Of a DNA stretch of 64,000 nt, positions 1-64,000 are shown piece by piece. This DNA comes from an uncultured Gemmatimonadota bacterium (GTDB taxonomy: Bacteria; Blakebacterota; Blakebacteria; Blakebacterales; CAYUVJ01): contig CAZFHZ010000001.1 in NCBI GenBank assembly GCA_964519015.1, positions 5,476-69,475 of the forward strand, read 5' to 3'. Position 1 is the first letter of the stretch; every line of letters begins with the position of its first letter. Under the pieces are notes generated by a model that was given only the letters and a program-made list of their open reading frames with translations, was not told the origin of the DNA and ran no database searches. The position numbers and the translations under genes are program-made.

Positions 1-386
1 CCATCGTCGGTGCCTACGCCCTGGCCTTCCACGGCCACCCGAGGGCGACCGGCGACCTCGATATCCTCATCCGACCTGAGCGGGAGAACGCCCGTCGTCT
101 CCTGCAGGCGATCCGCACCTTCGGTTTCGGGGACCTGGAACTGACCGAGGAGGACTTCCTCGCTCCCGACCGAATCGTGCAGCTCGGCTATCCTCCCGTC
201 CGGGTGGATCTGATGTCCGGCCTGAGCGGTGTGACCTGGGAGGAGGTGGCCCCGGGCCGGGAGGAGGTCGAATACGGTGGTCTCCCGGTTCTGGTGATCG
301 GCCGGGAGGCCTTCATCCGCAACAAGCGGGCCGCGGGACGTCTGCAGGACCAGGCCGACCTGGAAGCCCTGGGCGAGGTGCCCTGA
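1..386 (+). CDS. Nucleotidyltransferase-fold (MNT-like) protein, 5'-partial; the reading frame enters from the window edge.
   Basis: The ORF is open from base 3 in frame with the 177..386 ORF. Its translation reads ...HGHPRATGDLDILIRPERENARRLLQAIRTFGFGD..., giving a hG-x-DxD Pol-beta-type NTase signature. Confidence 0.4.
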   Translation, partial: IVGAYALAFHGHPRATGDLDILIRPERENARRLLQAIRTFGFGDLELTEEDFLAPDRIVQLGYPPVRVDLMSGLSGVTWEEVAPGREEVEYGGLPVLVIGREAFIRNKRAAGRLQDQADLEALGEVP

Positions 387-389
387 AGG

Positions 390-1502
390 CTAGGGGGAGC
401 GGCTTGTGTCTTGTTCCGCTGCCATCAGATAGCGCCACAACCCGTCCGCCAGCAGCTCGTACCCTTCACCCAGGGGGTGACTGGTATCGGTGTAGAGCGC
501 GGCCGGCAACAGGGGTGCCTCCCAGACGTCCAGCCCCATCTGACGCAGCCCCGACACGGCTTCCTCGAGCAGCCGCAGGTAGGGCCCCCTGCTCTCCAGG
601 TCGAGCAGGTGCTCGTTGAGCGGCCCCGCCATGACGAGGACACGGTTGCCACGCGCCCGAAGCAGATCCACCAGTCTCAGGAAGGCCCGCCACTGCCGGG
701 AAGATCCCAGCTCCACCCAGGGGAGTCTTTGAAGCAGGCGCCCGCCTTCCTCCCGGGGGCGGATGTCGGGATGCCGGTCATCATGAAATCCGCCGGAACC
801 GGGGAGTATCCGGGGGAGCGGCAGGGTATAGGGATGTTCCAGCGTCCAGTGCGGCAGATCGGAGTTCCCGAAGCCGGTACCGCGCAGATGCCGGATCCAC
901 CGCAGCAGCGACATACTCCGCTCCAGCAGCACGCCGACGCGGCTGGACAAGGAGGCCCGGTAGCATGGGATGCGCCCGATGAACTGGGGTACCAGCCGCG
1001 GATGGTTGAACCGCACGACGGTCTCGACCTGCAGATCGGCTTCCGGAGAACTGAGCCAGAGCAGATTCAGATGCAGGATCACGTCCCTTCCCCGGATGCT
1101 CCTGCCGTAGTGGCGGACCAGACCCTCCAGGGCGATCGGATAAGCGCCGTCCAGGCCCAGATTGGCGAACCGCTCCCCGCCCGCCCGTTCGTTCAGGTGG
1201 TGGGCCATCGTCTGGTCGCTGTCCACGAACTGCCCCCATACGAACGAATCTCCGATCAGCAGAACCCGGTCACTCCCACTCACCGAGCGGACGTACCGAT
1301 CGAAGAGCCAGTAGTCTTCGCTCAGGCCGTACGGGATGCGGTAGTCGGGACCGGGCTCGAAGGGCTCGATGCCATTCCCGACGGCCGGCAAGGCGATCGC
1401 GACGGCCACAAGCAAGATCGCGGCGGCCAGCCACTCTCCACCCGACAGGCGGACGGCGTTGCTGGAAAAGGGCTCCTGTTCGGTCACGATCTCGGTGTCC
1501 AT
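390..1502 (-). CDS. SGNH/GDSL hydrolase family protein (AlgJ/DltD/PatB-like) with an N-terminal membrane anchor.
   Basis: The internal start MDTEIVTEQEPF lies 8 nt downstream of the MBOAT stop, with GGAG just upstream. A TM helix WLAAAILLVAVAIALPAV follows. The GDS block is LLIGDSFVWGQF. The longer ORF beginning at 1658 would overlap the upstream gene. Confidence 0.7.
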   Translation of the reverse strand: MDTEIVTEQEPFSSNAVRLSGGEWLAAAILLVAVAIALPAVGNGIEPFEPGPDYRIPYGLSEDYWLFDRYVRSVSGSDRVLLIGDSFVWGQFVDSDQTMAHHLNERAGGERFANLGLDGAYPIALEGLVRHYGRSIRGRDVILHLNLLWLSSPEADLQVETVVRFNHPRLVPQFIGRIPCYRASLSSRVGVLLERSMSLLRWIRHLRGTGFGNSDLPHWTLEHPYTLPLPRILPGSGGFHDDRHPDIRPREEGGRLLQRLPWVELGSSRQWRAFLRLVDLLRARGNRVLVMAGPLNEHLLDLESRGPYLRLLEEAVSGLRQMGLDVWEAPLLPAALYTDTSHPLGEGYELLADGLWRYLMAAEQDTSRSP

Positions 1503-1510
1503 CTCCGGTC

Positions 1511-2887
1511 TCAGAACTGGAAGTAGATGAAGGGTTGTTGGCCCGACTGGGCGAAGAAGGCCAGATAGAGCATCATCCCGACGACCATCGCGACCTTCCC
1601 CGCCGGAGTCTCCAGGAAGGAGCGCAGGCGGGATTCGTAGAAGAACTGGTAGAGCCATACGGTCATGATCAGGGCCGCCATGAGCAACGGGAACCGTGGA
1701 TCACCGAATCCGCCCGTGAAGATCCGCGAGAGGATCAGGCCGGCGTCCCCCAGGTCCGCGGCGCGGAAGAAGATCCAGGCGAAGGTCACGAACGAGAAGA
1801 CGAACATCTGTTTCACGAACCGCGGGACCCTGCTCCGATAGAAGGAGGTGTTCTCCAACTCCCTGGTGACGACCCGCCCCAGGGCGTGCAGCGCCCCCCA
1901 GACGATGAACGTCCAGGCCGCTCCGTGCCATAATCCGGAGACCAGCATGGTCACCACCATGTTACGGTAGGTCTTGAACTTACCGTCCCGATTACCCCCC
2001 AGTGGGATGTAGAGGAAGTCACGGAACCAGGTCGAGAGACTGATATGCCAGCGCTGCCAGAAATCTCCGAGGCTGTCGGCCAGGTAAGGATTGTTGAAAT
2101 TGAGCATGAACCGGTATCCGAGCATCCGGCCGATGCCGCGGGCCATGTCTGTGTAGCCGCTGAAATCGAAGTAGATCTGCCAGCCGAAGGCGAACGTGGC
2201 CAGCAGCAGGGCCGGCGCCTGGTATCGCGCCGGGGCGTCGTAGACGCGGTCGACATACAGGGCCAGGTAATCCGCCAGGGCCACCTTCTTGAACAGGCCC
2301 ACGATGAACAGCGACATCCCGTCGAAGACATCCCCCTTCGAGATGACCGGTCTGACCCCGATCTGGGGCAGCAGGTTGCGCGCCCGCTCGATCGGACCGG
2401 CCACCAGCTGGGGGAAGAGCGATACGAACGTGGCGAAACGGATGAGGCTCCGTTCCCGCGGGATGTTCCCGCGGTAGAAATCGATGGTGTAGCTCATCGA
2501 TTGGAAGGTGTAGAACGAGATCCCGACCGGCAGGAGGACCCCGGGTTCAGGGATCATGCAGGAGACCCCCCACCCCGCCAGCGCGGCGTTCAGATTCTGG
2601 ACGACGAATCCGCCGTACTTGAAGAAACCCAGGAGCAGAAGGTTGTTGAGGATGCTCATGGACAGCCAGAGCCGACGCCGTCCGCTCCGATCCATGAACG
2701 CAACGGCCGCGTAATCGATCAGTGTCGACCAGACGATGAGCAGCAGGTAGAGCGGGTTCCACCAGCCATAGAAGACGTACGAAGAGACCAGGAGCCAGGG
2801 CTCCCGGAACCGCGACTTCCTGGCGAGCTGATAGACCGTGTAGAAGACCAGGAAGAAGAGCAGGAACGTCCAGGTGTGGAACAGCAT
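1511..2887 (-). CDS. MBOAT family membrane-bound O-acyltransferase (AlgI/DltB/PatA-like).
   Basis: The protein is a 458-aa polytopic membrane protein. It carries the conserved MBOAT histidine block WQRWHISLSTWFRDFLYIPLGG. Confidence 0.9.
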   Translation of the reverse strand: MLFHTWTFLLFFLVFYTVYQLARKSRFREPWLLVSSYVFYGWWNPLYLLLIVWSTLIDYAAVAFMDRSGRRRLWLSMSILNNLLLLGFFKYGGFVVQNLNAALAGWGVSCMIPEPGVLLPVGISFYTFQSMSYTIDFYRGNIPRERSLIRFATFVSLFPQLVAGPIERARNLLPQIGVRPVISKGDVFDGMSLFIVGLFKKVALADYLALYVDRVYDAPARYQAPALLLATFAFGWQIYFDFSGYTDMARGIGRMLGYRFMLNFNNPYLADSLGDFWQRWHISLSTWFRDFLYIPLGGNRDGKFKTYRNMVVTMLVSGLWHGAAWTFIVWGALHALGRVVTRELENTSFYRSRVPRFVKQMFVFSFVTFAWIFFRAADLGDAGLILSRIFTGGFGDPRFPLLMAALIMTVWLYQFFYESRLRSFLETPAGKVAMVVGMMLYLAFFAQSGQQPFIYFQF

Positions 2888-2920
2888 GACCGGATGCCTA
2901 TTCCTGATCCTGTACGGGCG

Positions 2921-3832
2921 TCATCGGTCTACCGGCATCCTCCGGACGCAGCGGAAGCCGATCGCGTCGCTCACGAGACACTCGTCGTCCACCGAAAGGC
3001 TGCCCATGCGGGCGGTCGTGCGACAATCATCGGGGCTGGAGTTCCAGGCTCCCCCCCGTACGACCCGCTCCTCTCCCACCGCGGGACCACGCGGATTCTC
3101 ACTTGAGCTGCGCTCGTAGTAATCCGCTGCGAAGTAGTCGTAGCACCATTCCGCCACGTTGCCGTGCAGATCGAAGAGACCCCAGAGATTCGGCCTCCGT
3201 GTCCCGACCTGCTGGGTCTTCCCGGAGGAGTTCGCATCGTGCCAGGCGTAGCGGCCCAGATTCGTCGGATCATCCCCGAAGCAGTACTCCCCCTTCGATC
3301 CGGCCCGGGACGCATACTCCCATTCCGCCTCGGTAGGCAGACGATAGCCGTCGGCTTCGAAGTCGCACTCCCATGTCTCCTCGTCGTAGCACGGGATCAA
3401 GGCCTCACGAAGGGACCGCTCGTTGCAGAAACGGGCGGCATCCACCCACGTGCACCGCTCGACGGGGAGTCCCTCGCCCTGGAAGTGCGATGGGTCCGAG
3501 ATCTCGAACTGGCGGAACCGTTCCTGCGTCACTTCATATCGGTCCATCAGGAAGGCGTCGACCCAGACCCGATGAGCGGGTGTCTCGGAGACACGACCCC
3601 GGTCGGTCCCCATGACCGACCATCCGGCCGGGATCCGTACCATCTCGATCCCCGACGCGGTCGTGATGATCCGGGGGTGTCCGCTACCGGGATCCCCTCC
3701 TCCGTCACCCCCCCCACACCCGCTGAGGAGGAAGAGCAGGGCGAAGACGACGACCGTCACCGCCCGGCGGATGGGATCGGGACCCAGTCGGGTTCCTTGT
3801 TGTGCTGTCCATCGTCCGTGATCTCTGTCCAT
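2921..3832 (-). CDS. Formylglycine-generating-enzyme (FGE/SUMF1)-domain lipoprotein.
   Basis: FGE-sulfatase domain motifs are present (RIPAGWSVMGTD, RLPTEAEWEYASRAG, GNVAEWCYD, VRGGAWNSS). The start was chosen at MDRDHGRW, followed by the lipobox-type signal VVFALLFLLSGC. This start overlaps the upstream gene end by 76 nt, so an alternative GTG start is possible. Confidence 0.7.
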   Translation of the reverse strand: MDRDHGRWTAQQGTRLGPDPIRRAVTVVVFALLFLLSGCGGGDGGGDPGSGHPRIITTASGIEMVRIPAGWSVMGTDRGRVSETPAHRVWVDAFLMDRYEVTQERFRQFEISDPSHFQGEGLPVERCTWVDAARFCNERSLREALIPCYDEETWECDFEADGYRLPTEAEWEYASRAGSKGEYCFGDDPTNLGRYAWHDANSSGKTQQVGTRRPNLWGLFDLHGNVAEWCYDYFAADYYERSSSENPRGPAVGEERVVRGGAWNSSPDDCRTTARMGSLSVDDECLVSDAIGFRCVRRMPVDR

Positions 3833-4851
3833 TTCCCACTCCTCAGATCGTAGATGCAGATGTTCCAGCCCGGGGCTTTCCGGCCCACCGCCTGGTTGCC
3901 TCGCGACGGGCCGTAACTGAACGCCAGGTAGTTGGCGTCGGGTGACCAGTCGACGTGATAGACTTTGAAGTCCCGGGTACAGGCGATCACCGGTCGCTGG
4001 TCCCGCACGTTCTCCGTTCCGGCCGAGAAGTCGATTGCACCGACCGCGATATCCCAATCGCTTCTGCCCCAGGCGATCCGCCCCCCGTCCGGACTGATAT
4101 CCGGACGACAGCCATGGATCGAGAGCGCGATCTCCGTGGTGTTGTCGGCCTGGAAGGCGATGTTGTCGCGGCCGCCCCCCCTCGAGGTGGCGACGAACCA
4201 CCGGCCGTCGGGCGACCAGCAGATGTTGAAGAGCAGGCGCAGTCCATCGTTCGGATGGCTGTGCACCTGACCTGTCGCGACCTCGTAAAAATCCAGGCCC
4301 CGGTTCGACCAGCTGTCACCCCGGTAGCGCGCGAATTCCCCCTTCATATAGGCGATGTAACGGCCGTCCGGGCTCCAGCAGGGCTGGCGGGCATTCTCGG
4401 CGACCCGGGTGCGGCCGGAGCCGTCGATGCCCATGACATAGACGTTCCGGCGCCTGGTCTCGGGACTTTCCCCCTCATCGGCTACGAAGCTGATCCGGGT
4501 CCCATCTGGTGATGCGTGCGGGTAGAACTCGTCGACATCGGGTGTGTTGGTCAAAACTACATTATTGGAACCGTCGGCATCGATCCGGCAGATCTCCCAG
4601 TTCTCCCTTCCCTCCGTCTCGCGGAAGGACTCGTAGACGATCCGGAACGGGATCGCTCCCAGGTCCAACTCGGAACGGGGCAGAGGAGCCCGCTGCGCCG
4701 GCAGGTTCGGATCCTCTCTGGTTCTCGACGCCCTCGCACCGGATCGCTGCTGAGCCGAAGTCTGCCCGGCCGGCGACAGGACCGTCGTCAGGATGATCAG
4801 AGCCGGTAGGATCAGTGTTCCGATGCCCGGTTCGCGACGGCACCCTTTCAT
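3757..4851 (-). CDS. PD40/TolB-like beta-propeller repeat protein, secreted.
   Basis: Repeated WSPDG / SPDG PD40 motifs are present. The signal peptide is MKGCRREPGIGTLILPALIILTTVLSPAGQTSA from the internal start at 4851. Confidence 0.7.
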   Translation of the reverse strand: MKGCRREPGIGTLILPALIILTTVLSPAGQTSAQQRSGARASRTREDPNLPAQRAPLPRSELDLGAIPFRIVYESFRETEGRENWEICRIDADGSNNVVLTNTPDVDEFYPHASPDGTRISFVADEGESPETRRRNVYVMGIDGSGRTRVAENARQPCWSPDGRYIAYMKGEFARYRGDSWSNRGLDFYEVATGQVHSHPNDGLRLLFNICWSPDGRWFVATSRGGGRDNIAFQADNTTEIALSIHGCRPDISPDGGRIAWGRSDWDIAVGAIDFSAGTENVRDQRPVIACTRDFKVYHVDWSPDANYLAFSYGPSRGNQAVGRKAPGWNICIYDLRSGKWTEITDDGQHNKEPDWVPIPSAGR

Positions 4852-5258
4852 ATCCGCCCCTTTCCTGCTTGCCATATCAGGCGCTTTCATCCGTCGTTGA
4901 TGATCATACGCCGGACCGGGGCACGCCACTTTCAGTTCTCTTAAATCGCGTTCAGGTGCGGCGTCTAAGCCACCTGCAGCCAGATGAGGCCGAGGTCATC
5001 CTCGGACGAGGCGTCCTAGTATGCCCGGTGTTACCGGGACCTCCTGATCACCGAGCGGGAGTGAGGAGACGTCCGCTTCGGCCGGTGGCGCCACGGGAGC
5101 AGGCGACAACGGCTGTATAAAGGAGGAGAATAGCCGGCAGGGCGGGCGAGCGGGACATGGTCGACTCCTGCAGAGGTTTGGCAGGCACTGCTCCCTGAGT
5201 GCCCGGTCTCTTTTTCAACGATGAAAGACCGGAATCGGTTTGAGGAAGAGAGGTCGGT

Positions 5259-6896
5259 ATGACCGATAGACTCTGGCTGCGCCGCGATTTCACCAAGACG
5301 ATCCTGGCCGGACTCCCCCTGCTCTCCCTGGACTGGGACGCCTTCCCGACCGGACCGGGCCCGGATCAGGGGGGGGATGCTTACGATGCGGTCATCATCG
5401 GGGCGGGGCTGGGGGGGCTGAGCTGCGCCGCGGCCTTCGCCCGCCAGGGCTTCAAGCCCCTGGTCATCGAGCAGCACATCAAGCCGGGGGGTTACGCCAC
5501 GACCTTCTCCCGGCCGGGGGGATTCGTCTTCGACGTCTCCCTCCATTCGACGGCGGTGGAAGAGCGCGGCGGCCTGGCCAACCTCATCCCCGGCTTCCCC
5601 GAGATCGAGGAAGTGACCTTCGTCCCCCACCCCAACCTGGGCCGGGCGATCTTCCCCGACCACGACCTCCGCATCCCCCAGAAGGACCTCCCGGCCTTCA
5701 TCGACATGTTGTGCGGTCTCTTCCCCCAGGAGCGGGAGGGGATCGTCGGCCTGTTCGAGGATATGACGGGGCTGGTCGGAGACCTCAACCGGTACTCCCA
5801 GGCGCAGGGACGGTTCAATCCGGCCACCTTCCCCCAGGACTTCCCCTATCTCTTCAAGTCCTTCAACAAGACGTGGGGGGGGATGGTGGAGGCCCGCCTG
5901 ACCGATCCCCGGCTCAAAGCCATTGTCTCCTGGCAGTCGGGATACTACGGCCTGCCCCCTTCCCGCCTCTCCTGCTTCTACTACGTCATGCCGGTGATCG
6001 GCTACCTGACCCAGGGCGGCTACTACCCGCGAGGCCGTTCCCAGGCGATCAGCGACGCTCTGGTGCGGTTCATCGAGGCGCGCGGCGGCCGGGTCCTGCT
6101 CGGGACCCGCGTAGAGGGCATCGTGACCGAGGGGCATGCGGCCGTGGGCGTCCGCACCGGCGACGGGACCGTGTTCCGCGGGCGGGTGGTCGTCGCCAAC
6201 GCCAACGCCTGGGACACCTTCCATAGGATGCTGCCGCAGGAACAGGAGTTTCTGCAGGAATACCTGGCCAAGCTGGATACCTATGGAGTGAGTTTCTCCA
6301 TCTTCCAGGTCTTCCTCGGCCTGAAGAGCGACCTGGTCGGCCGGCTCGGTCTCACCGATTCGGAGATCTTCGTCGCGAACGGGTACGACCCGGAACAGGA
6401 ATTCCAGGACCTGACCCGGGCCGACACTCGGACCTGCGGCTACGGGGTGACCCTCTATGACAACCTCTACGCGGGCTACTCCCCGCCGGGCAAGAACACC
6501 ATCACCATCACCGCCGGCCAGAGTTACGATTACTGGGAGCGCTACGAAGCCGACTACCTCCAGGGCAACAAGGAGGCCTACCGGCGGGAGAAGGAACGGA
6601 TGGCCGATGAGCTGGTGCAGCGGGCGGAGGAAGCTCTGCTCCCCGGGCTCTCCGCGACGGTCGAGGTCCGGGAAGTGGCCACCCCGCTGACCAACCTGCG
6701 CTATACGAGCAACTACCGGGGAGCCGTCTACGGCTGGGACCAGACGGTGGACAACTCCGGCGCGAACCGCCTCCCCTGTACCACTCCGATCAAGGGGCTC
6801 TACCTGGCCGGCGCCTGGACCTTCCCCGGCGGCGGCTACGGTGCGGTCATCCCGAGCGGACTGGCCTGCTTCGCCGAGATCATGAAGGGCTGGTGA
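5259..6896 (+). CDS. Phytoene-desaturase-family (CrtI-like) FAD/NAD(P)-dependent oxidoreductase with a Tat signal.
   Basis: An N-terminal twin-arginine motif (LRRDFTKTILAG) is followed by the Rossmann dinucleotide fold DAVIIGAGLGGLSCAAAFARQG. An RBS GAGG lies upstream of the ATG at 5259. Confidence 0.85.
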   Translation: MTDRLWLRRDFTKTILAGLPLLSLDWDAFPTGPGPDQGGDAYDAVIIGAGLGGLSCAAAFARQGFKPLVIEQHIKPGGYATTFSRPGGFVFDVSLHSTAVEERGGLANLIPGFPEIEEVTFVPHPNLGRAIFPDHDLRIPQKDLPAFIDMLCGLFPQEREGIVGLFEDMTGLVGDLNRYSQAQGRFNPATFPQDFPYLFKSFNKTWGGMVEARLTDPRLKAIVSWQSGYYGLPPSRLSCFYYVMPVIGYLTQGGYYPRGRSQAISDALVRFIEARGGRVLLGTRVEGIVTEGHAAVGVRTGDGTVFRGRVVVANANAWDTFHRMLPQEQEFLQEYLAKLDTYGVSFSIFQVFLGLKSDLVGRLGLTDSEIFVANGYDPEQEFQDLTRADTRTCGYGVTLYDNLYAGYSPPGKNTITITAGQSYDYWERYEADYLQGNKEAYRREKERMADELVQRAEEALLPGLSATVEVREVATPLTNLRYTSNYRGAVYGWDQTVDNSGANRLPCTTPIKGLYLAGAWTFPGGGYGAVIPSGLACFAEIMKGW

Positions 6897-6961
6897 GTGC
6901 CGGCGGCGCCGGAGAACCGGTACCCGCCTGTCGGGCGATCGAGAGCGAGCGGATCCTGCGT

Positions 6962-7939
6962 CTATAGCGGCAGGACCTGCCCCAGGCCCTGCCGCACCGC
7001 CCGATCGAAGACCAGGCACGCCACGGCCAGGTCGTTGACGGCCACTCCGAGATTGAACGTGATGATGCGCTCCTGCGGGGACTGCCGCCCTTTCTTCCGG
7101 CCGCTGACCAGATCACCCAGATCCGCATAGACGGGCGGGAAGTCCTGGAAATAGCCCAGTTCCTTGTGCCGCTCGAGTTGGGGGAGGTCGTCGGTGATGA
7201 CCTTGTCGGCCTCTCGCAGCGCCTCCCGGTCCCAGTAGGAATCGTAGTCCAGCGCCGAAGCGAACGCCCCCGGGGAGAGCCAGCCTCGTTTGATCGTGCC
7301 ATGGGGGAGTCGGACGATCGGGCCGGCGGTGACGACCAGGTCGAGGCCCGATACGGCTTCACGCGGTTCACGGGCGAGCGTGACCCGGATCTCCGGGTAG
7401 GTCTCCTGAACCCTGTGCTGATAGCGGGTGAGCTGGTCGGGGTCCACGTCGTAGACACTCAGCCGGTCGATGGGGAAGAGCACCTTGAGCGCTTCCAGAT
7501 TGCTGAAGCCCTGGATGCCGGCTCCCAGGACGCCCAGTGAATGCGCCTCCGCTCGAGCCAGGTAGCGGGCCGCCACCGCCGTGGCCGCACCGGTCCGCTG
7601 GGCGGTGATCCAGGTGCAATCCATCACGGCGATCGGGGCGACCGTCTCCGGATCGTTCAGGATCACCAGCCCGGATATGTAAGGGAGACCTCGCCGCGGA
7701 TTAGCCGGATTGCCGCCCACCCACTTGATCCCGGCCGACCGCGTGGCGCGGAGGAACGCCGGCATGGCATGGAGGAAGGAATCCCCGCCGGGATGAATGC
7801 CCGGCTTGGGCGGCATCTCGACGCCCCCTTCCCCTTTTTCCCGGAACGCCGTCTCGACCGCCTCGATGACCTCGGGCATCGTGAGACCGACCTGCTCTAC
7901 GTCGGTCCGGGAGAGATAAAGGAGTGTCCGCTCAGGCAT
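6962..7939 (-). CDS. Ornithine cyclodeaminase / mu-crystallin family protein.
   Basis: The 325-aa protein shows OCD family architecture (N-terminus MPERTLLYLSRTDVEQVGLTMPEVIEAVETAF). A Rossmann segment SLGVLGAGIQG is present. Confidence 0.85.
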   Translation of the reverse strand: MPERTLLYLSRTDVEQVGLTMPEVIEAVETAFREKGEGGVEMPPKPGIHPGGDSFLHAMPAFLRATRSAGIKWVGGNPANPRRGLPYISGLVILNDPETVAPIAVMDCTWITAQRTGAATAVAARYLARAEAHSLGVLGAGIQGFSNLEALKVLFPIDRLSVYDVDPDQLTRYQHRVQETYPEIRVTLAREPREAVSGLDLVVTAGPIVRLPHGTIKRGWLSPGAFASALDYDSYWDREALREADKVITDDLPQLERHKELGYFQDFPPVYADLGDLVSGRKKGRQSPQERIITFNLGVAVNDLAVACLVFDRAVRQGLGQVLPL

Positions 7940-9506
7940 GATGGTCCTCCGGTGGTCCCTGCCCTGTAGAAGCCGCGGCCAGAGCCAATGCCGAGGGTGT
8001 CACAGCGATCCCCCCGAGGGCCGTGCAGCGCAGTTCCCGCGGCAACGCCTGTCCCACGGCATAGGAGGCATCGATCGTCTCATCGAGACCGATGGGGTTC
8101 TCATATCCGCCCAGGACCAGGTCGGCGACGACGAACGCCTGGGCGGCCGCCGCTGCATTCCGGGTATGGCATGGGATCTCGCAGCCTCCACCCACCGGAT
8201 CGCACACCGACCCCATCGTGTTCTGCAGGGCCACCGCGGCCGCATCAGCCGCCTGGCGGGCCGATCCGCCGAGTACCTCGACCACGGCCGCAGCCGCCAT
8301 CGCACCAGCGACGCCGATCTCCACCTGGCACCCGGCCGTCTCCGCTGCGAAGGTGGCCCGGTAGGCGACGATGAGCCCGACGGCGGAAGCAGCCATCAGG
8401 GCATCGGCGACGAGCCGGCGGTCCAACCCGCGTATCTCCTCCAGGGTGACGAGCACACCGGGCAGCACCCCGGCCGAGCCGCCGGTGGGGGCCGCGCAGA
8501 CCACACCCTTGCTGTTACAGGTGTGCATGACCGCCATGGCTCGGATGGCCGCGGCGGTGTGGGGTCCCCCGATCCCTTCGCCCCGTTCATATGCTGTCAG
8601 GATCCGTGCCGCGCTCGGACGGGTCATGGGCATCGCGACCTCCTGGTCGCGCAGGCCGGCCTCGAGGGAGGCTCTCATCACGTCGTAGCGGTGCAGGCAT
8701 TCCACCTCGACCTCCTCATCGGAGAGGTCGAGGAGCCGGGCTTCGTAATGACGGGCGGCCCGACCGAGCGACCAGCCGTTGGCGGCGGCCATCCGGAGCA
8801 TCTCGTCGGCCGAAGTGAACGATGACATTCCTCCCCGGGGGTGGAAGACCGGCCGGCAGCGGGCACGCACGCACACATCCGGAGCATCGGCGGCCAGGGA
8901 TCCGATCGTCGCCGTCGGATCCTCCGGGGCATCGATCTGCAGGAGCGTGCCCGTACCGGACTCCCGGACGACGACTTCCCCCACCCCGATGGCCCTGAGT
9001 CTCTCTCCGAGTCCCGCATCACCCGGAATGAGCGCCGCCCAGCTCTTACCATCGATCATCAACGGCCAGTCGTCATACCGGTAGACTTCGATCGCACCTC
9101 CGCCGACGGACCTCGCCCAGATCTCATGGTCATCCCCCGATTCGGTCCGGATCCGCAGCCGTACCGCATTGGGGTGGTCGGCGTGTTCGAGGGGCTCGAC
9201 GTCGAAGCGAAGGTCGATCCCGGCCTCCCGCACATCCTGCAGGGAACGGGGATAACGCGGGTCGGTCATCTCCCGGTCCAGGACGGCGCAGGCGATGGCC
9301 AGATCGACTCCCAGTGGCCGGTAGGTGGGAGCGTAGGAGCCTTCGGGATCGAAGCTGCAGCGGGTCACCCGGGGGCGTCCCCCCACCAGATCACAGGCCA
9401 GCCGGGCGATCCGATAGCCGCCGGCGGTATGGGAACTCGAAGGCCCCCGCATGACCGGACCCAGGACATCGTTGAAGATGCTGAGGAAGGGCGGAGGACT
9501 CGTCAT
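7932..9506 (-). CDS. sdaA: L-serine ammonia-lyase (dehydratase), iron-sulfur-dependent, single-chain beta-alpha fusion.
   Basis: A beta-type N-terminal domain (SIFNDVLGPVMRGPSSSHTAGG) and an alpha-type C-terminal domain (CAAPTGGSAGVLPG ... GCQVEIGVAGAMAAAA ... SVCDPVGGGCEIPC) are continuous in one frame. The start was chosen at MTSPPPF (9506). The ORF track extends upstream to 9842 without support. Confidence 0.85.
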   Translation of the reverse strand: MTSPPPFLSIFNDVLGPVMRGPSSSHTAGGYRIARLACDLVGGRPRVTRCSFDPEGSYAPTYRPLGVDLAIACAVLDREMTDPRYPRSLQDVREAGIDLRFDVEPLEHADHPNAVRLRIRTESGDDHEIWARSVGGGAIEVYRYDDWPLMIDGKSWAALIPGDAGLGERLRAIGVGEVVVRESGTGTLLQIDAPEDPTATIGSLAADAPDVCVRARCRPVFHPRGGMSSFTSADEMLRMAAANGWSLGRAARHYEARLLDLSDEEVEVECLHRYDVMRASLEAGLRDQEVAMPMTRPSAARILTAYERGEGIGGPHTAAAIRAMAVMHTCNSKGVVCAAPTGGSAGVLPGVLVTLEEIRGLDRRLVADALMAASAVGLIVAYRATFAAETAGCQVEIGVAGAMAAAAVVEVLGGSARQAADAAAVALQNTMGSVCDPVGGGCEIPCHTRNAAAAAQAFVVADLVLGGYENPIGLDETIDASYAVGQALPRELRCTALGGIAVTPSALALAAASTGQGPPEDHHA

Positions 9507-9736
9507 GGCGGATCTCCCTGTTCGTCCGCACTCCCGGTCGCCCGGGGCCTGACCTTTGCCCGGACCGTGTGACCAAGCGCGATCACCAACCCTATCAGGA
9601 GAAGTATGGGCGGTTCCATGACCAGATTCTGACCTGTCCTGCAACCCGGCGACGGGTAAGGACGTATACATTGTAAGCATCTTGATCTGAGCGGGCTCCG
9701 CCCCGCCGACCACCTTCTGATCCGGGAGAGGAAACG

Positions 9737-10915
9737 ATGCGCTGGACCTCTGATTCCTCCTTCTTCCACCTGCCTCCCTCGCTGCCAGCGGCCGCACTGA
9801 TCGTTTGGGTCGCGGTGCTCTCTGCGAGCGCCACCAGGGCACAACCGCTGCACCGGAGCGAACCGGAGGGTGCGGCTCGGCAGGCCGCAGCCCCCCGCCT
9901 GGTCGAGCGGGCCTCCTTCGTCGACCAGACCGAGGGGGGGAAGGCCATCCTCTACCGGCCCTCCTACTTCATCTTCGATCCGGACGGCAACGCCTACATC
10001 CCCGACCCTGGCGCCCATGCCATCCTGGTCTTCGACCGGGAACTCCGGCTGGTGCGCCGGATCGGCCGGGAAGGTGAAGGGCCGGGCGAGATGAAATGGC
10101 CCTGCGCGGTGCGGATGGCCTCCGATGGTTCGCTGGCGGTGCAGGATCCCGATAACCACCGCGTGAGCTACTTCTCGACCGCGGGAGCGTTCCTGCGCAG
10201 CGAGCGGTTCAGCCAGGGGCAGAGTTACACCCTGACCTCGAACGACGACTACATCCCGGTTCCGGGGGGCGGTTTCCTCAGAGTCGAGTGGATGTACTAT
10301 CAGGAGCGTCGCCGGACCCGGGAATCGGACCGCCCCCTGCTCGAGATCGTGGACCGGGAGGACCGGGTCACCCGGAGCCTGGGGAACCACCGCATGCACG
10401 AGGACAGACGGATCGCCAGCCTCCTGAGCAGTGTCGTCATCACGGTCTCTCCCTCGGCGAAGGTGGTCGCCGCCTTCGAGTACTCGCCGGAGATCCACGT
10501 GTACGACCTCGCCTCCGGTGTCCTTGAGCAGTCGATCATCCGCGAACTCGAGTTCAAACCGGCCGATCCCGCAGTCAAGGAAAGAACCTACCGTTCACCC
10601 GACGGGCTCACGACGAGCCGGCGGATCGAACCGGTGGCCGACACGGTGTCACTGGATGTGGCCATGGACAAGGAGGGACGGATCTGGGTGCTGACCCGAC
10701 GGGTCGATCAGGAGAAAGGGGACACCCTCGAGGCTGAAGAGCGGTTCGGTGAGTTGGTCAAGCTCGAGGTGCTGGGTCCGGACGGTCGACCGATCGCGTC
10801 CTGGCCCCTGGCCGATCCGGCCAGCCGGCTGGCGTTCGATCCGTTCGGGGACCTCTGGCTCATGGACCGCAGCTACAATATGACCATCCGGCGTTACGAG
10901 GTTGTCTGGCCTTGA
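9737..10915 (+). CDS. NHL-repeat / 6-bladed beta-propeller secreted protein.
   Basis: The signal peptide is AAALIVWVAVLSASATRAQ. NHL-like motifs include IFDPDGNAYIPD and GREGEGPGEMKWP. This is a paralog of the 18087..19157 product. Confidence 0.6.
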   Translation: MRWTSDSSFFHLPPSLPAAALIVWVAVLSASATRAQPLHRSEPEGAARQAAAPRLVERASFVDQTEGGKAILYRPSYFIFDPDGNAYIPDPGAHAILVFDRELRLVRRIGREGEGPGEMKWPCAVRMASDGSLAVQDPDNHRVSYFSTAGAFLRSERFSQGQSYTLTSNDDYIPVPGGGFLRVEWMYYQERRRTRESDRPLLEIVDREDRVTRSLGNHRMHEDRRIASLLSSVVITVSPSAKVVAAFEYSPEIHVYDLASGVLEQSIIRELEFKPADPAVKERTYRSPDGLTTSRRIEPVADTVSLDVAMDKEGRIWVLTRRVDQEKGDTLEAEERFGELVKLEVLGPDGRPIASWPLADPASRLAFDPFGDLWLMDRSYNMTIRRYEVVWP

Positions 10916-10972
10916 GCGAAGAAAGCGGTGTACCCGGGAACCATCCGACCGGGAAGGGATCCGGCCGACGAT

Positions 10973-11878
10973 TCACCGGTGTTTGAGGAAGGTCCCTGCC
11001 TGGAACTCGGCGAAGGCCTGCTGCAGCTCCTCCCGAGTGTTCATCACGATCGGTCCGTACCAGGCTACCGGTTCCTTCAGCGGCGCCCCCGATACGAGCA
11101 GGAAACGGATCCCTTCCTCTCCCGCTTCGACCACGACCTCATCACCGTTATCGAAGAGCACCAGCGAGCGGTCGTCCGCCCGCTCGGGGGGAGTGGTGTC
11201 GAGCCAGCCGACGCTCTCGGTCGGCACGGCCAGCGGGCCGGAGGCGTTGCCGAAGGTGCCCGCCCCCTCGAAGACGTAGGCGAAGACGTGGCGGGAGGTC
11301 TCCACCGGCAGGTGCTTGCGCAGGCCGGCCGGAACCCGCACATCGAAATAACGCGGCTCGGCCGCCACGCCGTCGACCGGCCCGCTCCGGCCCCAGAGTT
11401 CGCCGCAGATGACCCGGACGGTGGTCCCGTCGTCGTCCACCACCTCGGGGATGTCGGTAGCCCGGATGTCCTGGTAGCGGGGAGCGGTCATCTTGAGCGC
11501 CGACGGCAGGTTGGCCCAGAGCTGGAAGCCGTGCATCCGGCCGGAGGCGTCTCCTTTGGGCATCTCCTGGTGGATGATGCCGCTGCCAGCGGTCATCCAC
11601 TGCACGTCGCCGCCGGCGATGGTGCCGGCGTTGCCCAGACTGTCCCCATGGTCGACCTCGCCGGCCAGCACGTAGGTGATCGTCTCGATACCCCGGTGGG
11701 GATGCCAGGGGAAGCCGGCCAGGTAGTCCTGCGGCCGCTCATTGCGGAAGTCGTCGAGCAACAGGAAGGGGTCGTAGGACTCCGTGTCGCCGAAACCGAA
11801 AGCCCGGCGCAGGTGGACCCCGGCCCCCTCGAGGGTCGGCCTGGCCTGGATGAGTCGTTTCACGGGACGGATGGACAT
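10973..11878 (-). CDS. Pirin family protein (bicupin).
   Basis: The start MSIRPVKR is preceded by GGAGG. Pirin N-domain metal ligands lie in WHPHRGIETITYVLAGE. The ORF track extends further 5' into GC-rich non-coding sequence. Confidence 0.85.
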   Translation of the reverse strand: MSIRPVKRLIQARPTLEGAGVHLRRAFGFGDTESYDPFLLLDDFRNERPQDYLAGFPWHPHRGIETITYVLAGEVDHGDSLGNAGTIAGGDVQWMTAGSGIIHQEMPKGDASGRMHGFQLWANLPSALKMTAPRYQDIRATDIPEVVDDDGTTVRVICGELWGRSGPVDGVAAEPRYFDVRVPAGLRKHLPVETSRHVFAYVFEGAGTFGNASGPLAVPTESVGWLDTTPPERADDRSLVLFDNGDEVVVEAGEEGIRFLLVSGAPLKEPVAWYGPIVMNTREELQQAFAEFQAGTFLKHR

Positions 11879-11934
11879 GGCGACCTCCTTATCGTTCGTC
11901 CTGGATATTGGACGCCGGAGGTCCGGGATGTGAT

Positions 11935-13539
11935 TCAGTCCCTTCCTTCGGTACCCGTCCGCAGCCGCCGGCGCAGCTCGAAAGGGTCGGCGCCGGGCAG
12001 GCCACGCACCCGGCTGCTGAGGGCGTCGAACAGCTCCTTCAGCCGGCGGTAGGTCTCCCGGTGGGCCGGCTCGGGCCGGCAGCGGCGGGTTTCCTCCGGC
12101 ACCACGAAGGGGGCGCAGACCTCGTCCAGCGAGACCTCCCGTCCCGCCTCCCGCTGCCACACCCAGGCGGCGTGCAGGGCCGCTCCCAGAGCGGCCCCCT
12201 CCCCCGGCACAGGCACGGTCTCCACCTCGAGCAGGTCGGCGATGGCCTGGCACCAGACCGCGGAACGGGAGAGCCCACCGGTCAGGTGGATGACCTCGGG
12301 AGTCACGGGCAGGCGGCGGGAGCCGGCCCAGAGGTTCAGGACATGCCCTTCCAGCACCGCCCGGCAGAGCACCTCGGGGCGCAGGTCCTCGGCCTGGAAT
12401 CCGAACAGGAGGGGAGCGGCCAGGGGCAGGTCGGGCGTGCGCTCACCTCCGTACCAGGGGAGCAGCACCCGGCCGAGGTTACCGGGGGGAGTACGCGCCA
12501 CCGCCGCCTCGAAAGCTTCGTGGTCGAGCCCATATTCGGCCCGGACCGCGGTGTAGCCGTTGGCCATGTTCGAGACACAGAGCAGGGGGAGGTAGCGGCC
12601 GGTGGCGTCGCAGAACGAGGCGATCTCCCCCTCGGGATCCACGAAGGGCTCCTCCAGCACTGTATAGGCGGTGCCGCTGGTACCCAGGCTCACGGTGACG
12701 ATGCCGGGGCGGATGTTCCCGGTCCCGACCGCCCCGTACATGTTGTCGCCGCTGCCGGCGTCGATTCGGCAGGCCGGGTCGAGCCCGAAGCGGGCGGCCA
12801 AGGCCGGTGTGATCACTCCGATGGTACGGTCGGAGGGGCCCACCGGCGGCAGCTTGGCGGCCACCTCGGGGCTTATGGCCGCCAGCACCCGAGGAGACCA
12901 GTCGCGGGTGAGCGGACTCCAGAGCGCGGTGCCGGAGGCATCCCCCGGCTCCATGGCGGCGATCCCGCCGTCCGGGCCGCCGGTCAGGTGCCAGTTGACG
13001 TAGTCGTGCGGGAGCAGCAGGAGGGCCGTCTCGGCCCAGACTTGCGGCTCGTGGCGGCGCAGGTGGAGGATCTTGGGCGCGGTGTAACCGGGACGCTGGG
13101 TGTTGCCGACCTCACGCAACATCGCCTCCCGGCCCCCCACCGCCTCGGTCAGCAGCCGGCACTCCTCGAGCGTGCTGTGGTCGCTCCACAGCTTGGCCCG
13201 GGAGCGGGCCAGCCGGCCCGCGGCATCGAGCGCCACCAGCCCGTGCTGCTGCCCCGAGACCGAGAGGCAGCGGATGCGCCCGGCGGGCACCTCGGACGCC
13301 CTGAGTCGCTCCAACAGGGTCTCGACCGCTTCCAGCCACATCAGCGGGTCTGATTCACAGACCCCCTCCCCCAGCCCCGGCACCACCCCCTCGCGGGTTC
13401 CGTAACTAGCCAGGTCGGAATCGTAGGAGAGGGTGTCGTGGAAGAGGATTGCGCCGGCCGCCGGATCGATGACGACCAGCTTGGTGCTCTGGGTCGAAAC
13501 GTCCAGGCCGGCGAAGAGGTCCGTCCCGGCGGCGTTCAT
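11935..13539 (-). CDS. FGGY-family carbohydrate kinase (xylulokinase-like).
   Basis: The start is MNAAGTDLFAGLDVSTQSTK. FGGY N- and C-domain blocks are present (HGLVALD, GTSGT, HLTGGLSRS). The 980-aa ORF in the track is an artefactual 5' extension overlapping the MFS gene. Confidence 0.8.
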   Translation of the reverse strand: MNAAGTDLFAGLDVSTQSTKLVVIDPAAGAILFHDTLSYDSDLASYGTREGVVPGLGEGVCESDPLMWLEAVETLLERLRASEVPAGRIRCLSVSGQQHGLVALDAAGRLARSRAKLWSDHSTLEECRLLTEAVGGREAMLREVGNTQRPGYTAPKILHLRRHEPQVWAETALLLLPHDYVNWHLTGGPDGGIAAMEPGDASGTALWSPLTRDWSPRVLAAISPEVAAKLPPVGPSDRTIGVITPALAARFGLDPACRIDAGSGDNMYGAVGTGNIRPGIVTVSLGTSGTAYTVLEEPFVDPEGEIASFCDATGRYLPLLCVSNMANGYTAVRAEYGLDHEAFEAAVARTPPGNLGRVLLPWYGGERTPDLPLAAPLLFGFQAEDLRPEVLCRAVLEGHVLNLWAGSRRLPVTPEVIHLTGGLSRSAVWCQAIADLLEVETVPVPGEGAALGAALHAAWVWQREAGREVSLDEVCAPFVVPEETRRCRPEPAHRETYRRLKELFDALSSRVRGLPGADPFELRRRLRTGTEGRD

Positions 13540-14780
13540 ACTCTCCCCCCTTCTCCATTGCCGAGCCGCACCAGCCGGCCGATGGCGGCGATCCCGGCCG
13601 CCGGCCCCAGGGCCAGCACCGGGAAGCTCCAGCGCCAGCCGACACTGGCCACCAGCACCGGGATGAGCTGGATGCTGGCCATGGTCAGCAGAAAACCGAG
13701 CGAGGTCTGCAGGGTCAGGGCGGTGCCCACCGCGTGCCGGGGAGCCACCTCGGTCACGATGGCGCTGAACTGGGCGGAGTCGGCCACCACGAAGAAGCCC
13801 CAGACCCAGGCCAGCGGGGCGAGCACCCAGAGCACGCCCGTCCCGCTGCCCCCGATTCCAAAGAAGAGACCGATCAGCAGGGCACAGACACCGCTGGCCA
13901 TCATCGCCCCGTTGACCAGCCTCTCCCTGCCCACTCGGTCGGCCACCCACCCTCCCCAGACACAGCCCGCCCCGCCGGCGCCGATGGCCCCGAAGGCGAC
14001 CAGGTCGACCAGCCTGCCGGCATCCCCGGCCGGGGTGAGCGTGTGAAGGGCGCTCTCCCCGGCCACAGCCGCGGCCAGGAAGGCGGGCACCCAGGTCCAC
14101 ATGGCGTAGAGTTCCCACATGTGCCCCAGGTAACCCCCCACCGCCAGGCGGGTCGGCCGGTGCCGTATCACCTCCGCGGCCAGGGCCCAGTGGAAAGGGC
14201 GCTGCTCGAAGGGATAGGGACCGTTCCGGTAACCGGTCGCCACCATCAGGGCGGCCGCCACCGCCCCGGCCGAAGCGGTCAGGACCACTCCGCCGAAGCC
14301 CTCCGGGATGAGCGCGCAGACCAGCCAGGGGCCCGCCTTGCCCACCGTGAGCGCCCCCACCACCGTCCCGATGGCCAACCCCCGCGCGGAACGGAACCAG
14401 GTGGCGATCATCTTCATGGCCGGGGGATAGACCCCGGCCAGAAAGAAACCGGTCAGGAAGCGCCAGAGCATGGCCGGGCCGAAACCGGGGACGGCCACCA
14501 GCAGGGCGTTGGCGGCCGCCGCCAGCAGAGCGCAGGCGGCGAAGTAAGCCCGCTCGGGAAGGAGGTCGGCCAGGTTGAGCAGGGCGGCGGTCAGGGTGCC
14601 GGCCACGAAGCCGAGCTGGACCAGGGTGGTCAGCCAGCCGGTCTGGGCCGGGGTCAGCCCCCAGAGTCCCTGGAGCCGCGGGGCCACCGCGCTGGCGGTA
14701 AACCAGAGGGACATACCGAGCAGTACGGCGGCCGAGAGGAGGGCAAGCTGGCGCCAGCGGGCGGGGTGGTCGTCGCGCAT
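13536..14780 (-). CDS. MFS transporter.
   Basis: The predicted structure is a 12-TM MFS. The start MRDDHPARWRQLALL lies at 14780 and overlaps the FGGY start by ATGA. The first 15 codons are duplicated at 19157. Confidence 0.8.
   Translation of the reverse strand: MRDDHPARWRQLALLSAAVLLGMSLWFTASAVAPRLQGLWGLTPAQTGWLTTLVQLGFVAGTLTAALLNLADLLPERAYFAACALLAAAANALLVAVPGFGPAMLWRFLTGFFLAGVYPPAMKMIATWFRSARGLAIGTVVGALTVGKAGPWLVCALIPEGFGGVVLTASAGAVAAALMVATGYRNGPYPFEQRPFHWALAAEVIRHRPTRLAVGGYLGHMWELYAMWTWVPAFLAAAVAGESALHTLTPAGDAGRLVDLVAFGAIGAGGAGCVWGGWVADRVGRERLVNGAMMASGVCALLIGLFFGIGGSGTGVLWVLAPLAWVWGFFVVADSAQFSAIVTEVAPRHAVGTALTLQTSLGFLLTMASIQLIPVLVASVGWRWSFPVLALGPAAGIAAIGRLVRLGNGEGGRV
14736..14780 (-). repeat. 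Copy A of a ~45-bp direct repeat carrying a start codon and N-terminal codons (MFS gene 5' end).
   Basis: The sequence gaggagggcaagctggcgccagcgggcggggtggtcgtcgcgcat matches 19111..19157 with 4 substitutions/indels. Confidence 0.8.
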
Positions 14781-14841
14781 GGGGAGAGGATAGCGCGCCC
14801 GTGGGACACCGTCGCCACCCGGGTGATATTTTAACGACCGC

Positions 14842-14847
14842 TTGACA
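14842..14847 (+). promoter_or_regulatory. Candidate -35 hexamer (TTGACA) in the AT-rich leader upstream of the hydrogenase small subunit.
   Basis: TTGACA lies about 110 nt upstream of the ATG at 14958, in an unusually AT-rich stretch (gggtgatattttaacgaccgcttgacaatccg). I found no convincing -10 at 17±1 nt. Confidence 0.2.
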
Positions 14848-14957
14848 ATCCGCAGCCCGGATAGGAGAGTGTGGCAAATATCACAAGTTCTGCCGGCCAT
14901 CCACCCGTTTTCTACACCTGTGCCTCAACGACGTGCGAGAGGCAAGGAGGCTACTCT

Positions 14958-15911
14958 ATGTCCCGGATCTCCCGGCGGGAGTTCATGGACTGGATCGGAC
15001 GGGCGGGCACATCCGCTGCCCTGCTGGAGGTGCTGCCGCCCGGCATCCTGGAAGCGCTCCAGCAGGCGGTCAAACAGTACCCCCTCATCTGGCTCCAGCT
15101 CTCAAACTGTTCCGGCTGCTCGGTGTCGGCCATCAATACGATCCACCCCAACATCGAGAACGTGCTGCTCGACCAGATCATCCCCAACTACCAGCTCTCG
15201 CTCCGCTTCCAGCAGACCGTGATGTCGGCCTCCGGGGAACTCGCCATGCAGGCCCTCGACGAGACGCACCAGGAATGGAAGGGGAAGTACATCCTCATCG
15301 CCGAGGGAGCCGTTCCGACCAAGGAAAACGGCATCTTCGGACACATGGGGGAAAGTCAGGGGCGTCCGAGGACGCTGGCGGCGCACGTCCGGGAGCTAGC
15401 TCCGGACGCGCTGGCCATCCTGGCGCTCGGCACCTGTGCCTCCTACGGCGGTATCTCCGCCGCGGCACCCAACACAACCGGCTGCGTCGGGGTCGGGGCC
15501 TTTCTCGCCCAGGAGGGCATCACCACACCGTTGATCAACATCCCCGGCTGTCCCGCCCACCCCGACTGGTTCATCGGCACGGTCGCCCACGTTCTTCTGC
15601 TGGGTCTGCCCAAACCCGAGGAGGTCGACCAGCACGGCCGCTTGAAGCTCTTCTACGGATCAACCGTCCACCGGGCGTGCACCAACCGCGACTACATGGA
15701 CGAAGGGATCATGGCCCAGAAGCCCGGCCAGATCGGCTGCCTGCTGGAACTGGGCTGCAAGGGTCCCTTCACCATGGCGGACTGCCCCCGGCGTTCCTGG
15801 AACTCGGGGGTGAACTGGTGCATCGGCTCAGGTGGCCCCTGCCTGGGCTGCACCGAACCGGGATTCCCGGACGAGTTCTGCCCCTTCCTTACGATCAAGC
15901 AGGAGAACTGA
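14958..15911 (+). CDS. [NiFe]-hydrogenase small subunit with a twin-arginine signal, of the soluble periplasmic type (no C-terminal membrane anchor).
   Basis: A Tat motif ISRREFMDWIGRAG sits in the N-terminus. The proximal cluster block is PLIWLQLSNCSGCSVS. C-terminal Cys/His ligand sets are HRAC...C...C and C..GPC. An RBS AGGAGG precedes the ATG at 14958. Confidence 0.9.
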   Translation: MSRISRREFMDWIGRAGTSAALLEVLPPGILEALQQAVKQYPLIWLQLSNCSGCSVSAINTIHPNIENVLLDQIIPNYQLSLRFQQTVMSASGELAMQALDETHQEWKGKYILIAEGAVPTKENGIFGHMGESQGRPRTLAAHVRELAPDALAILALGTCASYGGISAAAPNTTGCVGVGAFLAQEGITTPLINIPGCPAHPDWFIGTVAHVLLLGLPKPEEVDQHGRLKLFYGSTVHRACTNRDYMDEGIMAQKPGQIGCLLELGCKGPFTMADCPRRSWNSGVNWCIGSGGPCLGCTEPGFPDEFCPFLTIKQEN

Positions 15912-15914
15912 GCG

Positions 15915-17405
15915 ATGCCAGCTCCCGTAACCATCAGACTGGATCCGATCACCCGGATCGAAGGACACCTGAGCGTCGAAAGCGTGGTGGACGAGGGAGA
16001 GGTGAAGGAAGCCCACGTCTCGGGCACCCTCTTCCGCGGCTTCGAGAACATGATCCTCGGACACTCGCCGCTCGACGTCATCCAGTTCGCTCAGAGATTC
16101 TGCGGGGTCTGCCCCACCGCCCACGCCATCGCCAGCGCCCAGGCGCTGGACATGGCTCTGGGGATCGTGCCGACCGAGAACGGCCGGGTCATCCGGAACC
16201 TGGTCGGCGGCGCCAACTGGATACAGTCGCACCTGCTCCACTTCTACACGCTCTCGGCCCTCGACTACTTCCCCGGTCCCTACACCCCCCCGTTCATCCC
16301 GCGCTTCGAGGGGGACTACCGGCTCCCCAAGGCCCTCAACGATGATCTTCTCAATCACTACATCCTGGCCCTCTCCATGAGGTTGAAAGCGCACGAACTC
16401 TCGGCGGTCTTCTCCGGGAAGATGCCCCACAGCGCCTCCATCGTCCCCGGCGGCGTCACCATCCAGCCGACGGTGGACAAGGTGACCACCTTCCTGTGGC
16501 GGCTGCGGGAACTGCGCGACTTCATCGACAACTACTACCTGCCCGATGTCATCGCGGTCGCCCGCGTGTACCAGGACATGCTCGAGCAGGGGCGGGGGCC
16601 GGACCGTCTTCTCACCTACGGTTCGTACGACCTCAATACTGAAGCGGACGTGACCCACCGCCGGCGGCTGCTTCAGATGGGCCGCCTGGTCAGCGGACGG
16701 GTGGAGAGCTTCGACCCGGCCAAGATCACCGAGGAGGTCCGGAACAGCTGGTACACCGACTCGGGACCCCGCTCTCCCCGGGAAGGGAGAACGGTCCCCA
16801 TGACGGGCAAGTCGGGCGCCTACAGCTGGGTGAAGGCCCCCCGCTACGAAGGAGAGGTCTACGAGGTCGGCCCGACGGCACGGGTGCTCTGCACCGCGCT
16901 CTCCGGAGAGAGCCCGGCCATGACGGCCATCACCGACCATGTCCTCTCGGAACTCCGGGCCGTCCCCGAGGTATTCCATTCCACCATGGGGCGGCATCTC
17001 GCCCGGGCCATCGAGACGAAATTCGTGGCCGACGCCATGAGCGAATGGATCATGGAGTTCCGGCTGGGCGAGCCGGTCTGCGCCGACTTCAAGATCCCGG
17101 ACCAGGCCTCCGGTATGGGCCTGTGGTGCGCACCGCGGGGAGCACTGGGACACTGGCTCGACATCGAGGAGGGGAAGGTGAGCCGCTACCAGGCGATCGT
17201 GCCGACCACCTGGAATTGTTCCCCCCGCGACGACCAAGGGACGCCCGGTCCGCTGGAGCAGGCGCTGGTGGGAACGCCGGTCAAGGACACCGACAATCCC
17301 ATCGAGGTGCTCCGGGTGGTCCACTCGTTCGATCCCTGCGTCGCCTGCGCGATCCACGTGCTGGACGCCCGGCGGAACGAGCGCCTGGCCTTCCGGGCCT
17401 GCTGA
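15915..17405 (+). CDS. [NiFe]-hydrogenase large subunit, group 1 by L1/L2 motifs.
   Basis: The N-terminal motif is QRFCGVCPTAHAIASAQALD. The C-terminal motif LRVVHSFDPCVACAIH is followed by a 15-aa cleavable extension VLDARRNERLAFRAC. The gene starts 4 nt after the small subunit stop and is preceded by AGGAGA. Confidence 0.9.
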   Translation: MPAPVTIRLDPITRIEGHLSVESVVDEGEVKEAHVSGTLFRGFENMILGHSPLDVIQFAQRFCGVCPTAHAIASAQALDMALGIVPTENGRVIRNLVGGANWIQSHLLHFYTLSALDYFPGPYTPPFIPRFEGDYRLPKALNDDLLNHYILALSMRLKAHELSAVFSGKMPHSASIVPGGVTIQPTVDKVTTFLWRLRELRDFIDNYYLPDVIAVARVYQDMLEQGRGPDRLLTYGSYDLNTEADVTHRRRLLQMGRLVSGRVESFDPAKITEEVRNSWYTDSGPRSPREGRTVPMTGKSGAYSWVKAPRYEGEVYEVGPTARVLCTALSGESPAMTAITDHVLSELRAVPEVFHSTMGRHLARAIETKFVADAMSEWIMEFRLGEPVCADFKIPDQASGMGLWCAPRGALGHWLDIEEGKVSRYQAIVPTTWNCSPRDDQGTPGPLEQALVGTPVKDTDNPIEVLRVVHSFDPCVACAIHVLDARRNERLAFRAC

Positions 17406-17439
17406 GGGAGAAACGGCCGGCGGCCGGGAGCGGGGGGAC

Positions 17440-17910
17440 TCACTCCTCCTGCAGCCGGCGGGCCTCCTCGCGGGCGGCCTGCAGCAGGGCCGGGAGGGCG
17501 CCGGAGACGGGCCGGCTGAGCCGCGACCGGCCCGTCGCGAGCCGGTCCGGCTCCACACCCAGGAGCACCCCGCGCAGGGGACGTCCCAGCAGGCGCGCCT
17601 GCTGCAGCAGGTGGCGCACGCCCAGTTCGTGCACCGAGAGGGGGACCCCGACGGGGTCGCCGATCTCCTCCAGCGGGAGGCGGTGGATCGTACCGGGCGG
17701 GCTCCCGGCCCGGACGGCGTCCAGGAGCACCACCTTCTCCTCCGGTTCCAGGAAGGCCAGCAGGTCGACGCCGAGCGTCCCGGCCTCGAGCAGACGCACC
17801 CCCGGCGGCAGGCCTCCTTCGTCTCTGAGCCCCTCCACGGCCAGCACCCCGACAGCGTCGTCGCCGCCCAGCAGCTGGCCGATCCCGACGACGGCTACCG
17901 ATCTCGGCAT
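17440..17910 (-). CDS. Hydrogenase maturation endopeptidase (HyaD/HybD family), convergent to the structural genes.
   Basis: The start is MPRSVAVVGIGQLLGGDDAVGV..., which resembles the HybD N-terminus. The protein is ~156 aa. Confidence 0.7.
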   Translation of the reverse strand: MPRSVAVVGIGQLLGGDDAVGVLAVEGLRDEGGLPPGVRLLEAGTLGVDLLAFLEPEEKVVLLDAVRAGSPPGTIHRLPLEEIGDPVGVPLSVHELGVRHLLQQARLLGRPLRGVLLGVEPDRLATGRSRLSRPVSGALPALLQAAREEARRLQEE

Positions 17911-18086
17911 CTGCTGCGGGTCAGGCATGCGAAGCCATCCGGGCAGGAGCCCTCTGCTAATGCTGACTCGGTGAACGCGCCACCTCGATCCCGGCATGCA
18001 TGGGAGGGAGGATAACCCCCGGGGGGGACGCCGTCGCCCCTCAGATCAAGCTGCAGATCGCTCAACTCCTGTTCAGAGAGGCGATG

Positions 18087-19157
18087 TCATCTAAAGAAGG
18101 TGGTCGGAAGGTCCAGCCGCGCGATCGAGCCCAAGCGCCGTGAAACGAAGAAAGCCCTGTTCCCGACCACCGTGATGTCTCCGGCTTCCAGTGAAACAGA
18201 GCTATTGACATGAGTGCTCTTGACAATGGTCCCGTCTTGGCGAAGTCGGATGGCTCTCCCGCCCATGGTGACAATGAAACCGTCATCGCATCGGCCAAAA
18301 CTCACTGAGACGTCCTTGGGACCTCTCGCGTTCGTGTATTCCTGTCGCAGAGAGTCGAACGGGTAGGCCTCCTGAGAGGTCAGAATATCCTTGAGGATCC
18401 TTTGCGTCGACTTGTCCGCTCCCACGAATGCTCCCGACCAATCTACCCGTACTTCGGACTTGAGTTGCGAATCGGCGTACACCCGGAGCGTGGACCAGAA
18501 GGTGCTCAGGGCCGCAAAGGTGCTATCATCAATTCTTGCCATTCGCGTGAATCCCGCGATCCGCCACTGACCGCGATTCGGGGTCACGGACTGCCCGAAC
18601 GTGCGGACGATCTCCCCCTCGGCGTTGAGTTCCACGATGTGATAGTCTTCGGAATCCGTAGCCAGCATGATTCTGTCCACTCCGATGATGACCATGTCGA
18701 ATACTTGGTTCACCAAATGAACCTGAGTAATGAGATTGCCGTCGAGGTCGTACAGGACGAGCCTCCCCAGCCCATTGTCAGCGAGGGCCAGCACTCTCGA
18801 TCCGACCGCGATGCAGGAATGGTCACCTCCCCTCTTGTCGAACTCGAACTCACCGGGACCTGAACCCCGACCCAGGCGCTGCCATCGAAAGCTCAAATCC
18901 GCGTTCAGACATATGATTCCAGATAACGCGGCATCCAGTAGGTAGATGTTCCCGAGGCTGTCGTGGTCGATGGAAACCGGAAGCCCGAACGATTCGAACT
19001 TTCCAGAAACGCTGTATCCGTCCAGGTTGGTCGAGCCTATCGCTGCCGTATCTACGCTACCTGCCCTTTCACAACCTGTCGCCAGGATCGGAATAGCGAC
19101 CACGAATACGAGGAGCAGGGCGAGCTGGCGCCAGCGGGCCGGGGGGTCGTCGCGCAT
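18087..19157 (-). CDS. NHL-repeat / beta-propeller putative lipoprotein, compositionally atypical (low GC).
   Basis: The signal is MRDDPPARWRQLALLLVFVVAIPILATGC. The NHL-like motif is GRGSGPGEFEF. The gene body is visibly lower in GC than its neighbours. The first 15 codons duplicate the MFS start. Confidence 0.6.
   Translation of the reverse strand: MRDDPPARWRQLALLLVFVVAIPILATGCERAGSVDTAAIGSTNLDGYSVSGKFESFGLPVSIDHDSLGNIYLLDAALSGIICLNADLSFRWQRLGRGSGPGEFEFDKRGGDHSCIAVGSRVLALADNGLGRLVLYDLDGNLITQVHLVNQVFDMVIIGVDRIMLATDSEDYHIVELNAEGEIVRTFGQSVTPNRGQWRIAGFTRMARIDDSTFAALSTFWSTLRVYADSQLKSEVRVDWSGAFVGADKSTQRILKDILTSQEAYPFDSLRQEYTNARGPKDVSVSFGRCDDGFIVTMGGRAIRLRQDGTIVKSTHVNSSVSLEAGDITVVGNRAFFVSRRLGSIARLDLPTTFFR
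19111..19157 (-). repeat. Copy B of the ~45-bp direct repeat (lipoprotein gene 5' end).
   Basis: The sequence gaggagcagggcgagctggcgccagcgggccggggggtcgtcgcgcat is in the same orientation as copy A, 4.3 kb away. Confidence 0.8.
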
Positions 19158-19161
19158 GCGC

Positions 19162-20544
19162 TCAGGTCCCTGGTCTTAATCCTCTGAGGTAGGCCAGGTA
19201 CCCGCTGTTGAGCGCCTTCCACTTCCGGATGATGGCCTTGGCCTGGAGCTTGACGAAAGCGCTCTCCAGGGAAGGGACCCGGAAGCCCGACAGCAGTGAG
19301 GTGGTCACCCCGCGGGCCGTCTCGAAGACGATGTTGAGGGAGTCGTTCATGACCGCGACCAGGGAGTAGAAGTCCTGGAAGGCCTGCAGCGTCCCCTCCT
19401 GGAGTTCGGAGGGGGTGAAGTTGAGAGGACGGTACACGGCGTGCATGCCGTCGTAGAAGCTCCACATCCGGTGGAGGAGCCGGCCCTCCTTTTCCATCCG
19501 CTTGAAGAACCCGGTCCCCGGCAGGGGGGTCAGGATCATGAACTGGACCGAGCTGAGACGGCTCTTCCGGCAGAAGGCGGCGGTCTCGCGGAAGAGGGCG
19601 GCGTCTTCCTCGTCGCTGCCGAAGATGAACATGCCGTGGATGCTGATCTGATGGGCGTGGAAGACCTCGATCGCCGCCCGGACGTCCTCGGGGGACTGCC
19701 GCTTGTTCATCCCCTCCAGGGTGGCGGGATCGATCGATTCGAAGCCGATGTAGACCCGCAGGCAGCCGGAGCGGCGCATCTTGGCGACCAGTTCGCGGTC
19801 GCGGGTGATATCGGCCCGCACCTGGGCCGTCCACTTGAGTCCCATCTTCCGCCGGATCATCTCGTCCAGCAGGGCGTGGGTCCGCTTCGGGTTGGCCGCG
19901 AAGTTGTCGTCGTAGAAGAAGATCTGGCGGGTCGGGGCCCGCTCCAGGTCCTCGAGCACCCGGGCCGGCGAATGGGTCCGGTAGCCGCGTCCGAACATCT
20001 CGGTCACCGCGCAGAAGTTACAGTCGTAGGGGCAGCCTCGTGAGGTGACCACCGGCGTGATGTTGAGCCGCTCCCGGCCCAGCAGGAGACCGAAGTCGGG
20101 GCTGGGGACCACGTCCAGGTCGCGCAGCCGGGGCCCGGCGACCACCCGCTCGCCGCCGTGCCGGAGCAGGTCGACGATCACCTGCTCCCCTTCCCCGACC
20201 ACCACGTGGTCGGCGCACTCGGCCGCCTCCTCGGGCAGGAAGGAGGGATGGATGCCCCCGATGACGATCTTCCGCCCGGGATACAGGTCGCGGAAGGTAC
20301 GGGCGATTTCGTAGCCTCGCTCGGCGGTCGGGGTGAGCAGACTGAGCAGCAGGAAATCGGTGTCGAGCTCGGCCAGGGTGACGTCGCGGTGCAGCAGGTT
20401 CTCATTGATGATCCGCACCTCGAAACCCGCCTGCTGGAGGATCGTGCCCAGGTAGAGCGGACCCATGAGGGGGAGGTGGAGGTAGTCGGCGAAGACGTTG
20501 GCCTTGACGCCGCGCGGTTCGACGATGAGCACTCGTTTCTTCAT
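19162..20544 (-). CDS. B12-binding-domain radical SAM protein.
   Basis: An N-terminal B12-binding-like domain is followed by the radical SAM CxxxCxxC motif in TSRGCPYDCNFCAV. The gene ends 4 nt before the downstream lipoprotein start. Confidence 0.85.
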   Translation of the reverse strand: MKKRVLIVEPRGVKANVFADYLHLPLMGPLYLGTILQQAGFEVRIINENLLHRDVTLAELDTDFLLLSLLTPTAERGYEIARTFRDLYPGRKIVIGGIHPSFLPEEAAECADHVVVGEGEQVIVDLLRHGGERVVAGPRLRDLDVVPSPDFGLLLGRERLNITPVVTSRGCPYDCNFCAVTEMFGRGYRTHSPARVLEDLERAPTRQIFFYDDNFAANPKRTHALLDEMIRRKMGLKWTAQVRADITRDRELVAKMRRSGCLRVYIGFESIDPATLEGMNKRQSPEDVRAAIEVFHAHQISIHGMFIFGSDEEDAALFRETAAFCRKSRLSSVQFMILTPLPGTGFFKRMEKEGRLLHRMWSFYDGMHAVYRPLNFTPSELQEGTLQAFQDFYSLVAVMNDSLNIVFETARGVTTSLLSGFRVPSLESAFVKLQAKAIIRKWKALNSGYLAYLRGLRPGT

Positions 20545-21026
20545 GACGACTCCTTACGGTCGGGCCGCGCGATCAGGAGCAGGCAGCCGCCGAAGAGGAC
20601 CAGGGAGATGGGCCAGAGACGGGGATCCACGGTGGCTACCAACAGGAACACCCCGCAGATCAGAAGCAGGCCGAGGGCGATGGGGAGGAAGATGCGGCGC
20701 CATCTCCCCCCGAGGACCGGGCCGATGAAGGCCAGCCCCAGGAAGCCGATGAAGAGCGGCCAGAGGTCTCCCAGCAGGGTCCAGGAGGTGTAGTTGAGGA
20801 AGAAGAAGAGGAACGCACAGCAGACCAGATAGATCCCCAGGCCCATCAGGAGCGTGTCCCGGCGGGCCTGGTGGAAGTAGAGCAGGAGGAACCCGGCGCC
20901 CAGGATGAGCGGGAAGAGCGGCCAGAGCCGCCAGAAGCCGTGCACGATCCCGTAGCTCTCCAGGATGAGGATCAGGCCGGAGAGGATGGAGAGGACGGCG
21001 ATCACACCTGTGGCCGGTCGGCTCAT
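20541..21026 (-). CDS. Small polytopic membrane protein, function unknown.
   Basis: The 161-aa protein has 4-5 hydrophobic helices. It overlaps the rSAM start by ATGA, so the two are translationally coupled. Confidence 0.5.
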   Translation of the reverse strand: MSRPATGVIAVLSILSGLILILESYGIVHGFWRLWPLFPLILGAGFLLLYFHQARRDTLLMGLGIYLVCCAFLFFFLNYTSWTLLGDLWPLFIGFLGLAFIGPVLGGRWRRIFLPIALGLLLICGVFLLVATVDPRLWPISLVLFGGCLLLIARPDRKESS

Positions 21027-21199
21027 CGCTCTATTCCTCGGGGGGGCTCCTCGGGAACCCTACCCCCGCCCCGGCAGGGTGTCAAATCCACCAACGGGTC
21101 CCGTTGACCCCCCCCCGGGCGTTCGCTACCTTGCCGTCCGGCCGCGCGGGCCTGTCCCGCCGAGCCCGCATCCACGCACCAGCAAGGAGCCGCGCCCCG

Positions 21200-22393
21200 A
21201 TGGCCCAACGCACCATCGTCGCGATGCCGGGAGACGGCATCGGCAAGATCGTCCTGGCCGAGGCCATCCGTGTCCTGGACGCGGTCGGATTCGACGCCGA
21301 ATACGTCCATGGCGATATCGGCTGGGAGTTCTGGTGCCACGAGGGAGATGCCCTCCCCGAACGCACCATCGAGCTACTCAGGCAGCACAAGATCGGACTC
21401 TTCGGCGCCATCACCTCGAAACCGAAGGACGAGGCGGACGCCGAGCTCGATCCCGCTCTGAAGGGGAAGGGGTATGTCTACTACAGCCCGATCGTGGGAC
21501 TGAGGCAGGTCTTCGACCTGGACGTCTCGGTCCGCCCCTGCATCTCCTTTCCCGGAAACCCGCTCAACTTCGTGCGGCGGAGCCGGGATGGTTCGATCGA
21601 GGAGCCTTTCGTCAACGCGGTCATCTTCCGCCAGAACACCGAAGGGCTCTACAGCGGGGTGGAGTGGACCGACCCGCCGCCGGCCGTACGGGCCGCCCTG
21701 GAAAGCCACCCCAAGTTCAAGCCCTTCCGGGAAGTCCCCGGACCCGACCTGGCCGTCTCCACCCGTATCTTCAGCCGGGGCGCCTGCCGCCGGATTGTCG
21801 AGGCCGCCTTCGCCTATGCCCGCGAGTTCGGCTACCGTTCGGTGACCGTGTGCGAGAAGCCCAACGTGATCCGCGAGACCAGCGGGATGATGGTCAAGGA
21901 GGCCCGCCGGGTCGCCCAGCGCTATCCCGGCATCGCCCTCTGGGAGACCAACATCGACGCCCAGACGATGTGGCTGACCAAGAACCCGGAGGACTACGGA
22001 GTGATCGTGGCCGGCAACATGTTCGGCGACATCATCTCGGACGCCTTCGCCGGCCTGGTCGGCGGGCTTGGCTTCGCCGCCTCCTCGAACGAGGGGCAGG
22101 AAGTGGCGGTGTTCGAACCGACCCACGGCTCGGCCCCCAAGTACGCCGAGCTGGAGCCCAGCATCGTCAACCCGATCGCCATGTTCCTGTCGGCCGCCCT
22201 GATGCTCGACCGGCTCGGGGAGCGGGAGAAGGCCGACCGGGTGCGCCGGGCCATCGCCAGGGTGGTGAAGGAAGGGCGGGTCCGGACCTACGATATGATG
22301 AAGATCGCCGGGGGACCGAAAGCGATCGCACAGGGGGCGGCTTCGACCGAACAGATGACCGAGGCCGTGATCGCGGCCCTGGGCCGCGACTGA
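21200..22393 (+). CDS. Isocitrate/isopropylmalate dehydrogenase family protein (beta-decarboxylating dehydrogenase).
   Basis: The start MAQRTIVAMPGDGIGKIV is preceded by AAGGAG. Family blocks include LRQVFDLDVSVRP and GNMFGDIISDAFAGLVGGLG. Confidence 0.85.
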   Translation: MAQRTIVAMPGDGIGKIVLAEAIRVLDAVGFDAEYVHGDIGWEFWCHEGDALPERTIELLRQHKIGLFGAITSKPKDEADAELDPALKGKGYVYYSPIVGLRQVFDLDVSVRPCISFPGNPLNFVRRSRDGSIEEPFVNAVIFRQNTEGLYSGVEWTDPPPAVRAALESHPKFKPFREVPGPDLAVSTRIFSRGACRRIVEAAFAYAREFGYRSVTVCEKPNVIRETSGMMVKEARRVAQRYPGIALWETNIDAQTMWLTKNPEDYGVIVAGNMFGDIISDAFAGLVGGLGFAASSNEGQEVAVFEPTHGSAPKYAELEPSIVNPIAMFLSAALMLDRLGEREKADRVRRAIARVVKEGRVRTYDMMKIAGGPKAIAQGAASTEQMTEAVIAALGRD

Positions 22394-22424
22394 GCCGACC
22401 CGGCCGACGAAGGAGGAGAACGGG

Positions 22425-23003
22425 ATGATCGATGCCGCGAGGGTGCAGGAGCGCTTCGCCGACCTGCTGGAGATGATCGGGGACGAGCGTCTGCGCGGGC
22501 AGGTCGTGGAGGCGTGGCTGCTCGCCTGTGCCGAAGGGGGCTGGACCGACCTCGAACAGGTCGAGCGGATGCCCTTCTCCCTGCTGACCGACTGCGGCGG
22601 TCTGGGCTTTTTGGAGCACACCGAGGCGGTCACCCGCGGGGCGCTCGGACTGGCCCAGGCCCAGGTGGACGCCTACGAGGAGATGCCCTACCGGATCAAC
22701 TTCGACCGGTTGATCGCCGGGGGCCTGCTCCACGACGTGGGCAAGCTGCTGGAGATCGAACCGGACGGCACTGGGGGCTACCGGATGAGCCGGCACGGAC
22801 GCTCCACCCGCCACCCGATCAGCGGCACGGTGATCGCCGCGAGGGTCGGCCTGCCGGTGGAGGTCCAGAACATCATCGCCTGTCATTCCAAGGAAGGAGA
22901 GGGTCAACCGCGCACGGTCGAGACGATCCTGATCCACCAGGCCGACTTCGCCACCTTCGACCCCTTCACGATGCGGGCCGCGGGCAGGCTGATCGAGGAC
23001 TGA
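22425..23003 (+). CDS. HD-domain (HDIG-type) metal-dependent phosphohydrolase.
   Basis: The HD motif LLHDVGK is present. Downstream His/Asp ligands are IIACHSKEG and HQAD. Confidence 0.7.
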   Translation: MIDAARVQERFADLLEMIGDERLRGQVVEAWLLACAEGGWTDLEQVERMPFSLLTDCGGLGFLEHTEAVTRGALGLAQAQVDAYEEMPYRINFDRLIAGGLLHDVGKLLEIEPDGTGGYRMSRHGRSTRHPISGTVIAARVGLPVEVQNIIACHSKEGEGQPRTVETILIHQADFATFDPFTMRAAGRLIED

Positions 23004-23007
23004 GCGC

Positions 23008-24837
23008 GTGGGCCGGACCCTGATCGAGCAGATCATCGCCGCCCATACCGGCGATGCGGTCGCCCCCGGGGCCACCGTGGAGATGCGGGTGGACCTGCGG
23101 GCGGCCCGCGACTTCGGCGGCGCCAACGTGATCGGGCACCTGGAGGAGCACGGCCTGGGGGTGGCCGACCCCGGACGGACCCTCTTCACCTTCGACTGCA
23201 ATCCGACCGGCTCCGACCAGGGGTACGCGGCCAACCAGCACCGCTGCCGGCTCTTCGCCCGCCGCCACGGCCTGAGGGTCTACGACATCGACCGGGGGAT
23301 CGGCACCCACCTGGTCATCGAGGAGGGGCTGGTCGGCCCGGGGGAGACCTTCGTCTCCACCGACTCCCATGCCAACATCCTGGGGGCGGTCGGCGCCTTC
23401 GGGCAGGGGATGGGGGACCTCGATATCGCCAGTGCCTTCGCCCGCGGTTCGGTCTGGTTCCAGGTCCCCGAGACCGTGCACGTGCACCTGACCGGCGTCC
23501 CTTCGGCCACTGCTACCGCCAAGGACCTGACCCTGGCGCTGGTGCGCCACTTCGGCGCCAAGGGGTTGCTCGGTTGTGCGGTCGAGGTGACCGGGGAGGC
23601 GATCCAGGCACTCGACCTGGCCGGACGCCTCACCCTGGCCTCGATGGCCACCGAGATGGGCGCCATCATCCTCTTCCCCGAGCCCTCGGAGCGGGTGGCG
23701 GCCGAGTACACCCGCCTGACCGGCCGGGATCGGGAGTGGCCGTGGTCCGACCCGGATGCGACCCGGCAGCGGGAGGAGGTCGTGGACATCGACGGGCTGG
23801 AGCCGCTGGTCAGCCGCCCGGGCCGTCCCGAGGACGTGGTGGCGCTGGCCGGGCTGACCGGGACCCCGATCGATTCCGCCTTCCTCGGCTCCTGCACGAA
23901 CGGCCGGCTCGAGGACCTGGCGGCGGCCGCCCGGATCCTGCAGGACCGCCGGGTGGCCGAAGGGGTAGTGCTCAAAGTCGTCCCGGCCACCGACCGGGTC
24001 TGGATCGAGGCGCTGCGGGCCGGACTGCTCGGGATCTTCAAGGAGGCCGGAGCGCTGGTCTCGAACGCCGGCTGCGCAGGCTGCGCGGCCGGACAGGTCG
24101 GACAGACCGGACCCGACGAGACCACCGTCTCGAGCGGCAACCGCAACTTCCCCGGCAAGCAGGGTCTGGGCGAGGTCTTCCTGGCCTCCCCGGAGACGGT
24201 GGCCGCCTCGGCGGTCACCGGGATGCTCACTCCGGCCGATGGGATCGACCGGGCGCCCCCCCGTCCCCGGCGGCTGGTCGTGCTACCGGCAGCCCTCCCC
24301 GATCCGACCCGTCCGGCGGAAGCCCCCGCTCCGCCGCCGGCCGAAGAGCGCCCCACCCTCCTGGAGGGGCGTGTCTGGGTGCTCGACCGCGATTCGGTCG
24401 ACACCGACATGATCTTCCACAACCGGCACCTGGCCCTCACCGACCTCGCGGCCATGGGCCGGCACGCCCTGGGCAACATCCCGGGGTGGGAGGACTTCCC
24501 GGAGCGGGTCCGGCCGGGGGACTTCCTGGTCACCGGAGCCAACTTCGGGGCGGGTTCCAGCCGCCAGCAGGCGGTCGACTGCTTCCGGGCGCTCGGCCTG
24601 AGCGGGGTAATCGCCCCCTCCTTCGGAGCCATCTACGAACGGAACGCGATCAACGCGGGCTTCCCGGTGCTGCACGGTGAGTTGCGGGGGGTGTTGCAGG
24701 AGGGGGAGCGCATCCGGGTGGACCTGGAGACGGGTGCCGGGCAGCGGCTCGAGGAGGGGACCGACTTCCAGGTCGCACCCCTGTCCCCGGTGCCGTTGCG
24801 TATCTACCGGCGCGGCGGCCTGCTGGCCGGGCACTGA
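23008..24837 (+). CDS. Aconitase-family hydro-lyase, LeuC-like large domain fused to LeuD-like small domain through a Pro/Ala-rich linker.
   Basis: The GTG start is at 23008. LeuC-type Fe-S ligands are GSCTNGR and NAGCAGCAAGQ. The linker APPRPRRLVVLPAALPDPTRPAEAPAPPPA leads into a LeuD-like swivel domain (GANFGAGSSRQQAVDCFRALG). Confidence 0.85.
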   Translation: MGRTLIEQIIAAHTGDAVAPGATVEMRVDLRAARDFGGANVIGHLEEHGLGVADPGRTLFTFDCNPTGSDQGYAANQHRCRLFARRHGLRVYDIDRGIGTHLVIEEGLVGPGETFVSTDSHANILGAVGAFGQGMGDLDIASAFARGSVWFQVPETVHVHLTGVPSATATAKDLTLALVRHFGAKGLLGCAVEVTGEAIQALDLAGRLTLASMATEMGAIILFPEPSERVAAEYTRLTGRDREWPWSDPDATRQREEVVDIDGLEPLVSRPGRPEDVVALAGLTGTPIDSAFLGSCTNGRLEDLAAAARILQDRRVAEGVVLKVVPATDRVWIEALRAGLLGIFKEAGALVSNAGCAGCAAGQVGQTGPDETTVSSGNRNFPGKQGLGEVFLASPETVAASAVTGMLTPADGIDRAPPRPRRLVVLPAALPDPTRPAEAPAPPPAEERPTLLEGRVWVLDRDSVDTDMIFHNRHLALTDLAAMGRHALGNIPGWEDFPERVRPGDFLVTGANFGAGSSRQQAVDCFRALGLSGVIAPSFGAIYERNAINAGFPVLHGELRGVLQEGERIRVDLETGAGQRLEEGTDFQVAPLSPVPLRIYRRGGLLAGH

Positions 24838-24851
24838 GGGAGGAGAGAAGC

Positions 24852-26132
24852 GTGGGCACCTTCGCCCAGAACGTGCTGGCCTACGCCGCCGGGCTCGAGA
24901 GCGTGAGCATCGGGCAGATCGTGACGGTGCATCCCCGCCGCCTTCTCACCCACGACAACACGGCCGCCATCATCGAAAAGATCGCCCCGGAACTGGAACG
25001 GTACGGGGTGGCCGACCCCGACCAGCCGGTCATCGTGCTCGACCACGTGGTCCCGGCGGTGGACACCACCACCGCCGACGGACACCGGCGCATCCGCGCG
25101 TTCGTGGCCCGTCACGCTCTGGTGCACTTCTACGATGTCGGCGAGGGGATCTGCCACCAGATCGTGCTGGAACGGGGGCTGGCGTTGCCCGGCCAGGTGA
25201 TCGTGGGGAGCGATTCCCACACCTGCTCCTACGGTGCGGTGGGGACCTTTGCCACCGGCATCGACCGGACCGAGGCGGCCGCCCTGCTGCTGACCGGGGA
25301 GACCTGGCTGCGGGTGCCCGCCTCGATCCGGGTGGTCATGAGCGGGCGGCTTCCGGCCCTGACCTCCGCCAAGGACCTGGTGCTCAGCCTGATCGGCCGG
25401 CTGGGGGCCGACGGGGCCGCCTACCGGAGTGTCGAGTTCCATGGCGAAGTGTCCGCCCTCAGCCTCGAGGAGCGGATCACGATCGCCAACATGGGGGTGG
25501 AGATGGGGGCCAAGACGGCCGTCTTCCCGGTCGATGAGCAGACCCGGGCCTTCCTGGAGTTGGCCGCCCCCGACTGGGACGGCCAGGGGGCGGTCTGGGC
25601 GGACCCGGATGCGGAATACGAGCAGGAGATCCCCCTCGATCTCTCCGCACTGGAACCGGTGGTCGCCCGTCCCGGTGCGGTGGACGCGGTGGTGCCGGTG
25701 GGCGCGGCGGCCGGGGTGCGGGTCCACCAGGTCCTGCTGGGCACCTGCACGAACGGACGGTTGAGCGACCTGCGGGAGGCGGCCGCCCTGCTGGCCGGCC
25801 GGAAGATCCACCCCGGGGTGCGGCTGCTGGTCACCCCGGCCAGCCGCCGGGTCTTCGATGCCGCCCTGGCCGACGGTACCATCGCCGAGTTGAGCCGGGC
25901 AGGGGCGACCATCCTGCCGGCCGGCTGCGGCCCCTGCCTGGGCGCCCATCTGGGTATCCTGGCCCCGGGGGAAGTCTGCCTCTCCACCTCCAACCGCAAC
26001 TTCAAGGGACGGATGGGCACCCCCGACTCCGAGATCTATCTGGGCAGCCCGCTCACGGCCGCCGCCAGCGCCCTGACCGGGGTGATCACCGACCCGCGGG
26101 AGGTGGCGGCCGTCGGAGGAGGAGCCCGATGA
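24852..26132 (+). CDS. Aconitase-family hydro-lyase large subunit (LeuC-like), stand-alone.
   Basis: Family blocks are GSDSHT, LGTCTNGR and LPAGCGPCLG. The GTG start is at 24852. Confidence 0.85.
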   Translation: MGTFAQNVLAYAAGLESVSIGQIVTVHPRRLLTHDNTAAIIEKIAPELERYGVADPDQPVIVLDHVVPAVDTTTADGHRRIRAFVARHALVHFYDVGEGICHQIVLERGLALPGQVIVGSDSHTCSYGAVGTFATGIDRTEAAALLLTGETWLRVPASIRVVMSGRLPALTSAKDLVLSLIGRLGADGAAYRSVEFHGEVSALSLEERITIANMGVEMGAKTAVFPVDEQTRAFLELAAPDWDGQGAVWADPDAEYEQEIPLDLSALEPVVARPGAVDAVVPVGAAAGVRVHQVLLGTCTNGRLSDLREAAALLAGRKIHPGVRLLVTPASRRVFDAALADGTIAELSRAGATILPAGCGPCLGAHLGILAPGEVCLSTSNRNFKGRMGTPDSEIYLGSPLTAAASALTGVITDPREVAAVGGGAR

Positions 26133-26650
26133 GGGTCTGGCGCTACGGTGACGACGTGAACACCGACCAGCTCTTCCCGGGCAAGTACACCTACACCTGC
26201 AGCCGGCCCGAGGAGATCGTCCCCCACCTGCTGGAGGACCTCGATCCCGCCTTCGCCGCCGGGGTGACGCCGGGCGATGTGGTGCTGGCCGGGCGCAACT
26301 TCGGCTGCGGATCCAGCCGGGAGCAACCGGCGGTGGGCCTGCGGACGGCCGGGATCGCCGCGGTGGTGGCCGTCTCGTTCGCCCGCATCTTCTACCGGGC
26401 GGCCATCAACCAGGGACTGCTGCTGGTCGAGTCCCCCGAGGCGGTCGCCGCCTGGCGGGAGGGGGAGGAGATCCAGCTCGACCCGGCGGCCGGCCGGATC
26501 ATGGTGGGCGGGCGCACCTTCCTCATCCCCCCCCTCCCCCCCCTGCTCCTCCAGATCCAGGAGGCCGGGGGGCTGCTTCCCGCCGTACGCCGCCGCCTGG
26601 CCGCCCGAGACGCTGAACCGGGAACCCGGTTTCAGGAGGAGACCCGATGA
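26129..26650 (+). CDS. Aconitase-family hydro-lyase small subunit (LeuD-like).
   Basis: The block AGRNFGCGSSREQP is present. The gene overlaps the upstream LeuC-like gene by ATGA. Confidence 0.8.
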   Translation: MRVWRYGDDVNTDQLFPGKYTYTCSRPEEIVPHLLEDLDPAFAAGVTPGDVVLAGRNFGCGSSREQPAVGLRTAGIAAVVAVSFARIFYRAAINQGLLLVESPEAVAAWREGEEIQLDPAAGRIMVGGRTFLIPPLPPLLLQIQEAGGLLPAVRRRLAARDAEPGTRFQEETR

Positions 26651-27927
26651 GTCCCCGAACGCAGGAGCGGAAGCGGAACGGACCGGCCGCGGCCGAAGCA
26701 GGCCACCGGGGTCCCGAGGTGCGGAGCGACTGCTGGGTGCGGGTCGATCCGGCCGGCCCGTCCGGGCTGGCGATCACCAGCAAGGTGGCCGACCTCTACG
26801 GGACCAGCCTCCGGGAATTGCTCGAGGCCGGCGTGCACGGGCTCGGTCTGGAAGAGGCGGCGGTGACCGTGGAGGACCAGGGGGCCCTCCCCTGGGTGAT
26901 CCTCGCCCGTCTGGAGGCGGCCGCCCGGGCGGCCTGCCCGGACCTGACGGCCCGACTGGAACCCCCCGGTCCACCGGTGGTCCGACGACCGGTACGGGAT
27001 CGACTGCGCCGCTCCCGGCTCTACCTGCCGGGGAACACGCCGAAGTTCATGCTCAACGCCGCCCGGCATGTGCCCGACGGCGTGATCCTGGATCTGGAGG
27101 ACTCGGTCGCCCCTCCCCGCAAGGCCGAGGCCCGTCTGCTGGTCCGTAACGCCCTGCGCTGCGGCGAGTGGGGGGAGTGCGAGTTGATGGTGCGGATCAA
27201 CCAGCTCCCGGCCGGGTTGGAGGACCTGGCCGAGATCCTCCCCGAGAGTCCCGAGGTGATCCTGATACCCAAGGTGGAGGACCCCGGTCAGGTGGTCGAA
27301 GTGGAGCGGGCCTGCACCTCGCTGCTGCGGGGTCGGGAGGTGCCGCCGCCGCTGCTCATGCCGATCGTGGAGAGCGCCCGGGGTGTCCTTCAGGCCTTCC
27401 CGATCGCCTCGGCCAGCCCGCAAGTGGTCGCTCTGACCATCGGACTGGAGGACTATACCGCCGACCTGGGTGTGGAACGCACCGTAGAGGGACGTGAGTC
27501 GTTCTGGGCCCGGGCCATGCTGGTCACCGCTGCCCGGGCCGCGGGCGTCCAGCCGATCGACACCGTCTTCAGTGACGTCGAGGACCTGGTCGGGCTCGAG
27601 GCCGCCGTGCTTGAGGCGAAGGGGCTGGGTTTCGTGGGCAAGGGGTGCATCCATCCCCGCCAGATCCCGACCGTCCACAATGCCTTCGCCCCCACCTCCG
27701 GGGAGATCGAGAAGGCCACCGCCATCGTGGCCGCGTACGAACAGGCCCGCGTGCGTGGAGACGGGGTGGTCGCCCTGGGGAGCAAGATGATCGATCCCCC
27801 GGTGGTGGAGCGGGCGCTGCAGACAGTCGAAGCGGCCTTGCGGCTCGACCTGCTTGACCCCGACTGGCGCGAGCAGGAGCCCCCTCCCCCAGCTACGACC
27901 GCCCCCCCCTCCGAGGGGGGGGAGTAG
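26647..27927 (+). CDS. Citrate-lyase-like acyl-carrier (gamma, CitD) fused to beta subunit (CitE, HpcH/HpaI aldolase fold).
   Basis: The N-terminal ~95 aa align to CitD (EVRSDCWVRVDP ~ E. coli ESGDVMIRI, with the prosthetic-group Ser conserved; DQGALPWVILARLEAA ~ DDKGALDCILRARLEAL). The remainder carries CitE/HpcH blocks (SRLYLPGNTPKFM, DLEDSV, GKGCIHPRQI). Confidence 0.75.
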   Translation: MSPRTQERKRNGPAAAEAGHRGPEVRSDCWVRVDPAGPSGLAITSKVADLYGTSLRELLEAGVHGLGLEEAAVTVEDQGALPWVILARLEAAARAACPDLTARLEPPGPPVVRRPVRDRLRRSRLYLPGNTPKFMLNAARHVPDGVILDLEDSVAPPRKAEARLLVRNALRCGEWGECELMVRINQLPAGLEDLAEILPESPEVILIPKVEDPGQVVEVERACTSLLRGREVPPPLLMPIVESARGVLQAFPIASASPQVVALTIGLEDYTADLGVERTVEGRESFWARAMLVTAARAAGVQPIDTVFSDVEDLVGLEAAVLEAKGLGFVGKGCIHPRQIPTVHNAFAPTSGEIEKATAIVAAYEQARVRGDGVVALGSKMIDPPVVERALQTVEAALRLDLLDPDWREQEPPPPATTAPPSEGGE

Positions 27928-27949
27928 GCCCAGAAAGGACGGCCGCGTC

Positions 27950-29512
27950 ATGCCGGAACCGGGCATACCTCGGGTCACGAACGCCTCGGGCCGACCGGTC
28001 CCCGAACGGGTCAACGGGGTCCCCCAGGTCCCCTTCGCCGGAGTCGGCGTCCATCGGCCCGACGGGCGGAAGGTCGCCCCCCCCATCCGTTCCTGCGCCG
28101 ACTATCCCCCCGACGGGGACAAACGGCTCCCTTCCCTGAAGGCCGCCCTGGAAGCGTGCGGGGTGGAAGACGGGATGACCATCAGCACCCACCACCACCT
28201 GCGCGACGGCGACCAGGTGGCGGTCGCCCTCTTCGACGCGGCGGCCGAGATGGGACTGCGCGAGCTGGTCTGGTTCCCCAGCGCCGCCTTCCCCTGTCAC
28301 GCCCCCCTCATCCGCCATCTCGACTCGGGGGTCATCCATCACATCGAGGGGAGCCTGAACGGCCCGCTCGGGGAATACTGCTCGCGGGGGCGGATGAAGG
28401 GCACCCACATCCTCCGCTCCCACGGTGGGCGCTGGCAGGCCATCCAGGACGGCGAGGTGCACATCGACCTGGCCGTGATCGCCGCACCCAACGCCGACCC
28501 CTTCGGGAACGCCAACGGGCTGGAGGGTCCCGCCGCAACCGGAGGACTCGGCTTCGCCCTGGCCGACTCCCGCTTCGCCGACCGGGTCGTGGTGGTCACC
28601 GACCACCTGGTGCCCTTCCCCGCCGTCCCCTGGCAGATCCAGGGTAACGATGTCGACTTCGTGGTCGTGGTGCCCAGCCTGGGGGACGCCTCGAAGATCG
28701 TCTCGGGGACCACCCGAATCACCCGCAGCCCCGACCGCATGCTGATCGCCGAGCTGGCCGCCCGCTTCACCGCCGAAGCGGGTATCCTGCGCGACGGTTT
28801 CTCCTTCCAGGCGGGCGCGGGGGGGACCGCCCTGGCCTACGCCCTCTACCTGAAGGAGATGATGAAGCGGGCCGGGGTGAAGGCGCGCTTCATCCGCGGC
28901 GGGACCACCCGCTATCTGGTGGAGATGCTCGAGGAGGGATTGACCGACTACCTGCTCGACGGTCAGACCTTCGACCTGGACGCGGTACGCTCCATGGGAC
29001 GCAACCCCGGTCACGTCATGACCAGTCCCTTCACCTCCTACAATTACCACGGCAAGGGGAACTTCGCCTCGCTGGTGGACGTGGTCGTGCTGGGGGCCAC
29101 CGAGGTCGACCTGGCCTTCAACGGCAACGTGGTGACCCACTCCGACGGGCGGCTCCTCCACGGCATCGGCGGCTGGCAGAACTGCCTGTTCGGCCGGTGT
29201 GTCATCCTGGCCGTGCCGGCGGTGCGCGACCGCATCCCGGTGATCGTGGACGAGGTGACCACCCTGTGCGGGCCGGGGGAGCTCATCGATGTGGTGGTGA
29301 CCGAGCGCGGGATCGCCGTCAATCCCCGCCGCGGCGACCTGCTCGAGGCGGTGAAGGGTTCCCCCCTGCCGATCCGGCCGCTGGAGGAGATCAAGGCCGA
29401 GCTCGACCGGGTCTGCGGGGTGCCGGAGAGGCCCTCCCGGAGCGGGGAGGTTGTTTCGGTGGTCAAGTGGGTCGACGGCACCCTCCTCGACTGCATCCAC
29501 CGGGTGGACTGA
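27950..29512 (+). CDS. citF: Citrate lyase alpha subunit (citrate CoA-transferase, CitF family).
   Basis: The ~520-aa protein starts at MPEPGIPRV. Its length and blocks are CitF-like (HHHLRDGD, GTTRITRSPDRMLIAELAA). Confidence 0.8.
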   Translation: MPEPGIPRVTNASGRPVPERVNGVPQVPFAGVGVHRPDGRKVAPPIRSCADYPPDGDKRLPSLKAALEACGVEDGMTISTHHHLRDGDQVAVALFDAAAEMGLRELVWFPSAAFPCHAPLIRHLDSGVIHHIEGSLNGPLGEYCSRGRMKGTHILRSHGGRWQAIQDGEVHIDLAVIAAPNADPFGNANGLEGPAATGGLGFALADSRFADRVVVVTDHLVPFPAVPWQIQGNDVDFVVVVPSLGDASKIVSGTTRITRSPDRMLIAELAARFTAEAGILRDGFSFQAGAGGTALAYALYLKEMMKRAGVKARFIRGGTTRYLVEMLEEGLTDYLLDGQTFDLDAVRSMGRNPGHVMTSPFTSYNYHGKGNFASLVDVVVLGATEVDLAFNGNVVTHSDGRLLHGIGGWQNCLFGRCVILAVPAVRDRIPVIVDEVTTLCGPGELIDVVVTERGIAVNPRRGDLLEAVKGSPLPIRPLEEIKAELDRVCGVPERPSRSGEVVSVVKWVDGTLLDCIHRVD

Positions 29513-29597
29513 TCGCTCCCGACGACCTCTTCCCGGCCGCGGTTCCTGCACCCGTCCACCCACCCTCGATCCCACATCAGGCTACCGGAACGAGAAC

Positions 29598-29649
29598 GGC
29601 ACCCGGAGGTGTGACGCCACCGGGTGCCGCCGGTCACCTACTGGTGACC
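29598..29649. terminator. Two adjacent GC-rich hairpins between convergent genes, a likely bidirectional terminator region.
   Basis: GGCACCCGG-13nt-CCGGGTGCC is a 9-bp perfect stem, followed by GGTCACC-tact-GGTGACC. Both sit in the 158-nt gap between the citF end and the lipoprotein end. Confidence 0.4.
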
Positions 29650-29670
29650 GCGCTCAAGCAGTTTTCCCGC

Positions 29671-30804
29671 TCACCGGGGAGTGACGGGTATGGACGGCGG
29701 GAGGGGCAGGACCATGGTGGGATGGGCTGGGCTGAGCATATACCCCTTGGTCCGATCCGATCCGATCTTCATCGGGGGGGTGTGGGCTTTCAGGGTGTTG
29801 CTCATGGGTGCCCAGGAGAAGACCACGATGCCCAGCACCTCGTGGGGGGGCGAACCCTGGTTGGAGGCGACCAGCGCGTCGAAGAAGATCCGGTCGCCGC
29901 TCTGGGTGGGCCACCACAAGCAGCCGATCGGGAAGGCGTGCCGGACCGGGGAGGTCTCCTCCCCGGGATGGGTCGGACCGGTGAGCGGGCTGCCCACCAA
30001 CTCGTAGCCCATCGCGCTCAGGTCGGCGAGAAAAGCCGCTTGTTCACGGACGTGATCGAACCGGCCGACCGAACCGTCGGCGATGTAGTAGCTGGTGAAA
30101 TCGCCCGGCACGAAAACCTGCGAACTGTCCGGGCTGAAGACCGCATAGGTGGGCAGTTCGGTAGTGGTGATGGGGAGCTGCTCGGCCCCCGAGCCGTCCG
30201 GATGCGCCCGCCAGAGCTGGGCGTCCGCTCCCGTGGTCCCGGTGACCTTGGCGAAGAGGACCCAGCTCCCCCCCTGCGTGAAAGCGGGGGTCCAGTAGGA
30301 GAGGGAAGCGGAGGCGTCGCTGGTGATCATCGTGGGGGAGCCCTCCGGACCCGTCTGCACGATGATGTTATAGCCATCCGTGTCCGAACCGTCCATGTAG
30401 GCGAAACGCAGCTTGTGGGAGGGATCGATGGCGGGCGCCATCTGGTAGGTCCCCACCCCGATCACGTCGGTGAACTCGAGCAGGACGGTGTGCATGAAGG
30501 TGAGCTTGTCGTAGCCGAAGATGATGTGGTAGTGGTAGTTGGTGTCGAGGGTGAGGGTCGGTCCGAAGTAGTCGTTGTCCCCCCGGCGGTAGCCGTACCG
30601 CGTGCTGTTGGTGGACGGTACAAAGAGGGTGTAGAGTCCCAACATCTGCTCGGGGTCCTCGGTCAGGTGCCCGCTTATCAGGATGCGTCCGGCCACCAGC
30701 ACGTTCGAGCGGTAGTAGACGTCGTTCGGTCCGACGGTGTCGCAGCCACTGCCCAACAGCAGGACGAAGGAGAATGGGACCAGACACATTGAGCGCAAAC
30801 GCCG
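29671..30804 (-). CDS. Hypothetical lipoprotein (moderately low GC).
   Basis: The signal plus lipobox is MRRLRSMCLVPFSFVLLLGSGC. I recognised no catalytic motifs. An SPDSS/HPDGSG beta-propeller-like segment is present. Confidence 0.45.
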   Translation of the reverse strand, partial: RRLRSMCLVPFSFVLLLGSGCDTVGPNDVYYRSNVLVAGRILISGHLTEDPEQMLGLYTLFVPSTNSTRYGYRRGDNDYFGPTLTLDTNYHYHIIFGYDKLTFMHTVLLEFTDVIGVGTYQMAPAIDPSHKLRFAYMDGSDTDGYNIIVQTGPEGSPTMITSDASASLSYWTPAFTQGGSWVLFAKVTGTTGADAQLWRAHPDGSGAEQLPITTTELPTYAVFSPDSSQVFVPGDFTSYYIADGSVGRFDHVREQAAFLADLSAMGYELVGSPLTGPTHPGEETSPVRHAFPIGCLWWPTQSGDRIFFDALVASNQGSPPHEVLGIVVFSWAPMSNTLKAHTPPMKIGSDRTKGYMLSPAHPTMVLPLPPSIPVTPR

Positions 30805-31012
30805 CATTACAGTATCCCTCACGCTAAGAGGCTCAGGTCGCCTGCCGGTCCGGAGAGGATAATAGATTTCCCGAAGTTCGGGAAGTCCTCCTCACTCTTG
30901 AAGAGGGCCCGGTGCTCGGTCGCTACTACCGTCACCCCCGCGGATTCCTTCTAGTGTCCCGAGTCGGAAATCGGACTTCCGGCAGACGACCCTTGACGTC
31001 CTCATTGTACTA

Positions 31013-31034
31013 TTGTACTAATATATTAGTACAA
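31013..31034. promoter_or_regulatory. Perfect 22-bp palindrome TTGTACTAATATATTAGTACAA (GntR-type GT-N-AC operator), preceded by an extra TTGTACTA direct half-repeat.
   Basis: The palindrome sits 29 nt upstream of the GntR gene ATG. A TTGACG -35-like hexamer lies at 30993..30998. The region is AT-rich in a 70% GC background. Confidence 0.6.
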
Positions 31035-31062
31035 TAATCCCTCACCCGCAGGGGAGGCTCGC

Positions 31063-31440
31063 ATGGAGTTCCTGATCGATTACACCAGCGGGATCCCGAT
31101 CTACCGTCAGATCATCGAGCAGGTCCGCTACCGCGTAGCCCGGGGGGAACTGGTTACCGGGGACCGCCTGCCCACCGTGCGCCAACTCGCCGTCGACCTC
31201 TCGATCAACCCCAATACGGTCGCCCGGGCGTACCGCGAACTCGAGTTCGAGGGGGTCCTCGACACCCAGCAGGGCTCGGGGACCTTCGTCGGACGTCGGG
31301 TCCCCGCGATCGACCCGATCGAGCGGCAGCGCCGGCTCGATCAGATCCTCACCGAGCTGCTCACCCGGGCAGCCGCCTACGGTCTCACCCTCGAGGAGCT
31401 GCAGGCCGGGCTCCGGATCCGCCAGGAGGCCTCGTCATGA
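31063..31440 (+). CDS. GntR-family transcriptional regulator, short YtrA-like subtype.
   Basis: The 125-aa protein has the wHTH block LPTVRQLAVDLSINPNTVARAYRELEFEGV. It has no large effector domain. Confidence 0.85.
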   Translation: MEFLIDYTSGIPIYRQIIEQVRYRVARGELVTGDRLPTVRQLAVDLSINPNTVARAYRELEFEGVLDTQQGSGTFVGRRVPAIDPIERQRRLDQILTELLTRAAAYGLTLEELQAGLRIRQEASS

Positions 31441-32564
31441 GCCAGACCCAGAAGTCATCCCCCGTCGCCGGGTTGCTGACCCTGCTGAACCCCGATCGCT
31501 TCGCGATCTCGCTCCGGGCCGATTTCCGCTTCGCCCCGATCAACGTGCTCATACTGCTGGTCGTCTTCGTGCTCGGGTTAGCCATCCACCTGGGCCTGCA
31601 CGGCTTCAGTGTGGCCGCGGTGGGTTTCAGCCTTGGTACCGCCGCCCTCTTCGCGCTTATCCTGCGGCTCCACCAGATCTGGGAGACCGCCCTCATCGCC
31701 GGTACCCTGGTCTGCCTGGCCATCTACCTCCAGCTGCGGCCCGACAGCGAGGTCCTGCTGACCGCCGCCGTAGTGGCGTTGCTCCTCGCCCCGAGTGTCC
31801 AGATCGCCTACCAGTGGGAGCAAGCCGTGCTGCTGCGGTTCGGCCGCTTCAAGGGACTGCGGCGCTCCGGGCTCTTCCTGCTCCTGCCGGTGGTCGACAA
31901 GGTGGCCCAGTTCGTCGACCAGCGTATCCGGGTGAGCGACTTCAGCGCCGAGACCACCCTGACCAGTGACACCGTACCGGTGAACGTGGACGCCATCGCC
32001 TTCTGGATGGTCTGGGACCCGCAGAAGGCGGTGCTGGAGGTGGAGCAGTTCGAGACAGCGGTCATCCTCTCGGCCCAGACCGCCCTGCGGAACGCCATCG
32101 GCAAGCACGAGTTGGCCACCCTGTTGAGCGAGCGGGACCAGCTGGGAGGGGAGATCCAGAAGGTGCTGGACGATAAGACCAGCGCCTGGGGGATCACTAC
32201 CCAGGCGGTCGAGATCCGCGACATCATCATCCCGCAGGCCCTTGAGGATGCGATGTCCCGGCAGGCCCAGGCGGAACGGGAGCGGCAGAGCCGGATCATC
32301 CTGGGTACGGCCGAGACCGAGATCGCCGAGAAGTTCGCCAAGGCCTCCGAGCACTACAAGAACAACCCTGTGGCGCTCCACCTGCGGGCGATGAACATGG
32401 TCTACGAGGGGCTGCGCAAGAAGGGCTCGATGATCATCGTCCCCTCCACCGCGGTGGAGACGATGGGACTGGGCGCGCTGGGCGGGCTGACCTCGTTCGA
32501 CCGCACGCTCGGTGCGGCGCTGGAGTCCGCGGAGGAGGGGGAATCGGAGCGCGGCACCTCCTGA
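31437..32564 (+). CDS. SPFH/band-7 (stomatin/prohibitin-like) domain membrane protein.
   Basis: N-terminal TM helices precede the SPFH core (YQWEQAVLLRFGRFKGLRRSGLFLLLPVVDKV...). The gene overlaps the GntR gene by ATGA. Confidence 0.75.
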   Translation: MSQTQKSSPVAGLLTLLNPDRFAISLRADFRFAPINVLILLVVFVLGLAIHLGLHGFSVAAVGFSLGTAALFALILRLHQIWETALIAGTLVCLAIYLQLRPDSEVLLTAAVVALLLAPSVQIAYQWEQAVLLRFGRFKGLRRSGLFLLLPVVDKVAQFVDQRIRVSDFSAETTLTSDTVPVNVDAIAFWMVWDPQKAVLEVEQFETAVILSAQTALRNAIGKHELATLLSERDQLGGEIQKVLDDKTSAWGITTQAVEIRDIIIPQALEDAMSRQAQAERERQSRIILGTAETEIAEKFAKASEHYKNNPVALHLRAMNMVYEGLRKKGSMIIVPSTAVETMGLGALGGLTSFDRTLGAALESAEEGESERGTS

Positions 32565-32574
32565 AGGCAGGCAC

Positions 32575-32922
32575 TCAGCCGCAGAGCCGGCTCCGGTCGG
32601 CCGTGCGAGCCCGGCGGGCGTCCTCCCTGAGCCGGCGGTCGGGGGGAAGCCGGTCCCTGAGCAGTGCCAGCACGGGGGAGAGGAGCCCGGGATCGGCCTG
32701 CGGGTTGAGCTGATAGTCCACCCACCTGCCCTCCTTGCGATCCGTGATCAGGCCGGCCTGGCGCAGCACGGCCAGGTGCCGGGAGACGGTCGAGGTGGCC
32801 AGCCCCAGGATGTCGGTGATCTCGCAGACGCAGAGCGGACGCACCTCGAGCATCTTCAGGATGCGGATCCGGTTCGGTTCGGCCAGGGCCTTGAAGACCC
32901 GGCTCGCGGTGTCGAGGGTCAT
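32575..32922 (-). CDS. arsR: ArsR/SmtB-family metalloregulator.
   Basis: The HTH block is LAEPNRIRILKMLEVRPLCVCEITDILGLATSTVSRHLAVLRQAGL, with the CVC metal site. The start was chosen at MTLDTASR. Confidence 0.8.
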   Translation of the reverse strand: MTLDTASRVFKALAEPNRIRILKMLEVRPLCVCEITDILGLATSTVSRHLAVLRQAGLITDRKEGRWVDYQLNPQADPGLLSPVLALLRDRLPPDRRLREDARRARTADRSRLCG

Positions 32923-33419
32923 CACTGCGCTCCCGTCGCACCCTGCCGCAGCCACTCCCGCAGTTGTTCCTCCGTCGGCACCCGGCCGGCGGCGACCAGC
33001 CGACCGTTGATGACCAGCCCCGGGGTAGGGAGCGGACCGTAGGCGGCAATGGCCTCCAGGTCCCGCACGTGGACGACATCGCCGGCCAGCCCCTCCCGGG
33101 CGAGCACATCCCTCACTGCTTGTTCGAGCCGCTTACAGGTGGGGCAGCCGGGGCCGAGCACACGCACCACCAGGCCGGCGACCGGTTCGGGCGCGGTCTC
33201 CTGGCCGAGAAAGCGCCGGTATTCCCGCAGCAGGCTCTCCGCGTACGCCTCCCGGGCGTCCTCCGGCACATAGTTGTCCTGCCCGATCAACTGGAGCAGC
33301 CGGGCCGCTCCGGCGGCGTCGGCGCACACCCCTTCTTCGGCGGCCCGGGCAAGGACCTCCTTGAAACCGATGAGACCGACCGTCATCCCGGCCACCCGGA
33401 TCTGCATGATGCCGCTCAC
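32922..33419 (-). CDS. Thioredoxin-family redox protein (CPTC active site) with an N-terminal extension.
   Basis: VVRVLGPGCPTCKRLEQAV is a redox-active-disulfide-protein-2-like fold. The protein sits between arsC and arsR. Confidence 0.6.
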   Translation of the reverse strand: MSGIMQIRVAGMTVGLIGFKEVLARAAEEGVCADAAGAARLLQLIGQDNYVPEDAREAYAESLLREYRRFLGQETAPEPVAGLVVRVLGPGCPTCKRLEQAVRDVLAREGLAGDVVHVRDLEAIAAYGPLPTPGLVINGRLVAAGRVPTEEQLREWLRQGATGAQ

Positions 33420-33850
33420 GGAGTCCTCCCTCTCTGGAAAGTGGACCGGTACCAGTCCCCGAACCGCTCCCGGATCTCGTCCCGGACCCGGCGGAACACG
33501 TCGAGTACCTCCTCCGGCGGACCGGTCGCGGCGGCCGGGTCCTCGAAGCCGAGATGGAGCCGGTGGCCGACCTCGCCGGTGAAGATCGGACAGCTCTCCC
33601 GGGCCCCGTCGCAGACGGTAATGAGGTGGTCGAACGGGTCCTCCAGGAACTCCTCGACCGACCGGGGGCGCTCACCGGAGAGGTCGAGACCGACCTCCCG
33701 CATGACGTCGACCGCGAGCGGGTGGATCCACTCGGCCGGACGGGTGCCGGCCGAGTGGACCTCCAGTCCGGGATCGAGCGCCCTCAGGAAGGCAGCCGCC
33801 ATCTGGCTGCGGCAGGAGTTCCCGGTGCAGAGGATGAAGATGCGGCTCAC
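33416..33850 (-). CDS. arsC: Arsenate reductase, LMW-PTPase (thioredoxin-coupled) family.
   Basis: The P-loop is ILCTGNSCRSQMA. The protein is ~144 aa. Confidence 0.85.
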   Translation of the reverse strand: MSRIFILCTGNSCRSQMAAAFLRALDPGLEVHSAGTRPAEWIHPLAVDVMREVGLDLSGERPRSVEEFLEDPFDHLITVCDGARESCPIFTGEVGHRLHLGFEDPAAATGPPEEVLDVFRRVRDEIRERFGDWYRSTFQRGRTP

Positions 33851-33868
33851 GAGATCCCCTTCCCACGC

Positions 33869-35173
33869 TCAGAAGAGCGCACCATAGAGCAGACCGGTGA
33901 GGGTGGCCATGACCACCACCAGTCCGACGAAAGCCAGGGTCTTGCGCGTCCCGATCACGCTGCGGATGACCAGCATGTTGGGCAGGCTCAGCGCCGGACC
34001 GGCCAGCAGCAGCGCCAGCGCCGGTCCCTTCCCCATCCCGCTCGAGAGCAGTCCCTGCACGATCGGCACTTCGGTCAGCGTCGCGAAGTACATGAAGGCG
34101 CCGGCCAGCGACGCGGCCAGGTTGGCCCCGAAGGAATTGCCCCCCACCAGACCGGCGATCCAGGCGTTCGGGATGATCCCCCGGCTCCCCGGCTCCGGAC
34201 CACCCAGGAGAAGGCCGGCCACCAGCACGCCGGCCGCGAGCAGCGGCAGGATCTGCCGGGCGAAGCCCCAGCTCGAGGCCAGCCACTCCCGGGGCTCACC
34301 CCCGGTGACCGCCAGCAGCACGCTCAGGAGCACGACCGCGAGCGTGAACGGGACGGCGGGATGGGCCGGGAAGAGGAGGGCGGCGGCGGCCACGACGACC
34401 GCAGCTACGGTGACCGGCAGCGGCCTGAGGCCGAGCATCCGGACCAGGGAGAGGGCCAGGAGCAGGCCGAAGAGAGCCGTGATGAGCCACTTGGAGTGGA
34501 AGAGGACCCACCAGAGACCGGAAGTCGTCACCGGCCGTCCCCAGTTGGCGAAGACCAGGATGGCCACCAGGATGAAGAAGTGTCCGGCGGTCATCCAGAG
34601 GGGACGGGGCTCCTCCAGGACGGGTACCGCCACCTGGGCGGCCGCCCGTTCCTTTTCCTCCTTCCGGAAGAGGAACTGCATGGCCAGGCCGATGATGATG
34701 CTGAAGCCCACCGCCCCGACCACCCGGGCGATCCCCAGTTCCGGACCGAGGATACGGGCGGTCAGGATGATGGCCAGGATGTTGATCGCCGGTCCCGAGT
34801 AGAGGAAGGCGATGGCCGGGCCCAGGCCGGCCCCCCGCTTGTGGATGCTGGAGAAGAGCGGCAGCACGGTGCAGGAGCAGACCGCCAGGATGGTGCCGGA
34901 GACCGAGGCCACCAGGTAGGCCAGCCACTTCTTGGCATCCGAGCCGAAGTACCTGACCACGGCTGCCTGGCTGACGAAGACCGCGATCGTGCCGGCGATG
35001 AAGAAGGCCGGCACCAGGCAGAGCAGGACATGCTCCCGGGCGTACCACCGGACCAGGGCCAGGGCCTCACCGACCGCCCGATCGAAGACCGGTTGGCCGA
35101 CCGGCAGGAAATAGGCCAGCAGGAAGAACCCGAGGATCCAGAGCAGGCTCCCGCGTTCTTCTTTCCAGCTCAT
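33869..35173 (-). CDS. Two-domain permease of the ArsP-like (DUF318) family; putative organoarsenical efflux.
   Basis: The polytopic protein carries a CSC motif in a TM helix (ILAVCSCTVLPLF), comparable to the ArsP TPFCSCS motif. It is the first gene of the ars operon. Confidence 0.6.
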   Translation of the reverse strand: MSWKEERGSLLWILGFFLLAYFLPVGQPVFDRAVGEALALVRWYAREHVLLCLVPAFFIAGTIAVFVSQAAVVRYFGSDAKKWLAYLVASVSGTILAVCSCTVLPLFSSIHKRGAGLGPAIAFLYSGPAINILAIILTARILGPELGIARVVGAVGFSIIIGLAMQFLFRKEEKERAAAQVAVPVLEEPRPLWMTAGHFFILVAILVFANWGRPVTTSGLWWVLFHSKWLITALFGLLLALSLVRMLGLRPLPVTVAAVVVAAAALLFPAHPAVPFTLAVVLLSVLLAVTGGEPREWLASSWGFARQILPLLAAGVLVAGLLLGGPEPGSRGIIPNAWIAGLVGGNSFGANLAASLAGAFMYFATLTEVPIVQGLLSSGMGKGPALALLLAGPALSLPNMLVIRSVIGTRKTLAFVGLVVVMATLTGLLYGALF

Positions 35174-35223
35174 GACGGCGACCGGGGACCGAAGACCGGG
35201 AGGCGGATCACACGTAGAACCTC

Positions 35224-35255
35224 CATTTCGTCATTTCGTCATTTCGTCATTTCGT
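35224..35255. repeat. Four perfect tandem copies of the octamer CATTTCGT (TGACGAAA on the transcribed strand) in the ars operon promoter region.
   Basis: The repeat catttcgtcatttcgtcatttcgtcatttcgt lies 51-82 nt upstream of the arsP-like start. On the minus strand it begins gTTGACGaaa (-35-like). Confidence 0.85.
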
Positions 35256-35261
35256 CAACCG

Positions 35262-35292
35262 TGCAAATATATGCCCCCTCTCTTCCAGGGGG
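35262..35292 (-). terminator. Candidate intrinsic terminator downstream of brnQ.
   Basis: On the minus strand the sequence reads CCCCCUGGAAGAGAGGGGG followed by CAUAUAUUUG. It lies 47 nt after the brnQ stop. Confidence 0.35.
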
Positions 35293-35338
35293 CAATCCTA
35301 GATTCGGCAAGGCAGGAAGCTGGGACCGGGGCGCGGCC

Positions 35339-36673
35339 TCAGTCGTCGGTCGGCGGGTGGGCCTCCACCGCGGCCGGTTCGAGGATGGGGGAGCCGATCC
35401 CGCGGGCGGCCAGAACCAGCCCCACCAGCGCTCCGGCCACCGCCGGTACGATCCAGGGGAATCCGGCCGCGGCGAAGGGGATGCGGGCGATGGCCGCGTT
35501 GGCGAAGGGGACCGGCAATCCGGCTGCGGTGAGCGCATCGAAGACGCTGGTGGCCAGGGCTCCCGTCACCGCCCCCGCGTAGACGGCCCGCTTCCGCACC
35601 GACCGCCCCAGCATGGTCAGCACGATCAGGCAGATGGCCACCGGGTAGACGGTGACCAGCAGCGGGACCGCGATATTGACGATGGTGGTCACCCCCACAG
35701 TGGCGAAAACGCCGCTGAAGACGACCGTGCCGATGCAGATGGCCTTGTAGCCCACCCGGCCTTTCGAGAGTTCACTGAAGTAATCTCCCACGGTGGCCGT
35801 GAGCCCGATGGAGGTGGTCAGGCAGGCCAGCCCCACCGCCAGGCCGAGGGCGACCTTGCCGGTGCCCCCCATCAGTCCCTGAGCGATGGCGATGAGCAGG
35901 TCGGTCCGTTCGATGGTCGGCGGGTAGAGCGAGCCGGCGGTCGCCCCGATATACATCAGGCCGCCGTAGACCAGCCCCAATCCGGTGGCCGCGATCAGTC
36001 CGGCCAGTGAGGTCATCTTCACCTGGTCCGATACCCCGGAATAGCCCTTGAAGACCAGGGCCCCGATCACGATCTCGGCGAAGACGATCGAGGCCATGGC
36101 ATCCATGGTCTGGTAGCCCTCGCGGAAACCGCGTCCGAACGGGGTGGCCAGGCCGGTCTCGACCAGCGAACCGAGGGGGGTGAAGACCCCCTTCAGGATG
36201 ATCCAGGCCAGGGTCAGGAGCAGGAAGGGAGTCAGGTACTTCCCGATCCGGTCGATGACGGCGGTCCTCTTGAGGGCGAAGAAGAGGGTGACCGTGAAAT
36301 AGAGCACCGAGAAGAGGGCCACCGGGAAGCCGGGGAAGGAAGGCCGCAGACCCATCTCGAAGGCGGTGGCGCAGGTCCGCGGGATGGCCAGCAGCGGCCC
36401 GATGGCCAGGATGACCAGGATGCTCATTACCCGTCCGAAGAGCGGGCTGACCCGGCTCCCCAGGTGCTCCACCGTCCCCCCGGCCCGGGCGGCGGCCATG
36501 ATGCCGAGCAGGGGCATCCCGATCCCGGTGATCAGGAACCCGAGCAGGGCCACCGACCAGACATCGCCGGCCAGCAGACCCATGAAGGGGGGGAAGATCA
36601 GGTTGCCGGCGCCGAAGAACATCGCGAACAGGGCGACACCCACCACCAGCACGTCGTTGGTCTTACGGCTCAT
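35339..36673 (-). CDS. brnQ: Branched-chain amino acid transport system II carrier (BrnQ/LIVCS family).
   Basis: The start MSRKTNDVLVVGVALFAMFFGAGNLIFPPFMG is the conserved BrnQ N-terminus, preceded by GGGAGG. Confidence 0.8.
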   Translation of the reverse strand: MSRKTNDVLVVGVALFAMFFGAGNLIFPPFMGLLAGDVWSVALLGFLITGIGMPLLGIMAAARAGGTVEHLGSRVSPLFGRVMSILVILAIGPLLAIPRTCATAFEMGLRPSFPGFPVALFSVLYFTVTLFFALKRTAVIDRIGKYLTPFLLLTLAWIILKGVFTPLGSLVETGLATPFGRGFREGYQTMDAMASIVFAEIVIGALVFKGYSGVSDQVKMTSLAGLIAATGLGLVYGGLMYIGATAGSLYPPTIERTDLLIAIAQGLMGGTGKVALGLAVGLACLTTSIGLTATVGDYFSELSKGRVGYKAICIGTVVFSGVFATVGVTTIVNIAVPLLVTVYPVAICLIVLTMLGRSVRKRAVYAGAVTGALATSVFDALTAAGLPVPFANAAIARIPFAAAGFPWIVPAVAGALVGLVLAARGIGSPILEPAAVEAHPPTDD

Positions 36674-36911
36674 CGGAAGGCCTCCCGGGGATTCGACTCG
36701 GGTCACGCTCTCGGAGTTATACCACCTCGGGCGACATTTCCCTCACCCGCTCCATGACGGCACACGCCCCGCCCGGTTCGATCGCTTGCCGCCCTCGGAG
36801 ATCGTCCGGACCACTGCTACGGCCTTGACGCGGTGCGCCGCCGTAGTTGAATGTACAGGAGCCCACCAGACCGGGTCCTCGTGACCCTCTCACCGGACTG
36901 CGTACGGGAGA

Positions 36912-37760
36912 ATGCAGCATATGCGAAAAGTCCCAGCCGAGCGACTCACCGAAGCGGTCCGCGAGATCTCCGTGACCGCCAACTACGACCTGCCCGAGGA
37001 TGTGATGAAGGCGCTGGAGGACGCCCGGGGGACCGAGGTCTCGCCGGTCGGACTCGAGATCCTCGACCAGATCATCGAGAACGCGAAGATCGCCGCCGCC
37101 GACCGGGTCCCGATCTGTCAGGATACCGGGTTCGCGGTCATCTACCTGGAGATCGGGACCGAGGTCTGCATCGAAGGGGATGTGATCGCCGCGATCAACG
37201 AGGGGGTGCGTCAGGGGTACCAGGAGGGCTACCTCCGTAAATCGATCGTAAGCGACCCCCTGCGCCGCACCAACACCGGGGACAACACCCCGGCCGCGAT
37301 CAGCGTGGATTTCGTGCCCGGGGACAAGGTCACCGTCACGATCGCCCCCAAGGGCGGGGGGAGCGAGAACATGAGCGAGGCGCGCCTCTACGCCCCGGCG
37401 GCCGGCCGGGAGGGGGTGGTCAACTTCGTGGTCGACCGGGTCGCCCGCTCGGGTTCCAACCCCTGCCCTCCGGTCATCGTCGGAGTCGGCATCGGCGGGA
37501 CCTTCGACCTGTGCGCGAAGATCGCCAAGAAGGCGCTGCTCAAGGAGGTCGGTGAGCGGCACCCCGACCCCTACTACGCCGAGATGGAGCTGGAGATCCT
37601 GGAGAAGGTCAACAAGCTGGGGATCGGACCCCAGGGCCTGGGCGGCCGGACCACGGCGCTCGACGTCCACATCGAGGTCCATCCCTGTCACATCGCGAGC
37701 CTGCCGGTGGCGGTGAACATGCAGTGTCACGCCGCCCGCCACAAGAGCATGGTCATCTGA
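36912..37760 (+). CDS. Class-I (Fe-S) fumarate hydratase / tartrate dehydratase alpha subunit.
   Basis: Family blocks are VPICQDTGFAVIYLEIG, GGGSENMS and GPQGLGG. Confidence 0.8.
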   Translation: MQHMRKVPAERLTEAVREISVTANYDLPEDVMKALEDARGTEVSPVGLEILDQIIENAKIAAADRVPICQDTGFAVIYLEIGTEVCIEGDVIAAINEGVRQGYQEGYLRKSIVSDPLRRTNTGDNTPAAISVDFVPGDKVTVTIAPKGGGSENMSEARLYAPAAGREGVVNFVVDRVARSGSNPCPPVIVGVGIGGTFDLCAKIAKKALLKEVGERHPDPYYAEMELEILEKVNKLGIGPQGLGGRTTALDVHIEVHPCHIASLPVAVNMQCHAARHKSMVI

Positions 37761-37779
37761 GGACCCGGAGGGAACGAAC

Positions 37780-38337
37780 ATGGAAGAGCGCAAGCGTGTC
37801 CAGCTCCCCCTGACGGCTGAGGCCGTCACCGACCTGAAGGCGGGTGACCGGGTGTTCCTCAGCGGTCCCATGCTCACGGGCCGGGACGCCGCCCACAAGC
37901 GACTGGTGGAACTGGTCGACAAAGGGGAGTCCCTGCCGGTCGAGTTGACCGGCCAGACCATCTATTTCGTCGGCCCCTCCCCGGCCAAACCCGACCAGGT
38001 GATCGGCTCCTGCGGCCCGACCACCTCCTACCGGATGGACCCTTACAGCCCGAAGCTGATCGCGCTGGGCCTGCGGGGGATGGTCGGCAAGGGGGAGCGA
38101 GGCCCCGAGGTGGTGGCGGCGATGAAGCAGTACGGGGCGGTCTACTTCGCGGCGGTGGGCGGGGCGGCCGCCCTCATCGCCCGCAGCGTGAAATCGACCG
38201 AGGTGGTCGCCTACGAGGATCTGGGGCCGGAGGCGATCCGGCTCATGGAGGTGGAGGACTTCCCGGTCATCGTGGCCCAGGACGCCCACGGTGGCAACCT
38301 CTACCGGGAAGGGGTGGAGCAGTACGCAATCGGGTGA
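37780..38337 (+). CDS. Class-I fumarate hydratase / tartrate dehydratase beta subunit.
   Basis: Family blocks are LSGPMLTGRDAAHKRL, IYFVGPSPAKP and YGAVYFAAVGGAAAL. Confidence 0.8.
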   Translation: MEERKRVQLPLTAEAVTDLKAGDRVFLSGPMLTGRDAAHKRLVELVDKGESLPVELTGQTIYFVGPSPAKPDQVIGSCGPTTSYRMDPYSPKLIALGLRGMVGKGERGPEVVAAMKQYGAVYFAAVGGAAALIARSVKSTEVVAYEDLGPEAIRLMEVEDFPVIVAQDAHGGNLYREGVEQYAIG

Positions 38338-38368
38338 GGGGACGCCCTCCAGACATAGGGGTATAGCC

Positions 38369-40534
38369 ATGCTGAAGCGACTGACCGTGGTGGGAGCCGC
38401 CCTGCTGGCGGTGGCCGCCGGAGCCCATTTCGCGCTCACCGACGAGGGGCAGTGGACCCCCGACCAGATCGACCGGCTCGATCTGCGCCGGGCGGGGCTG
38501 CGCATCCCCGTCAGCCAGGTCTTCAATCCCGGCGGGGCCGGTATCCACGAGGCGGTGATCCTGCTCGGCGGAGGTACGGCCGAGTTCGTCAGCCCCGAGG
38601 GGCTCATCATGACGAACCACCACGTGGCCTTCGGGGCGGTCGCCCGTATCGCCACCGCCGAGGAGGACTACATCACCGACGGCTACCTGGCCCGCACCCC
38701 GGCCGAGGAGATCCGGGCCCAGGGCTATACGGCCAGCATCGTCCAGTTCTACGAGGACGTCACACCCAGGGTGCTCCAGGGGGTGGGACTTGAACTGACC
38801 TGGGAGGAGCGGCAGGAGGCCATCCGCCGGAACACCTCGGCGGTGCTCGAGGAAGCGCGACGGGCCCATCCCGACCTGCGGATGGAGGTCTCGACCCTCT
38901 CCTACGGGAACGCCTTCAAGCTGATGGGCTTCTTGATCATCCCCGACATCCGGATCGTCTACGTCCCCCCATTCGCGATCGGCAACTTCGGGGCCGAGAC
39001 CGACAACTGGATGTTCCCCCGCCATACCGGGGATTTCTCCTTCATGCGTGCCTACGTCGGCCCCGACGGCAAGCCCGCCCCCTACAGCGAGTCGAACGTC
39101 CCCTACCGGCCCCGGACCTGGCTCAAGACGGCCCGGACGGGACCTAAGGAGGGGGACTTCGCCTTCCTGCTGGGCTTCCCGGGCACTACCATGCGCTACC
39201 GGGACTCCTACTTCCTGGATTACGAGTACACCTCCCGCCTCCCCTACGAGATCATGATCCGCGGTGAGCGGATCGACGTCATGAACCGGGCGGCCGAAGG
39301 GGACCGTGCCCTCCAGATCCGCTTCGCCGAGACCGTCAAGGGCCTGGCCAACACCTACAAGAACTACCAGGGGAAGGTGGTCGGGATGGCGCGGGCCGAC
39401 CTGCCGGCCCTCCGGCGGGCCGAGGAGGCGGAATGGACGCGCTGGTACCGCGGCCGGCCTGAACTGCAACGGCGTTACGACGGTGTGCTGGAGGAGCTGG
39501 AAGGGCTTTTCGCCGAGGCCCGCCGGGACGATCCGCTCGCCCGCACGATCGGTGAGCTGACCTGGTCCCCGGTGCAGCAGCTGGCCGTGGATGTCTACGA
39601 GTGCCTGGTGCAGGCCGCCCTCCCCGAGGCCGAGCGTGCCCCAGCCTGGCGCGGGGCCGGCCTGGAGCGCCAGAAGAACCGGCTGCTGGCGGGACCGAGG
39701 GAGGTCTATCTCCCGGTGGACCGTGAACTCTACCGCCGGGCGGCCATTCGCGCGCTGGGTCTGCCGCCGGGGGAACGTCCGGCGACCTTCGCGGCGATCG
39801 TCGAGGGCCAGGAACTGCGGGGTTACGCCCCGGTCCTGGAGGCGGCGATCGAAGAAGCCTACGCCTCCTCCCCGCTGCTGCAGGCCACCGGCCGCGAGGA
39901 ACTGCTCGGGCTCAGCCCCGAGGAGGGGGTCCGCCGCGGCGGGCTCTTCCTCCGGGTGGCGGCCGAGATCCACGAGAGCTCCCAACGGCTCGGGGAGCGG
40001 CAGCGCGCCCGCTCGGCCGAGCAGACCCGGCTCTGGCAGCGCTACGCGGAAGGGATCATGGCCTTCCGGGAGAGCCGTGGAAAGACCCTCTACCCCGACG
40101 CCAACCGCTCTCTGCGTTTCTCCTACGGGACCGTGCTGGGTTACGATCCGAAGGATGCCGTCCATATCAGGCCCTTCACCCACCTGACGGGAGTGATCGA
40201 GAAGGAGACCGGAGAAGGTGAGTTCATCGTGCCCGCCGCGCTCGAGGAGGCTTGGCGGCAGAAGCGGTTCGGCCCCTGGAAGGACGACTCCGGGGATGTC
40301 CCGGTGGACTTTCTGACCACCTGCGACACCACCGGCGGCAACTCGGGCAGCCCGGTGATGAACGCCCGCGGTGAACTGATCGGGATCAACTTCGACCGGG
40401 TCTGGGAGGCCACGGTCAACGACTACAACTTCGACCCCGACTTCGGTCGCAACATCAGTGTCGACATGCGCTACATCCTGCTGGTCTGCGCCACCTTCGG
40501 CGCCGACCGGGTGGTGAAGGAACTGGGCTGGTAA
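38369..40534 (+). CDS. S46-family serine peptidase (dipeptidyl-peptidase 7/11-like), secreted.
   Basis: The signal is MLKRLTVVGAALLAVAAGA. His/Asp/Ser blocks are LIMTNHHVAF and TTCDTTGGNSGSPVMNARGELIGINFD. Confidence 0.8.
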   Translation: MLKRLTVVGAALLAVAAGAHFALTDEGQWTPDQIDRLDLRRAGLRIPVSQVFNPGGAGIHEAVILLGGGTAEFVSPEGLIMTNHHVAFGAVARIATAEEDYITDGYLARTPAEEIRAQGYTASIVQFYEDVTPRVLQGVGLELTWEERQEAIRRNTSAVLEEARRAHPDLRMEVSTLSYGNAFKLMGFLIIPDIRIVYVPPFAIGNFGAETDNWMFPRHTGDFSFMRAYVGPDGKPAPYSESNVPYRPRTWLKTARTGPKEGDFAFLLGFPGTTMRYRDSYFLDYEYTSRLPYEIMIRGERIDVMNRAAEGDRALQIRFAETVKGLANTYKNYQGKVVGMARADLPALRRAEEAEWTRWYRGRPELQRRYDGVLEELEGLFAEARRDDPLARTIGELTWSPVQQLAVDVYECLVQAALPEAERAPAWRGAGLERQKNRLLAGPREVYLPVDRELYRRAAIRALGLPPGERPATFAAIVEGQELRGYAPVLEAAIEEAYASSPLLQATGREELLGLSPEEGVRRGGLFLRVAAEIHESSQRLGERQRARSAEQTRLWQRYAEGIMAFRESRGKTLYPDANRSLRFSYGTVLGYDPKDAVHIRPFTHLTGVIEKETGEGEFIVPAALEEAWRQKRFGPWKDDSGDVPVDFLTTCDTTGGNSGSPVMNARGELIGINFDRVWEATVNDYNFDPDFGRNISVDMRYILLVCATFGADRVVKELGW

Positions 40535-40545
40535 GGAGCGCCCGC

Positions 40546-41928
40546 GTGCTGGAACGGCTCTTCGCACTGGAGCGTCACGGGACCACGGTCTCCACCGAGG
40601 TGCGGGCCGGGATCGTGACCTTCATGACGATGAGCTACATCCTCTTCGTGCAGCGCGGGCTGCTCGGTTCCCCTCCCCCGGCCGGGGCGGGGATGGATCC
40701 GGGGGCGGTGGTGGTGGCCGCCTGCCTGGCCTCCGCAGCCGCCTGCCTGGTGATGGGTCTGGGGGCCAACTACCCGGTGGCACTGGCGCCGGGTATGGGA
40801 GAGAACTTCTTCTTCGTCACCGTGGCCGGCTTGAGTATCGGCGGGACCGTGCTGGGCTGGCGGGTGGCCATGACCGCCACCTTCCTGGCCGGCGCCCTCT
40901 TCCTGGTTCTCTCCCTCTTCCGGGTCCGCGAACGGGTCTTCCAGGCGGTCCCGGAAGGACTCAAGTACGCCATCGCGGTGGGCATCGGGGTGCTGATCGC
41001 CTTCTTCGGCCTGCAGAAGGCAGGGATCGTGGTGGGGGAACCCTTCGCCCAGGTCTCGATCGGGCGGTTCGACCGTCCCGAGACCCAGCTAGCCCTCTTC
41101 GGCCTGCTGGTCACCACCATCCTCTGGGTGCGCCGGGTGCGGGGGGCCTTCCTGCTCGGGATCGTGGTCACCACCCTGGTCGGTTGGGCCTTCGGGCTGG
41201 TCCGCTACCACGGGCTCTTCTCCCTCCCCCCCTCCCCGGCCCCGGTGGCCCTCCACTTCGATTTCGCCCGGACACTGACAGTGGGGATGGTCCCGATTCT
41301 GATCGTCTTCCTCTTCCTCGACCTCTTCGACACGATCGGCACGCTCATCGCCGTCGGGGAGCAGGCCGGCCTGATGAAGGAGGGGCGGCTGGAGAACGCC
41401 GGGCGGGCGTTGCTGGCGGATGCGGTCGGCACCGTGGTGGGAGCCTCCCTCGGCTCCTCGACCGTGACCAGCTACGTGGAGAGCACGGCCGGGGTGGCCG
41501 AGGGGGGTCGCACCGGCCTGACGGCGGTGGTGGTCGGCCTCTGCTTCCTGCTCGCCCTCTTCTGCTATCCGCTGGTGGAGATGGTCGGCGGAGGGGTGAC
41601 CGTGACCCAGGTGCTGGCGGTCGGTCCCAACCGCCTCGAGGTCCCCTTCCTGCTCATCCCGACGGTGGCCCCGGTCCTGATCCTGGTGGGCTGCCTGATG
41701 ATGCGGGGGGTGACCCGGATCGACTGGCACGACCCCACCGAAGCGCTGCCGGCCTTCCTGGTCATCCTCGGGATCCCGCTCGCCTTCAATATCGCCACCG
41801 GGATCGCCCTCGGATTCATCGCCTGGGCGGTCACCAAGACCGCTGCCGGGCGGGCCCGGGAGGTCTCCCCCCTGCTCTATGCGCTGGCCCTGCTCTTCCT
41901 CGCCTTCTTCCTCTTCGTGCGCCCCTGA
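40546..41928 (+). CDS. NCS2-family purine (guanine/hypoxanthine, AzgA/PbuG-like) permease.
   Basis: The GTG start gives MLERLFALERHGTTVSTEVRAGIVTFMTMSYILFV, the characteristic AzgA-type N-terminus. The protein is polytopic. Confidence 0.8.
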   Translation: MLERLFALERHGTTVSTEVRAGIVTFMTMSYILFVQRGLLGSPPPAGAGMDPGAVVVAACLASAAACLVMGLGANYPVALAPGMGENFFFVTVAGLSIGGTVLGWRVAMTATFLAGALFLVLSLFRVRERVFQAVPEGLKYAIAVGIGVLIAFFGLQKAGIVVGEPFAQVSIGRFDRPETQLALFGLLVTTILWVRRVRGAFLLGIVVTTLVGWAFGLVRYHGLFSLPPSPAPVALHFDFARTLTVGMVPILIVFLFLDLFDTIGTLIAVGEQAGLMKEGRLENAGRALLADAVGTVVGASLGSSTVTSYVESTAGVAEGGRTGLTAVVVGLCFLLALFCYPLVEMVGGGVTVTQVLAVGPNRLEVPFLLIPTVAPVLILVGCLMMRGVTRIDWHDPTEALPAFLVILGIPLAFNIATGIALGFIAWAVTKTAAGRAREVSPLLYALALLFLAFFLFVRP

Positions 41929-41998
41929 AGGCCCTCTTCTATAATGGCCCCGGACCCTCCGGGGTGAGGACGCCCCACCCGGCCAGGAAGGTGTCCCG

Positions 41999-43330
41999 AT
42001 GAAGGTGGTCATCGTCGGCGGTGGAGCAGTCGCCTACCAGATCGCGCGCGAGCTGGATGAACGGCTCGACATCGTGGTCATCGAGGAGGATCCGGAGGCG
42101 GCCACCCGCTTCGACCGGCTCGACGTACAGGTCGTCCGGGGCACCCCCACCGATCCGGTCCTGTTGCGCGGGCTCGCTCTCGGGGAGAACGACCATCTCA
42201 TAGCCTGCAGCGAATCGGACGAGTACAACTTGGTCGTCTCACTGGCCGCCAAGGCCCACTGCGGCGTCAAGACCGCCTGTTTCATCACGCGGGATGATTT
42301 CTACCGCTCCCTGGTGCATCCGGAGAGCGGGCAACCGGTCCTGGCCATCGACCGGTTGATCAGCCCGCCCAGTCTGCTGGCCGAGGAGATCGCCCGGATC
42401 GTGCTGGTCCCCCGGGCGATCGACGTCAACACCTTCCTGGGCGGGCGTATCTGGCTGCAGGAGTACCGGGTCCCCCCCCGCACCCCGCTGGTAGGTCCTC
42501 CCCTCCATCGGCTCGGGCTCCCCCCCGAGGTCCTGGCGGTCGCCGTAGCCCGCGAGGAGGGCCTGCTGATCCCGGATGGAGGGACGGTGCTGCGCCCGGG
42601 CGACAAGGTGGTCTTCATGGGCACCCAGCGGGCGCTGCGCACCCTCGAGCGCCGCTTCTTCCACGAAGTGGTGGAACGGGTCGGCTTCGTGACCATCATC
42701 GGCGGCGGGGAGGTCGGACTGGCCCTGGCCCGCCGGCTCGAGGAAGAGGGGGACCTCGAGCTCAAGCTGATCGAGCGCTCCGCCGAGCGGTGCGAATATC
42801 TCGCCACGGTGCTCGACCGCTGCCTGGTGTTGAACGGGGACGGGACCGACCTGGAACTGCTCGACCTGGAGCAGGTCTTCCGGGCCGATGTGCTGGTCTC
42901 GGTCACCAGCGACGACGAGAAGAACCTGCTCTGCTCCCTGATCGCCCGGGAGATGGAGATCCCCAAGATCATCACCCGGGTGGACAACCCGGCCAACCTC
43001 CACCTCTTCGAGAGCGTGCGGGTCGACGTGCCGCTCAACCTCCGGGCCACCGCCATCAAGTCGGTGCTCGATTCCCTCCAGAGCACGCGCCTGCCGCTGC
43101 TGGCGTCCGTGGAGCGGGGAAAGGGGAGCGTGCTGGAGATCACGGTGGGTCCCGGCTTCCCCCCCACTCCGGTCCGGAGCATCCCCGACATCGACGATAT
43201 GATCATCGGGGCGGTGGTACGCGACTTCGCCACAGTGGTGCCCCGCGGGGACGAGCTCATCCGCCCCGGGGACCGACTGCTCATCTTCACCCTGCAGGAA
43301 TCGGCGGCTTCGATCCCCGGACGGTTCTAG
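41999..43330 (+). CDS. trkA: Trk potassium uptake regulatory protein TrkA (tandem RCK domains).
   Basis: Two Rossmann RCK-N domains are present (MKVVIVGGGAVAYQIAREL and FVTIIGGGEVGLALARRL), each followed by an RCK-C domain. Confidence 0.85.
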   Translation: MKVVIVGGGAVAYQIARELDERLDIVVIEEDPEAATRFDRLDVQVVRGTPTDPVLLRGLALGENDHLIACSESDEYNLVVSLAAKAHCGVKTACFITRDDFYRSLVHPESGQPVLAIDRLISPPSLLAEEIARIVLVPRAIDVNTFLGGRIWLQEYRVPPRTPLVGPPLHRLGLPPEVLAVAVAREEGLLIPDGGTVLRPGDKVVFMGTQRALRTLERRFFHEVVERVGFVTIIGGGEVGLALARRLEEEGDLELKLIERSAERCEYLATVLDRCLVLNGDGTDLELLDLEQVFRADVLVSVTSDDEKNLLCSLIAREMEIPKIITRVDNPANLHLFESVRVDVPLNLRATAIKSVLDSLQSTRLPLLASVERGKGSVLEITVGPGFPPTPVRSIPDIDDMIIGAVVRDFATVVPRGDELIRPGDRLLIFTLQESAASIPGRF

Positions 43331-43364
43331 CGAAATGATGCGAATTCCGGACTCGGGACGCTAG

Positions 43365-44933
43365 ATGCGCCTCTCCGTCGTCTTCCAGACCGTCGGTCAG
43401 GTCCTCCGCTACTTCGCCCTGATCATGCTCCTCCCCCTGCTGGTGGATTGGCTCTACGGGGGATGGTTCGAGTCGCTCGGGTTCCTGATCGCCGGGATCT
43501 CGGCCGCCCTGGCCGGTGAACTGCTGCGGCGTATCCGGATACGGAAGGGAGAACTGGCCCGGGTGGAGGGACTGGCCGTGGTCGCCCTGGTCTGGCTGGT
43601 GGTGGCGATCTTCGGGGCCATCCCCTACCTCTGGGCCCGACTGGGACCGGTAGACGCCCTGTTCGAGTCGATGAGCGGCTTCACCACCACCGGGGCAACG
43701 GTCTTCACCGACTTCAGCCGCTACTCGCGGGGGCTCTTCTTCTGGCGGGGACTGACCCAGTGGCTGGGGGGTATGGGGGTGCTCGCGCTCTTCATCGCGG
43801 TCCTCCCCGCCCTGGCCGTGGCCGGGCGCCAACTATTCTTCGCCGAGGCCCCCGGACCCTCCGAGGAGCGGCTCACCCCCCGGATCCGCAACACCGCCAT
43901 CGCCCTCTGGAGCCTCTACGCCGGGCTCTCCGCCCTCGAGGTCCTGGCCCTGCGGCTGACCGGGCTGCCCCTCTACGACGCGGTCTGCAACACCTTCACG
44001 ACCATGGCCGCCGGAGGGTTCTCCCCCAACCCCTACAGTATCGGCGGCTACGCCAACCCGGCCGCCGAGTGGGTGATCATCCTCTTCATGTTCCTGGCCG
44101 GGGCCAACTACTCTTTGCAGTTCCAGGCGGTGCGCGGTCGCCCCGGGGCCCTGCTGAAGGACGAGGAGTTTCGCGTCTACACCGGCCTGGTGGTGACGGC
44201 CGCCCTGGTGCTCTTCCTGGTCCTGCTGCGGTTCGCCGCCCGGCTCCCCTCCGACTATCTGGCCTCGGAGAGCGGTGCAGGGGCACTCACCGGCGCCTCC
44301 CCCCCCGATGTGGTGCGGCACGCCCTCTTCCAGGTCCTGACCATCATCACCACCACCGGGTTCGCCACCGACGACTTCAACCTCTGGAGCGAACCGGCCC
44401 GTCTGATCCTGCTGGTGCTGATGTTCATCGGCGGTTGTGCCGGATCGGCGGCCGGGGGACCGAAGGTGGTGCGGCACCTGCTCACCGGCAAGCACGCCCT
44501 GCGCGAACTGCTGCGAGCCCTCCATCCCCGGGTGGTGCGGCCGATCCGGCTCGGCCCACGGGTGGTCCCCCCCGAGGTGATCCACTCCATCACCGCCTTC
44601 ATGCTCCTCTACATGATCATCTTCACGTTGAGCACCCTGGTGGTGGTCGTGCTGGGCGCGGACATCCTGACCGGGCTGACGGCGAGTATCGCCACCCTCG
44701 GCAACATCGGGCCCGGCTTCGGAGGGGTCGGACCGATGGCCAGTTACGCCTGGCTCCACCCCATCTCGAAAGTGGTGCTGACCATCAACATGTGGGTGGG
44801 CCGGCTGGAGGTCATGACCGTGCTGGTGCTGCTCCAGCCCGAGGTGTGGCGTTCGATGCAGTGGAGCGATCCGCGTCACCGTCGCCGGGAGGTGCCCGCC
44901 GGCACCCTCCCGGAGCGAGCGGTCGAGTCATGA
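43365..44933 (+). CDS. trkH: TrkH-family potassium transporter.
   Basis: The 522-aa polytopic protein carries TrkH selectivity-filter-like repeats (SGFTTTGATV, TTTGFAT, GNIGPGFGGVGP). Confidence 0.85.
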   Translation: MRLSVVFQTVGQVLRYFALIMLLPLLVDWLYGGWFESLGFLIAGISAALAGELLRRIRIRKGELARVEGLAVVALVWLVVAIFGAIPYLWARLGPVDALFESMSGFTTTGATVFTDFSRYSRGLFFWRGLTQWLGGMGVLALFIAVLPALAVAGRQLFFAEAPGPSEERLTPRIRNTAIALWSLYAGLSALEVLALRLTGLPLYDAVCNTFTTMAAGGFSPNPYSIGGYANPAAEWVIILFMFLAGANYSLQFQAVRGRPGALLKDEEFRVYTGLVVTAALVLFLVLLRFAARLPSDYLASESGAGALTGASPPDVVRHALFQVLTIITTTGFATDDFNLWSEPARLILLVLMFIGGCAGSAAGGPKVVRHLLTGKHALRELLRALHPRVVRPIRLGPRVVPPEVIHSITAFMLLYMIIFTLSTLVVVVLGADILTGLTASIATLGNIGPGFGGVGPMASYAWLHPISKVVLTINMWVGRLEVMTVLVLLQPEVWRSMQWSDPRHRRREVPAGTLPERAVES

Positions 44934-46049
44934 CCGGGGGGTGGTCCTCCTCCGGGCTCGTTCCTCCCACGGGCGGATCATCGAGACGAAGAGGTCCACC
45001 AGTTCGGGATCGAAGTTGCTCCCCTTCCCTTTGAGCAGGATGTCGATGATGACGTCGGGCGGGAGCGGGTCCTGGAAGGGACGTTTGGTCCGCATCGCAT
45101 CGTAGGCATCGCACAGATGCACGAGCTGGCTGACCCGGTGGGGGGGACGCTTGAACTTCAGGTCGGGATAGCCACCCCCGTCCCAGCGCAGGTGGTGTTC
45201 GTAGGCGGCCACCGCGGCGACTTCCAATCCCTGCCCGGAGTCGAGCAGGATGCGGGCGCCTTCGGCCGGGTGCCGTATGATCTCCTGCCACTCCCGGTCG
45301 TCCAGTTTCCCCGGCTTGTTGAGGATATCCTGGGACACCACCACCTTGCCCACATCGTGGAGCAGGGCGGCCTCACCCACCACGCGTACCTCGGGACCGG
45401 AGAGGTGCATGAACTCCCCCAGGGCGATGGCCAGTACCGAGGTGTTCATGGAGTGGACGGTGGTGTACTGATCGGTCTGCTTGAGGGGGACCAGGGGGAG
45501 GAAGAGCTTACTCTCCCGGCGCATGGCCGAGGTGAGCGTATCCACTACCGAGCGGGCCACCTCGACCGTGATCCGCCCGCGCCGCTTGGCTTCTTCGTGG
45601 AACTCCTCGACTTTGCCGAGTTCACGCCCGGCCTCGAAGGAGGTCTCATTCTGGTCGGTGCCGAGCAGCCCGAACTGGATGTGCCGGAAGCGCATGGGGT
45701 CGAGCGGATCCACCGTACGACCGGCGGTGGTCCGGACCGCCACAATCTCGAGGAAATCATCGAACTCACGGCGGGACAGTCCCACGGTGAACTCCATGCG
45801 CTCGACTCCGGCCTGGATGAAGCGGCGGGCCGGCGCCCATCCTTTCATCTCACGCAGGGGGGCATCACCGTAGACCACCTCGCCCTCCAGGAAGCTGAAC
45901 CGGACGTGCCGGTCCACCTCCAACAGGGCGGAGAGCAGTTGGAAAGCCTCACCGAGCGGCCGCTCACGGGCCGGGTGTCCGGAAGCATAGAGTCCCATCG
46001 CCGAGAAGGCCTGACCGAGGGCGGTGAGAAGCCGGACCGGGGAACTCAC
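44928..46049 (-). CDS. HD-GYP domain protein, putative cyclic-di-GMP phosphodiesterase.
   Basis: The HD block is AALLHDVGK. The GYP signature is HHLRWDGGGYPD. Confidence 0.85.
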   Translation of the reverse strand: MSSPVRLLTALGQAFSAMGLYASGHPARERPLGEAFQLLSALLEVDRHVRFSFLEGEVVYGDAPLREMKGWAPARRFIQAGVERMEFTVGLSRREFDDFLEIVAVRTTAGRTVDPLDPMRFRHIQFGLLGTDQNETSFEAGRELGKVEEFHEEAKRRGRITVEVARSVVDTLTSAMRRESKLFLPLVPLKQTDQYTTVHSMNTSVLAIALGEFMHLSGPEVRVVGEAALLHDVGKVVVSQDILNKPGKLDDREWQEIIRHPAEGARILLDSGQGLEVAAVAAYEHHLRWDGGGYPDLKFKRPPHRVSQLVHLCDAYDAMRTKRPFQDPLPPDVIIDILLKGKGSNFDPELVDLFVSMIRPWEERARRRTTPRS

Positions 46050-48064
46050 AGGGTGCCTTTACGGGTGCGGACCACGGCCCGGATCTGGGGGTCGCGGGAT
46101 CGCTCGGCCGCCTGGATCACGCGCCGGCTGACCGGATCGTCCGGCCAGTTCCGGTGCAGCGCCGAGAGGGATTCCAGCATCTCCGCGGATTTGGGAGCCA
46201 GGGCCCGAGCGAGGATGAAGCGACGCCGCCAGGCCAGTCGGAGGAGTGTCTGTCTGGCTTCGGTGGTGCCCGATCGGGCGAGCGCGCGGATCCCGGTCAA
46301 TCGCAACGGGGCGGCCGACCCGGTGCTCAGGACCAGGTTGCGGATGAGCGGGACGAGGGTGGCCGGGCAGAAGATCTCCGCGGCGTTGAGACCTAGGGCG
46401 ACGATCTGATCGTCCGTGTCGCTGATGGCGGCAGCGATCGGGACTTCCCGGTCCTCCATGCTGGCCAGCGCGATCCGGAAGGCCTCCCGCCGCACCCCCG
46501 CGTCGGGATCGACCAGCCACGGTTCCGGGGAGAAGTCCGGCGGGAGGGCGGGCAGGACGGCCAGCACCGCCATGAGGTCCCGACGGATCGGTGTAGAGGC
46601 CCCTTCGAGACGGATGGCCACCAGAGGGCCGGCTGCCAGACCGAGTGCCACCAGACGTTCGGCCAGCCCCTGCCGCAGGCGGGCGGCCTCGGCCGCTTCC
46701 AGGGCGTCGAGGATCGCTTCGATCCCTTCCGGTTTCAGATGGGGGAGCAACCGGTCGAGCAGGCCCAGGTCGGGCGGCCGGCCGGCCAGCACCCGCCGGA
46801 CGGTCTCCGGCCGGGCCACATCGGGCCAGAGGGCCGCGGCCGCCCGCGAGTCCTCACCGGTCGCATCGAGCAGTCCCAGCAGCGTCGCCAGCTCCCCCGA
46901 GCCCAGCATCGAGGCGACCGCATCGAAGGTGATCCGCCCCGCCTCGTCCAGTTCCAGGCTCATCTGGACGATCCGGACCGGTTCCGGTTCCTCCAGCCAG
47001 AAGGGTTCGGCGGAGAGGATCGGGGACTGTCGGCTGAACTCCCGCAGCGCCCGGCCGTAATCCTCCGGATTGGGGTCGTCGATCTGCCACTCCGCTCCCA
47101 GCTCGCGGACCATCTCACCCAGCTCCTGCCCGCCCGGACCCGGGTCCGCCGAGGGATCCTCCCCTTCTCCTTCCCCCGGTGGGGGGGTATCGGTCTGCGT
47201 GCCCAACTTAGTCAGGATACGCAGGAAGCTGGCGCCCGGTCCCTCCTGCTCCCCCCCGGCCCGCTCGACCAGGTCGGCGACCGCGGAGGTGAGGGAATCA
47301 GCTCCTTCGGCGGCCGAGTCGACCAGACCCGGCACCGCCCTGATCAGCCGGCCGAGGGTCTTCGGAGGGGTCTTCAGGATCAGGCGGGCGATCTCCTGGC
47401 GGAAGGTGACCGGATCGTCCGGTGGCTCACCGCGCATGACCCGGGTGAGTTGCGGGTACTCGGTCGCTGAGAACCCGGGGTCCTTCCCCTCCTGGGGAGC
47501 ACCGGATCCGGTCTCCTCCGCCACGCCGGACGCTTCGTCCGATCCACCCGCCTCCCCGGTCTCGGAAGCACCCTCCACCGGCAGCGGGCCCATCCCCGGC
47601 GGCGACTCCCGGGCGATGGCCAGGCTCTCGTAGGCGACCGGCTCCAGCCGGATGTGGGGCCACTGCTGCAACGCCTGAGCTCCGGAGGCCCCCAGGGGGA
47701 CCCCCGAGCGGCCCAGCGGCTGGGCGACGGCGGTGAGCAGTCCCTCCATCTCCTGGGCCCCCACCCCCCGGCCCAGGAGCAGGCTGTGGAGCTGGTGCTG
47801 GTTGAGGCGCAGGGCGAGACCGGCGTAAAGGGGGTTGGCCGGATCACTCTCACCACTGCTGAGCACCAGGCGGTCCTTGCGGACGATGATCTCCAGGCCC
47901 TCGCGTTCCCCGACCAGGAGTGCCTCCAGCCGGTCGGCCAGTAACTGGGCCGTGGCGCCGCGGGAGGGATGCCCCGGCGGGTACATCGCATAGCGCTGTA
48001 CCCCCCGGGCGAGTTCGGTGACCACTGCGAGGTGCTCCGGGATCATCCGGTACTCACTGGACAT
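46046..48064 (-). CDS. Large hypothetical protein (~672 aa) with C-terminal HEAT/PBS-lyase-like repeats, co-transcribed with the HD-GYP gene.
   Basis: The start was chosen at MSSEYRMIPEHL (48064). The C-terminal third shows repeated D-x-D-x-x-VRxxA...AL helices. There is a 4-nt overlap with the HD-GYP start. Confidence 0.5.
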   Translation of the reverse strand: MSSEYRMIPEHLAVVTELARGVQRYAMYPPGHPSRGATAQLLADRLEALLVGEREGLEIIVRKDRLVLSSGESDPANPLYAGLALRLNQHQLHSLLLGRGVGAQEMEGLLTAVAQPLGRSGVPLGASGAQALQQWPHIRLEPVAYESLAIARESPPGMGPLPVEGASETGEAGGSDEASGVAEETGSGAPQEGKDPGFSATEYPQLTRVMRGEPPDDPVTFRQEIARLILKTPPKTLGRLIRAVPGLVDSAAEGADSLTSAVADLVERAGGEQEGPGASFLRILTKLGTQTDTPPPGEGEGEDPSADPGPGGQELGEMVRELGAEWQIDDPNPEDYGRALREFSRQSPILSAEPFWLEEPEPVRIVQMSLELDEAGRITFDAVASMLGSGELATLLGLLDATGEDSRAAAALWPDVARPETVRRVLAGRPPDLGLLDRLLPHLKPEGIEAILDALEAAEAARLRQGLAERLVALGLAAGPLVAIRLEGASTPIRRDLMAVLAVLPALPPDFSPEPWLVDPDAGVRREAFRIALASMEDREVPIAAAISDTDDQIVALGLNAAEIFCPATLVPLIRNLVLSTGSAAPLRLTGIRALARSGTTEARQTLLRLAWRRRFILARALAPKSAEMLESLSALHRNWPDDPVSRRVIQAAERSRDPQIRAVVRTRKGTL

Positions 48065-48290
48065 GCGCCGCGGGTGGCCGGTCGCCGCGGAGCCGGGTGT
48101 GGTGGTCGTTCCTGCCACGGTGGTCGCTCGGCCGGACCGGGCACAATCTGTTTATAGTGCTCTCCTCCGACGGAGCGCAAACAGGACTCCGAAGCGTCCC
48201 CACCCTCCCGGGTGTCCCCGCCCGTCGGGGACCCGAATATCTTATACCCAGAGGACTCTGCGATTCAGAGCAATAGCCGGGAGGGACGCG

Positions 48291-48635
48291 TTGCCGGGAT
48301 CCGACCGAATCGAAGAACACCTACGGGCGGCCGTACGGGCCCGTCTGGAGGCTCTGGACCGGCTGCTGGAGCACCGGGTGCGCCTGACCGTGGCGGTCCT
48401 GCTGGCGCCTGGCCGGCAGCTCTCTTTCGCCGCCCTGAAGGGAGTGACCGGGGAGAGTGACGGCAGCCTGGGAGCCCATCTCAAGCGCCTGAGCGAAGCG
48501 GGCTACCTGGCCATCGAGCGCGGATTCGTGGCCGGCCGGCCGCTCTCCCGATATGCGCTCACGCCCCGCGGCCTGGCCGCCCTGGAGCGCCATCTGGACG
48601 CCCTGGAGGGTCTGCTGACCGAGACCCTGGCCTGA
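48291..48635 (+). CDS. Small winged-helix (HTH_34-like) transcriptional regulator.
   Basis: The TTG start is preceded by GGGAGGG. The wHTH block is LTVAVLLAPGRQLSFAALKGVTGESDGSLGAHLKRLSEAGYLAIERG. The ORF-track N-terminal extension back to 48018 overlaps the upstream gene. Confidence 0.5.
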   Translation: MPGSDRIEEHLRAAVRARLEALDRLLEHRVRLTVAVLLAPGRQLSFAALKGVTGESDGSLGAHLKRLSEAGYLAIERGFVAGRPLSRYALTPRGLAALERHLDALEGLLTETLA

Positions 48636-48729
48636 AGAATGCAGGAACCCTCAGCGGGACTCCGGAGTCGATAGGGGGAACCCGGAATCGGCCGCCCGGG
48701 AAACCGGCCGCGCCGCCAGGAATGGATCG

Positions 48730-49125
48730 ATGACCCGACGCCGCAGCCCAGCCGTACTCCTGACCGCCCTGCTCCTGCTCGGCCCGGGGGAATGGGTGTG
48801 GGCATATCCGTGGGACTGTCCCGCCACCGGGTCAGCGAGCGCAAGCTGCGGTTGCTGCTGCCAGACGCCGGATCGGCCGATCCACGGAGCCGCCCTGACC
48901 GCGACCGGATGCTGCCGGACCGAGGTCGGACCCGCCGACGGACCCGAGACGGAATACCTCCCGGGCGGAGAAGCGTGGACACCCCGCCCGCCCACCGGCC
49001 CCCCCCTCGTTCTTCTCCCCGGACCGGCGGCCGCTTCACCCCCCGGGACACCCCCGCTTCCGGTGGTGGTCTCCCGGGCGCACGCTCCTCCCTGCTACAC
49101 CCTCTTCTGCAGCCGGCTGAACTGA
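48730..49125 (+). CDS. Candidate small secreted Cys-rich protein upstream of the heavy-metal efflux operon; weakly supported.
   Basis: The signal-like N-terminus is MTRRRSPAVLLTALLLLGPGEWVWA. Cys clusters are CGCCC and TGCC. The C-terminal half is Pro-rich low complexity and may not be coding. Confidence 0.2.
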   Translation: MTRRRSPAVLLTALLLLGPGEWVWAYPWDCPATGSASASCGCCCQTPDRPIHGAALTATGCCRTEVGPADGPETEYLPGGEAWTPRPPTGPPLVLLPGPAAASPPGTPPLPVVVSRAHAPPCYTLFCSRLN

Positions 49126-49214
49126 TCCCCGCCTGAGGGGACGCCCCGCCCGACCGGAGGCCCGCCCCTCCACGCTGAGTTGCCTGCGCCGTTCTCGGTA
49201 CCCCTGTCCGTGGA

Positions 49215-50570
49215 GTGTCCATGATGATGTCCCGATCCCGGGAGGCGTCTGCCTCCCTCATGATCCTGTTCCTGCCCCTGTTGGTGGGCGGCTGCGCTGC
49301 GGGTTCCCACCGGGTCTTCCCGGGGGCCGACCGGGCGGCCATCGCCGAACCATCCGGACCGGCGCTCCCGGCGGATGAAGCGCTGGAGCCGGAAGCCCTG
49401 GTCGAGGCGGTGCTCGCCCGCAATCCGTCGCTGGAATCCGCCCGCCAGCGGTGGCGCGCCGCCGCCGCCCTCCGGCCGCAGGTCACCGCTCTCCCCGACC
49501 CCGGACTCTCCGCCACCCTCTCACCGGGAAGCGCCCTCGATCCCGGGGCCCGGACGATCGGTGAGGTGATGCTGGCCCAGAGCTTCCCCTGGCCGGGCCG
49601 GCTCCGTCTGGCCGGGGAGCAGGCCGACCAGCTCGCCGGGGCCGCGGCCTCCGATCACCAGGCGCTGCAGCGGATGCTTGCCGCCACGGCCCTCCGGGCC
49701 TACTACGACCTCTGGGAGACCGAGCGGCACCTCGAACTGAATCTAGCCCACGAGCGCCTGCTGTCGGAACTGCACGACAGCGCAGGTTCCGCCTGGGCGA
49801 GCGGTCGGGGCTCCCCGCAGGATGTGCTCCAGGTCGAGCTGGAAACGGCCCGGCTAGCCCGGGAGCGGCTCATGCTGGAGCGGATGCGCACCCGGCTGCA
49901 GGCCGCTCTCAATGCGCTGTTGGGAGCGTCCCCGGAGGCGCCGCTCCCCTCCCCACCGCGGGCGCTCGAGCTCCCCGGCCGGCCGCTGCCGGAGCGGGGG
50001 ACGGTCTCAACCGAGGCGCTCTCTGCCCACCCGGAGCTCGAGGCCGCGGCCCGTCGGAGCGAAGCCGCCCGGGTCGGGCTGCGCCTGGCCCGGCTCCGCT
50101 ACTACCCCGATCTGACACCGATGGTGGGTTACAACTCCATGCTGGAGCGGCCCGCCTGGCGCCCCGTGGTCGGGCTCGCCCTCGCGCTCCCGCTCCGGCT
50201 CGGGAGCCGGGATGCCGCCACCGAACAGGCCGCGGCGGCCCTTCAGGCGGCCGAGTACGAAGAGGCCGGCCGGCGGGACTGGATCCGGCTCGAGGCGGAC
50301 ACCCGGCTCCAGGAAGCCCTCGAGGCGGACAGCACCCTCGCCCTCTACCGGGAGCGGCTGCTGCCGACCGTACGCAGACAATTGGAAGCGGCCCGGACGG
50401 GTTACCGGACCGGGCGGAATGATTTCTCCGCCGTCATCCAGGCGGAGCGGGAACTGCTCACCATCGAACGGGAAGATGCCACCGCGCTGGCGGCGGTCTG
50501 GCGGACGCGCGCTGCGCTCGAAGAAGCGCTCGGCCGGATCCCCGGCCGGCAACCGAAAGGAACCCTCTGA
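49215..50570 (+). CDS. TolC-family outer membrane efflux protein (CusC/CzcC-like), lipoprotein.
   Basis: The lipobox signal is LMILFLPLLVGGC. OEP repeat character is evident. This is the first gene of the efflux operon. Confidence 0.8.
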   Translation: MSMMMSRSREASASLMILFLPLLVGGCAAGSHRVFPGADRAAIAEPSGPALPADEALEPEALVEAVLARNPSLESARQRWRAAAALRPQVTALPDPGLSATLSPGSALDPGARTIGEVMLAQSFPWPGRLRLAGEQADQLAGAAASDHQALQRMLAATALRAYYDLWETERHLELNLAHERLLSELHDSAGSAWASGRGSPQDVLQVELETARLARERLMLERMRTRLQAALNALLGASPEAPLPSPPRALELPGRPLPERGTVSTEALSAHPELEAAARRSEAARVGLRLARLRYYPDLTPMVGYNSMLERPAWRPVVGLALALPLRLGSRDAATEQAAAALQAAEYEEAGRRDWIRLEADTRLQEALEADSTLALYRERLLPTVRRQLEAARTGYRTGRNDFSAVIQAERELLTIEREDATALAAVWRTRAALEEALGRIPGRQPKGTL

Positions 50571-52309
50571 TGCCACGGAACGAAGAGAAGAGAAGGGACC
50601 GGCGGTGGCTGGTCGCGGTGCTGCTCCCGGTGAGTCTACTCCTGGTGCTCGCCGCCTCGGGCGCCTTCGCCCGCTCCTCCGGGATCGCAACAGCTGCGCG
50701 TCAGGAAGGCCCCTATGCCTTCACACCCGGAGCGCTCGGCCGATTGGAGGCCGCCTTCGACAGCTACGAGAAGATCCGGAGCGGTCTCTCCTCCGACTCT
50801 GTCACCGGTCTCGCCGGGGAAGCCGCCGCCGTGGCCACCCGGCTGGAGGAAGCCGTCCGGGAAGTGCCCGCCTCGGCCCCCCGGATGCGGTCTCTGCTGA
50901 CCGCTGCGACCGCCGCCGCCCGTACCCTGGGCACCCGTGAGGAGATCGAGGCGGCCCGGCACGACTTCGGCGAGCTCTCCCGGCTGCTGATCGCGCTCGC
51001 CCAGGCGGATGCCCGCCTCACCCGCGGGCGCTGGGTCTTCTACTGCCCGATGACCCCCACCTACCCGAAGTGGTTCCAGAAGGTGGAGACGCTGGCCAAC
51101 CCCTACTACGGCTCGAAGATGCTCACCTGCGGGAGCGCCAGCACCTGGGAGGCGGAGATCCCCCCCGGACTCCTGAGCACCGGGGAGGCACCGGTGCCGG
51201 CCGATCCGGATACGATCGCCTACTACACCTGTCCGATGCATCCCTCGATCCACGCCTCGCAGCCGGGGGCCTGCCCGATCTGCGGGATGGACCTGGTGCC
51301 GGTGCGGCAACAGGAGCTGGAGAGCGGGGTCGTGCTGGTGGATCCGGTCCGGCAGCAGAAGATCGGGGTCCGGATCGAACCGGCACAGCATGAGCCCATG
51401 ATCCTCCAGGTCCGGGCCGTGGGTCGCCTCACCTGGGACGATGGACGGCTCACCGACGTCAGCCTGAAGGTGGGAGGTTGGATCGAGGACCTCTTCGTCA
51501 GCGACCTCTCCCACCGGGTGGAAGAGGGGGAGCCTCTCTTCACGCTCTACAGCCCCGAACTCTACGCGGCCCAGCGCGACTACCTCCAGCTGGTCCGGGA
51601 CGGCGGCGCATCCGGCCCCCTGGTGGAGACCGCCCGGGAGCGCCTCCTGCTCGCCGACATGACGGCCGGGCAGATCGAGACCATCACCCGCACCGGGCAG
51701 CCGATGCTCCACGTACCCGTACTCTCCCCCGCCGGCGGGTTCGTGGTGGCCCGGGAGGTGGTCCGCGGCGCCTCGGTCAGGCCGGGGGAGCGGCTCTACC
51801 GGATCGCCGACCTCGGGCGGATCTGGGTGGAGGCCGAGGTCTACGAGTCCGATCTGGCGCTGCTGCGGACCGGACAGCAGGCCCGCGTCCGGCTCTCCTA
51901 CCTCCCCGACCGCTCCTTTTCGGCCGAGATCACCCGCATCTATCCCTACCTGGAGGGGGCGACCCGCACCGGACGGGTCCGCCTGGAACTGGATAATCCC
52001 GCGCTGGAACTCAAGCCCGATATGTATGCCGACGTCGACCTGGAGGTGGACCTGGGCCGCCCGCTCCAGGTCCCGGCCTCGGCGGTCATCTACACCGGCC
52101 CGCGCCGGATCGTCATGGTCGAAGTGGGGGAGGGACGCTTCCAGCCGCGCGAGATCCAGACCGGACGCCGGACCGAGGAGCGGATCGAGGTCCTCTCCGG
52201 TCTGCAGGCGGGAGAGCGGGTGGTCTCCTCGGGCACCTTCCTGATCGCCGCCGAGAGTCGCCTGCGGTCGGCCGCCGGCTACTGGGAGGGCGGACATGCC
52301 GGTCACTGA
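50570..52309 (+). CDS. RND efflux periplasmic adaptor (CusB/CzcB family) with an N-terminal heavy-metal-binding domain.
   Basis: Duplicated CPM/CPxCGM motifs are present (WVFYCPMTPTYPKWF, YYTCPMHPSIHASQPGACPICGMDL). A membrane-fusion beta-barrel / lipoyl-like core follows. Confidence 0.85.
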   Translation: MPRNEEKRRDRRWLVAVLLPVSLLLVLAASGAFARSSGIATAARQEGPYAFTPGALGRLEAAFDSYEKIRSGLSSDSVTGLAGEAAAVATRLEEAVREVPASAPRMRSLLTAATAAARTLGTREEIEAARHDFGELSRLLIALAQADARLTRGRWVFYCPMTPTYPKWFQKVETLANPYYGSKMLTCGSASTWEAEIPPGLLSTGEAPVPADPDTIAYYTCPMHPSIHASQPGACPICGMDLVPVRQQELESGVVLVDPVRQQKIGVRIEPAQHEPMILQVRAVGRLTWDDGRLTDVSLKVGGWIEDLFVSDLSHRVEEGEPLFTLYSPELYAAQRDYLQLVRDGGASGPLVETARERLLLADMTAGQIETITRTGQPMLHVPVLSPAGGFVVAREVVRGASVRPGERLYRIADLGRIWVEAEVYESDLALLRTGQQARVRLSYLPDRSFSAEITRIYPYLEGATRTGRVRLELDNPALELKPDMYADVDLEVDLGRPLQVPASAVIYTGPRRIVMVEVGEGRFQPREIQTGRRTEERIEVLSGLQAGERVVSSGTFLIAAESRLRSAAGYWEGGHAGH

Positions 52310-55300
52310 GGGGAGCGGCCTTAGAGGGACCGGACTGCTCGGCCGGTTGATCGCCGGCAGCGCCCGCAATCCATGGCTCACCGTGGCCCTGGCCGCCGGC
52401 CTGGGGCTCTGGGGCTGGTGGGCCATGCGCGCGGCGCCACTCGATGCCATCCCCGACCTCTCCGACGTGCAGGTGATCATCCAGACCGAATGGGGGGGAC
52501 GGAGTCCCGACCTGGTCGAGGACCAGATCACCTACCCGATCACCTCCCGACTGGTCGCCGCCCCCCGGGTGCGCTTCGTGCGAGGGCAGAGCTTCTTCGG
52601 GGTCTCGTTCGTCTATGTCGTCTTCGAGGATGGCACGGATATCTACTGGGCGCGCAGCCGGGTCCTGGAGTACCTGAACACGGTCCAGGCCGATCTCCCG
52701 GCAGGGGTCGCCCCCACCCTGGGTCCCGACGCGACCGGAGTGGGCTGGGTCTTCCAGTACGCCCTGCTCGACCGGACGGGAGGGCACGACCTCCAGCAGC
52801 TCCGCTCGATCCAGGACTGGAACGTCCGCTTCGCACTGGAGAGCGTCGAGGGGGTGGCCGAGGTCGGTTCCATCGGCGGCTTCGTCAAGGAGTACCAGGT
52901 CCTGCTCGACCCGGTCCGGCTGCTCGGTCACAGCATCACCCTCTCCGAAGTCATCCGGGCGGTGCGCGCCTCCAATGAGGACGCCGGCGGACACACCATC
53001 GAGATCGCCGGTCACGAGCACATGATCCGGGGACGCGGCTATCTCCGCGGCCTGGACGACCTGGGGGGTATCCCGCTCCGGGCCACTCCGGACGGCACGC
53101 CGGTCCGCCTGCGCGATGTGGCCGAGGTCGAGATCGGACCGGCCAGCCGCCGCGGGATCGCCGAGCTGGACGGTCAGGGGGAGGTCGCGGGGGGGATCGT
53201 CATCATGCGCTACGGCGAGAACGCCCTGCGGGTGATCGACCGGGTGAAGGCACGGCTCGAGGAGGTGCGCCGGAGCCTCCCCGAGGGGGTGGAGCTGGTG
53301 GTCACCTACGACCGCTCCGAGCTCATCAAGGCCTCGATCGAGACCCTGAAGCGCACCCTGCTCGAAGAGATGGTGATCGTCAGCCTGGTCATCTTCCTCT
53401 TCCTGATGCATGCCCGCAGCGCCCTGGTCCCGGTCATCGCCCTGCCCCTGGCCGTCCTGGCCGCGTTCGTGCCGATGTTCTATCAGGGGCTGACCGCCAA
53501 CATCATGTCCCTGGGCGGCATCGCGGTCGCCCTCGGCGCCATGGTGGACGCCTCGATCATCATCATCGAGAACATCCATCAGCGGCTCTCGGAGTGGGAG
53601 GAGCGGGGACGGGTCGAACCCCGCCTGGAGGTCCTCATCGGCGCCATGCAGGAGGTCGGACCCTCGATCTTCTTCTCCCTGCTGGTGATCACGGTCTCCT
53701 TCCTGCCCGTCTTCACCCTCCAGGCGACCGAAGGGCGGCTCTTCCGCCCGCTCGCCTTCACCAAGACCTATTCGATGGGTTTCGCGGCCATCCTGGCCGT
53801 GACCCTGACCCCCGCCCTGGCGGCTCTGCTCATCCGGGGACGGCTCCGGCGGGAGGAGCACGATGTGCTCAACCGCTGGCTGGTCAGGCTCTACGAGCCG
53901 GTGGTCCGTATCGTGATCCGTTGGCGCTGGGTGGTCATCGCCGGCGCCCTGCTGCTGGTCACCGCCACCATCCCCGTCTTCCTGCGTCTCAAGAGCGAGT
54001 TCATGCCCCCCCTCAACGAGGGGGCGATTCTCTATATGCCGACCTCCCCCCCGGGCATGTCGGCGACCGAGGCGGCCAACGCCCTCCAGCTACTCGACCG
54101 GGAGTTGCGCCGCTTCCCGGAGGTCGAGCGGGTCTTCGGGAAGATGGGACGGGCGCAGACCGCCACCGATCCCGCTCCGCTCGACATGGCCGAGATCACC
54201 GTGGTCCTGAAGCCCCGCGACCAGTGGCGCCAGGGACTGACCTGGGACGACCTGGTGCGGGAGATGGACGAGGAGGTCCGCATCCCCGGGATGCCGAACG
54301 TCTGGTGGATGCCGATCCAGACCCGGACCGAGATGCTGGCCACCGGGATCCGCAGCCCGCTCGGGATCAAGGTGTACGGGGACGACCTGGAGACGATCGA
54401 GCGGGCCGCGCGGTCGGTGGAGGATGCCCTGGCCGATGTGCCCGGCACCCGCAGCGCCTATGCGGAACGGTCCACCGGCGGGAACTACCTCGATTTCGAC
54501 ATCGACCGTGAGGCCGCCGCCCGTTTCGGGCTCTCGGTGGCCGACATCAACGAAGTGATCATGACGGCGGTGGGGGGCATGAGCGTCACCCAGACCGTCG
54601 AGGGACGGGAGCGCTATCCGGTCAGCATCCGCTATGCTCGTGAATGGCGGGACGAGCCCGACCAGCTGGAGCGCATCCTGGTCCCGACCCCGACGGGAGT
54701 GCAGATCCCGATCTCCCAGGTGGCCCGGATCGTGCATCGCACCGGCCCTCCCATGATCCGCAGCGAGGACGGGAAACTGCTCGGATTCGTCTTCGTGGAC
54801 ATCGCCGACCGGCCCATCGCCGACTACGTCCACCAGGCCCGCAGGGTGGTCGCCCGGGACCTCACCCTGCCGCCGGGGGTGCGCCTGGAGTGGGCCGGCC
54901 AGTTCACCTACCTGGAACGGGCCAAGCAGCGGCTCCGCCTGATCGTGCCCATCACCCTGGCCCTGGTGCTCTTCCTGCTCTATGCCAACACCCGCTCGGT
55001 GACCGAGGCAGGGATTGTGCTGCTGGCCGTCCCCTTCTCCCTGGTCGGGGCCTTCTGGCTCCTCTTCCTGCTGGGCTACCACCTGAGCGTGGCCGTCTGG
55101 GTGGGCCTCATCGCACTGGCCGGATTGGACGCGGAGACGGGGGTGGTCATGCTGCTCTATCTGAAACTGGCCCACCGGCGCCGGAGAGAGGAGGGAAGAC
55201 TGGCTACGACCGCCGACCTGACCGAAGCGATCGTGGAGGGATCGGCCCGGCGGATCCGGCCCAAACTGATGACCGTGCTGACGACCATGATCGCCCTGCT

Positions 55301-55454
55301 CCCGATCATGTGGAGCGCGGGGACGGGTGCCGACGTGATGCGCCGGATCGCGGCCCCGATGATCGGCGGGCTGGTCACCTCCTTCCTGCTCGAGCTGACC
55401 GTCTACCCCGCTATCTTCGCCGTCTGGAAGCGCCGCGGACTGCCGGCCGGCTGA
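52296..55454 (+). CDS. Heavy-metal-efflux RND permease (CusA/CzcA family).
   Basis: The 1052-aa protein has 12-TM RND architecture. It overlaps the adaptor gene end. Confidence 0.9.
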   Translation: MPVTEGSGLRGTGLLGRLIAGSARNPWLTVALAAGLGLWGWWAMRAAPLDAIPDLSDVQVIIQTEWGGRSPDLVEDQITYPITSRLVAAPRVRFVRGQSFFGVSFVYVVFEDGTDIYWARSRVLEYLNTVQADLPAGVAPTLGPDATGVGWVFQYALLDRTGGHDLQQLRSIQDWNVRFALESVEGVAEVGSIGGFVKEYQVLLDPVRLLGHSITLSEVIRAVRASNEDAGGHTIEIAGHEHMIRGRGYLRGLDDLGGIPLRATPDGTPVRLRDVAEVEIGPASRRGIAELDGQGEVAGGIVIMRYGENALRVIDRVKARLEEVRRSLPEGVELVVTYDRSELIKASIETLKRTLLEEMVIVSLVIFLFLMHARSALVPVIALPLAVLAAFVPMFYQGLTANIMSLGGIAVALGAMVDASIIIIENIHQRLSEWEERGRVEPRLEVLIGAMQEVGPSIFFSLLVITVSFLPVFTLQATEGRLFRPLAFTKTYSMGFAAILAVTLTPALAALLIRGRLRREEHDVLNRWLVRLYEPVVRIVIRWRWVVIAGALLLVTATIPVFLRLKSEFMPPLNEGAILYMPTSPPGMSATEAANALQLLDRELRRFPEVERVFGKMGRAQTATDPAPLDMAEITVVLKPRDQWRQGLTWDDLVREMDEEVRIPGMPNVWWMPIQTRTEMLATGIRSPLGIKVYGDDLETIERAARSVEDALADVPGTRSAYAERSTGGNYLDFDIDREAAARFGLSVADINEVIMTAVGGMSVTQTVEGRERYPVSIRYAREWRDEPDQLERILVPTPTGVQIPISQVARIVHRTGPPMIRSEDGKLLGFVFVDIADRPIADYVHQARRVVARDLTLPPGVRLEWAGQFTYLERAKQRLRLIVPITLALVLFLLYANTRSVTEAGIVLLAVPFSLVGAFWLLFLLGYHLSVAVWVGLIALAGLDAETGVVMLLYLKLAHRRRREEGRLATTADLTEAIVEGSARRIRPKLMTVLTTMIALLPIMWSAGTGADVMRRIAAPMIGGLVTSFLLELTVYPAIFAVWKRRGLPAG

Positions 55455-55555
55455 GCCCCTGGCCCGGATGGGGATACCAAGCGAAGGGCCCCCGGTCAGT
55501 CGACCGGGGGCCCTTCTCATGATCCGCCTGTCGGTGTGAGCCGATGGCTCATCCG

Positions 55556-57253
55556 TCAGGGCCGGATGGCGATCCCCGCGTTCTCCTCCAGCATGTAGGC
55601 GCTGGGTACGTCGGTCCCCATCAGCGTCTTGTACGACTGCTGGAGCAGCTGGATCGTGAAGACGGCGTTGTGAACCCCGTAGCTGTGGTCGTAGGAGACC
55701 GAAGCCAGGTTCCAGCCCGCCGCACGGATGGCCGCCAGGGGGTAGGTGGTGAGGTTCACCCCCGCCCAGGTGGCCGTGCTGTCGGTGGACCAGCCGGCGG
55801 CGATGAGGATGTCGTTGTCGGTCCCGGTGGTGTCCAGCCCGGTGGCGTAGAGCGCGTCCTCGAGCAGGGTCATCAGGCCGTGGACCTCGCTCTGCACCCC
55901 TTCGATCGCCCCGCTGCCGTCGAAGTCCTGCTTGGCGATGACATCGTCGAAGTCCGTCAGGACGCCGTGGCAGGGCTCACAGGCCTCCAGGCTCGGCTCG
56001 TACTTGTGCGAGCTGAAGCCGTTGGTGGCCGGCGGCTGGACCCCCTCGCCGTGCATGTGGCAGGTGGCGCAGGAGTCCTCGATGAGCAGGTGGTTCGAGG
56101 AGGAGAAGGTGAAGGTACCGCCGCTCGGATCGGCGTAGACGGCCGGGTAGAGGAAGGCGCCCTGGTTCCCGTGGTGCGGCCCGAAGTGCTCGCTGCCGCT
56201 GACCAGGGTTCCGGCGACCTGGCTGTCCGTACGGCGCCCGGTGTGGCAGTTCATGCAGATCGTGCCCAATCCGCCGTCGGTGATCACGACCCCGTTCGGA
56301 TTGGTGGCCGAGGCCACGCGCACCTGGTGGGTGTTGGCGGCGCTGTGCGGGTCGTGGCAGACCGAGCAACCGATAGGCTGGGCCGGGTTGGACGTGACAC
56401 TCACACCGTCGGCCTTCTGGACGAAGCCCGCCCCGTTGTGGCAGGCGGCGCATGAAGTGCTTCCGCCGTCACCCGGGTAGCCGACGACGGTCTCACCGGC
56501 GGCGTGCCCGGAGGCCGCCCAGTCGGTCCAGAAGGAAGTGCGGGTGCTGGTGTGGCAGGGCTCGCACACACTCGCATCCAGGGTGGCCGCGATCTGCGGG
56601 TCGTTGGCCTTGTCGGTGCTGGCCAGGTGGGCGCTGGCCGGACCGTGGCAGCTCTCACACTGGATGTTCTGAAGAGCTGCGATCGGGTTCTCGTCGTAGC
56701 CGCCGTTGTCGATCGTGGTGTCGTAGCCGACCGTGTGGCACTCCAGACAGTAGTCCGCGTGGAAGTCCTCATGCTTTCGATCGAACGCGTCGGAGTGCAT
56801 GGTGGTCATCCAGGCGGTGGTGGTCGCCGAATGACAGCCCGAGCACTGGGCCGCGCCCACGTAGTAGGGCTGGACCGTCGGGACGTAAACGCCGATCCCG
56901 ATGTCGATGCTGCCCGTGGTGATGTTCACGTCGTCGTCGACGCGGAGGGCGATCGAGACGATCCCTTCCGCTTCCGGTGCGGTCCAGACCACGGTGTCAT
57001 TGTCGGTGGTGCTGAACGACCCGCTGGGAGCGCTCCACTGGAAGTTGAGCCCATCCCCCTCGGGGTCGCTGGCGACCACGATCAGGGTGACCTGCTGGTT
57101 CTTGGTGGTGGTGGTCGTGCTTGCGGAGATCGAGGCGATGACCGGAGCCTCGTTGGTCGGGCCGCTCTCCTTCTTCTCGCAGCCCGTCAGACCCAGCGTC
57201 GCGATCGCCAGGGTCAGTACTCCCGCCGAGAGGAAACGGTACCGGTGATGCAT
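55556..57253 (-). CDS. Nonaheme c-type cytochrome lipoprotein with an N-terminal Ig/PKD-like domain.
   Basis: The lipobox is LTLAIATLGLTGC. Nine CxxCH motifs are present: CSGCH, CLECH, CESCH, CEPCH, CAACH, CSVCH, CMNCH, CATCH, CEPCH. Confidence 0.85.
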   Translation of the reverse strand: MHHRYRFLSAGVLTLAIATLGLTGCEKKESGPTNEAPVIASISASTTTTTKNQQVTLIVVASDPEGDGLNFQWSAPSGSFSTTDNDTVVWTAPEAEGIVSIALRVDDDVNITTGSIDIGIGVYVPTVQPYYVGAAQCSGCHSATTTAWMTTMHSDAFDRKHEDFHADYCLECHTVGYDTTIDNGGYDENPIAALQNIQCESCHGPASAHLASTDKANDPQIAATLDASVCEPCHTSTRTSFWTDWAASGHAAGETVVGYPGDGGSTSCAACHNGAGFVQKADGVSVTSNPAQPIGCSVCHDPHSAANTHQVRVASATNPNGVVITDGGLGTICMNCHTGRRTDSQVAGTLVSGSEHFGPHHGNQGAFLYPAVYADPSGGTFTFSSSNHLLIEDSCATCHMHGEGVQPPATNGFSSHKYEPSLEACEPCHGVLTDFDDVIAKQDFDGSGAIEGVQSEVHGLMTLLEDALYATGLDTTGTDNDILIAAGWSTDSTATWAGVNLTTYPLAAIRAAGWNLASVSYDHSYGVHNAVFTIQLLQQSYKTLMGTDVPSAYMLEENAGIAIRP

Positions 57254-57693
57254 ACGGGCCTCTTCAGGAATCGGGCGAGATCGCCGTTTGTCCGATCGGT
57301 TCCGCCTTCCCGGCGGCGGCGGCTCGCCTGTAGTGGAGCGCGCCGGTGGATGCCGGCCCCACCAGGGGAGCCGGACGGGAGGCGGTGTAGAACGAGGGCA
57401 CCATGGTACGCCCCACCCGAGGGGGCAAGAGTAAATTCAGTTAAGTCGGTCGCGTTATCCGATTATGGATCAGGGGCACCTCGTATCTACAGTAGGTTCG
57501 TTTGTTAGGATACCGTAATTCATTGTGTGGCAACGTCATACGCGGATTCTTAGCAAACCTAAGTACTGGAGTCTGTAGTCTTAATATGCCGTATTTAAGA
57601 GCGCTTTCCCATGTTTCGGGCCGCAGCGTCGACTCTTCCGAAGAGAGCAACCCGGAGCGAGCAACCCCGGGGCAGGTCGCGGAGAAAGCCCCC

Positions 57694-58815
57694 TCAGCGC
57701 GCCTGTTTGTGGAACCGCAGAGCGGCCAGCATCAGGGCCAGTGGACCGAGCACGAGCAGCCCGGCCGTCTCCACCGGGAAGGCCTCCAGGCCGCTCCCCT
57801 TGAGGAAGAGCTCCCGCACCACGGCCAGGAAATAGCGCACCGGGTTGAGCAGGGTGAGTTTCTGCAAGGCCGACGGCATGTTCGCGATCGGGAAGAAGAA
57901 GCCCGACATGATGATGGCGAACACGTTCACGAACCAGGCCATGAAGAGGGCCTGCTGCTGGGAGTGGGCCATGGTGGAGATGAGCAGCCCCAGGCTGAGC
58001 GTGTTGAGCAGGAAGAGGAGCGAGAAGGCGATCAGCAGGGCCCAGGAGCCGCGCATGGGTACCCGGTACCAGAGGAGCGCGACCGAGAGGGCCAGGGTCA
58101 GTACGAAGAAGGCGATGACCACGAAGGGGAGGGTCTTGCCGATCATGAGCTGCCAGGAACGGATCGGAGTGACCGAGAGCTGTTCCAGGGTCCCCTTCTC
58201 CCGTTCCCGCACCAGGCCCAGGCTGGTCAGCAGACTGGTGAGCATGGTCAGCAACATGACCACGATGCCCGGGACCATGTAGAAGCGGCTTTTCAACTCC
58301 GGGTTGTAATAGACCTGCACCCGGGGGATCAGGTCGGGCAGCGGCTGACCCTGGAGGCGTTCCCGTACCTGGTCGAGGGTGAAGTCCTCGACGATGCCGC
58401 GGGCGTGGGCGTAGGCGATGAGGGCGGCGTTGGAGTCCACCCCGTCCAGCAGGATCTGGACCCGGACCGGTTCCCAGCGGCCGAGGGCTCTCCCGAAGCC
58501 GGCCGGCACCACCAGCACCGCCGTCGCCGTCCCGGCATCCAGTTCGGCCCGCACCTGACCCGGCCCGGCGGCCACTCCTTCCAGATCGAAGGTCTCGTGG
58601 AAACGGAAACGCTCGATCAGCTGCCGGCTCTCCGGAGAATGGTCGTAGTCGAGCACCCGCAGGGGCAGATGCTTGACGTCCACGGTGACCGCGTAACCCA
58701 GCAGCAGGAGCATGAGGACCGGCATCAGCAGGATGATCCGGACCATCTGGTGGTCCCGCAGGACCTGCAGGAACTCCTTGCGGACCACGTGGCCGATGAC
58801 GCGGAGGGCGTTCAT
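57694..58815 (-). CDS. ABC-2 type transporter permease.
   Basis: The polytopic protein starts MNALRVIGHVVRKEFLQVLRDHQM, a typical ABC-2 N-terminus. Confidence 0.8.
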   Translation of the reverse strand: MNALRVIGHVVRKEFLQVLRDHQMVRIILLMPVLMLLLLGYAVTVDVKHLPLRVLDYDHSPESRQLIERFRFHETFDLEGVAAGPGQVRAELDAGTATAVLVVPAGFGRALGRWEPVRVQILLDGVDSNAALIAYAHARGIVEDFTLDQVRERLQGQPLPDLIPRVQVYYNPELKSRFYMVPGIVVMLLTMLTSLLTSLGLVREREKGTLEQLSVTPIRSWQLMIGKTLPFVVIAFFVLTLALSVALLWYRVPMRGSWALLIAFSLLFLLNTLSLGLLISTMAHSQQQALFMAWFVNVFAIIMSGFFFPIANMPSALQKLTLLNPVRYFLAVVRELFLKGSGLEAFPVETAGLLVLGPLALMLAALRFHKQAR

Positions 58816-58816
58816 C

Positions 58817-59929
58817 TCAGTCGAGCCGCGGGCGGAAGCGGATGATGCTGGCCAGGGTGAGCAGCACGGCGAAGCCGGCCAGGTAGATGCCGTACGACCA
58901 GAGGATGTCCGCCCCCAGTCCCTTCAGCAGCACCCCCCTCACGATGGGGATGAAATAGCGGGCGGGGACCGCGTGGCTGATCAGCTGGAGCAGCGGCGGC
59001 ATGCTCCGCAGCGGGAAGATGAAGTTGGAGAGCATGAAGGAGGGGAGCACGGTCACCAGCATGGCCACCAGCATGGCCAGCTGCTGCTGGCGGACCAGGG
59101 TGGAGATGAGCAGACCGATGGTCAGCGCCGCCAGCACGTAGAGGGTGGTGAAGCCCAGCAGCACCCAGAGACTGCCGCGCACCGGGACCCCGAACAGGAG
59201 CGCCCCGAAGATCAGGATGAAGGCGCCGTCGGCCAGCCCGAGCACCCCGTAGGGGAGCACCTTGCCGACCATGAGCTCACCTGAGCGGACCGGGCTGACC
59301 AGGAGCTGCTCCAGCGTACCGCTCTCCTTCTCCCGCACCACGGTCACGCTGGTGAGCATGGCCGCGGCCATCATCATGATGACCGCGATCAGGCCCGGCA
59401 CGATGAAGTGGCTGCTCTTCAGTTCGGGGTTGTACCAGTAGCGCGGTTCGAGTTCGACGGGGAGTTCCCCCCCCAGCCGCGCCAGCAGGATCCCACGGAT
59501 GCGTCGGGCCAGGATCCCCTGGGCGTACCCGAGGGCGACCGAAGCGGTGTTGCCGTTGGAGCCGTCCACCAGGAGCTGGACCGGCAGCGGGTCGGGCGTG
59601 TCCTCCCGCTCCCCGTAGCCGAGGGGGACCACCAGAGTGATGACCGTTTCCCTCCGCCGCATCCCCAGTTCGGCCTCCTCACCGTCGGGATAGCGCGCGA
59701 CCAGGATGAACTGGCCCGATTCGAGGAAGGCCTCGACCAGCTGCCGCGACTCGGGGGAGGCGTCGTGGTCCACCAGCCCGAAGGGGATGTCCTTGATGTC
59801 GAGGTTGATGGCGTAGCCGTAGAGGAAGGTCATGATGATGGGCATGACCAGGACGATGGCCAGGCTGCGGGGGTCCCGGAGGATGTGCCGGAACTCCTTG
59901 CCCATGACCGCCGCGATCCGCCCGAACAT
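58817..59929 (-). CDS. ABC-2 type transporter permease (second paralog).
   Basis: The internal start is MFGRIAAVMGKEFRHILRDPRS. The ORF-track 5' extension overlaps the ATPase gene. Confidence 0.8.
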   Translation of the reverse strand: MFGRIAAVMGKEFRHILRDPRSLAIVLVMPIIMTFLYGYAINLDIKDIPFGLVDHDASPESRQLVEAFLESGQFILVARYPDGEEAELGMRRRETVITLVVPLGYGEREDTPDPLPVQLLVDGSNGNTASVALGYAQGILARRIRGILLARLGGELPVELEPRYWYNPELKSSHFIVPGLIAVIMMMAAAMLTSVTVVREKESGTLEQLLVSPVRSGELMVGKVLPYGVLGLADGAFILIFGALLFGVPVRGSLWVLLGFTTLYVLAALTIGLLISTLVRQQQLAMLVAMLVTVLPSFMLSNFIFPLRSMPPLLQLISHAVPARYFIPIVRGVLLKGLGADILWSYGIYLAGFAVLLTLASIIRFRPRLD

Positions 59930-60669
59930 CACGCCCCCTCCCCGACCAGAGCCAGGAAGACCGCCTGCATGGATTCGACCTTGTGGCGCGCGCGCAGCTC
60001 GGCCGGAGGACCGACCCCCACGATCCGTCCCTCCCGCATTACGGCCACCCGGTGGCAGTATTCCGCCTCGTCCATGTAGTGGGTGGTCACCAGGACGGTG
60101 GTCCCCTCCTCGGCCAGACCACCGATGACCCGCCAGAAGGTCCGGCGGGCCACCGGGTCGACCGAAGCGGTCGCCTCGTCCAGGAAGAGGAGCGGCGGCC
60201 GGTGGACCAGGGCGCAGGCCAGCGCCAGGCGCTGGCGGTGACCGGCCGGCAGGGAGCCGGTCAATCGGCCCGCCATCTCCTCCAGACCGAACAGGCCGAG
60301 CAGTTCCTCCCTCCGCCGGGCCAGCGCCCGGCCGGCCAGCCCGTAGACCCCGCCGAAGAAGGTCAGGTTCTCCCGCACCGTGAGGTCCTCGTAGAGCGAG
60401 AACTTCTGCGACATGTAGCCCAGCCGCGGCTTGACCCGCTCGGGATAACGGTGGACCGGGACCCCCACCACCCACCCCTCCCCGGAGGTCGGCCGCAGCA
60501 GGCCGGTGAGCATCCGGATGATGGTCGTCTTCCCCGCCCCGTTGGCCCCCAGCAGCCCGAAGACCTCCCCCCGTCCGACCTCGAAGTCGACCGCGTCCAC
60601 GGCGGTGAAGCGTCCGAACCGCCGGGTCAGGGCGACGGCCCGGATGGCCGTCTCGGCCGGGGAGTTCAT
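59929..60669 (-). CDS. ABC transporter ATP-binding protein.
   Basis: The Walker A is GANGAGKTT. The signature is LSGGMKQ-like (LPAGHRQRLALA). The Walker B is LLFLDEAT. Confidence 0.85.
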   Translation of the reverse strand: MNSPAETAIRAVALTRRFGRFTAVDAVDFEVGRGEVFGLLGANGAGKTTIIRMLTGLLRPTSGEGWVVGVPVHRYPERVKPRLGYMSQKFSLYEDLTVRENLTFFGGVYGLAGRALARRREELLGLFGLEEMAGRLTGSLPAGHRQRLALACALVHRPPLLFLDEATASVDPVARRTFWRVIGGLAEEGTTVLVTTHYMDEAEYCHRVAVMREGRIVGVGPPAELRARHKVESMQAVFLALVGEGA

Positions 60670-61580
60670 GCGTCTTCCCCGGCGGTGGCGAGGGTGATGA
60701 AGATGTCTTCCAGCGAGGGGGGGACCGGCCGCAGACCGGTCACCGGCAGGCCGTGGGCACGCACCGCGGCGCCGATCTCCTCCGGGGAGGGAGCCCGGGC
60801 GGTCAGGGTGACGTGGAGCCGGGTCCCGAAGGGGACGACGTCCCGGACCCACGGCTGCCCGGTGAGCGCCTCCCGGACCCGGGCCAGCTCCGGCGTGTCC
60901 ACCTCCACCACCCGCAGCCCGCAGCGGGCCCGCAGCTCGGCGGGGGTCCCGCGGTCGAGCACCCGCCCCTCCCGGAGGAAGACGATCCGGTCGCAGCGGT
61001 CCGCCTCATCCATATAGGGCGTGCTCACCAGCAGGGCGGAACCCTCCCCTCTCAGGCTCATCAGGATCTCCCAGAACTCCGCCCGGGAGACCGGATCCAC
61101 CCCGGTCGTGGGTTCATCGAGCAGCAGGAAGCGGGGAGCGTGGACCAGGGTGCAGGCCAGAGCGAGTTTCTGCTTCATCCCCCCCGAGAGGGCGGCCGCC
61201 CGGCGCCGGCGGAAGGGCTCGAGCCGGGCGAAGTCGAGCAGCCGGGCGGTGCGCTCGCGGCGCAGCGCGCCCCGCACCCCGAAGAGGTGGGCGTAGAAGC
61301 GGAGGTTCTCATCGACGCTGAGGTCGGGATAGAGGCTGAAACGCTGCGGCATGTAGCCGATCCGTCCCCCGGTCGGCCGGCGCGCGGTCGTCTCCTCCGA
61401 GTCGATGAAGACCCGCCCGGAATCGGGTCGGAGCAGTCCGGTCAGCAACCGCATGACGGTGGTCTTGCCCGCTCCGTCCGGTCCGATCAGCCCGGTGATC
61501 TCCCCCTCGGGAACCCGGAGGTCGAGCCCGTGGAGGGCCCGCTCCCGGCCGTAGCTCTTGACGAGGGCCTCGGTGACGAG
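60666..61580 (-). CDS. ABC transporter ATP-binding protein (second ATPase).
   Basis: The Walker A is GPDGAGKTT. The signature is LSGGMKQKLALA. The Walker B is LLLDEPT. The GTG start was chosen just after the HlyD gene stop. Confidence 0.75.
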   Translation of the reverse strand, partial: LVTEALVKSYGRERALHGLDLRVPEGEITGLIGPDGAGKTTVMRLLTGLLRPDSGRVFIDSEETTARRPTGGRIGYMPQRFSLYPDLSVDENLRFYAHLFGVRGALRRERTARLLDFARLEPFRRRRAAALSGGMKQKLALACTLVHAPRFLLLDEPTTGVDPVSRAEFWEILMSLRGEGSALLVSTPYMDEADRCDRIVFLREGRVLDRGTPAELRARCGLRVVEVDTPELARVREALTGQPWVRDVVPFGTRLHVTLTARAPSPEEIGAAVRAHGLPVTGLRPVPPSLEDIFITLATAGEDA

Positions 61581-61587
61581 CACCGGC

Positions 61588-62520
61588 TCAACCTTCCGGG
61601 ACGATCTCGGGCAGGTCCACGTCGGCCGGCAGACCGATCTTGAGCAGCCCCTCCGGGTTGGCCAGGTGCACCTTGACCGCGTAGACCAGGTCCGCCCTCG
61701 CTTCGGCGGTCTGGACGTTCTTGGGGGTGAACTCCGCCTCCTCGGCGATGTGGACCACGGTTCCCTCGAAGGTTCGTCCCGGGTAGGCATCCACCCGGAT
61801 CGTGGCGGCCCCCCCCAGGCGGACCCGGCCGACCCGGTCGGCCGGCACGTAGACCCGCACGAACACCTCCGTCAGGTCGGCGATCCGGAGGATCCCCCTG
61901 CCCGGCGCGGCGACCTCACCCGCCTCCATATAGGTGGTCAGGACGGTACCGTCGCGGGGTGCCGTCACCCGGCACTCCCCGATCTGGCGCTGCAGGGAGG
62001 CGAGCTGGAGACCGATCTGCCGCTCCTGGACACGCAGGGCATCGAAAGCGGTCTCGGCCGCCGTCACCTGCTGCTGCGCCAGGGCCAGGGCGGTCTCCGC
62101 CTCGTCCAGCTGCGCCTGGGCGACGGCCTGGCTGGAACGGAGGGCGGCCAGCCGGTCGCGGTTGCGTAGCGCCTGCTCCCGCCGCTCGCCGGCCGAGGCC
62201 AGCGCCGTCTCGGCCTGACGGCGCTGCACGGCCACCCCGTCGAGGCCGGCCCGGGTCAGCGCCCGCGCCTCCACCAGCGCCGTCGAGTCGATCAGGGCCA
62301 GCACCTGCCCGGTGCGCACCCGGTCCCCCTCGGCCACCGGGCGGGCCAGCAGCCGGCCGCCGATGGTGGGGGCGATGACGACCTCATCGGCCTCGAGGGT
62401 GCCCGAGCCCCAGAGCAGCTGGGGAGCCGGCGGCGTGCAGCCGGCCAGGAAGAGGATCAGGAGGGCGGCGGCCGCGGCACCGGTGTTCGACCGGCGGGCA
62501 AGGGTCGGGATACGCATCAC
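61588..62520 (-). CDS. HlyD-family periplasmic adaptor / secretion protein.
   Basis: A signal/anchor is followed by a long coiled-coil (QAQLDEAETALALAQQQVTAAETA). A C-terminal beta-domain follows. Confidence 0.8.
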   Translation of the reverse strand: MMRIPTLARRSNTGAAAAALLILFLAGCTPPAPQLLWGSGTLEADEVVIAPTIGGRLLARPVAEGDRVRTGQVLALIDSTALVEARALTRAGLDGVAVQRRQAETALASAGERREQALRNRDRLAALRSSQAVAQAQLDEAETALALAQQQVTAAETAFDALRVQERQIGLQLASLQRQIGECRVTAPRDGTVLTTYMEAGEVAAPGRGILRIADLTEVFVRVYVPADRVGRVRLGGAATIRVDAYPGRTFEGTVVHIAEEAEFTPKNVQTAEARADLVYAVKVHLANPEGLLKIGLPADVDLPEIVPEG

Positions 62521-63161
62521 GAGACCTCCGTGGTAAGCAGACCGTGTTCGAGCAGGCGGGCCACCGCCGCCGGCCGCTCGTCCAGCAACCGGTCCATCTC
62601 GTCGGGGGAGAGTTCGGCCAGGTAGGCGACCAGCGGCCGGGCGATATGGGGGAAGAGGGCCAGGGAGATCAGGTGGAGGAAGACCTGGCGGGGATCCTCC
62701 TCCCGGATCTGTCCCCGTGCCATCATCTCCAGCAGCCCACTCAGTAATGCCCGGGGGTCCAGCGCCGGGACCTCGCGGCGGATATCCGTGACCACCGCGA
62801 TCACTTCCCGGGCGCCGGTGGCCATCTCGCGCAGCATGAGCGCTCGCATGTGGGGATGGTCGCGCAGGAAGCGGGAGTAGGCCCGGACGATCTCCATCAC
62901 CCGTTCCCGGGGCTCGCGGGTCGCGTCGGTGAAGGAGGGGATGACCTGGAGGATGATCTCCAGGAAGTGACTCTTGAGGGTCTCCCGGTAGAGGTGCCGC
63001 TTATCGCGGAAGTGGTAGTAGAGCATCGCTTTGTTGACCCCGGCGTCATCGGCGATGGCCTGGGTGCGGGCCCCGTCGTAGCCGCGCTCGGCGAAGTGCT
63101 CGGTGGCCGCCTTCAGGATCCGCTGGCGGGTGTCCCCTTCGCTTTTCGGGCTGTGCCCCAT
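62517..63161 (-). CDS. TetR/AcrR-family transcriptional regulator.
   Basis: The HTH block is TRQRILKAATEHFAERGYDGARTQAIADDAGVNKAMLYYHFRDK. Confidence 0.85.
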   Translation of the reverse strand: MGHSPKSEGDTRQRILKAATEHFAERGYDGARTQAIADDAGVNKAMLYYHFRDKRHLYRETLKSHFLEIILQVIPSFTDATREPRERVMEIVRAYSRFLRDHPHMRALMLREMATGAREVIAVVTDIRREVPALDPRALLSGLLEMMARGQIREEDPRQVFLHLISLALFPHIARPLVAYLAELSPDEMDRLLDERPAAVARLLEHGLLTTEVS

Positions 63162-63187
63162 GGCGGTCCTCCCGCTCCACAGTGGTC

Positions 63188-63207
63188 GTTTTCCATATTA
63201 ACTAACC
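63188..63207. promoter_or_regulatory. Near-perfect palindrome TTAACTAACCGGTTAGTCAA, candidate TetR operator.
   Basis: The palindrome lies 27 nt upstream of the TetR start. Its 10-bp perfect core is TAACCGGTTA. Confidence 0.5.
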
Positions 63208-63263
63208 GGTTAGTCAATATCCGTCAAGGCCTTTCTCCCCGGGGGTATCCGGCCCGGTCGCGT

Positions 63264-64000
63264 TCAACGGTCGTCCGGGTATCCGGGCCTGGACCGGGCC
63301 CAGACCTGGAGGAAGGGGGGACTCAGGTAGAGGTTGCCCCCTACCCGGCCGATCAGGAAGGCCACGGCGGCCAGGGTGGCGCCGCTCAGTTCGAACCGGC
63401 CGATCCCTACGAGGAGCACCGCGACGATCCCCCCCAGTTCGATCAGGGTGGCCTGGGTGATGGGTCCGGTCCGCCTGGCGTGCACGAGCAGCCCCCGCTG
63501 GGTCGAGAGGAGTACCGCCAGGGCCGGCAACACGGCCAGGACCCGGGCCGGGGGGCGGGCGAAGGCGGCCAGGGCCGGGCTCAGGCCGGAGAGTCCTTCG
63601 AACCAGAAGCCGACCAGCGGGGTCATGACTACCGCGACGTAGGCGGCGGTGGCCGCCAGACCGAGCCAGAGGGCGAACCGGATCAGTTCACGGGTGTGCT
63701 CCCCCCGCCGTCCCGGTAAAGCGACCATGACCTCCTGGTAGCTCAGGCCGAGGCTGCGGAAGAGGAAGGTGAAAGCGTTGATCACCGGCAGGACGGCCAG
63801 GGAGGCCACCGGGTCGCGCGCTTTCCCCATGAAGAAGGCAACGATGGGATGGGCGGCCAGGCTGATCACCGAGGTCAGAGCCAACGGGTAGTAGAAGTTG
63901 GCTATCCGGCCGAAGCTGAGGGGGAAGTCGCCGGTAGTGAGGTCCCCCTCCCCCGCCAGCAGCCGCCGGACGCTCCCCCGCACCATGATACGGGTGAAGA
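63264..64000 (-). CDS. Polytopic membrane protein, possibly 5'-truncated by the window end.
   Basis: Multiple TM helices are present (FYYPLALTSVISLAAHPIVAFFMG ...). The ORF is open to the window boundary. Confidence 0.35.
   Translation of the reverse strand, partial: FTRIMVRGSVRRLLAGEGDLTTGDFPLSFGRIANFYYPLALTSVISLAAHPIVAFFMGKARDPVASLAVLPVINAFTFLFRSLGLSYQEVMVALPGRRGEHTRELIRFALWLGLAATAAYVAVVMTPLVGFWFEGLSGLSPALAAFARPPARVLAVLPALAVLLSTQRGLLVHARRTGPITQATLIELGGIVAVLLVGIGRFELSGATLAAVAFLIGRVGGNLYLSPPFLQVWARSRPGYPDDR

Follow-up and report, generated by a model that had tools for sequence, protein, structure and literature searches.

An 8-bp tandem array upstream of a predicted ars operon is probably a multiplied arm of an ArsR operator

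Introduction

Immediately upstream of an arsenic resistance (ars) operon, four perfect copies of an 8-bp unit stand head to tail in a 64-kb stretch of DNA (the window, by which we mean the whole stretch analysed). What does such an array do at this position, and how did it arise? A preliminary description of the window regarded the array as a substrate for slipped-strand copy-number change, which could alter the spacing between the −35 and −10 promoter elements, or alternatively as an iterated binding site for a regulator. Here we consider the array together with the genes around it, with the same locus in close, syntenic relatives and in more distant homologous loci, and with the positions of a candidate promoter, a predicted repressor site and a ribosome-binding site.

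Results

The array and its genomic setting

On the plus strand, positions 35224–35255 consist of CATTTCGT repeated four times, and the periodicity continues with CA to position 35257, giving 4.25 copies. In the direction of transcription the array reads g-TTGACGAAA-TGACGAAA-TGACGAAA-TGACGAAA-TG, beginning gTTGACGAAA. TRF assigns it a period of 8, 4.2 copies, 100% matches and a score of 68, the highest among the 48 rows that TRF lists for this DNA. A 16-mer made of two units occurs in the window only within the array and is absent from 100 dinucleotide shuffles. The single unit TGACGAAA is found six times in the window against 0.57 expected, with four of these six occurrences inside the array. 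Both the sequence and TRF bear out the four perfect repeats of the preliminary description, and the coordinates confirm the distance given there, the array lying 51–82 (84) nt upstream of the permease ATG at 35173–35171 (minus strand).

The array falls outside the annotated coding regions, between the terminator of brnQ and an operon comprising genes for an ArsP-like permease, an arsenate reductase (arsC), a thioredoxin-like protein and ArsR (Table 1). Neighbouring genes identified by Pfam are brnQ, the ars genes, Band_7, GntR and fumarase, in agreement with the identities first proposed for the flanking genes (brnQ, the ArsP-like permease and the ars genes). The upstream neighbour brnQ, whose best named matches are from Acidobacteria, is a transcription unit separate from the ars operon. 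The match of the arsenate reductase to TIGR02691 scores under the curated cut-off for that family, and the repressor matches HTH_5 (E = 4.6e-18) and NF033788 (98 bits). The listed ArsR ORF begins at GTG 32955 and encodes 126 aa; the start found in relatives is equivalent to ATG 32922 (115 aa, MTLD...), which is likely to be the true start in the window as well. With that start, the arsR gene would overlap the stop codon of the thioredoxin-like gene before it. An exact look-up of the window permease matched no contig.

Table 1 Features of the array, the predicted regulatory sites and the surrounding genes in the window
Feature	Position	Strand	Basis or remark
Tandem array, (TGACGAAA)x4 + TG	35257–35224	−	Sequence and TRF
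Array units 1 to 4, each the right arm CGAAAT of the predicted ArsR operator plus GA	35257–35250, 35249–35242, 35241–35234, 35233–35226	−	Sequence
Predicted primary ArsR operator, imperfect palindrome ATTTGC-ACGGTTGA-CGAAAT	35268–35249	−	Motif scan
Candidate sigma-70-type promoter	35295–35266	−	−35 TTGCCC (35295–35290), 18-nt spacer, −10 TATATT (35271–35266)
brnQ intrinsic-terminator-like hairpin, TGCCCCCTggaagagAGGGGGCA then TATATTTGCA	35294–35262	−	Overlaps the candidate promoter spacer
Short leader ORF	35226–35170	−	Read from sequence
brnQ, Branch_AA_trans, LIVCS branched-chain amino-acid transporter	36706–35339	−	Pfam
ArsP_1 (PF03773) permease, first long gene of the operon	35173–33869	−	Pfam, E = 6e-74
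LMWPc, LMW-PTP-type arsenate reductase (thioredoxin-coupled ArsC type)	33850–33416	−	Pfam and NCBIfam
Thioredoxin_3, MTH895/ArsE-family thioredoxin-like protein	33419–32922	−	Pfam and NCBIfam
ArsR/SmtB repressor, HTH_5, LCVCEITD motif	32955–32575	−	Pfam and NCBIfam

A palindrome shared by homologous ars loci

We fetched 80 genome loci (labelled L) that contain homologs of the window permease with 57–70% identity, mostly from Bacteroidota or Ignavibacteria, with some from Desulfobacterota and Gemmatimonadota. An inverted repeat recurs upstream in these loci, for example ATATTTCGTGATTATACGAAATGA in L038, CATTTCGTTATATGACGAAAC in L010 and AATTCGTTATTTGACGAAATGA in L011. Allowing at most one mismatch, the pattern ATTTCG-N8-CGAAAT has 43 sites in the 80 loci (636 kb), whereas composition-preserving shuffles average 1.7 and reach 5 at most. 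Twelve of the 43 sites are at the start of close homologs of the window ArsR, and ten precede the permease by no more than 120 bp. Most others belong to Bacteroidales-type loci and precede the permease by about 1.4–2.1 kb; L038 was the one such locus checked, and there the distal site overlaps the beginning of an HTH_5 ArsR-like gene that is more distantly related. The usual layout is thus operator, arsR, operator, permease, which is the signature of an autoregulated repressor site.

The window ArsR, the presumed binder of this predicted operator, is 53% identical to the ArsR of L010, whose gene is flanked by two of the palindromes. The helix-turn-helix stretch LCVCEITD(I/V)LGLA(T/P)STVS(R/K)HL (LCVCEITDILGLATSTVSRHL) is nearly identical between these two proteins, and the HTH is fully identical in the window and in the relatives L081 and L084. 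At the DNA level, the array unit plus its overlap, TGACGAAATGA, is identical to the right arm of the operator with its flanks in L011 and L075. Because TGACGAAATGA is the right arm of these palindromes, the array amounts to one operator arm, multiplied. The earlier alternative of an iterated regulator site is therefore upheld in part: the unit is one arm of a conserved inverted-repeat operator, but what has been multiplied is that single arm and not the whole site. The accompanying remark that ArsR proteins use inverted repeats proved sound, the array being one arm of such a repeat.

An extra arm in the same orientation, 7–8 bp downstream of the palindrome, accompanies 8 of the 43 operators, in other phyla. 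On the upstream side of the palindrome an extra arm occurs once among the 43. By our own estimate, the expected number is about 0.5. In the 80 more distant loci, TRF detected no array of three or more arms. A different repeat was noted in L046 at 3938–3986 (a Mangrovibacterium MAG), where an unrelated 14-bp array with a 7-bp sub-period, TCATTCATCAATTA x3.5, lies between a TATTCG-N8-CGAACT operator and the permease start, another repeat expansion in a similar leader.

The predicted operator of the window

Within the 64-kb window, ATTTGC-ACGGTTGA-CGAAAT is the only site with two or fewer mismatches to ATTTCG-N8-CGAAAT, matching it at 10 of 12 positions. Its right arm is perfect and is the same as unit 1 of the array. 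Its left arm, ATTTGC, which is located 8 bp upstream of the array arm and overlaps a TATATT −10-like hexamer, is degenerate. This predicted operator sits upstream of the first gene of the permease-arsC-trx-arsR operon, overlapping the candidate −10.

The operator layout is kept in the relatives L081, L084, L085, L155 and L156 and hence in all six alleles considered below. Across these alleles the block ATTTG[CT]AC[AG][AG]TTG[AGT]CGAAATGACGAAATG is conserved, with substitutions confined to the N8 spacer or to the last base of the left arm; the intergenic DNA around the block, including the terminator stem sequence, has diverged. The left arm in the window lineage (ATTTGC or ATTTGT) is without the CG core, which is the best-conserved part elsewhere. 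Taken alone, a 4/6 match of the left arm at a fixed position has about a 4–10% chance, and this arm could be conserved on account of the −10 hexamer and not of ArsR. We also looked within the array for second, overlapping palindromes and rejected them: 14 nt before each extra arm stands the 6-mer AAATGA, which is unlike the left arm and matches ATTTCG at two of six positions.

Copy number among close relatives

Protein searches identified relatives with a permease of 84–88% identity and a brnQ of 95% identity, on contigs that share synteny with the window across fumarase, brnQ, the ars operon, Band_7 and GntR. P0122, a brnQ homolog of 80% identity, has no adjoining ars operon, so the synteny is confined to close relatives. 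The six syntenic alleles, on related metagenome contigs, carry 2, 2, 2, 4 (the window), 5 and 8 units. After the terminator, the window allele reads TATATTTGCACGGT(TGACGAAA)4TGGAGG. The two-unit alleles are TTATTTGTACGGT-TGGCGAAA-TGACGAAA-TGCACCCAGGGAG..ATG(ACR3) in L081/L082, TATATTTGCACAAT-TGTCGAAA-TGACGAAA-TGATGAGC in L085/L157 (two samples), and TACATTTGTACGGT(TGACGAAA)2TGGAGG in L155. L156 has five units, (TGACGAAA)3(TGACTAAA)2, and L084 has eight, (TGACGAAA)6(TGACTAAA)2.

L155 stems from JGI metagenome 3300063170. The two longest alleles, L156 and L084, come from different JGI metagenomes, 3300062772 and 3300062545 respectively, and differ by 3 mismatches in about 2300 aligned bases, together with one 24-bp indel. 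They are 99.9% identical outside the array, and the indel corresponds to exactly three units. The variant unit TGACTAAA is itself duplicated in both, which indicates more than one duplication event. With copy numbers taken from short-read metagenome assemblies, in which miscounts are possible, these sequence comparisons support a change in copy number by slippage on a short evolutionary scale, and the variation among relatives agrees with the initial description of the array as a slippage substrate. Two units, the commonest state, are probably ancestral. Overall, intact operons are headed by 16 to 64 bp of array.

In a metagenome-wide scan for TTGNCGAAATGACGAAATG, none of the 66 matches had the ATTTGYAC left context of the ars locus. 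Judged from their flanks, many of the matches are one recurring coding stretch and several are eukaryote-like minisatellites. One match of three units, TTGACGAAATGACGAAATGACGAAC, on the GC-rich (0.65) metagenome contigs L096, L100 and L114, overlaps the beginning of an ORF of 516 aa (4670–4688 in L100, minus strand).

Could the expansion simply be neutral? A two-arm operator that happened to be a 2x8-bp direct repeat may have become a microsatellite, expanded by slippage in a tolerant 5′ leader, with the extra units neither binding ArsR nor altering expression. Several observations fit this explanation: (i) More than two units are found only in the window and in the L084/L156 lineage. (ii) The 80 distant loci contain no other array of at least three arms, so the expansion may be neutral drift. 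(iii) A symmetric ArsR dimer cannot put both of its recognition helices on direct arms 8 bp apart, a geometry unfit for the array. (iv) The units are perfect copies, implying youth. However, all alleles keep the second arm and other phyla repeatedly show an extra one, which argues that at least two direct arms are functional; from the sequences, the second direct arm probably is. Moreover, the added arms carry the exact consensus 11-mer, so some affinity for ArsR is likely. We regard the neutral microsatellite as a serious rival for the expanded part of the array, and as possible but rather doubtful as an explanation of the locus.

Position of the array relative to the promoter and terminator

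The candidate promoter of Table 1 was found with a promoter scan, which recovers TTGCCC-N18-TATATT in the window and TTGCCT-N18-TATATT in L084 and passes two of the four scanned alleles, L081 and L085 giving no hit. By eye, promoter-like pairs are present in L085 (TTGTAT-N17-TATATT) and L155 (TTGCCC-N17-TACATT). Because the scan fails in L081 and L085, we treat this promoter as a candidate rather than as established. Since the only sigma-70-like pair is upstream of the array, the array would be located at or after +1. With this promoter, the palindrome would overlap the −10 and +1, and the array would make up approximately the first 35 transcribed nt.

A quite different arrangement, in line with the earlier suggestion that copy number could alter −35/−10 spacing, is a phase-variable promoter in which the TTGACG of the first unit is the −35 and the number of units sets the spacing, producing an on/off switch. 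The gTTGACG sequence is a 5/6 match to the −35 consensus TTGACA, and copy number does vary among relatives. However, no −10-like hexamer is present 16–18 nt after TTGACG in any allele. In the two-unit alleles the GGAGG ribosome-binding site directly follows the array, and in L155 about 33 nt separate the T of TTGACG from the ATG. With the SD and ATG so close, transcripts from a promoter built on TTGACG would begin at the start codon or past it, and there is no room in these alleles for a −10 or a TSS after TTGACG; this speaks strongly against TTGACG as a −35 with a downstream −10, and the proposed change in spacing is not supported. In addition, steps of 8 bp would leave a single working copy number, yet 2, 4, 5 and 8 units head intact operons, and a better promoter candidate lies upstream. 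We consider a phase-variable promoter highly improbable.

The terminator-like hairpin at 35294–35272, with its T-rich tail, is kept in L081 (465–486) and, by eye, in L084 (~186–209). The sequence of the brnQ terminator stem is wholly different in each relative, yet it still forms a hairpin bounded by TGCC...GGCA (L084 by eye). This stem falls exactly in the spacer of the candidate ars promoter.

The leader ORF and the operon head

Downstream of the array, the short leader ORF has an SD, GGAGG, at 35224–35220 and a GTG at 35211–35209 in frame with the last ATG of the array (35226–35224). Its stop codon, TGA (35172–35170), overlaps the permease ATG as ATGA. No separate SD precedes the permease ATG (35173), and the leader ORF probably couples translation of the permease. 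In L084, GGAGG-8nt-ATGATCC starts a Thioredoxin_3 gene. The leader of the window, GGAGG-8nt-(A/G)TGATCC, matches the start of this small thioredoxin-like gene and thus looks like a deletion scar, suggesting that the leader ORF is probably a remnant of such a gene start. L085 has an analogous uORF ending ..CCGTCATGA.

The stretch between promoter/operator and permease differs in content among the alleles. In L081 (539–2978) it holds ACR3(SBF)-Trx3-thioredoxin-DsbD, in L084 (286–555), L155 and L156 it holds one small Trx3, and in the window (35173–35224) and L085 it holds no gene. While the promoter/operator cassette stays fixed, the operon head behind it appears to be a hot spot where genes are gained and lost.

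Might the array act in the leader through something other than ArsR? All units have one orientation, as would suit another direct-repeat-binding protein such as a response regulator, and each unit contains an AUG, with a UGA overlapping the next AUG, so that an RNA-level element of the 5′ leader could consist of overlapping AUG-ACG-AAA-UGA mini-ORFs or of a protein-binding repeat. OmpR/PhoB-type sites usually have a phasing of 10–11 bp or 21–22 bp. The 8-bp period of the array is unlike this phasing, and no response-regulator gene was identified by Pfam among the annotated neighbours; iterons and response-regulator repeats were rejected on the grounds of period and gene neighbourhood. The mini-ORFs, for their part, have no SD. 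A local Rfam search at E <= 10 gave no meaningful match, one of the whole window at gathering thresholds gave none, and the leader folds more weakly than 195 of 200 shuffles (z = +1.82), which together speak against a cis-regulatory RNA. Against both versions, the unit equals the predicted ArsR operator arm. An iterated site for another protein or an RNA-level role is in our judgement very unlikely.

Discussion

We propose that the array is probably the gene-proximal arm of an ArsR operator, copied head to tail by replication slippage. The repressor site in this operon family would be the palindrome ATTTCG-N8-CGAAAT. In the lineage of the window the site would take the form ATTTG(C/T)-N8-CGAAAT-GA-CGAAAT, overlapping the 3′ end of TATATT and the predicted transcription start, and ArsR at this site would keep RNA polymerase blocked until it is released by As(III). 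Starting from two direct arms, the ancestral state, the array would have grown to four units in the window and to five and eight in a sister lineage. Each added unit would contribute a repressor half-site and 8 nt of 5′ leader, leaving the −35/−10 spacing unchanged.

A further step would be to regard the array as a mutable rheostat with which an environmental bacterium sets its arsenic resistance, slippage changing the number of ArsR half-sites. Half-sites would be gained or lost just downstream of the transcription start, and a lineage or subpopulation would inherit its own repression strength or induction threshold for the ars operon. We hold this to be unlikely on balance. If true, however, it would describe a contingency locus in which the recognition element of a repressor is the repeat unit, and an ArsR subfamily that uses direct plus inverted arms, for instance with the help of a second dimer that binds cooperatively.

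The wider meaning of the multiplied operator arm depends in part on this question. If copy number tunes ArsR occupancy, the locus would clearly exemplify a hypermutable repeat whose unit is a repressor half-site. The logic of contingency loci would then reach beyond host-adapted pathogens, to a soil or sediment bacterium that is free-living and high in GC, and would take in a metal(loid) resistance operon. Two outcomes are independent of any tuning. One is the operator predicted for a widespread family of ArsR/ArsP-permease operons, ATTTCG-N8-CGAAAT, which often has a third direct arm and could be used for regulon prediction and in the design of arsenic biosensors. The other is the operon head as a candidate hot spot of gene gain and loss behind its fixed cassette. 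In the literature we found no description of an ATTTCG-N8-CGAAAT operator or of repeat-expanded ArsR sites.

Comparison with known systems

Judged from its sequence, the array is best explained as an element that behaves like an ArsR/SmtB operator and mutates like a simple-sequence contingency locus. At ars promoters, ArsR/SmtB operators are imperfect inverted repeats, e.g., those of E. coli ArsR and B. subtilis ArsR/AseR (PMC12607644). As in these systems, the operon studied here is predicted to be autoregulated and encodes its own ArsR with a CVC metalloid-binding motif, and an AT-rich site, a putative imperfect palindrome, overlaps the candidate promoter, from which As(III) is predicted to release the repressor. 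Unlike the known ArsR/SmtB operators, the palindrome is of the 6-8-6 type (ATTTCG-N8-CGAAAT), one arm is iterated directly two to eight times, and the other arm is degenerate in the window lineage.

The same layout, a palindrome with an extra direct arm, occurs 4 kb away in the window. Upstream of a GntR/YtrA-like gene (31063–31440), positions 31004–31047 (plus strand) contain a perfect 11-2-11 palindrome, ATTGTACTAAT-AT-ATTAGTACAAT, preceded at an 8-bp offset by an additional direct copy of its left arm (ATTGTACT) and following a TTGACG hexamer. This GntR/YtrA-type site is conserved in L081 (7170–7135, minus strand). It stays at one extra arm, and further expansion is seen only at the ars site.

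Simple-sequence contingency loci offer the second comparison. Upstream of hmw1A and hmw2A in H. influenzae, the number of 7-bp repeats grades expression, and upstream of nadA in N. meningitidis a TAAA tract alters the geometry of the NadR/IHF operator. The ars array resembles such loci in three ways: it is a short tandem repeat of perfect copies, it is located in a 5′ regulatory region, and its copy number differs between near-identical genomes. Like the hmw and nadA repeats, it would lie outside the −35/−10 spacer, and any effect of copy number would thus be graded or mediated by the repressor. It differs from the contingency loci of host-adapted bacteria in that the array unit is itself a predicted repressor half-site, that the host is apparently a free-living, high-GC, environmental bacterium, and that most alleles of the array are at the minimal two copies.
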